Part shown: positions 1-21,285 of the stretch, one piece after another | Layout of the letters: each line of letters opens with the position of its first letter | Position numbering within the stretch: the first letter of the stretch is position 1 | NCBI GenBank assembly: GCA_043819795.1 | Contig: JBDREN010000192.1 | Span: forward strand, 1 to 21,285 | DNA: 21,285 nt | Source of the DNA: Elusimicrobiota bacterium | Lineage (GTDB): Bacteria > Elusimicrobiota > Elusimicrobia > UBA1565 | Direction: 5' to 3' | The notes under the pieces: generated by a model | The model's database searches: none | What the model was told of the DNA's origin: nothing | Seen by the model: only the letters and a program-made list of their open reading frames with translations | Program-made: the position numbers and the translations under genes

Positions 1-109
1 ATCCGAGCGAGAATCTCGTCCGAAAATGTCCGGCCGCCAATCGTGAACATGCGGGCAGTTTAAGAAAATGAAGCGCTTGTGTCCAGTGAAATCTATGGGA
101 CATCCTCAG
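1..109 (-). mobile_element. Probable left end of an IS4-family (IS50-like) element with the first codons of its transposase (ATG at 50, runs off the window)
   Basis: The minus strand reads CTGAGGATGTCCCATAGATTTCACTGGACACAAG from 109, resembling IS50-type ends (CTGA...ACACAAG). It is followed by MFTIGGRTFSDEILAR..., which resembles the N-terminus of DUF4338-fused IS4 transposases from memory. Only 16 codons are visible. Confidence 0.4.
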
Positions 110-230
110 CCCTTCGGGGGAGAGGGGAATCCGTCCCTCAGACCGCGTACGAACTGCGCTGACGCGACTCTCCGACGACACGACGCCGCAACGGCAGAGC
201 CTCAGAGAGTCAACCGACGGAAACGGTGGC

Positions 231-317
231 TTACCATACGGCTTTGCCTGGGTGTCCCATCGCGGAAGTCAGGAACAAGATTCCCAAGCCCGACAGCTTC
301 TCTCTCCAGGCATCCAT
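231..317 (-). CDS. Candidate 28-aa small ORF MDAWREKLSGLGILFLTSAMGHPGKAVW
   Basis: Strong SD GAGGAGG 5 nt upstream of the ATG at 317 and TAA at 231-233. No family recognised. Confidence 0.25.
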   Translation of the reverse strand: MDAWREKLSGLGILFLTSAMGHPGKAVW

Positions 318-439
318 GCTTCCCTCCTCAGGAAGAGGCGCCCTCTATCTGTGAGTGCGGCGGGGATGTCCGGACGTTACAGCCATCCGGTGTCGTCGCG
401 CCACCACTAATCACGGCCTTTTTCACTCTCCACGTGGGA

Positions 440-456
440 GTCTTAAGTCTGGCACC
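440..456 (+). repeat. 17-bp motif GTCTTAAGTCTGGCACC, with an inverted copy at 4317-4333
   Basis: 16/17 identity to the reverse complement of 4317-4333 (GTCTAAAGTCTGGCACC). Both copies are intergenic. Confidence 0.6.
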
Positions 457-553
457 ACGCGCTTTCAGACGAGGCGGGCCGGCTCGGGGTAGCGCGCCGA
501 AGCTTCGGGGTCGGCTCTAGATTGCCTGATTTGTCGCGCGACCAAGCGGGGGT

Positions 554-593
554 CTTTCGGGGCCTTGAGTCCTAGGACCCAAGGCCCCGAAAG
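554..593. promoter_or_regulatory. 40-bp near-perfect palindrome upstream of the helicase
   Basis: CTTTCGGGGCCTTGAGTCCT|AGGACCCAAGGCCCCGAAAG pairs at 19/20 positions with no spacer. The regulatory role is inferred. Confidence 0.6.
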
Positions 594-651
594 TCGGGCC
601 CAAAGACCATGGGCGGAGGGGGGTTTCCGCTGTATCCTCCAAATGTACCGC

Positions 652-2964
652 ATGAAACTTACATCATTCCTTATAGCGCTGTCGCTGACCTTCGCTCCCG
701 GGACGTGGGCCGCCGTGCGGGTTTCCATCGTCGCCGGCGCGTCGAACAGCGCGGCCGCTTCCGGAGCCGGCGCGGCGGGGGCCGGTGCTTCGAACGTTTC
801 GGGGCGGAACGCCGCGTCCCTTTCGCGGCCCGCCGGGCTTCTTCCTTCGCTTCCGGCGTCGGTGAATCCCGCCGTCGCCGCCACGGCGGCCTCAAAATTC
901 TCGCCGCGGACCTCCGCGGTCGCCGCGGGCGATTCACTCGCGCTGCCGCGACCCGCTGCGCCCGTAAAGACTCGGGCATCGGCGTCGCAGCGGCCCGCGA
1001 GCGTCCGCTCGCACGCATTGGCCCGCAGCGCCAACGCCGCTCCGGAGGGCGCGGGGCACGGCTCCGCGCCGCGCTCGAAGCCGGGCCGCCGCGGCAAGCT
1101 CTACTCCAAGGCGGTGTCTTGGGCGAAGGTCCTGGACGTCCGGTCCCATATCGCGGGTCTCTCCGATCTGCTCGATGTGGAGCACGCGGCCGAGGTCGAG
1201 AGCGACAAGCGCGCCGTCGAGGGAGCGCTCCAGCTGCGGGAGACTCTGGGGACGAGCGTTTCGGGACTGAGCCTTCAGCGGGAAGAGAAGCGGGCCCCCG
1301 GCGGCTCGCGGGTCGTCCTTTTGAGCAAGCCCGGCGGCGGAGCCAAGAGCCCGTTCCACGCCCTGCGTGCCGGCGATCCCGTCACGCTGGCGGGCCCGGG
1401 CGGCGCGCACGCGGAGGGGATCGTCTACGGGGTCCGCGGAAACCGCCTGGCCGTATCGGTCGAGGAGACCGAGGAACTTCCCCATCGCGGCATCCGGGTG
1501 GACCTCACGGATACGGACGTCACGCACCGGCGCATGAAGGCCGCGCTCGACGAGCTCAATGTCGCGGACAAGCCCCATACGCTGAGGCTGCGCGACGTGC
1601 TGCTCGGGCGCGCCGAGCCCCGGACGGCCGCCTTGCCGCAGATCCGTTTCCGGAACAGAGGGCTCGACGAGTTCCAGCGCGAGGCGGTGCGGCGGGCGCT
1701 GGCCGCCGAGGACGTGGCCGTGATCCACGGGCCTCCCGGGACCGGCAAGACCACCACGCTCGTCGAGCTCATCTATCAGGCGGCGAAGCGGGGGGAGAAG
1801 GTCCTGGCCACGGCGCCCTCCAACGTGGCGGCGGACAACATTCTCGAGAAGCTGGCCGAGGCCGGCCTGAAGGTCGTCCGGCTCGGGCATCCCGCGCGCA
1901 CCGCCGAGCACCTGCGGCGCCTCACCGTGGACGCGGTGGGGGAGAAGTCCGACGAGGGGCGGCTCCTCGCGACGGTGAGAAAGCAGCTCGAGGGTCTGCG
2001 CCCGGGCAGCCGGGATTACGAGGCGCTCTCGGGGCGCATCCGTTTCTACGAGCGGAAGATCAGACGCAAGGTCATGGAAGGGGCCGACGTGGTCGTGGCC
2101 ACCCATGGCGGCATCCGCGGGCGGCTGCTCCGCGAGGACTTCGACCTGGCCGTCCTGGACGAGGCGTCGCAGGCCGTGGAGCCGCTCTCCTGGATCCCGC
2201 TGCTCCAGGCCAAGCGCGCTGTGCTCGCGGGCGACCCCGAGCAGCTTCCTCCGACGCTGCGCTCCGAGGAGGCCCGGGAGCGCGGGCTGGGCCGCACCCT
2301 CATGGAGCGCCTTATGGGCATCCTCCCGGAGGGCTTGCAGAGCCTGCTCCGCAAGCAGTACCGTATGAACGAGGATATCATGGGCTTCTCCTCGGAGGAG
2401 TTCTACGGCGGGAAGCTGATCGCCGACCCCTCGGTGGCGGGGCATACCGCCAAGGACCTCCCGGGAGTGAAGGAGAGCGACCTGACCCGCGTGCCCGTGC
2501 AGTTCGTGGACACGGCCGGGGCCGGCTTCGAGGAAGGCTGGGACCGCCTGACCCGGAGCCGCGTCAACGAGCGCGAGGCCCGGCTGACCGCGAAGATCCT
2601 CAAGAATCTGACGGATTCCGGGCTGAGGCCCGATCAAATCGGCGTCATCACGCCCTACGCCGCGCAGGCGCGCTTGGTGCGGGAGCTCGCCGGCGAGGGC
2701 GGCCCGGAGATCGAGACGGTGGACGGCTTCCAGGGCCGGGAGAAGGAGGTCATCGTCGTCTCGATGGTCCGCTCCAATCCCGACGGGGAGATAGGGTTCC
2801 TGGAGGACCTCCGCCGCCTGAACGTGGCCCTGACGCGGGCGCGGCGCTCGCTCATCGTTGTCGGCGACGGCGTCACGCTGGCTCGGCATCCGACGTACGC
2901 GCGCTTCATCGCTCACGCGGCGCGCAGGGGGAAGATCCGCTCCGCTGCGGAGTGGGTCGAATAG
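652..2964 (+). CDS. SF1 Upf1/IGHMBP2-like helicase (AAA_11/AAA_12 type) with N-terminal signal-peptide-like leader and Ala/Pro/Ser-rich linker
   Basis: Motifs GPPGTGKT, APSNVAADN, DEASQ, GDPEQLPP, QYRM, ITPY, TVDGFQGREK and RRLNVALTRAR. Start chosen at MKLTSFLIALSLTFAPGTWAA (652); 643 is also possible. Confidence 0.92.
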   Translation: MKLTSFLIALSLTFAPGTWAAVRVSIVAGASNSAAASGAGAAGAGASNVSGRNAASLSRPAGLLPSLPASVNPAVAATAASKFSPRTSAVAAGDSLALPRPAAPVKTRASASQRPASVRSHALARSANAAPEGAGHGSAPRSKPGRRGKLYSKAVSWAKVLDVRSHIAGLSDLLDVEHAAEVESDKRAVEGALQLRETLGTSVSGLSLQREEKRAPGGSRVVLLSKPGGGAKSPFHALRAGDPVTLAGPGGAHAEGIVYGVRGNRLAVSVEETEELPHRGIRVDLTDTDVTHRRMKAALDELNVADKPHTLRLRDVLLGRAEPRTAALPQIRFRNRGLDEFQREAVRRALAAEDVAVIHGPPGTGKTTTLVELIYQAAKRGEKVLATAPSNVAADNILEKLAEAGLKVVRLGHPARTAEHLRRLTVDAVGEKSDEGRLLATVRKQLEGLRPGSRDYEALSGRIRFYERKIRRKVMEGADVVVATHGGIRGRLLREDFDLAVLDEASQAVEPLSWIPLLQAKRAVLAGDPEQLPPTLRSEEARERGLGRTLMERLMGILPEGLQSLLRKQYRMNEDIMGFSSEEFYGGKLIADPSVAGHTAKDLPGVKESDLTRVPVQFVDTAGAGFEEGWDRLTRSRVNEREARLTAKILKNLTDSGLRPDQIGVITPYAAQARLVRELAGEGGPEIETVDGFQGREKEVIVVSMVRSNPDGEIGFLEDLRRLNVALTRARRSLIVVGDGVTLARHPTYARFIAHAARRGKIRSAAEWVE

Positions 2965-2967
2965 CTC

Positions 2968-4266
<1,299 letters not shown>

Positions 4267-4316
4267 CCATCCGGATGGGTCCTTCGGCCGGGGAGGGAGC
4301 CCCCTCGCGACGAGGC

Positions 4317-4333
4317 GGTGCCAGACTTTAGAC
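4317..4333 (-). repeat. Inverted copy of the 440-456 motif
   Basis: GGTGCCAGACTTTAGAC on the + strand. Confidence 0.6.
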
Positions 4334-4465
4334 CCAAAAAGGGGTAGGACGTATACTCGGCGTTTCCTCCCTTATCGGCCCATGCGCGGACCGCGTTCAT
4401 GGAATACAATAGATGATATAGCTGAGGCGCCGGAGCGCGAGCGCGCGGCCGGCGGCTTACCTACC

Positions 4466-6295
4466 ATGACCCAGGACAAGAAAGATACGGAGGCGTTGAT
4501 CGCCGAGCTTGACGCCGTTCTCGGAGCCGGCGTGGCGGACGTCACCATCCAGCCCGCTCCCGCCCCGAATCCCCCCGCGCGGCACGAGGCCGAGACCCCG
4601 GCCGCGGCCCCGGAAAAGACCGGGCCCGGGAGGATCCTCGTCGTGGACGACGACAAGAGCTACCGCGTCGTCGTCGAGGACATCCTGACCGAGCACGGCT
4701 ATGAGGTGGTCACGGCGCGCAACGGAGCCCGGGGGCTGATCAAGGCGCTCGATCAGAGGCCCGATCTGGTGCTTCTCGATTTCAACATGCCGGAGATGAA
4801 CGGCTACGAGGTCGTCCGGGAGCTGCGCAGCCGGGACGAGACGCGCAAGATTCCGATCGTCATGCTCTCCGGCGCGGTGAACATCGGCTACATCCAGGAG
4901 CTGAGGATCGATATCGACAGGTTCCTCGTCAAGCCCGTCTCGCCCGAGCAGCTCCTTGAGACGATCGCCGAGGCCCTCCAGGCCGGCTCGAGGCGGCTTC
5001 CGGCCGCGACGCCGGAGCTGGCGCCGGCCTCCGCGCCGGAGGTGCTCACGAAGCAAGAGGAGCTCCTCGTCGACATCGAAAAGGATGACGACCAGCGGGA
5101 GGAGGAGTACGGCCTGGAGGCCATGGCCAACGACTCGCCGCTCGTCAGCTGGGTCAACAAGATCCTGGTGCGGGCGGTGGAGCTGGGGGTCAGCGACATC
5201 CATTTCGAGCCGAAGGAGAAGGAGGTCGGCGTGCGCGTCCGCCTCAATGGCTCGCTCCAGCGGCTGTGCGCGCTTCCGGGCTCGCTGGCCGCGCGGCTGG
5301 CGGCGCGCCTGAAGATCATGTCGAACCTCGTGATAACCGAGAGGCGGCGCCCGCAGGACGGCCAGTTCCGGGCGACGGTCAACGGGAAGAAGATCGAGTT
5401 CCGCGTCAGCAGCATGCCCAGCACGAACGGCGAGAAGATCGTCCTGCGCGTGCTCGGCGGCACCAAGCTCAAGCCCGGCTTGGTCGAGCTGGGCCTCGCG
5501 GGTCGGGACCTCAAGTGCGTGGCGCGCGCCCTGCATATCCCGCACGGCCTGATCCTCGTCACGGGGCCCTCGGGGAGCGGCAAGACCACGAGCCTTTACA
5601 CGATGCTCAGCAAGCTCAACAAGCCGGACGTCAACGTGATGACGGCCGAGGAGCCGGTCGAGTACCGTCTCCCGGACATGACGCAGGTCGACATCAAGCC
5701 CGCCATCGGACTCACCTTCGAGTCCGTGCTGCGCTCCTTCCTGCGCCAGGACCCGGACATCATGCTCGTGGGGGAGATCCGCGACCTGGAGACGGCCGAT
5801 ATCGCGGTCAAGGCCTCGATAACCGGGCACCTGGTCCTATCTTCGCTGCACACCAACAGCGCCCCGTCCACGGTCGCCAGGCTCACCCAGATGGGGGTGC
5901 CGGGGTACCTGGTGGCGGCCAGCCTCAAGCTCGTCGTGGCCCAGCGCCTGCTCAAGGTGCTGTGCCCGGGCTGCAGGCGGCGGGAGCCCGTCTCCGCCGA
6001 TGAGAAGAGGCTGTTGTCAACCGATGAGACCAAGCGCCTGCAGGTGGTCTATTCCCCCGTCGGCTGCCCCGACTGCAACCACACGGGCTACACGGACCGC
6101 AAGGCCATCTTCGAGGTCATGCCCATCCGGACGGCGGCGATGCGCCAGCAGATCCTGTCCGCGGGGGGCGATGACCGGATCAGGGAGCAGGCCCTCAAGG
6201 AAGGGATGACGCCCCTGCGCGAGGCGGCGCTCCAGGCCGTGGCCAAGGGAGAGACCTCCCTGAGCGAGGCGCTCAAGATCATCCTCGCCGAGTGA
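4466..6295 (+). CDS. Response-regulator receiver domain fused to a GspE/PilB-family secretion/pilus ATPase
   Basis: REC motifs ILVVDDD, PDLVLLDFNMPEMNG and FLVKP. ATPase motifs SDIHFEP, RRPQDG, GPSGSGKTT, EEPVEY, RQDPDIMLVGEIRD, TGHLVLSSLH and the Cys tetrad CPGC..CPDC. The start is uncertain (4382 or 4466). Confidence 0.92.
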   Translation: MTQDKKDTEALIAELDAVLGAGVADVTIQPAPAPNPPARHEAETPAAAPEKTGPGRILVVDDDKSYRVVVEDILTEHGYEVVTARNGARGLIKALDQRPDLVLLDFNMPEMNGYEVVRELRSRDETRKIPIVMLSGAVNIGYIQELRIDIDRFLVKPVSPEQLLETIAEALQAGSRRLPAATPELAPASAPEVLTKQEELLVDIEKDDDQREEEYGLEAMANDSPLVSWVNKILVRAVELGVSDIHFEPKEKEVGVRVRLNGSLQRLCALPGSLAARLAARLKIMSNLVITERRRPQDGQFRATVNGKKIEFRVSSMPSTNGEKIVLRVLGGTKLKPGLVELGLAGRDLKCVARALHIPHGLILVTGPSGSGKTTSLYTMLSKLNKPDVNVMTAEEPVEYRLPDMTQVDIKPAIGLTFESVLRSFLRQDPDIMLVGEIRDLETADIAVKASITGHLVLSSLHTNSAPSTVARLTQMGVPGYLVAASLKLVVAQRLLKVLCPGCRRREPVSADEKRLLSTDETKRLQVVYSPVGCPDCNHTGYTDRKAIFEVMPIRTAAMRQQILSAGGDDRIREQALKEGMTPLREAALQAVAKGETSLSEALKIILAE

Positions 6296-6313
6296 CCGGG
6301 CCCCACCCGCCTT

Positions 6314-7645
6314 CTAGATCCCCCGCCTGACGCCCAGGTCCGCGGCCCTGGCGCGCGCGAAGGCCCGGCTCATCAGCACGCCCTTGAGCAGCGTCGTGAC
6401 CGAGATGCACCACCAGATCGCGTCCACGCCGAAGCCGAGCACCGCGACCAGGAGGTAGCTCAGGGGATAGCGCCCCAGGGTCAGCGGGATCGATATGTAC
6501 ATGTAGGGCCGGGTGCTGCCCAGGCCGTTGAAGCCGCCCTCGAAGACCATCTCCCAGCCCAGGAAGATCTCGAGCAGGCCGATCTTGCGCAAGTACGAGG
6601 CTCCGTGCGCGATCGTGTCCGGGTCTTTCGTGGCGATCCCGAGCAGGGCTTCCGGGAAGAACACGAACGCGACGCACACGGGCAGGAGGATCAGCGTGAT
6701 CAGCTTCCGGCTCTCGTAGGTGGTGCGGCGGGCCGTCTCGAAGTCGCCCCGGCCCACGGCCTGGCCGACCAGAGTGGCCGTCGCGACGGAGAAGCCCACG
6801 GAGGTGAAGTACGCCATGCTCTCGAGGCGGTGGCCGATCGTCATGCCGGCCAAGGGCGCCATGCCGAAGCGCGTGATGAGCGTGGTGAGCAGCGGATAGA
6901 CCGAGGTCCAGATCAGATGCGAGGCGCCGGTCGGCACGCCGACCTTCAGGATCCGGCCGAAGTACCCGGCGCTGAACTTCAAGTACGTCCCCAGCGGCGC
7001 GATGTAGCCGCGCCTTCTCAGGAACACGACCCGCAGCAAGAGCCCCGTGGTCCAGCCCAGGACGGTGGCCGCGGCCGCTCCGGCGACGCCCATGGCCGGG
7101 AAGCCCCACCAGCCGAATATGAGGACCGGGTCCATGCCGGCGTTGACGGTGAGCGCCACGGCCATGATCAGGACGGCGGTCTTGGTGTCCCCGTGCGCGT
7201 TGAAGATCTGGTTGGCCCAGTGGATGAGGTACAGGAGCGGCAGGCTCAGGACCAGTATGCGCAGATAGGTCCACCCGGCCGTATGCGCCTGGGGGCTCAG
7301 GCCCATCCAGCGCAGGAGCGCGGGGGCGGAAAGATAGATGGTCACGGCGAGCGCCGCGCTCACGAGCAGGCTCAGGTGGGCGGACTCGCGCGCGGCCGTG
7401 CGCGCGCCTTCCTCGTCCCGGGCGCCGATGGATTGCGCGACCAGGGTGGCGCAGCCGATCGTGGTCATCCCCATGATGGCGTGCATCGCCCAGGTCCAGT
7501 ATTCCGCGGCCGCCACGCCCGCGACCGTCTCGGTGCCGAGCTTGGCGATCCAGAAGATGTCCACCAACTCGTAGACGATGAGGCTTACGTAGCCGGAGAC
7601 CGCCGGCCCGGCGATCCGGAGGATGTCCCGCTTGATGCCGCTGAT
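6314..7645 (-). CDS. MATE-family transporter; start uncertain, homology-like sequence extends upstream of TTG 7567 to about 7645
   Basis: Many TM segments and motifs VDIFWIAKLG, GDTKT, DPVLIFGWWGFPAMGVAGAAAAT and LVGQAVG. The in-frame upstream codons read ISGIKRDILRIAGPAVSGYVSLIVYEL, which fits MATE TM1. Confidence 0.9.
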   Translation of the reverse strand: MSGIKRDILRIAGPAVSGYVSLIVYELVDIFWIAKLGTETVAGVAAAEYWTWAMHAIMGMTTIGCATLVAQSIGARDEEGARTAARESAHLSLLVSAALAVTIYLSAPALLRWMGLSPQAHTAGWTYLRILVLSLPLLYLIHWANQIFNAHGDTKTAVLIMAVALTVNAGMDPVLIFGWWGFPAMGVAGAAAATVLGWTTGLLLRVVFLRRRGYIAPLGTYLKFSAGYFGRILKVGVPTGASHLIWTSVYPLLTTLITRFGMAPLAGMTIGHRLESMAYFTSVGFSVATATLVGQAVGRGDFETARRTTYESRKLITLILLPVCVAFVFFPEALLGIATKDPDTIAHGASYLRKIGLLEIFLGWEMVFEGGFNGLGSTRPYMYISIPLTLGRYPLSYLLVAVLGFGVDAIWWCISVTTLLKGVLMSRAFARARAADLGVRRGI

Positions 7646-7649
7646 GGCG

Positions 7650-8525
7650 CTAACCGCCGGAGGCGGCTTCCTGCAGGAACGACAGGATGGGGCCGGGAGT
7701 GACCGCGCAGTGCCCGGCCCCGGCCGTGCGCTTGAAGCGGACGGGCTGGCCGGCGGAGGAGAGCTCTTCGGAGAGCCGCCGGGCGCCCTCGAAGAAGCCG
7801 TACTCGTCGCGGTCGCCGCACTCGATGAAGGTCGGAGGCAGGGGGCCGGAGCGGGGAGCGATGCTCAGCGGGTCGTGCCGCCGCCACCGCTCGGGTGACG
7901 GGAACTGGCGTCCGGACTGCTCCAAGATCCACTTGACGCGGTCCGGGTCGGCGCCGGTGCGGGCGATGAAGGCGTCTATCTCGCTCTGGTCCGCGTCGGG
8001 AGGCAGGCTCGTGATGGCGGGGCAGGAGAGGACGACCGAGTCCCAGAGGGAGGGATGCTTCAGGAGGAGCTGGGCGGCGTTGAAGCCTCCCATGGACATG
8101 CCCCACAGAAGGCGCCGCTCCGGCTTTCCGGCCCGCTCCTCGATGAAGGGCATGGCCTCGGACACGAAATGCTCCAGCAGGCCGTCGGCCGGGCCGGGTC
8201 CGGCCTCGGTCAGAAGCCAGAGCTTTCCGTAGGAGACGGTCGCGACGGTGGGCGCCGGGATCCCGCGCTCCCGGAAGCTCCGGTAGTAGGCCTTGGCCGC
8301 GAACCAGCCGCCCCAGTTGAGGTGGCTCTCGTTGTTGCCGTGAAGGTGGTAGAGCAGGGTCCGGGTGTCGTGTCCCGCGCCCGCGGGGGGGGAGTAGAGG
8401 CAGTATTCGAAGCCCGGGCCCTTGCCGCAGTCGGCGCGGGGGACGTCGCTGGCGGACTCCGGGGACCGGGCGCAGCCGGCCGCGGCCAAAGCCGCGGCCA
8501 GGAGCGCGCCGAGGGCGCCCTTCAC
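7650..8525 (-). CDS. Alpha/beta-hydrolase esterase, probable lipoprotein
   Basis: GMSMG nucleophile elbow, LHGNN oxyanion region, GDRD and GAGH triad positions, and lipobox ALAAAGC. The GTG start overlaps the upstream TGA (GTGA). Confidence 0.85.
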   Translation of the reverse strand: MKGALGALLAAALAAAGCARSPESASDVPRADCGKGPGFEYCLYSPPAGAGHDTRTLLYHLHGNNESHLNWGGWFAAKAYYRSFRERGIPAPTVATVSYGKLWLLTEAGPGPADGLLEHFVSEAMPFIEERAGKPERRLLWGMSMGGFNAAQLLLKHPSLWDSVVLSCPAITSLPPDADQSEIDAFIARTGADPDRVKWILEQSGRQFPSPERWRRHDPLSIAPRSGPLPPTFIECGDRDEYGFFEGARRLSEELSSAGQPVRFKRTAGAGHCAVTPGPILSFLQEAASGG

Positions 8526-8821
8526 GCGGTCTTGATGTCCGGCTGGCGCGTGGCGATGGGCCCGAAGCGGGCCTCGTACTTGCCGAGGTTGTCGGCCAGG
8601 GCCGCCACCAGCCTCTTGGTGTGGTGCGGGCTGGAGATGATCCGCGTGCGCACCTTGGCCTTGGGCCGGCCCGGCTGCATGAAGATGAAGTCCAAAAGGA
8701 ACTCGCTCTGGGTATGCGTGATGGCGCAGAAGTTCGCGTAGACCCCCTGCGCGGTCACGTCGTCCACCTCGATCTCGAGCTGAGGCGCCTGCGGCTTCTG
8801 TTCCGGAGCCCTTTCCTTCAT
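8522..8821 (-). CDS. DUF3467-family protein (99 aa)
   Basis: AQGVYANFCAITHTQSEFLLDF...KAKVRTRIISSPHHTKRL...NLGKYEARFGPI, with SD AAGGAG upstream of ATG 8821. An alternative start is at 8911. Confidence 0.85.
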   Translation of the reverse strand: MKERAPEQKPQAPQLEIEVDDVTAQGVYANFCAITHTQSEFLLDFIFMQPGRPKAKVRTRIISSPHHTKRLVAALADNLGKYEARFGPIATRQPDIKTA

Positions 8822-8958
8822 CTTTCGTATCTCCTTGACCCCGTGTCCCCAGTCCACACGGAGGTGCTTTCCCTTGACGTATCCCTTCTTCCCGGGTTTC
8901 GGCTTGTCCATGATGTCCCGGAGGCGGGCCCGGGAGCGGGCCGCGCGCCTCCCCGTCA

Positions 8959-8988
8959 AGCATACCGCTATTGGGAGCCCCCCTGCAA
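8959..8988 (-). promoter_or_regulatory. Putative sigma70 promoter for DUF3467-esterase-MATE
   Basis: Minus strand TTGCAG-N18-TATGCT in the intergenic gap. Confidence 0.35.
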
Positions 8989-9004
8989 GTTCTGCCGGGA
9001 CGCG

Positions 9005-11032
9005 CTAACGGGCATCCAGGTCGCGCAGGTAGCGCGTGATATTCGGCTGGTCGGGGTCGATCTCCAGGGATCTCCGCCAGGCCTCGCGGGCGGCTTCGGT
9101 CTTCCCCATGCCGGCGTAGGCCGTCCCGAGGTTATTGTGGGCCTTGGTGAAGAACGGGTTCAAGGCCGCCGCCTCGCGCAGATGCTTCAAGCCGTCCTCC
9201 CATCGCTTCTGTCCGACGCAGATGGCGCCCAAGTTGTTGTGAGCATGGGCATTGAGGGGGTTCTCCTCGATCTCACGGAGGAACGCCTGTTCCGCTCTTC
9301 GCGGATCGCCCTTGGCCAAGAGCTCGTTGCCCCGGTGAAAATGGGCGGTCGGGGCGGACAGGCGCTTCAGCTCGAGCATGGCGTGACCGAACCGGGGATC
9401 GTAATGAAGCGTGGAATAGAAACAGGCCGAGGCTCTTCGGTATTCCTTACGGTTCCTGAGTCCGATGCCGTACGCGAAATAGAGGTTCGCGAGGTTCTCC
9501 CGGCGACCGGCGGCCTTCTCCAGGGCGATCCCTTCTTCATAGGTCTGCCAGGCGCGTCCGGGGCGGCTCTCTATCAGGAAGTTGCCCATGTTCACGTATT
9601 CCCGAGCGTAGAGGCGCGTCTCTTCAAACAGAGTCACGTGACAGCAGATGTAGACGCAGCCGAACAGCAGGCCGCGCCAAAGTGTGCTCCGCCAACGCTT
9701 CTCGCGGACTGTTCCGAACCCATCTGCCAGAGCATAGGCGGCGAAGGGAAGGAGGAAAGGGACCACGGGCAGCCGGTACCGAGATGTGACGTAAAAAAGC
9801 ACAACAGAAAGCGCGTAGCCGCCGGCGAGCAGATACAGCAGGAGCGCCTCCCGCCATCGCCTCCAGGACGCGGCCACGCCCCATACGGCGAGGGGCAGGA
9901 GCGCTCCGAACGTGAACAGAGGCCAGCGCAGCAACGGCACGAACCGATCCCGCAAGAAATAGGTGTTGTAGTTGTCCGGCACCTCGTAGTAATTGACGAA
10001 GAGATTGATCTTCTTCCCCAGGAGCCTGAAGAAACGGCCCGGCTCCCGCCGGATGAAATCGAATCCTTTCTTGTACCAGAACCGGCCGATCTCGGAGGGC
10101 TTGAGCGGGCGCCCGACCTCCTTCTCGGCGTAGACGCGCGCGTCCCGCTCTTCGTGCTCCGGGATGGTCCGTATCATCGGCGCCGCTGCGTGGATCCCGG
10201 AGGCTTTAGGGTTGTTGCCGGCATAGAAGTTGATTCCCGCCGTGTAATTGGTCAGTACGAAGTCTCGGTCGGCCCAGTAGTTGCGCGCCGTGACGGGCGC
10301 CACCGCGAAGGCGAAGCCCAGGAGGAACAATCCGCCCAGCCGGGCGGCGGACTTGATGTCCCGCGTCCGCGCCCAGAGCCACAGGGGGATGAAGGGAACG
10401 GCCAAGAGGAAGTTGCCGCGGTTGAGGGCCGCGAGCCCCAGGCAAGCCCCGCCCGCCAGCGCCCAGCGCGCGCTCGCGGGCTCCGGGGCCCGCAGCAGGC
10501 ACAAGAGGGTGAGCGCTTCCAGGAAGACGGTCGTGCTCCCTTTGAGCAGCACGGCGTCGTAGAAGATGAACGGCTGGTAGAGCGCCGCCAGGACGGCCGT
10601 CAGCCAGCCCGCGGTCTCGCCGAACACGCGTCTGCCCACGAAATAGAGCAGCACGCAGGAGAACGAGCCGAGCAGGACCTGGATCCACTGCACGGCCCGG
10701 AGGCTGTGCCCGAACACGGAATAGACCAGACCCAGGAAGTAGGGATAAAGGGGGGATTGATAGAAGGCTCCTTTGCCGAGCCAGTCCCCCTGCGCGATGG
10801 CCCAGCCCCAGCGGTCGTAGGCCGCCGCGTCGATGTGAAGATGATCCCCGAAGGGGCTCTGGTTGAATTGGTGAAGGAAGATGAGGCGCAGGACGAGCGC
10901 GGTCAAAAATACCCCGGCCAGCCCGAACGGACGAGGCCGGTCCAGCAGCGCCTGCCGCGCCGCGGAGAGCGGGGCCAGGAAGTCCAGCGCTTGGCCTTCC
11001 GAAACCGGCGCGCGTTTCCTTTTCGGCTTCAT
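9005..11032 (-). CDS. GT-C (ArnT/PMT-like) membrane glycosyltransferase with C-terminal TPRs, paralog 2
   Basis: IDAAAY loop, YQSPLYPYFLG, many TMs, ARNY..GINFY.GNNP, RYRLP and TPR motifs AHNNLG. The ATG overlaps the upstream TGA. Confidence 0.88.
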   Translation of the reverse strand: MKPKRKRAPVSEGQALDFLAPLSAARQALLDRPRPFGLAGVFLTALVLRLIFLHQFNQSPFGDHLHIDAAAYDRWGWAIAQGDWLGKGAFYQSPLYPYFLGLVYSVFGHSLRAVQWIQVLLGSFSCVLLYFVGRRVFGETAGWLTAVLAALYQPFIFYDAVLLKGSTTVFLEALTLLCLLRAPEPASARWALAGGACLGLAALNRGNFLLAVPFIPLWLWARTRDIKSAARLGGLFLLGFAFAVAPVTARNYWADRDFVLTNYTAGINFYAGNNPKASGIHAAAPMIRTIPEHEERDARVYAEKEVGRPLKPSEIGRFWYKKGFDFIRREPGRFFRLLGKKINLFVNYYEVPDNYNTYFLRDRFVPLLRWPLFTFGALLPLAVWGVAASWRRWREALLLYLLAGGYALSVVLFYVTSRYRLPVVPFLLPFAAYALADGFGTVREKRWRSTLWRGLLFGCVYICCHVTLFEETRLYAREYVNMGNFLIESRPGRAWQTYEEGIALEKAAGRRENLANLYFAYGIGLRNRKEYRRASACFYSTLHYDPRFGHAMLELKRLSAPTAHFHRGNELLAKGDPRRAEQAFLREIEENPLNAHAHNNLGAICVGQKRWEDGLKHLREAAALNPFFTKAHNNLGTAYAGMGKTEAAREAWRRSLEIDPDQPNITRYLRDLDAR

Positions 11033-13038
11033 CGGGCTTCGAGGTCCCGCAGGTACTGCGCGATCCTTGGCTGCTCCGGGTCGATCTCCAAAGACCTCCG
11101 CCATGCCTCGCGGGCGGCTTGGGGGCGCCCCATGCTGGCCTCGGCCATCCCGATATTGTTGTGGGCTTTGGTGAAGAACGGGTTCAAGGCCGCCGCCTCC
11201 CGGAAATACGGCAAGGCCTCCGCCCAGCGTCTCCGGCTGAAGTGGATGCTCCCGAGGTTGTTGTGCGCCTCGGGATTAAAGGGGTTCTCCTCGATCTCCC
11301 GGATGAACTCACCCTCCGCCGCCCGCGGATCCCCCCGCCCCAAGAGCTCGTTGCCCCGGTGGAAATGCGCGGTCGGACGCATCAGGCGCTGCAGCTCCAG
11401 GGCCGCGAAGGCGAACTCCGGGTAGTAATGCAGCGTGGAGAAAAAGCAGGCAACGGCCCTCTTGGCCTGCCCCTGGTTGCGGAGCCCTATGCCGTAGGCG
11501 TAGTAGAGCTCCGGAAGCATGTCCTTCCGGCGGGAGGCTTTCTCCAAAGCAATCGCCTCCTCGTAGGCCTTCCAGGCCCCTTCCGGGTCCGTCCCGAGCA
11601 GGTAGTTCCCCAAAGTCACGTACTCCCGGGAGTAGGCGAACGCCGGCTCGAACATGGGGATGCGGCATGACAGGAAGGCGGCTGTCACCAGCCCGGCGCG
11701 GAACGTCAGGCCCATCCAGCGCTTCCGTCGTAGGGTCTCGAACGCCTCCACCAGGGCGTAGCCGGCGAAGGGGAGCAGGAACGGGACCACGGGCAGCCGG
11801 TACCGGGAGGCGATGTGGAAGAGGACGACGGAGAACGCGTAGACGCCGGCGAGCAGATGCAGCAGGAGCGCCTCCCGCCATCGCCTCCATGAGACGGCCA
11901 TGCCCAAGACGGCCAGGGGCATGAGCACGCCGAACGGGACCAGGGGCCAGCGCAGCAGCGGCACGAACCGGTCGCGCAGGAAGTAGATGTTGTAGTTGTC
12001 GGGCACCTCGTAGTGGTTGAAGAACAGCTTGATCTTCCGCCACGCGCGACGGAGGAAGAGGTCCGGCCGCTCGCGGATGGACCGCCAGCCCTTCGCGCGC
12101 CAGAAACGGTCGATCTCGGAGGGCATGAGCGTGCGTCCGGCCTCCTTCTCGGCGGACGCGCGCGCGTCCGCTTCCTCGTGCTCCGGGACCGTCCGGATCA
12201 GGGGCGGAGCCCAGTGGATCCCGGTGGCTCCGGGATGGTTGTCCGAGTAGAAGTTCACCCCGGCCGCGTAGGTGATGGGGACGAAGTCGCGGGCGGCCCA
12301 GTAGTTGCGCGCCGTGACGGGAGCGACCGCGAGCGCGAAGCCCAGAAGGAACGAGCCGCCCAGCCGGCCGGCGGACTTGGCGTCCCGGGTCCGCGCCCAG
12401 AGCCAGAGGGGGATGAAAGGGACGGCGAGCAGGAAGTTCCCGCGGTTGAGCGCCGCGATCCCCAGGCACGCCCCGGCCGCAAGGGCCCAGCGCGCGCGCG
12501 GAGGCTCCAGAGCGCGCAGCAGGCACAGGAGCGTCAGAGCCTCCAGGAAGATGGTCGTGCTTCCTTTCAGCAGCAGGCCGTCGTAGAAGATGAACGGCTG
12601 GTAGAGCGCCGCCAGGACGGCCGTCAGCCAGCCCGCGGCCTCGCCGAACACGCGTCTGGCCACGAAATAGAACAGCACGCAGGAGAACGACCCGATGAGG
12701 ACCTGGATCCACTGTACGGCCCGCAGGCTGTGCCCGAATACGGAATAGACGAGGCCCAGGAAGTAGGGGTAGAGGGGGGATTGATAGAAGGCTCCTTTGC
12801 CGAGCCAATCGCCCTGCGCGATGGCCCAGCCCCACCGGTCGTAGGCCGCCGCGTCGATGTGAAGATGATGCCCGAAGGGGCTTTGGTTGAACTGGTGAAG
12901 GAAGATGAGGCGCAGGACGAGAGCGGCGAGGAATATCCCCGCCAGCCCGAGCGGACGAGGCCGGTCCAGCAGCGCCCGCCGCGCCGCGGAGAGCCGCGGC
13001 AGGGCGCCCGGCTTAGCGATCTTCGGCTCAGGAGCCAT
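11029..13038 (-). CDS. GT-C (ArnT/PMT-like) membrane glycosyltransferase with C-terminal TPRs, paralog 1
   Basis: Same motif set as 9005-11032, with long identical peptide blocks. Confidence 0.88.
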   Translation of the reverse strand: MAPEPKIAKPGALPRLSAARRALLDRPRPLGLAGIFLAALVLRLIFLHQFNQSPFGHHLHIDAAAYDRWGWAIAQGDWLGKGAFYQSPLYPYFLGLVYSVFGHSLRAVQWIQVLIGSFSCVLFYFVARRVFGEAAGWLTAVLAALYQPFIFYDGLLLKGSTTIFLEALTLLCLLRALEPPRARWALAAGACLGIAALNRGNFLLAVPFIPLWLWARTRDAKSAGRLGGSFLLGFALAVAPVTARNYWAARDFVPITYAAGVNFYSDNHPGATGIHWAPPLIRTVPEHEEADARASAEKEAGRTLMPSEIDRFWRAKGWRSIRERPDLFLRRAWRKIKLFFNHYEVPDNYNIYFLRDRFVPLLRWPLVPFGVLMPLAVLGMAVSWRRWREALLLHLLAGVYAFSVVLFHIASRYRLPVVPFLLPFAGYALVEAFETLRRKRWMGLTFRAGLVTAAFLSCRIPMFEPAFAYSREYVTLGNYLLGTDPEGAWKAYEEAIALEKASRRKDMLPELYYAYGIGLRNQGQAKRAVACFFSTLHYYPEFAFAALELQRLMRPTAHFHRGNELLGRGDPRAAEGEFIREIEENPFNPEAHNNLGSIHFSRRRWAEALPYFREAAALNPFFTKAHNNIGMAEASMGRPQAAREAWRRSLEIDPEQPRIAQYLRDLEAR

Positions 13039-13059
13039 GCGGATCCTTGACGCGGCGCC

Positions 13060-13638
13060 TCAACGAGGTCTCCCCGCGTTCCAGTTCTCGAGGACGCAGG
13101 GGTAGGACACCTCGACACGACGCGCGAATCGTCCACGGAGGAAGCGGTCCAGGCGGTCCTTGTCGGGATCGAGCGCCAGCAGGGCTTCCCCGAGCCTGGG
13201 CGAGAGGAGGACGGGGTGCCCCCCTTTGCCATCGTGGACGGGGATGATGGCCTCGACGCCCGCCTCGTCGGCTTCGCGCGCGCGGGTGAGGAGGTCCCTG
13301 AAGAGGGTTCCCTCCCAGACCGGCATGTCCACGTGGTGGAGGCACCCCCACTTCGTTAGAGGAGCCGCCTTGAGGGCCGCCTGGAGGGCGTGGAGGGGGG
13401 ATGCTCCCGGATCCACCGGCACCCACCTCACCCCCGGATCGACGCCGCGGCAGCGCTCCAGCCAGGCCTCCTGGACCGTGACCGCGACGGCCCCGGGCGC
13501 GAAGAGGCCCGTCAGGAACGCGACCTGTCTGCCCAGGAGGGTGCCGTCCTCGTGGGCGATCCACGCTTTGGGTCCCCCGGCCCTCTTGCCTTTGCCGGCG
13601 GCGAGCAGATAGGCCTGAGCCTCGTCCATCGGTTTCAC
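13060..13638 (-). CDS. mocA: MocA/YgfJ-like molybdenum cofactor cytidylyltransferase (MobA-like NTP transferase)
   Basis: Motifs LLAAGKGKRAGGPKA, VDMP and GKGGHPVLL, plus association with xdhC. Start is GTG 13638 or ATG 13629. Confidence 0.75.
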   Translation of the reverse strand: MKPMDEAQAYLLAAGKGKRAGGPKAWIAHEDGTLLGRQVAFLTGLFAPGAVAVTVQEAWLERCRGVDPGVRWVPVDPGASPLHALQAALKAAPLTKWGCLHHVDMPVWEGTLFRDLLTRAREADEAGVEAIIPVHDGKGGHPVLLSPRLGEALLALDPDKDRLDRFLRGRFARRVEVSYPCVLENWNAGRPR

Positions 13639-13749
13639 TGCGATCCCTTTACAGGGTTTAGGTCCCGGCCTCTACATTGCAGTCTTCGTTCATTACGTTG
13701 TCGTCAGTCCGTCACAATCCCTTTTCAGGGTTTCGGTCCGTCCCTTCCC
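13637..13749 (-). CRISPR. Degenerate CRISPR mini-array: two 39-nt repeats (13711-13749, 13637-13675) and one 35-nt spacer (13676-13710)
   Basis: R1 GGGAAGGGACGGACCGAAACCCTGAAAAGGGATTGTGAC and R2 GTAGAGGCCGGGACCTAAACCCTGTAAAGGGATCGCAGT are 26/39 identical, with a 21/23 core. Both have a CCCT-GNRA-AGGG hairpin followed by exactly 8 nt (ATTGTGAC in R1). The spacer is GGACTGACGACAACGTAATGAACGAAGACTGCAAT (16/35 GC). The array lies directly at the end of cas6. Confidence 0.8.
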
Positions 13750-14539
13750 CGGCGAACACGCGCACCTGCCCCATGCCCATTCCGGTCTTGATGCCCACGC
13801 CGGCCGCGGACGCCAGTCCAAGGAGCCTGCGCGCCGAGTCCTTCTTGGAGGCGTCGGCCAGGCTGATCCACGCGCAGCCCACGAACCCGGGGATCTCCCC
13901 CGCTTTGAGCCGGAAAAGCTTCGTTCGTCCCCTGAACCGGACGAGGCGCAGGGCGCGGCGCCAGTCGTCGGCGGTCAGCTCCGGAAGCTGGTCCGGGGAG
14001 AAGGCGTTCCAGCGCCGGTTCAGGCTGGAGAGCACCAGGCCCGGGTCGCAGAAGGGATAATAGGCGTCCCCCATCTTGAAGGCGGTGGGCGTCCGGAAAT
14101 CCAGGCGATAGACGGAGCGCGCGGGAGCGAGAAGCGAGGGGTCCGAGTAATCGGACACGCGGTAGAGTCCGGGAGCCTTGCGTCCCGTGGGCAGGACCGC
14201 GGCGATCTCGAGCCGGCCACGACCCAGGAGCACCCCTTTTTTCTCGGCCATGTGCACGGCGAGCGACGTGGAGAGGCATCTCGTCAGCGGAGCCGAGAGC
14301 GTGCCCACGGTGAGCCGCAGGCTCTCTCCCCGCTTGAGCACGGCGCCGTCCCGGCTCGGAGACTTCCCGTGGACCCATAGCGAGAAGGGCTTGATGCCCG
14401 CCGAATGGATGGACGACGCCAGAGCCCGGTCTTCGGATTGGATGAGGCGGAAGAGCAGGCCGTGCGCGGCTTCTCCCGCATGGGCGGGGACGTCCACGCG
14501 GTCCAGGGCCTTCAGAGTGACGGAGAAGAGTCCGATCAT
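13712..14539 (-). CDS. cas6: CRISPR-associated endoribonuclease Cas6
   Basis: Motifs HGLLFRLI..IH..KPFS, FRTPTAF, SL..RWNAF, PGFVG and C-terminal G-loop GVGIKTGMGMG. The ATG overlaps the csm5 TGA. Confidence 0.92.
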   Translation of the reverse strand: MIGLFSVTLKALDRVDVPAHAGEAAHGLLFRLIQSEDRALASSIHSAGIKPFSLWVHGKSPSRDGAVLKRGESLRLTVGTLSAPLTRCLSTSLAVHMAEKKGVLLGRGRLEIAAVLPTGRKAPGLYRVSDYSDPSLLAPARSVYRLDFRTPTAFKMGDAYYPFCDPGLVLSSLNRRWNAFSPDQLPELTADDWRRALRLVRFRGRTKLFRLKAGEIPGFVGCAWISLADASKKDSARRLLGLASAAGVGIKTGMGMGQVRVFAGEGTDRNPEKGL

Positions 14540-15516
14540 GACGCGGCGGGCTTCAGATACGCCCAGCCCAGGGGCCTCACTCCCGCCTTCTTGCGCGTCC
14601 ACGGAGGGTCGGCGCAGGTTATGTTGTGAAAACCTCCGAGCCTCGATACGGAGTATTCCTTGCGGCCGAGGGCCTTCGCGGCCGCCAAGAGCGACATGGC
14701 CCACGCGCCGGAGCCCTGGCCGAGGCGGATCGGACCGGATTGGGCCGAGACATGCATGGGCTCACCCTCCGCCCGGCAGATCTCCTGGGCGTACTCCCGG
14801 GCCCAGGCCAGCATGGACTCGAAGAAGTCCCCGCGCACGGATCTCGGGACCTTGATGTCCAGGTTGAAAGTGACGCCCGGCTTGATCACCTCCATGAGCG
14901 TGTGCGCCGCCTTGAGGGGGCCCTTGCCGGGCCTGGCGTCGGGCGACCTTTCGACCCTGACGATCGCGAGCGCGAGCGTCTTGTCCGCGGGCCGTCCGTC
15001 CGTGTCGGAGACGTCCAGCCAGCGCAGGGACCCGTCCCGCTCCGGCTTCCCGCCCAGCCACGCGGCCACCCTGTCCCGGAGCTCCCTGTCGTTGGCCGGC
15101 CATTGGATCCGTCCGGTCTTCAAGAGCCCGTAGGCCACGACGCCGAGCAAGGCGCCCTTGATGGATGAGCCGGGCACGACCGTCTTACCCGCGGATCTGA
15201 ACGCTTCACTGACCGTGATCCTGTCCGGCTCTTGGCGGGCGGTCTGGTCCACGGGCAGGGTGTAGAGGATGTGCCTGCGGGCGATGGCCTCGAGCTCCTT
15301 GTGGCCGCCGAGGTGCCGGGCCTCGGGCTTGGCCTTCCCGGCCAGCGACATGAAATCGTCGAACGCGCGGCTCTCCGGCTTGAAATCCTCGTCCTGGAAC
15401 AGGCCGTCCATGTGCAGCCTATGGAACGTTCCCCTGTCCAGGAGGTATTCCATGGGCGTGATCTCCCGGCCGGAGCCGATATGGACGAACGAATGAGTCG
15501 TCAAGGTGAGCTTCAT
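14536..15516 (-). CDS. csm5: Type III-A RAMP Csm5
   Basis: Motifs VHIGSG...EY, PGSSIKGA, VSD and RLGQGSG, and position after csm4. Confidence 0.88.
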   Translation of the reverse strand: MKLTLTTHSFVHIGSGREITPMEYLLDRGTFHRLHMDGLFQDEDFKPESRAFDDFMSLAGKAKPEARHLGGHKELEAIARRHILYTLPVDQTARQEPDRITVSEAFRSAGKTVVPGSSIKGALLGVVAYGLLKTGRIQWPANDRELRDRVAAWLGGKPERDGSLRWLDVSDTDGRPADKTLALAIVRVERSPDARPGKGPLKAAHTLMEVIKPGVTFNLDIKVPRSVRGDFFESMLAWAREYAQEICRAEGEPMHVSAQSGPIRLGQGSGAWAMSLLAAAKALGRKEYSVSRLGGFHNITCADPPWTRKKAGVRPLGWAYLKPAAS

Positions 15517-16451
15517 GACTCCGGGGGGATGCGGATCGGCAGACTGAGCGCCATGCCGGCGCGAAAGACCTTGTGCGCTTTCTTGAAGGCCCCGGGCGTC
15601 ACCTCCACGAGAGAGCCGGAGACGTCATCGACTCCGGCGAGGACCGCGCCTTCGGCGGCCATGCGGACGGGCCGCCACCTCAGGGGGATTCCGGCGTCCG
15701 GCGAGTGGATGTACCCCCGGCGGTCGACCAGCCTGTAGTACCCGTCGGCCAGGCGTTCGGCCTCGGTCTGGCTTCCGGGGTAGTAAAGAGAGAGGAGGAC
15801 CCGGTGGCTCGGCTCTCGGACCTCCCGGCCGAGCTCGAGCGTCTCCCAGGCCGGATACTTGAAAAGTCCGTGACCCACGGATCGCTCCCCGCCGATGCCT
15901 TCATCCGCCAATAGGCGCATGGCCGAGAATATACGGTCCCGGACCTTCTTGTCCTCGAACCGCGCGAGGAAATAGAACCCGCCGTCCGGAGGAGGACATA
16001 TCCTGCCCACGCCGAAGAGGCCGCCCGCGCTCCGCTGCCGGCCGTCTCCCGCGCGGCCCACGCTCGCCCTGGTCGCGTGATGGAGCCAATGGTCCAGACG
16101 TCTTTTCTCCACGTGATCGCCGTTGCGAGTCTCGCCCGAAAGGACCTTTTCGAAGGAGCGCAGCGTGAGCCAGCTGCGGTTGTCGGCCGAGACGTGCCTT
16201 GGGCACGGGAAGAAGAGGTCCGCGCCTTCATAGGGAAACGCCGAGGTCAGGGCGAACGGCCTCTCGCCTTTCTCGAGCCGCCGCAAGAGGATCACGAGCG
16301 AGCCTTCCCCGTACAGGAGCCTCCAGGCGGCGAAGACGGCCGCGCAGAGGGTGTCGGACGGGATATGCCCCATGCTCTCGTCGAGCATGTCCTGGCGCTC
16401 GCCCACATGGAGGGCGCCCCGGAAGGCCAGCCGGCAGAGGTTTAGCTCCAT
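15513..16451 (-). CDS. csm4: Type III-A RAMP Csm4
   Basis: Motifs LHVGE, SDTL..A, TSAFPY, LADEGIGGERSVGHG, LLSLYYP, RRGYI and EG..GSLVEVTP. TGATG overlap with csm3. Confidence 0.92.
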   Translation of the reverse strand: MELNLCRLAFRGALHVGERQDMLDESMGHIPSDTLCAAVFAAWRLLYGEGSLVILLRRLEKGERPFALTSAFPYEGADLFFPCPRHVSADNRSWLTLRSFEKVLSGETRNGDHVEKRRLDHWLHHATRASVGRAGDGRQRSAGGLFGVGRICPPPDGGFYFLARFEDKKVRDRIFSAMRLLADEGIGGERSVGHGLFKYPAWETLELGREVREPSHRVLLSLYYPGSQTEAERLADGYYRLVDRRGYIHSPDAGIPLRWRPVRMAAEGAVLAGVDDVSGSLVEVTPGAFKKAHKVFRAGMALSLPIRIPPES

Positions 16452-17230
16452 CAAGCGAGTCTGTTGAGCACCTGCTCCATGCCGGACACGAGCTTCTGAG
16501 GGGTGTCCAGGCCCTCGTTGACGGGAGGCTTTCCCAAGCTTCCCTTCTGGTAGTCCTCGGCTGAGTTCCAGCGCAGGGCCAGCGCGCCGACCTTGACCCT
16601 GCCGTACCCGCGAGAGCCCATGCCTCCCAGGTAGTCGTCTTCAAGCAGAGACAGCGCCTTGAAGATCTTCGGCACGAGCTCCGGCTTGTCCTCATCCGAG
16701 TAGACATTGAGCACCAGGCGCAGGCCGAACCTGGCTCCCGCCGGGACCCTTTCCACCTGCCTCAAGCCGCCGGAACGCGCCTTGCCTTGGACGCGGTCTA
16801 TCGCGGTCTCCGCCTTGACCTCGGTGAGCTCCAGCTCCAGGTTGCCGGCCTCGTGCAGCTGCTTGAGCTCCGCCTCGTTCAAGAGATAGGCGTCCGAGAC
16901 CATGAGCCGGGTCAAAGAGGGCACGTTGAACTCCGCGCCGCCCGGGGCCACGCCGAAGATCCGGCAGGAGGGGCACTTCCGGTAAGATGCGGAGTCCCGG
17001 CATTCATGCTTCCCGCCTTCGAACCGGCAGTCCTCCGAGTGCTCCAGGAGGCTCCTCAGCTTGCCCTTGATGGACGAGCCGGGGACGTAGGGCTTTCCCC
17101 ACGGGTCGCGTATGACGCTCAGGTCCACGCCGCTGATCTTCAAGCCCGTCTGGGGACCGCCCACGCGGATGCCGGTCTTGGCCTCGATCTCGCCTTCGAT
17201 GATCAGCTTCCCCAATAGTCGGCACTCCAT
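16451..17230 (-). CDS. csm3: Type III-A backbone RNase Csm3
   Basis: TGIRVGG...ISGVDLSVIRD with the catalytic Asp position retained, PYVPGSSIKGKLRSLLE, His/Cys Zn cluster HEC..CPSC, ETAIDR, RQVERVPAG and DDYLGGMGSRGYG. SD GGAGGAG. Confidence 0.96.
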   Translation of the reverse strand: MECRLLGKLIIEGEIEAKTGIRVGGPQTGLKISGVDLSVIRDPWGKPYVPGSSIKGKLRSLLEHSEDCRFEGGKHECRDSASYRKCPSCRIFGVAPGGAEFNVPSLTRLMVSDAYLLNEAELKQLHEAGNLELELTEVKAETAIDRVQGKARSGGLRQVERVPAGARFGLRLVLNVYSDEDKPELVPKIFKALSLLEDDYLGGMGSRGYGRVKVGALALRWNSAEDYQKGSLGKPPVNEGLDTPQKLVSGMEQVLNRLA

Positions 17231-17231
17231 T

Positions 17232-17774
17232 TCAGTCTCCTCCGTGGTAGCGGTGGTAGGCCACGATCGCTTCGACCAGGTCCTTCAACCCCTTGAAGTA
17301 GCCCGGATTCTTAGCGGTCCTCTGGAGCGCGATATCCAGATGACGCTGGAAGAATCTCACGGCCGGGCCGTGCCTGCCCGCGGCGTAGGCCAGCTTGGGC
17401 CTCAAGAGATGCAGCTTGTTGGGACTATGCGCCTTCATCCTTTGGATCTCGTCGAGCACGGCCCTGACCTGGGAGGTGCTCATGTTCATCCGCTGCAGCT
17501 GCTTGCCGATCTTGTCCGCCACCTCCACGATCTTCTGGGCGTTGCCCCGGAGGCAGAGGTCGATGTCCTGGAAGCTTGCCGCGAGCTGCGGCTCGCCCGG
17601 CGTGCCGCCGGGCTGGGACGGTCTCCCGTATCCTCCGCCGTGCTGAGGCGGTTTGCCGCCTCCGCCGCCGTGCTGGGACGGTTTCCCGTATCCGCCGCCG
17701 TGCTGAGGCGGTCTGCCGCCCCCGCCGCCGTGGTACGGCGGCTTGCCGCCTTTTCCGTGCCTTCCATCAGGCAT
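17232..17774 (-). CDS. csm2: Type III-A small subunit Csm2 with N-terminal Gly/Pro/His repeat extension
   Basis: Motifs STSQVR, LHLLRPKLAYAAGR and EAIVAYHRYHGG. SD AGGGAGG upstream of ATG 17774, which follows the cas10 stop by 3 nt. Confidence 0.93.
   Translation of the reverse strand: MPDGRHGKGGKPPYHGGGGGRPPQHGGGYGKPSQHGGGGGKPPQHGGGYGRPSQPGGTPGEPQLAASFQDIDLCLRGNAQKIVEVADKIGKQLQRMNMSTSQVRAVLDEIQRMKAHSPNKLHLLRPKLAYAAGRHGPAVRFFQRHLDIALQRTAKNPGYFKGLKDLVEAIVAYHRYHGGD
17605..17750 (-). repeat. About five 30-bp coding tandem repeats (alternating, 60-bp higher-order unit) in csm2
   Basis: Units start at 17611, 17641, 17671, 17701 and 17731, and encode GKPPYHGGGG/GRPPQHGGGY/GKPSQHGGGG/GKPPQHGGGY/GRPSQPGGTP. 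Confidence 0.9.
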
Positions 17775-17777
17775 GGT

Positions 17778-20195
17778 TCAGCCCTCCCTGCTCGTCGAAT
17801 AGCCCGCCCATCGGGCCATGAGTCCGAGATGGGGGACCAAGCCCGTGTCGGACGGCATCACGGTCTTCCGTAAAGCCTCCAGCTGGTGTTTGCGCTTCCT
17901 GTTCCGCTCTTTCATTCCGGCGAAAGCGTAGACCAGGCGCCAGATGCGGAATACCTCGGCCTGGCCGTCCTGGACCTTGAGCCTTTCATGCTCGGCCCGT
18001 CCGAGCGCCGTCAGAAGCGACCTCGGCACGGGGTCCTGTCCGTCCTCGGGCGCGACAAGCGCCTCCATGGCACGGGACACTTCCCGGCATTCGGCCAGCT
18101 CGTCCCAGGATAAGACCTCTTCCAGAAACGAGACCGCGTCCTTGCCTTCCCGCGCCTTGGCTTTCTCGAGAGCCTCGCACGCGGCCAGGGCCGCGATCCT
18201 GACGGGGAAACCCGTCGTCGGCGCCAGGAAGATGCCGGCAGAGAGCGTGAGCCGGCCGCTCGTGAGATCGCGGAGATCCTGCCTGAGCCTCGCGGCGATG
18301 ACGGGCAAGTCGCTCCAAGGGCCTAGCAGGAAGGCGTCGTCGCCGCCGGAATAGACCACGTGGGCGTGAGGAAACTCGCTCCAGAGCAGGTATTCGATCC
18401 TGGCCGTGAAGAACCAGTGGATGAGCGCGCTCAAGGTGGCGAAGCGGGAGATGGACGGACGCTCGATGCCTCGCTTGAGAGAGCTTTCCAGGTCGTCCAC
18501 GTCCAGCTTCAAGGCGCCCCATTTCTTGACCCCTTGGGCGCGGGCCGCGGTCTTGTCCAGGCTCAGCACGCCCCGATGGTCGTCGCGCGGCGCGTATCGG
18601 GCTATGAGCGCGGCCGGCCCGACCCAGTCCTCCCGGAAGCCGGCCTGGTTCACGGCCGTCTCGCCGCCGCTCAAGTCCAGCTCAAGGCCGAGCTTCTTGA
18701 GAGAACCGGCGAGCCCCGGGGCGGGAGTCCCGGAGCCCCTTGACGCGACGGGCCGGATGGAGATCGAGTCGGCTCCGTTGAGGGCCGAGGCCGCTTTTTC
18801 GAAGCCGGAGCACAGGACGCACTCCTGGCGAGGGTCGCCCGTGTCGGAGCCGCAGACGCGGCAGGGCCGGACTTTCTCTTCCACATCGTCCGGGCCGAGC
18901 AGCACCCTCCGGCGCCTGAAGTCCCTCAGGAGGGCCGAGCCCATCCTGGCCTTCTCGCGCGCCATGGGCGGGCCGAGGCGGCCCAGAGGCCCCTTGAAAG
19001 CGTCGCCGATGAATTCCGCGGCTTTTACGGGGGTCCAGGCCAGGCTGACTCCCAGGCGGTCGCGGTGCAGGCGCATGAGCGAGGTCTCGACCTCGTCGCG
19101 CGCGCGCTCCAGGGTCTCCCCGACGCCCGCGCTCCACGGGGCCAGGAGCATGAAATGCCCGCCGCCCATGAAGAGCACGTTCACGCAAGGCAGCGGCGGA
19201 TCGAATGAGCGAAGCACCCTTTCGGCCGCGGCCATGCAGAGCATGTCCAGATAGAAAGACCGGCCGCGAAGCCCCTTTATCGCGCCCTCGCCGCCCACCG
19301 AGAAGAGGAAGTCCTGGATGCCGGAAAGATCGCCTTTCACCAGGGCGGCCACCTCGACGGCCGTCTGGGTCCCGACAGCGGGCCTGCGGCGCGAAGGGAT
19401 GTGGTCGATGATGTCGTCGAGCTCCCCGGTGGAGAAGCCCCCGTCCAGGAGGCATGCGGCGAGCGCGGCCGTGAGGCGGAGATGGTGGTAGAGCGATACG
19501 TCGGGCATGTCGATGGCCGAGGAAGGCACGAAAAGCGCGTGCCGCTCGAGGGCTCGTAGAAGCGAGCGGGTGAGGAGGTCGAAGTCCCGGGAGACCGAAG
19601 GCGCCCGGGCCAGCGCTTCCAGGTCGGCCTTCAATCCGCTCCAGAGCACGCCGTAGCTCTCCTTCCCCGCCAGGGATTTCTCCTTGGAGTCCGCGGGCCA
19701 ATGCCGGGCCGGATCGAACTGCATGGCCATGAGCGGGAAGAAGGCCGGCTGAAGCTCGGCCGCGTCCTTGAACAGCGCGAAGGGGGAAACGAGCGGCTCG
19801 GTGCGGGACTCTCCCGGCGGGTCCTCCTCGGGCCTTTCCCTCCTTTCGCCCGAAGCCAGCCAGTCGGCCAGGACCAGGCACCGCACCAGCCGCCGGTCGC
19901 CTTCGGCCTCGCCGCAATTGTGGTGCCAGGCCGCCAAGTCCGCGGCGGCGGGGAAGCTCGACCCGAAGGCCGTCCGGATGAGGTGCTCGGTCCAGAGCGC
20001 GTGGCGGTGGGTCGGGTGGCGGCCCGCGGGGTCCCGGGGACAGAAAAGGGACTCCCGCCCGCTCGCCGAGGGATCGAGGGGGGCCGCTGCCCGCTGCCCG
20101 ATCTTCCCGGCGTCGTGCAGAAGCGCCGCCAGGATCAGGGAGTCCCGGTCTCGGGGCGCGGACGGCGCCGAGGCATCGCCGGACTGTTCGCTCAC
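17778..20195 (-). CDS. cas10: Type III-A Cas10/Csm1 with HD nuclease and Palm cyclase domains
   Basis: HD motifs ALLHDAGK, WHH and ADWLASGER. Palm1 motifs GDLSGIQDFLF, LRGRSFYL and GGGHF. Zn finger CRVC..CVLC. Palm2 motifs LKLDVDDL and YSGGDD. The GTG start overlaps the xdhC TGA. Confidence 0.97.
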   Translation of the reverse strand: MSEQSGDASAPSAPRDRDSLILAALLHDAGKIGQRAAAPLDPSASGRESLFCPRDPAGRHPTHRHALWTEHLIRTAFGSSFPAAADLAAWHHNCGEAEGDRRLVRCLVLADWLASGERRERPEEDPPGESRTEPLVSPFALFKDAAELQPAFFPLMAMQFDPARHWPADSKEKSLAGKESYGVLWSGLKADLEALARAPSVSRDFDLLTRSLLRALERHALFVPSSAIDMPDVSLYHHLRLTAALAACLLDGGFSTGELDDIIDHIPSRRRPAVGTQTAVEVAALVKGDLSGIQDFLFSVGGEGAIKGLRGRSFYLDMLCMAAAERVLRSFDPPLPCVNVLFMGGGHFMLLAPWSAGVGETLERARDEVETSLMRLHRDRLGVSLAWTPVKAAEFIGDAFKGPLGRLGPPMAREKARMGSALLRDFRRRRVLLGPDDVEEKVRPCRVCGSDTGDPRQECVLCSGFEKAASALNGADSISIRPVASRGSGTPAPGLAGSLKKLGLELDLSGGETAVNQAGFREDWVGPAALIARYAPRDDHRGVLSLDKTAARAQGVKKWGALKLDVDDLESSLKRGIERPSISRFATLSALIHWFFTARIEYLLWSEFPHAHVVYSGGDDAFLLGPWSDLPVIAARLRQDLRDLTSGRLTLSAGIFLAPTTGFPVRIAALAACEALEKAKAREGKDAVSFLEEVLSWDELAECREVSRAMEALVAPEDGQDPVPRSLLTALGRAEHERLKVQDGQAEVFRIWRLVYAFAGMKERNRKRKHQLEALRKTVMPSDTGLVPHLGLMARWAGYSTSREG

Positions 20196-21010
20196 CGTCT
20201 CCCCGCCGCGGGCGCGATGGGCTCGGCGGTCGTCCGAAGGCCCCATTCCTGAAGGAGCTCCGCGGCGACCGCCACCGCGATGATCTTCGGATCCTTGCTG
20301 GGCAAGGGCAGGCCGATGGGGCAGTGCATCTTCTCGTCCCAAAGCCGGTCCCAGTCCTCCGGCCCTTCGGAGAGCTCTTTGAGCTTGGCGCGGAAGGTCC
20401 GGCTCTTGTTCTGGGAGCCGATCACCCCGAGATAGCCCACCGGCTGCTTGAGGAAATGCCTGGCGAGCGGGAAATCCAGCTTATGGTCGTGGGTGAAGAC
20501 GCAGACGGCGTCGTCGGCGGTCCACCGGCGGGCCTCCGCGTATTCCACGGGGTCCACGCAGTGAGGCTCGACGTCGGCGGGCAGGCCCTCGCGGGAGGCC
20601 CACTCGGGCCGCTGGTCGATCACATGCACGTCGAACGGCATGCCGGAGAGGACCTGGGCCGTCGCGCGGCCGACGTGGCCTCCGCCGAAGAGATGGACGG
20701 CCTTGCGCCGCGGCACCGGCTCGAAGAAGACCTCCACGCGCCCCCCGCAGACCTGGCCTTCCTCCTTGGTGAGGTCGTAGTCCTCGATGTGCGGCTTGCC
20801 GTCCGCGTCTTTGAGCAGCTCCCGGGCGTGCTCCAGGACCTTCTTCTCGAGCGCCCCGCCGCCCACCGTCCCGTAGAACCGGTCCGATGTCGCCCACATG
20901 CGCGCGCCGACCCGCTGGGGCGCGCTTCCGGCGATCCTGACGACCGTGCACATCACCGCCGGGCGCGGCAGGTCCTTGTCGAAATCCCCGATGGTCTTGG
21001 AAGTCTCCAT
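20192..21010 (-). CDS. xdhC: XdhC/CoxI-family xanthine dehydrogenase accessory (Moco maturation) protein
   Basis: Motifs GSAPQRVGARM, GTVGGGALE, QVCGG, LFGGGHVG, THDHKLD, YLGVIGS, CPIGL and KDPKIIAVAVAAELL. SD GGGAGG. Confidence 0.93.
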   Translation of the reverse strand: METSKTIGDFDKDLPRPAVMCTVVRIAGSAPQRVGARMWATSDRFYGTVGGGALEKKVLEHARELLKDADGKPHIEDYDLTKEEGQVCGGRVEVFFEPVPRRKAVHLFGGGHVGRATAQVLSGMPFDVHVIDQRPEWASREGLPADVEPHCVDPVEYAEARRWTADDAVCVFTHDHKLDFPLARHFLKQPVGYLGVIGSQNKSRTFRAKLKELSEGPEDWDRLWDEKMHCPIGLPLPSKDPKIIAVAVAAELLQEWGLRTTAEPIAPAAGRR

Positions 21011-21014
21011 GCGG

Positions 21015-21092
21015 TCAACCTCCCACGATCAGGCCGAGCATGAGGAGCAGCGCCCCGGCGTTAAGCATCGGCAGGTCGGGCATCGCGCTCAT
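21015..21092 (-). CDS. Candidate 22-25 aa hydrophobic peptide MSAMPDLPMLNAGALLLMLGLIVGG
   Basis: Open frame from ATG 21092 (or 21083) to TGA 21015-21017. Its last codons form the xdhC SD. Confidence 0.35.
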   Translation of the reverse strand: MSAMPDLPMLNAGALLLMLGLIVGG

Positions 21093-21101
21093 TGTACTAT
21101 A
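21091..21101 (-). promoter_or_regulatory. Putative -10 element(s) for the xdhC-csm-mocA operon
   Basis: Overlapping TATAGT/TACAAT in the only AT-rich patch upstream of xdhC. No convincing -35. Confidence 0.4.
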
Positions 21102-21140
21102 AACCCGCCGCCGCCCGTCGCCGACAGGCCAACGGAGGGG

Positions 21141-21285
21141 GCCGCCGGCATCGCCCCCCGACGTAGGCGGCCCCCCGTGGGGGGGCCGCCGGCAACGCCC
21201 CCCGACATGGGCGGCCCCCCGTGGGGGGGCCGCCGGCTACGACATCGCCCCCCGATGTGGGCAGCCCCCCGTGGGGGGGCCGCCG
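21141..21285. repeat. GC-rich tandem palindromic repeats (REP/BIME-like), 44-44-50 bp period, truncated by the window end
   Basis: GCCGCCG recurs at 21141, 21185, 21229 and 21279. Each unit holds GGCGGCCCCCC-GTG-GGGGGGCCGCC (11-bp stem; one mismatch in the third copy). Confidence 0.85.

Follow-up and report, generated by a model that had tools for sequence, protein, structure and literature searches.

A single-spacer type III-A Csm cassette between xdhC and a mocA-like gene in an Elusimicrobiota genome

Results

Organization of the locus

The window (the whole 21,285-nt stretch analysed) carries on its minus strand xdhC, cas10, csm2-5, cas6, two repeats with one spacer, and a mocA-like gene (Table 1). 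Intergenic gaps from xdhC through cas6 range from -4 to +3 nt: -4 overlaps occur at xdhC/cas10, csm3/csm4, csm4/csm5 and csm5/cas6, and gaps of 3 nt and 1 nt separate cas10 from csm2 and csm2 from csm3, respectively. These data confirm the layout xdhC-cas10-csm2-5-cas6-mini-array-mocA on one strand that the initial annotation had reported. The end of cas6 lies 73 nt from the GTG (13638) of the mocA-like gene, for which an alternative ATG is present at 13629. A sequence scan revealed no promoter-like or terminator-like sites at the junctions, in line with the earlier statement that there is no room for them; however, such packing is usual in type III operons, which normally lack intergenic space according to 10.1101/2023.03.03.530964. 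Gene gaps in two other Csm loci range from -44 to +35, and the tight coupling here is ordinary for type III operons. An AT-rich -10-like box upstream of xdhC is a candidate operon promoter; a sigma-70 scan gave no call for it. The unit from xdhC to the mocA-like gene is probably read as a single transcript.

Table 1. Features of the locus and the evidence for each.
Feature	Position	Strand	Evidence or remark
-10-like box, AT-rich; candidate operon promoter	21091..21103	-	upstream of xdhC, seen in sequence
xdhC	20192..21010	-	TIGR02964, 184.9 bits (cut-off 161.6)
cas10/csm1	17778..20195	-	TIGR02578, 472 bits (cut-off 170); GTG start overlaps xdhC stop
csm2	17232..17774	-	TIGR01870, PF03750
csm3	16451..17230	-	TIGR02582, 199.9 bits
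csm4	15513..16454	-	TIGR01903, 172.6 bits
csm5, divergent	14536..15516	-	TIGR01899, 34.2 bits, below cut-off 38.3; PADLOC Csm5, E 7e-14
cas6	13712..14539	-	PF10040; last 12 codons and stop within repeat 1
CRISPR repeat 1	13711..13747	-	4-bp hairpin, then 8-nt handle (13718-13711), by fold
Spacer, single, 37 nt	13674..13710	-	GC well below the 67% of the genome
CRISPR repeat 2, terminal	13637..13673	-	3' end degenerate; hairpin as in repeat 1
mocA-like NTP transferase, native	13060..13638	-	PF12804, MobA/MocA family

Csm proteins and related loci

Family calls were made with NCBIfam curated cut-offs, Pfam and PADLOC. XdhC, Cas10/Csm1, Csm2, Csm3 and Csm4 scored above their NCBIfam cut-offs. Csm5 passed the Pfam RAMPs model; Cas6, at 53.9 bits just below its NCBIfam cut-off of 58.65, passed Pfam Cas6 and matched PADLOC Cas6. 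The type III-A subunits Cas10/Csm1, Csm2 (the subtype signature), Csm3, Csm4 and Csm5 were all found, and the six cas ORFs are all intact. In alignments, the HD (H27 D28) and GGDD (617-620) motifs of Cas10 are intact, the Gly that follows its second-palm DxD(D/N)L motif is replaced by Glu, and Csm3 D36, presumably the catalytic RNase aspartate, is invariant. Csm2 has a glycine-rich N-terminal extension built of 10-residue repeats. Reading from the xdhC stop to the HD motif, the GTG of cas10 is the only in-frame start codon (ATG, GTG or TTG).

In a FastTree phylogeny, the nearest Cas10 was P0002 (46% identity), followed by proteins of 32-36% identity, several of them named from other phyla. P0002 has a degraded GGDD motif and deletions; with the other nearest sister Cas proteins, P0068 and P0189, it lies on a 14,727-nt contig. 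Scans for this sister locus yielded at least one distant locus in metagenomes and three distant loci in genomes. Codon usage of the cassette is host-like (CAI percentile 21-42), and the cassette is therefore not obviously recent. The type III-A Cas10 clade that includes Omnitrophica-, WOR-3- and Ratteibacteria-named proteins and the locus of genome G107 shares with our locus the order cas10-csm2-csm3-csm4-csm5, the HD and GGDD motifs, tight coupling, and a hairpin repeat with the same kind of 3' handle. Our locus differs in having one spacer only and in lying within a host operon. Its cas6 is the last cas gene and belongs to another Cas6 lineage than those of G107, G188 and G362. G107 has Csm6, G157 a CARF gene and G362 Card1, whereas our locus is without cas1/cas2, leader and CARF effector.

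The mini-array overlaps cas6

The two repeats, spaced by 74 nt, are identical at 21/23 core positions, 25/37 positions overall and 4/14 end positions; no comparable pair occurred in 100 dinucleotide shuffles of the window. Rfam CRISPR-DR36 gave a weak match (13732-13711; 18.6 bits, below the gathering threshold of 38; E 2.1) that reaches the 3' end of the model. The initial annotation placed a mini-array before mocA. That order holds, but the array does not sit between genes, since repeat 1 overlaps the last 12 codons of cas6, with the cas6 TGA (13714-13712) within the 8-nt handle, and the last 2 nt of repeat 2 overlap the mocA-like GTG. Since cas6 runs into repeat 1, a leader could not fit here, however long the array may be. 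No other CRISPR array was found in the assembly (90.3% complete), and no relatives of the repeat were found in metagenome or viral contigs; a search of 400 other genomes of the phylum gave 7 single one-mismatch matches vs 2 control matches.

Processing is predicted from the Pfam and PADLOC assignments of Cas6 and the hairpin plus handle of repeat 1. A Cas6 cut in repeat 1 would make cas6 mRNA non-stop, and a cut in repeat 2 would detach mocA. Such a layout might have been selected, crRNA production destroying the cas6 message and so capping Cas6 and crRNA while the repeat 2 cut insulates mocA. The cut in repeat 1 would fall 4 nt before the stop, both repeats share the 4-bp hairpin, with most of their differences lying outside the core, smpB is present in the genome, the ORFs are intact, and changes in relatives lean synonymous. 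However, the layout was seen once only; the tails of the two closest (sister) Cas6 proteins differ from that of our Cas6, being shorter and ordinary, so that it is not conserved. Divergence of the repeat ends is explained equally well by deletion junctions plus normal decay of a terminal repeat, the hairpins are no stabler than those of shuffled sequences (z -1.13 and +0.60), and no tmRNA was detected in the assembly. We therefore regard selected feedback as unlikely. Equally doubtful is the related proposal of a leaderless III-A system that makes its only crRNA from its own mRNA, with the repeats as RNA-processing insulators in a host operon; this would also tie immunity to Moco/purine regulation. 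The native C-terminus of the sister Cas6 proteins appears to have been lost here, and the cas6 stop within the handle is most likely a deletion scar.

Adaptation genes, effectors and assembly support

Adaptation genes are optional in many type III loci. The assembly is a MAG of 241 contigs, 90.3% complete, in which arrays and effectors may be unassembled. Searches of it detected neither cas1 nor cas2, nor Csm6-HEPN, Csx1-HEPN or Card1-CARF, while the controls gave signal. Four effectors from related loci had no tblastn match in the assembly, and no leader, multi-spacer array or second RAMP locus was found in it. In the searches for SAVED, APE2256 and DUF6602 effectors the controls were silent too. 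Thus, the module described earlier as a "complete" type III-A system has the Csm core and Cas6 but no detected cas1/cas2, leader or Csm6-type effector; in this 90%-complete assembly it is a stripped module of Csm core, Cas6 and one spacer.

The fragmented MAG, the intact ORFs apparently under selection, and the lack of a bridging contig for either junction among the pieces listed from four DNA runs would also fit a normal adaptive III-A system distorted by assembly or binning, in which the array was collapsed or cas1/cas2, effectors and the main array lie on unbinned contigs; sharing of effectors in trans is suggested in PMC11229360. Several observations leave this explanation only a small chance. 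No repeat able to cause a misjoin is present at the xdhC-cas10 junction. Run X1, which may be related to the source of the genome, contains near-identical pieces of comparable depth (2.4-5.9) in GT genes, csm4, cas10 and xdhC. The extension of cas6 into repeat 1 excludes a leader. Finally, cas1/cas2 were also not found in the Csm genomes G107 (96% complete) and G157 (98% complete) of the phylum.

Run X2 contains, at low depth, a population of the cassette that is 93-97% identical. Among the 39 of 134 differences listed, 18 were synonymous, 16 non-synonymous and none a stop codon. This pattern suggests selection, which a one-spacer relic would hardly explain. The eight longest X2 pieces all lie in the cassette; we set this aside as a sign of another host, since the query was mostly Csm.

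The spacer has no detectable target

Three sub-patterns of the spacer had no exact match in viral contigs, and searches against phages and plasmids gave nothing beyond chance (best E 2-6). Exact matches elsewhere in the window reached 9 nt at most, and no match to the locus's own cas promoter or transcript, of the kind that a crlRNA would show, was found. The initial annotation had also considered domestication of Csm for metabolic regulation. In such a scheme, a self-targeting crRNA would regulate purine/Moco metabolism. Inferred co-transcription with the Moco genes, the single fixed spacer and the undetected adaptation genes would suit this idea. However, the best match in the genome was 25/37, a score reached by 3/40 shuffles. 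Predicted pairing with the operon and the three xdh loci was energetically no better than that of shuffles (for the operon, -26.5 kcal/mol, weaker than 15/15 shuffles). Weak matches (22 or more) numbered 123 vs a shuffle mean of 36, the excess being mostly in repetitive Asp-rich genes. The AT-rich spacer looks foreign. Domestication is thus highly improbable.

XdhC and the mocA-like protein

XdhC carries XdhC_CoxI and XdhC_C domains, its orthologues in relatives are 48-60% identical, and it is by these assignments a native molybdoenzyme maturation chaperone. The label "mocA" used earlier holds for the PF12804 family and the xdhC partnership, but the protein scored 31.4 bits against the MocA model TIGR03310 (cut-off 186.45). 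The orthologue in G003, a member of the same family, is likewise below this cut-off (37.2). The protein has the NTP_transf_3 fold, and its top Atlas cluster is auto-named MocA family; no PDB sequence relative was found at E 0.001. With xdhC as its neighbour and xanthine-oxidase-family clients in the genome, it is MocA-like by context only, and CTP specificity is predicted at most. In 20/24 placed cases, the mocA start of relatives precedes an LA[AG][AG] motif by 7-8 codons; ATG 13629 is 8 codons from this motif and GTG 13638 is 11, so that the ATG is the position equivalent to relatives' starts. GTGA is read both where xdhC overlaps cas10 and at the GTG of mocA; it was considered as a target-site duplication but is probably due to chance, since relatives' starts match the ATG.

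The xdhC-mocA pair is ancestral

In relatives, which include no genome of the same genus, a mocA homologue follows xdhC in 26/29 non-self loci; the two are direct neighbours in 25/29, and a -4 overlap occurs in 16/26. No cas gene was found at these 29 loci or in nine loci of 14-20 kb. G003 keeps xdhC-mocA-orf-MATE><glgC, matching the outer synteny mocA...MATE><glgC here. TIGR02578 scored above cut-off in 1/101 genomes of the order, namely this one; Csm3 matches were found in 0/16 family genomes and 3/393 class genomes (own included). G006 carries an unrelated DhiT toxin + DUF2442 pair at the xdhC-mocA junction, indicating that the site tolerates inserts.

The initial annotation raised both clean insertion into a Moco operon and co-option of XdhC and MocA as type III ancillary proteins. 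A co-opted role could be, for instance, to make or sense a nucleotide messenger. Both genes do tightly flank the cassette, and known effectors were not found. However, the pair is present without Csm across the order, and xdhC or mocA adjoins 0/7 other Csm loci (two on short contigs). Both proteins sit on branches of ordinary length among orthologues from Csm-free genomes, the mocA-like protein retains 36/38 columns invariant in 10 relatives, and neither has a PADLOC match. Each is the sole copy found in a genome that encodes, elsewhere, three xanthine-oxidase-family large subunits, the molybdenum hydroxylase clients anticipated earlier. Co-option is therefore largely refuted and very improbable. 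Contiguous, cas-free xdhC-mocA in relatives, the 1/101 occurrence of Cas10, and ordinary XdhC and MocA orthologues indicate that the locus is evidently a one-off, lineage-specific insertion into an ancestral pair, the outcome that the initial annotation had itself named as speaking for a one-off event.

Discussion

We consider it probable (roughly 70%) that a foreign III-A cassette was inserted once, lost its 3' end and is now a stripped fixed-guide system. The Csm-Cas6 cassette would have come from another lineage; synteny shows that it entered the xdhC-mocA start/stop overlap in this lineage only. The start codon coupled to the xdhC stop would have passed to cas10, placing expression under the xdhC promoter. 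A subsequent 3' deletion, suggested by the differing sister Cas6 tails and the asymmetric repeats, may have removed the native tail of cas6 together with the leader, most of the array and possibly effector/adaptation genes, leaving cas6 fused to the final repeat-spacer-terminal-repeat unit. Judging from motifs, Cas6 would excise the two hairpins from the operon mRNA, yielding a single crRNA. In Csm loaded with this guide, Csm3 would cleave foreign RNA and the HD domain of Cas10 would nick ssDNA. For any cOA produced, no responder was found in the assembly. XdhC and the MocA-like protein would keep their role in Moco maturation for the three enzymes. As a side effect of Cas6 cleavage, cas6 mRNA would be stop-less and mocA freed on a 6-15 nt leader.

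In PMC2997495, an XdhC homologue is directly followed by a MocA homologue in B. subtilis (pucAB), A. nicotinovorans and O. carboxidovorans, sometimes apart from the enzyme genes. Those pairs are contiguous, whereas ours is split by a 6.5-kb CRISPR cassette and its second protein scores well short of the MocA cut-off. The type III mini-arrays of Shmakov et al. (10.1101/2023.03.03.530964) also consist of two repeats and one spacer flanking the cas operon, with a degenerate distal repeat and no detectable target, and are read by those authors as degraded repeats. Because repeats overlapping ORFs were excluded from that survey, it could not have counted our case, in which a repeat shares sequence with the cas6 ORF. 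The regulatory crlRNA mini-arrays (I-B, I-D, I-E, I-F1) likewise place a single-spacer array beside cas genes; however, they match PAM-adjacent DNA of the cas promoter, whereas the spacer here has no self match and Csm targets RNA.

The locus carries modest weight as a clean case in which a start/stop overlap gave a CRISPR-Cas module entry to a housekeeping operon, and it shows a type III locus shrinking to a one-spacer remnant. XdhC and MocA drop out as candidates for ancillary proteins of type III systems. Should the cas6 stop within the repeat handle be functional, it would be a route of post-transcriptional CRISPR-Cas autoregulation, one that mini-array surveys would miss by design when they drop ORF-overlapping repeats.

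Layout of the Csm operon

The window is one entire contig of a 241-contig assembly (67% GC, 90.3% complete). Gene coordinates and junction gaps confirmed that a minus-strand Csm operon lies between xdhC and a mocA-like gene. In family scans, XdhC, Cas10/Csm1, Csm2, Csm3 and Csm4 scored above curated cut-offs; Csm5 and Cas6 fell slightly below NCBIfam cut-offs, yet were clear in Pfam or PADLOC. The initial annotation had described a complete Csm module followed by mocA. The Cas10/Csm core stood and Cas6 was recognised, but cas1 and cas2 were not found in the assembly, and the terminal gene product is an NTP_transf_3 protein far below the MocA cut-off (31 bits vs 186), MocA-like by context.

Features of the cassette and its neighbours
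Feature	Position	Strand	Remark
xdhC	21010-20192	-	4-nt overlap with cas10
csm2, csm3	downstream of cas10	-	preceding gaps 3 and 1 nt
csm4, csm5, cas6	downstream of csm3	-	4-nt overlap each
mocA-like gene	start 73 nt after cas6	-	
CRISPR repeat 1	13747-13711	-	37 nt
CRISPR repeat 2	13673-13637	-	37 nt

The tight coupling of the genes needs no special explanation, because similar compactness is seen in two other Csm loci (gaps of -44 to +35 nt) and, according to the Shmakov survey, long untranslated regions are typically absent from type III systems (10.1101/2023.03.03.530964). Csm2 carries an N-terminal extension (17604-17753) of about four low-complexity 10-residue Gly/Pro/Gln/His/Tyr repeats, possibly RNA-binding or disordered. 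A 25-codon hydrophobic ORF (21015-21092, minus strand) ends 4 nt upstream of xdhC; it may be spurious, because its ATG overlaps a putative -10 box. Elsewhere in the window, 4382-6295 encodes a PilB/GspE-type ATPase that carries a response-regulator receiver domain fused at its N-terminus.

The xdhC-mocA pair is native to the host

XdhC was matched in 52 of 61 genomes searched (own included), and the best 30 loci, 29 of them non-self, were retrieved. A mocA homologue followed xdhC in 26 of these 29, directly adjacent in 25 and with a 4-nt overlap in 16; among the other three, two stop at a contig edge and one holds a more distant XdhC. No cas match was found in the 29 loci, nor across 14-20 kb in nine of them. 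In G003, a member of the same family, the wider order xdhC-mocA-orf-MATE facing glgC is that of the window, and in two relatives the pair is flanked by a nucleoside/guanine-deaminase-family gene, an amidohydrolase and an allantoicase. Such xdhC-mocA gene pairs have been described previously (PMC2997495).

Trees (FastTree) placed XdhC and the MocA-like protein on ordinary branches among order and family orthologues (lengths 0.23 and 0.39, against medians of 0.17 and 0.30). Of 38 alignment columns that do not vary among 10 relatives, the MocA-like protein retains 36. Three xanthine-oxidase-family large subunits are encoded on other contigs of the genome. The Moco pair is evidently native to the host.

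G006, the only relative with a gap between the two genes, carries DhiT-type toxin and DUF2442 genes there on the opposite strand (L058:5760-6640), so this junction has independently received another defence-type insertion. Between mocA and MATE, positions 9005-13038 of the window hold two tandem PMT_2 glycosyltransferase + TPR paralogues with 73% identity. They are absent from the corresponding place in genomes G003 and G002; therefore, the region has received further insertions.

A foreign cassette confined to one lineage

TIGR02578 scored above cut-off in one of 101 order genomes, that of the window itself. With a sister Csm3 as query, no match appeared among 16 family genomes and three, counting the window's own genome, among 393 of the class; Csm3 matches occurred in 13 of 401 phylum genomes sampled. 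The closest Cas10, P0002, showed 46% identity; others showed 32-36%, some of them carrying Omnitrophica, WOR-3 or Ratteibacteria names. In FastTree trees built from subsets of the matches (43 rows for Cas10, 44 for Csm3), P0001 and P0002 formed a long-stemmed Cas10 pair (stem 1.23), and the Csm3 tree contained a corresponding clade with three members. The cas genes showed codon usage inside the host range (CAI percentile 21-42), so either the insertion is an old one or it came from a GC-rich donor. Scanning of 16 window ORFs detected neither an integrase nor a transposase.

Clean insertion of the Csm cassette into a Moco operon, one of three options considered initially, is supported by the contiguous, cas-free xdhC-mocA pairs of relatives and by the detection of Cas10/Csm1 in this genome alone among 101 of the order. 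A second option, co-option of XdhC and MocA as type III ancillary proteins, finds no support: both are ordinary orthologues, and xdhC and mocA are lacking near all 7 other Csm loci examined.

Assembly support

Four DNA runs were compared as assembled contigs. Run X1, which may share its origin with the source sample, gave at least 8 pieces (7 identical among those listed; depth 2.4-5.9) across the glycosyltransferase genes, csm4, cas10 and xdhC. None of the pieces listed from the four runs bridged either junction. Misassembly or array collapse is unlikely. Run X2, a related population, gave at least 8 pieces, 93-97% identical, across cas6, csm5, csm4 and cas10. Forty of 134 difference rows were used, 39 of them with an X2 change. 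These 39 gave 18 synonymous and 16 non-synonymous changes and 0 stop codons over 34 codons, with 22 of 39 at third positions, which suggests, modestly and at low depth, purifying selection; such selection counts against a pure relic.

Tandem GC-rich palindromic repeats of ~44-50 nt occupy the contig end (21146-21285). Their core motif had 29 matches (both strands counted) on 19 contigs, and they form a REP-like family that is likely to break the assembly.

A stripped Csm system

Cas10 retains intact HD and GGDD motifs, and Csm3 retains D36. Searches of the 90.3% complete assembly found no cas1, cas2, Csm6-HEPN, Csx1-HEPN or Card1-CARF, with positive controls detected; those for SAVED, APE2256 and DUF6602 were blank, their controls also being silent. 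The assembly contained no second RAMP locus and no other CRISPR array. The Csm system is thus a stripped one. Because the HD domain is intact, effector-free action is possible. Effector-less type III loci are known, PMC11229360 including 133 cyclase-positive, HD-lacking cases.

The sister Cas10 P0002 (640 aa) has an intact HD, a changed GGDD, and lacks the zinc-finger cysteines and a first-palm stretch, which fits a lineage losing signalling. Judged from sequence, the sister system (P0002, P0068, P0189) is probably a cyclase-dead III-A variant; the longest contig for each protein is 14,727 nt. A related Csm operon in genome G107 (L052:8261-15604) differs in having Csm6 and a short array of ~three repeats. 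cas1 was not found in G107 (96% complete) or in genome G157.

cas6 ends inside the mini-array

A single 37-nt spacer separates the two repeats, whose cores agree at 21 of 23 bases (reproduced by 0 of 100 shuffles). A weak Rfam CRISPR-DR36 match, below gathering score, set the orientation and placed the 3′ end of repeat 1 at 13711. The best genome match of the spacer was 25/37, equalled by 3 of 40 shuffles; its pairing with the operon or any of three xdh loci was no better than that of shuffles, and no target was found among viral and plasmid sequences. The third option, domestication of Csm for metabolic regulation, is disfavoured by this lack of a self target. The Shmakov survey views type III mini-arrays as degraded, and it left out ORF-overlapping repeats (10.1101/2023.03.03.530964).

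Repeat 1 encodes the last 12 codons of cas6, and the cas6 TGA (13714-13712) lies inside the 8-nt handle behind the repeat-1 hairpin. An 8-residue tail past the glycine loop is common to the two nearest Cas6 proteins (53% and 59%) and is unrelated to the tail of the window Cas6. The simplest account would be a deletion that fused cas6 to the final array unit, removing the leader, spacers and any intervening genes.

Cas6 generally cleaves on the 3′ side of the hairpin base, leaving an 8-nt handle. The cut predicted for repeat 1 (13719|13718) would fall 4 nt ahead of the cas6 stop, and that for repeat 2 (13645|13644) would leave mocA with a leader of 6 nt (GTG) or 15 nt (ATG). The assembly contains smpB; no tmRNA was detected in it. 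That a stop codon within the handle reflects selected feedback, as opposed to tolerated damage, appears improbable from this one genome. In literature that mostly lacked subscription papers, the titles and abstract openings among the matches listed described neither Csm with xdhC, nor type III CRISPR with Moco genes, nor Cas6 cutting its own mRNA, nor cas6 overlapping a first repeat, nor an operon insertion of this kind. The locus is a type III-A member whose setting is unusual but incidental; its one quirk, which can be tested, is the end of cas6 in a repeat.

Follow-up and report, generated by a model that had tools for sequence, protein, structure and literature searches.

A type III-A CRISPR-Cas cassette lies between the host genes xdhC and mocA of an Elusimicrobiota bacterium, and the last repeat of its two-repeat mini-array overlaps the translation start of mocA. 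On balance, the overlap is taken to be an accident of insertion with a passive polar effect on mocA. The arrangement of repeat and mocA start is a singleton among the genomes searched. The window, i.e., the whole stretch of DNA analysed (21,285 nt), is a whole contig (JBDREN010000192.1) of a 4.99-Mb assembly (GCA_043819795.1) that has a G+C content of 67% and is 90% complete. On the minus strand follow, in this order, xdhC, cas10, csm2, csm3, csm4, csm5, cas6, the two-repeat mini-array, a MocA-like gene and two PMT_2/TPR glycosyltransferase-like genes (Table 1). The cas cassette (cas10-csm2-5-cas6) has a length of 6.5 kb. The gene order, the GTGA at both junctions, the repeat anatomy, the intact MocA and the lack of a promoter-like box before mocA are direct observations. 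Rfam gave no matches within the window.

Table 1. Features of the window in the order in which they occur on the minus strand
Feature	Position	Strand	Evidence or remark
Two overlapping -10-like hexamers, TATAGT and TACAAT	21091..21101	-	upstream of xdhC
xdhC, host molybdenum-cofactor chaperone	20192..21010	-	TIGR02964 185 bits (cut-off 162); Pfam XdhC
Left junction GTGA (xdhC TGA stop / cas10 GTG start)	20192..20195	-	
cas10/csm1, HD and GGDD motifs	17778..20195	-	TIGR02578 472 bits
csm2	17232..17774	-	TIGR01870
csm3	16451..17230	-	TIGR02582
csm4	15513..16454	-	TIGR01903
csm5	14536..15516	-	TIGR01899 34 bits (cut-off 38), slightly under, but in place
cas6	13712..14539	-	PF10040 above cut-off; TIGR01877 54 bits (cut-off 59)
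Repeat 1, 37 nt, hairpin 13730-13719, canonical-type handle	13711..13747	-	limits set from G036 repeat
Single spacer, 37 nt, 46% GC in a 67% GC genome	13674..13710	-	
Repeat 2, last repeat, hairpin 13656-13645	13637..13673	-	holds AAGGGA 13649-13644
Right junction GTGA, likely ancestral mocA start	13635..13638	-	
MocA-like NTP transferase, start GTG 13638 or ATG 13629	13060..13638	-	PF12804
PMT_2 + TPR glycosyltransferase-like gene 1	11029..13038	-	own SD-like word
PMT_2 + TPR glycosyltransferase-like gene 2, overlaps gene 1	9005..11104	-	tandem paralogue

The two host genes that flank the cassette are neighbours in many relatives. Going by match coordinates, mocA immediately follows xdhC in 20 of the 40 relatives. 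Full-length xdhC with at least 48% identity adjoins mocA in 19 of 20 genomes, and 0.9 kb separate the genes in the remaining one. Among 19 mocA loci examined, 11 have an adjacent xdhC, one has a gap between the genes and seven have no xdhC in the locus. In seven of the 11 adjacent pairs (two read from the sequence ends) the stop and start codons overlap as RTGA. An XdhC chaperone adjoining a MobA/MocA-like nucleotidyltransferase is also known as a cofactor maturation pair (PMC2997495); here the pair is split by the 6.5-kb cas cassette. The cassette itself is rare. Its cas10 was found in none of the 40 relatives, a csm3 relative occurs in 12 of 400 genomes of the phylum (none in the family or order among the matches listed) and a Cas6 relative in one of 100 genomes of the order. 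At least six metagenome loci are related to Cas6 (26-32% identity), with no CRISPR array seen in these, and three Csm3-related loci were found in genomes.

The simplest reading of these data is insertion of the cassette at the ancestral overlap. The 6.5-kb cassette likely entered at the GTGA stop/start overlap of xdhC and mocA, to judge from the sequence at its ends: GTGA occurs at both junctions, as xdhC stop and cas10 start on the left and at the GTG of mocA on the right. A match of four letters is weak evidence; as GTGA is only 4 nt long and is also present in the handle of repeat 1, the right-hand GTGA could be repeat-derived. Insertion machinery is not visible. The worn last repeat touches the mocA start because the cassette sits in the ancestral xdhC/mocA junction. 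Under insertion, cas10 would have inherited the SD of xdhC (-6.7 kcal/mol). If accidental, the locus is a snapshot of a defence cassette that seemingly landed on a start/stop overlap and took over both the promoter of the host and its translational coupling, a matter of modest interest. A misassembly, by which a cas contig of foreign origin would have been placed within the operon of the host, is highly improbable. The arrangement is known from one assembly only, and no bridging contig is among the matches listed from three DNA runs, but both junctions lie exactly at the ancestral stop/start overlap with all frames open, the GC3 of the cas genes (0.83-0.89) agrees with that of the host genes (0.82-0.92), and run X1, which may be the source sample, holds near-identical pieces of host and cas genes.

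Some minor observations concern the cassette and its left end. The HD motif of Cas10 is located at residue 26, as compared to residues 10-20 in 20 homologs, and the N-terminus is at least 6 residues longer. An out-of-frame ATG-CCT (20176-20135, minus strand) precedes the LIL motif of cas10 by 38 nt, and the start of the nearest Cas10 homolog, also Met-Pro, precedes this motif by 39 nt. Speculatively, cas10 of the cassette may originally have started at this ATG-CCT, with the GTG of the host taking its place later. Low-depth pieces in run X2, a marine metagenome, are about 92-97% identical to cas6, csm5, csm4 and cas10 (14077-19906). All eight of the eight longest pieces among the matches listed fall in cas genes, and the confinement of the X2 pieces to the cassette is a weak hint of mobility.

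The effector module is of type III-A, with csm2, csm3, csm4, csm5 and a cas10 that carries the HD and GGDD motifs. Cas6 keeps the conserved His26 and the G-rich loop in the alignment. Genes for cas1, cas2, the Csm6-type family PF09670 and Csx1 were not found in the assembly, in searches whose positive controls were detected; three further searches for cOA effectors, including SAVED and NucC, gave no match, with controls that were silent too. No other array of the same repeat was found in the assembly by pattern search or by a naive array scan. A complete adaptive type III-A system, with cas1/cas2 and a multi-spacer array, was not found in this assembly; as it is 90% complete, the cas genes and arrays not seen may yet exist outside it. 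The last 11 codons and the stop codon of cas6 are located inside repeat 1, with the stop in the repeat 1 handle, and the Cas6 proteins nearest to it (53-55% identical) are 8 residues shorter at this end. The run of cas6 into repeat 1, together with the shorter relatives, suggests a deletion by which cas6 became fused with an array's tail. The lack of cas1, cas2, Csm6-type and Csx1 genes and of a further array, and the run of cas6 into repeat 1, count as signs of decay. On the other hand, the catalytic motifs are intact and the cas genes seem to be maintained. Without selection, about one quarter of codon changes would be silent. In the comparison of the cas genes with the low-depth X2 contigs, 18 of 33 changed codons are silent; the count used 38 of 40 listed differences (the best 40 of 135), two being dropped as located outside the cas genes or absent from X2. 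Because of this silent excess the cassette is not simply dead.

The mini-array could conceivably act as a regulatory crRNA-like guide of the CreR/CreA type for the Csm complex, with the mocA overlap being incidental, but this is very unlikely. Two diverged repeats with one spacer beside cas6 are as expected for such a guide, as are the intact first handle with only a hairpin in the second repeat and the maintained state of the cas genes. Against it, the best self match of the spacer in the genome is 24/35, within the range of 22-25 obtained with 15 shuffles, and the longest exact match elsewhere in the genome is 14 nt, with none at the cas promoter region. A target of the spacer was not found in viral contigs (exact and back-translated patterns), in phages (best E 2) or in plasmids (best E 5). 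The crlRNAs of type I systems are likewise formed from two diverged repeats that are processed by Cas6 into one guide, as stated in passages of 10.1101/2023.03.03.530964; here the system is of type III, no cas or toxin promoter is partly matched by the spacer, and conservation was not seen among the genomes searched. The same passages report no such role found for type III mini-arrays, which Shmakov et al. (10.1101/2023.03.03.530964) judged to be degraded repeats with neither a conserved position nor a target. The present mini-array resembles those in its two repeat-like copies and one spacer, its place beside a type III operon, its absence from the relatives searched and its lack of a target; it differs in being the only array found, with repeat 1 inside cas6 and repeat 2 on a host start codon. 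The spacer without target and the mini-array fit the type III mini-arrays judged degraded. According to the part of that source which describes the scan, only repeats that do not overlap ORFs were kept, so a case like this one would be skipped.

The exact repeat pattern matched nothing in public genome contigs or in viral contigs. For this reason, the repeat of G036, a genome of the same order whose adjoining Cas6 is 35% identical, was used as a stand-in for the cassette consensus. A search with two mismatches allowed in 400 genomes of the phylum found an array in G036 alone; 30 other genomes had one or two isolated matches, which were treated as chance, and the only one of these whose region was inspected (G147) had no array or cas match there. 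In the array of G036, 15 repeats of 37 nt are intact; they share the stem, and their handle reads ATTGAGAC. Repeat 1 is identical to the G036 repeat in 26 of 37 positions, repeat 2 in 18 of 37. The mini-array belongs to a type III family of 37-nt hairpin repeats with a 4-bp stem, an 8-nt ATTG-N-GAC handle and a spacer of repeat length; repeat 1 has stem and handle, repeat 2 has the stem only. The handles read ATTGTGAC in repeat 1 and ATCGCAGT in repeat 2. Repeat 1 and all 15 intact G036 repeats also contain the word AAGGGA, which therefore belongs to the repeat family as such and is no adaptation of repeat 2.

As the handle of the last repeat enters no crRNA, it is free to drift. Wear at the 3' end of the last repeat is seen in both comparison arrays, over the 3' half in G036 and in the handle in the type III-A array of G047. 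Terminal repeats mutate more than internal ones (21 vs 6 per 1000 nt in III-A), and III-A is named among the subtypes with frequent degenerate repeats, according to passages of PMC12839519. The mutated last repeat described there resembles repeat 2, and those passages contain no overlap with a downstream gene. Since worn last repeats are usual and AAGGGA is built in, neither feature indicates a switch, and the combination of intact hairpin and worn handle needs no regulatory explanation.

Both comparison loci show features of their own. In G047 (L066 about 8860-9880, minus strand) most repeats carry a palindromic, REP/MITE-like insert of about 30 nt in the middle, which some copies lack; this is unusual for CRISPR. 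The first repeat of this array begins at the csm6 stop codon without a leader (L066 9878-9880, minus strand), so that G047 provides the phylum with another example, the second, of a cas operon whose end is fused to an array. The type III locus of G036 (L065 3478-15234) consists of RAMP genes, two unassigned genes, cas6, cas1, cas2 and the 15-spacer array, followed by a gene for a CHAT-like protease (read from sequence alone).

Repeats 1 and 2 are 37 nt long each, are spaced at 74 nt and are identical in 25 of 37 positions, with 21 matches in the central 23 nt. Their 17-nt core occurs twice in the window (13717-13733 and 13643-13659; never in 100 shuffles), and no further copy is present in the 4.99-Mb assembly at 0-1 mismatches. 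The minus-strand sequence quoted in the preliminary description is exact, and its anatomy of repeat 2, an intact hairpin with a worn 8-nt handle, agrees with our analysis. The stem of repeat 2 consists of 4 bp (CCCT 13656-13653 with AGGG 13648-13645) around a 4-nt loop, and the last 2 nt of the repeat are the GT of the host junction. An entire repeat folds no better than shuffled sequences (z 0.54), so that it is the comparison within the repeat family, not energy, that backs the proposed hairpin. As described before, AAGGGA is the only SD-like word; four of its six nucleotides belong to the 3' arm, and 5 nt separate its end from GTG 13638. In the folded ensemble its three G are unpaired at 1-19%; the SD is thus mostly paired in the precursor. 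The best anti-SD duplex 5' of either mocA start is formed by this element (-5.3/-5.0 kcal/mol), scored with the usual anti-SD sequence; the 3' end of the 16S was not found in the assembly.

Cas6 would likely cut both repeats, as 21 of the central 23 nt are shared between them and the enzyme retains both His26 and the G-rich loop. The predicted cut site in repeat 2, 13645/13644, is placed by the rule of an 8-nt handle. It is possible, but not probable, that the junction is accidental and that Cas6 cuts repeat 2 poorly or leaves it uncut, in which case AAGGGA would be the constitutive ribosome-binding site of GTG 13638. The 5-nt spacing between SD and GTG is inside the usual range of the genome, the anti-SD duplex (-5.3 kcal/mol) is about as strong as the isolated repeat 2 hairpin (-4.6 kcal/mol), repeat 2 is the more diverged of the two repeats when compared to G036, and MocA is intact. 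The strong match between the two repeats around the hairpin speaks against this explanation, as do the mostly paired SD and the protein start, because translation from GTG would give an N-terminus as long as the longer ones among the homologs.

By comparison with homologs, ATG 13629, which shares its frame with GTG 13638, is the better fit to homolog length. It precedes the LLAA motif by 7 codons, the commonest value (6 of 19 loci), and GTG 13638 by 10 codons (2 of 19 loci). The public gene call, a prediction only, also uses ATG 13629, which is located 14 nt from AAGGGA. In a noisy survey of 462 of 2090 crude ORFs with guessed starts, 46% of the 462 starts had an SD duplex of -4 kcal/mol or lower, so SD-free initiation looks common; the genome-wide spacing between SD and start peaked at about 5-10 nt. 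The gene product is named a MocA-like NTP_transf_3 protein on the basis of PF12804 and the xdhC context, with a TIGR03310 MocA score of 31 bits that is below the cut-off of 186. It keeps 39 of 41 residues that are invariant in 10 relatives, with a mean identity of 0.54 (range among the relatives 0.48-0.56). The gene is single-copy at high score in the genome, which also encodes three members of the xanthine-oxidase family as candidate MocA clients. An intact, single-copy MocA with candidate clients is probably needed by the cell.

The preliminary description had looked to an independent mocA promoter as counter-evidence; consensus scans found none. No TAnnnT box is present in 13627-13800, and the consensus promoter scan was also blank there, so mocA likely depends on read-through. 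In three relatives with a detached mocA (L007, L012, L019) a -10-like box is located 6-7 nt before the ATG, which means that the signal is detectable where present and suggests that these detached transcripts are leaderless. With no such box before it, the mocA of the window is exposed to whatever happens at repeat 2. The two overlapping hexamers upstream of xdhC are the candidate promoter of the entire xdhC-cas-mocA transcript; they are absent from the output of a stricter consensus promoter scan. At the contig end (21146-21285) a 46-nt GC-rich palindromic repeat, REP-like, is present three times.

The reading to which we incline is that a type III-A cassette came to lie between ancestral neighbours, that repeat 2 reached the mocA start by position, not by selection, and that Cas6 would passively strip the SD. 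A single transcript would run from upstream of xdhC. cas10 would have gained the SD and the coupling of xdhC, and mocA would have lost both. Cas6 would cleave at 13719/13718 and 13645/13644, giving one crRNA and an RNA with mocA and both glycosyltransferase genes that would start at 13644 without an SD. The output of MocA would be lower and fixed; its translation would begin at ATG 13629 with no SD, or at GTG 13638 where the RNA is uncut, and the glycosyltransferases would be translated from their own initiation signals. As the cell probably needs MocA, the effect on mocA may be tolerated or conceivably even used.

A Cas6-controlled switch had been proposed in the preliminary description: binding or cleavage by Cas6 at repeat 2 would block or remove the ribosome-binding site, set the output of MocA and the downstream genes and so link their expression to crRNA processing. 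The geometry fits, and removal of the SD by the predicted Cas6 cut is plausible, but a selected switch is regarded as distinctly unlikely. It is favoured by the SD in the 3' arm and the predicted cut between SD and start, by the lack of a promoter-like box before mocA and by the in-frame start 4-10 nt downstream, which is expected by chance in about 7% of cases; engineered Csy4 sites, moreover, reshape 5' UTRs, according to passages of PMC8601185. However, each feature follows from the repeat family, the last position and the insertion site, and the arrangement was seen once among the genomes searched, so the tie between mocA expression and crRNA processing was not upheld as an evolved switch. 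As cas6 and mocA would share one transcript, there is no evident input that varies Cas6 independently and would make this a switch. A broader version, in which the host mRNA is naturally processed by Cas6, is also unlikely. In this version the first cut would provide feedback on cas6, because cleavage at the stem base of repeat 1 leaves a cas6 mRNA without a stop codon, with negative feedback via nonstop-mRNA rescue; the second cut would remove the ribosome-binding site of mocA, and the level of Cas6 would set molybdopterin-dinucleotide synthesis. The cassette would be retained because it carries the transcription and the ribosome-binding site of mocA.

The closest known kinds, by comparison, are the degraded type III mini-arrays and worn terminal repeats mentioned above; the closest mechanism is engineered 5' processing by Csy4. 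In passages of PMC8601185 and PMC13478208 on Csy4/Cas6f, a Cas6 hairpin near the ribosome-binding site of an mRNA likewise alters the translation context. Those systems are synthetic, and the insulator cut upstream of the ribosome-binding site keeps that site, whereas here the predicted cut downstream removes it. Among titles and beginnings of abstracts outside the subscription journals, no description was found of a natural Cas6 cut at a host ribosome-binding site or of self-cleavage by cas6. If it were true that Cas6 tunes MocA, the engineered processing of mRNA by Csy4 would have a counterpart in nature in this locus, which would link CRISPR RNA maturation to cofactor metabolism.

The preliminary description had extended the tie with crRNA processing to both glycosyltransferase-like genes, and this part is not supported. 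Gene 1 has its own SD-like word (-5.0 kcal/mol), similar in strength to the AAGGGA element, so that translation of gene 1 would be independent of repeat 2, and detachment of the RNA by itself would not silence the glycosyltransferase genes. In G003 other genes, not glycosyltransferases, follow mocA. The two glycosyltransferase-like genes (9005-13038, minus strand) form a tandem duplication with a spacing of 2024 nt and an identity of 77-82% in 300-nt blocks. A further internal repetition is seen in Csm2 (17604-17753, minus strand), whose N-terminal low-complexity extension consists of 10-residue Gly/His/Pro repeats with a 30-nt unit.

Follow-up and report, generated by a model that had tools for sequence, protein, structure and literature searches.

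The question raised by this locus is whether a CRISPR repeat can form the end of the gene for the nuclease that is expected to process it, and what this would mean for both the guide and the message. In the window (the whole stretch analysed here, 21,285 nt of an Elusimicrobiota bacterium contig), the cas6 frame on the minus strand (14539-13712) ends in G-E-G-T-D-R-N-P-E-K-G-L-stop, and its last 12 codons are a CRISPR repeat (13711-13747) starting 9 nt past the codon of V260. The stem CCCT-GAAA-AGGG (13730-13719) is followed by the handle ATTGTGAC (13718-13711), and the TGA of cas6 lies within this handle, beyond the point (13719/13718) at which Cas6 is predicted to cut. The initial annotation had placed a first CRISPR repeat inside the cas6 coding sequence, which the frame, the stem and a second copy 74 nt downstream confirmed, and the cas6 stop inside the 8-nt crRNA handle, which the TGA at 13714-13712 after the stem bears out. 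It is indeed the first repeat, yet the first of two only.

The sequence at the cas6 end is a real CRISPR repeat. Repeats 1 and 2 are identical at 25 of 37 positions, with a local score of 44; across 20,000 windows drawn at random from the genome, the highest score was 35. The array repeat of another genome of the same order (G036) matches 26 of 37 bases and has the same type of stem and handle. Rfam CRISPR-DR56 aligned over its full length (1-37/37) at 13747-13711, with 18.7 bits against a threshold of 35, and in the Rfam scan of the window every family stayed below its gathering score. Given the end-to-end DR56 alignment and the match to the G036 array, the repeat is most likely 37 nt long (13711-13747) rather than the 39 nt first assigned to it (13711-13749), with 13749 as a possible alternative start. 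Folded in context, both stems were predicted to form (probability 0.73-0.99), that of repeat 1 with 0.85-0.99 in contexts of 60-200 nt, although the fold of the isolated 39-mer was no more stable than that of its shuffles (z -0.53).

The handle of repeat 2 (13632-13644) can be read, in a gapped alignment, as a common handle type split by 5 extra bases. The 3′ stem arm of this repeat was also considered as the ribosome-binding site of a mocA-like gene starting at GTG 13638. This candidate was weakened by the homologs, which favour ATG 13629: it fits 42 of 118 homolog N-termini, and the GTG fits 2 of 118.

Table 1. Coordinates of the cas cassette, its array and the adjoining host genes in the window.
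Feature	Position	Strand	Remarks
mocA-like nucleotidyltransferase gene of the host, flanking the insertion downstream	13060..13629	-	ATG 13629 favoured over GTG 13638
Repeat 2, degenerate	13637..13673	-	stem CCCT-GTAA-AGGG 13656-13645 kept; handle diverged or split by 5 bases
Single spacer, 37 nt	13674..13710	-	46% GC vs genome 67%
Repeat 1, 37 nt	13711..13747	-	codes Cas6 residues E264-L275 + stop; stem 13730-13719; 8-nt handle 13718-13711
cas6 stop TGA in 5′ handle	13712..13714	-	
TGA in stem, other frame (...D-G-P-K-P-stop)	13725..13727	-	frame matching C-terminus of nearest homologs
cas6, 275 aa, TtCas6A/B-like	13712..14539	-	both histidines (H26, H45) retained; disorder predicted for residues 264-275
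csm5	14536..15516	-	
csm4	15513..16454	-	
csm3	16451..17230	-	D36 invariant in 119/119 homologs
csm2, repetitive N-terminal extension	17232..17774	-	
cas10/csm1	17778..20195	-	HD (residue 27) and GGDD (617) present; start overlaps xdhC stop
xdhC, host gene upstream of the insertion	20192..21010	-	

At the level of gene content, the order on the minus strand is xdhC, cas10, csm2, csm3, csm4, csm5, cas6, repeat-spacer-repeat and the mocA-like gene. The genes that define type III-A (cas10 with csm2, csm3, csm4 and csm5) were all identified by NCBIfam, Pfam and PADLOC matches, and Csm5 and Cas6 scored slightly below the NCBIfam cut-offs. The six cas genes (6.5 kb) contain no frameshift or internal stop, and catalytic motifs are present in Cas10 (HD and GGDD), Csm3 (Asp; D36, which we take to be the catalytic residue) and Cas6 (His). 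From xdhC to cas6, neighbouring genes overlap or are separated by few bases. The GC3 of the cassette (0.83-0.89) is similar to that of host genes (0.83-0.91), which suggests long residence. The N-terminal extension of Csm2 has about 75 residues and contains 30-nt repeats (17604-17753) coding for Gly/His/Pro-rich units.

To place the insertion, we compared relatives of the family, 14 of 16 of which had a mocA match. The xdhC gene was directly upstream in nine of them (overlapping in seven, within about 60 nt in two), about 0.9 kb away in one and absent from the fetched flank in four; cas6 was beside mocA in none of the 14. Since xdhC and mocA are contiguous in 9 of these 14 relatives and none has cas6 there, the cassette was inserted at the xdhC-mocA junction. 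The stop/start overlap of xdhC now involves the start of cas10. Csm3 was detected in none of 100 other genomes of the order.

Several components of an adaptive type III-A locus, which would carry cas1/cas2 and a leader, were not detected: cas1 and cas2 were not found in this 90%-complete assembly with working controls, nor was a leader. A search of three families against the same 90%-complete assembly, in which the Csm6 control stayed silent, gave no nuclease domain of Csm6, Card1 or Csx1. Even with 6 mismatches allowed, the repeat core had no further copy in the genome, and a strict array finder gave 37 two-copy candidates, 12 of which were inspected and resemble coding or tandem repeats rather than arrays. 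The repeat-spacer-repeat unit is the sole array identified in this genome. A crude consensus test for sigma70-like promoters gave no site in cas6 and one in 12900-21285, at 15955, which is at chance level (1 vs 0.4 +/- 0.6).

Elsewhere in the window, three 46-nt GC-rich palindromic repeats lie at the contig end (21146-21285), and an AT-rich patch downstream of them, near 21100, may be the operon promoter. Genes for a PMT_2 glycosyltransferase and a TPR protein are tandem duplicated at 9005-13038 (77-82% identical over 300-nt blocks). A superfamily 1 helicase with a hydrophobic, low-complexity N-terminus is encoded at 565-2964 (PADLOC MkoA, E 1e-88).

For the spacer, searches of viral contigs (exact 23-mer), phages and plasmids gave no target. 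In the genome, the best match was 25/37, compared with 23-25 for 25 shuffles, and the longest complement to the spacer within 9000-21285 was 9 nt. A foreign RNA is our guess for the target.

Regarding the nuclease, TtCas6B and TtCas6A (PDB 4c98, 4c8y) come closest among the solved structures. Residues H26 and H45 align to His23 and His42 of TtCas6B, and H45 is conserved in 223 of 235 Cas6 homologs; the position of TtCas6B Tyr256 is Met254 here, as Met is in 137 of 235 homologs. In the structure model (from a 9-sequence alignment), the folded part stops around residue 262, and the residues encoded by the repeat (264-275), with pLDDT <50, make up a tail predicted to be unstructured. According to the available text of PMC3902920, TtCas6A/B recognise a 4-bp stem, leave an 8-nt handle and retain the product; multiple turnover is described for Thermus Cas6 enzymes in the accessible part of PMC12102369.

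The initial annotation had further deduced that a cut at 13719/13718 would leave the cas6 mRNA without a stop. The geometry holds for this predicted cut site, and the 3′ end would fall two bases into the G274 codon; the 74-nt intermediate it expected (13718-13645) is also arithmetically correct. The genome encodes SmpB and a tmRNA (G000:C209:30828-31183) that scored over the Rfam cut-off, unlike in ARAGORN, which did not report it. Two sequencing runs, each with a small share of the organism and available as contigs only, gave a DNA contig that matches cas6 14068-14254 exactly and an RNA-library contig that matches csm5 14803-14959 with one difference; both end short of the repeat.

The overlap may be older than this genome. 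The nearest Cas6 homologs (P0002, P0003 and P0089) are 53-59% identical to the Cas6 described here and 77-90% to each other, and form one lineage; an exhaustive search gave no Cas6 between these three and the level of about 30-38% identity. P0002 is probably part of a sister type III-A module. All three end in Q-V-R-V-A-S-A-[RK]-Q-P-R-P-stop, and repeat 1 read in the other frame gives R-D-G-P-K-P-stop, with its TGA (13727-13725) in the stem, 6 nt upstream of the cut. Among 227 Cas6 tails (those with a recognisable G-loop out of 236 Cas6 proteins), a P-[KR]-P or P-x-P C-terminus occurs in these three only, a match of three residues plus the stop within one lineage, made post hoc and on peptides only. 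For comparison, P-[KR]-P ends 2 of 1,962 long ORFs of the host, and P-x-P 14 of 1,962. When the last six residues were compared, the three tails were outside the top 15 of 227. A tail of at least 18 residues past the G-loop was present in 39 of 223 homologs, making length alone unremarkable.

Since the tails of these homologs (P-[RK]-P-stop) correspond to the other frame of the repeat, the fusion of cas6 and repeat is probably ancestral, older than the split from the nearest homologs. The non-stop geometry, on the other hand, is probably not. If this reading of the peptides is right, the fusion has persisted over about 46% protein divergence, and the cut message of the sister lineage would retain its stop. 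The initial annotation had suggested looking for the same overlap in orthologs, and had named orthologs stopping directly past the G-loop as the sign of a recent accident. The nearest homologs have a 12-residue tail instead, and in them the overlap looks conserved, while the non-stop geometry does not. With the overlap, the competition of terminating ribosomes with Cas6 would be conserved too.

Beyond this lineage, the arrangement appears to be rare. We surveyed 100 distinct complete cas6 ends from the host's phylum and four other groups, left from 121 matches after dropping 13 without a G-loop match, 7 duplicates and 1 open end; these were the best-scoring loci, mostly with 1.5-kb flanks. In none of the 100 did a stem with its handle occur anywhere from the G-loop to 60 nt beyond the stop, and the window itself was detected as a control; the handle list comprised 15 motifs, and other repeat families could escape it. 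An array-like repeat lay downstream in 12 of the 100, the nearest 77 nt and the other 11 at least 170 nt past the stop.

Locus scans of genome and metagenome contigs gave distant Cas6 only (20-36% identity; 19 and 6 loci), with no evident repeat at the stop, and searches of 61 and 401 related genomes gave Cas6 only in G036 (38-40%), in G141 and as one weak fragment. With a tolerance of 2 mismatches, none of 400 other genomes contained the repeat core, and it was also missing from viral contigs. Viral contigs also held no relatives of P0089 (Cas6) or P0239 (Csm3), and all plasmid matches were <60% identical. In G036 (C48, about 12568-15300; L022), a 38%-identical Cas6 is followed by a cas1-like gene, judged by eye, and then by an array of the same family without cas6 overlap. 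The PF10040 matches in the host's phylum (L061-L081) were mostly frames of about 320 aa that lack the usual G-loop pattern and may represent a separate Cas6-like family.

Taken together, we favour, with a probability of about 0.5, a leaderless single-guide array that is processed from the operon mRNA, so that Cas6 cuts the message it is translated from; on this view the overlap dates far back, and the loss of the stop on cutting is a by-product particular to this lineage. A type III-A cassette without adaptation genes, with one spacer and two repeats joined to the end of cas6, sits inside the host xdhC-mocA operon. Cuts by Cas6 at 13719/13718 and 13645/13644 would release a 74-nt precursor for Csm. 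Because the guide would be cut from the operon mRNA, Cas6 would sever its own message, and the same excision would sever that of the upstream cas genes; each transcript could yield one guide at most. Translation of the last cas6 codons and binding of Cas6 to the stem would be mutually exclusive. In the homologs, the stop would lie in the stem, upstream of the cut. The linker between Cas6 fold and repeat would be 5 nt longer here than in them, which would move the stop into the handle and make the cut message non-stop. This non-stop, tmRNA-bound fate is probably a tolerated by-product. We infer co-transcription, cutting, the DNA layout of the homologs and any effects on Cas levels. In support, both stems are intact and drift is confined to parts that would not be needed (the 5′ end of repeat 1 and the handle of repeat 2), although degenerate ends are also expected from neutral decay of a terminal repeat.

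The main rival is a decaying remnant, in which a deletion took the original stop of cas6 together with cas1/cas2, the leader and the greater part of an array, so that cas6 reads to the next stop and the overlap is unselected. The losses it predicts fit the failure to find cas1, cas2, a second array, a signalling nuclease or a spacer target, as well as the absence of the module from the 100 other genomes of the order. Six intact genes over 6.5 kb and a host-like GC3 (0.83-0.89) that points to long residence speak against such decay, and so do two perfect stems and homologs, about 54% identical, that appear to end in the same repeat. The survey does lend it weight, with 11 of 12 downstream array-like repeats elsewhere starting at least 170 nt past the cas6 stop, and so does the published verdict, in the available text of 10.1101/2023.03.03.530964, that type III mini-arrays are degraded and non-functional. 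We regard this remnant as possible but doubtful; if it is one, the locus merely illustrates array erosion.

Two other readings differ from the favoured one in where they put selection or transcription. The initial annotation had taken the stop in the handle for built-in negative feedback: non-stop mRNA and tmRNA tagging would limit Cas6 and, via 3′ decay, the upstream cas genes. In the sole related lineage the stop apparently precedes the cut, and none of the 100 other cas6 ends has a repeat overlap, which makes selection for this outcome improbable even though the geometry holds and tmRNA and SmpB are in the genome. There is a precedent, in the available text of PMC10107115, in the RNase III cut within the arfA ORF and in trans-translation that destabilises the upstream zntR cistron. 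If Cas6 were held on the upstream product, as described for TtCas6A/B (PMC3902920, in part), the ribosome may not reach the cut end; the accessible part of PMC12102369, however, reports multiple turnover. Very improbable, in our view, is an ordinary short array with its own promoter in cas6, or a longer one collapsed in assembly, with the guide made from a separate transcript and cutting of cas6 mRNA a minor matter. The assembly is split into 241 contigs, array regions frequently assemble badly and the promoter scan was a crude consensus test; on the other side, that scan found no promoter-like site in cas6, and a collapse might conceal spacers without giving rise to a junction of cas6 and repeat.

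The anatomy itself is real and rare, with a putative function. It resembles type III-A systems with a TtCas6A/B-like Cas6 (PMC3902920, available text) in having cas10, csm2-5 and cas6, a 37-nt repeat, a 4-bp stem and an 8-nt handle. A repeat-spacer array with a Cas6-type stem and 8-nt handle is likewise present, with an Rfam score below the gathering threshold. It differs in that no cas1/cas2, leader or signalling nuclease was found, in having one spacer and a repeat inside the cas6 coding sequence, and in Met254 in place of TtCas6B Tyr256.

CreA/CreR mini-arrays, as far as the available text of 10.1101/2023.03.03.530964 and 10.1101/2023.03.10.532045 describes them, also have two repeats and one spacer, with the upstream repeat better kept and the downstream one degraded. 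They are intergenic, belong to types I and V-A and match a promoter partially, with a PAM; here the system is type III, the unit lies inside a coding sequence and local complement is at most 9 nt. Partial complementarity of the spacer to a cas or toxin promoter or transcript, which marks these elements, was not found (25/37 vs 23-25 for shuffles; antisense 9 nt), nor was an intergenic unit with its own promoter, given the overlap with cas6 and no promoter-like site nearby. The mini-array survey limited its candidates to repeats outside ORFs and noted a depletion of repeat-like sequence in cas genes (10.1101/2023.03.03.530964, available text). The same text judged type III mini-arrays as degraded and non-functional, and its supplements may list type III cases; in the accessible text of the CreR preprint (10.1101/2023.03.10.532045), 'type III' does not occur. 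If true, the favoured reading would make this locus a candidate functional member of a class that the published survey dismissed.

The arfA type of non-stop regulation (PMC10107115 and PMC3985003, with lacI as cited there; both in part) is similar in that cleavage of a stem within the 3′ part of an ORF yields a non-stop mRNA that tmRNA deals with. The corresponding elements here are a cut, predicted by homology, upstream of the stop and the presence of tmRNA and SmpB. In arfA, according to these texts, the cutter is RNase III and not the gene's own product, and regulation was shown experimentally; here cutting and tagging are predicted.

The closest likeness in design is GENO, the engineered autoregulation of Cas13d (PMC9809062, available text), where a pre-crRNA is placed in the nuclease's own mRNA and guide excision cuts that mRNA. 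GENO is synthetic, mammalian and UTR-placed, with a single-protein effector and a repeat without a stop codon, and here the repeat lies in a natural cas6 coding sequence. Our literature search, with most subscription papers outside its scope, brought up no description of a repeat located within cas6 or of cas6 mRNA being cleaved by its product. We could speculate, though we find it unlikely, on a natural counterpart of GENO: a small fixed-guide type III-A clade with its only repeat-spacer unit fused to the cas6 stop, in which each guide ends one cas mRNA and terminating ribosomes gate processing. Csm output would then be tied to guide supply; at this locus the loop would be made sharper by tmRNA, and mocA, farther downstream, would be uncoupled by the second cut. 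The two natural stop positions, in the stem and in the handle, would offer a test of whether translation termination gates crRNA processing. Should the favoured reading be true, this locus would provide a natural CRISPR processing nuclease that cuts its own coding sequence, a design that we otherwise encountered only as the engineered GENO.
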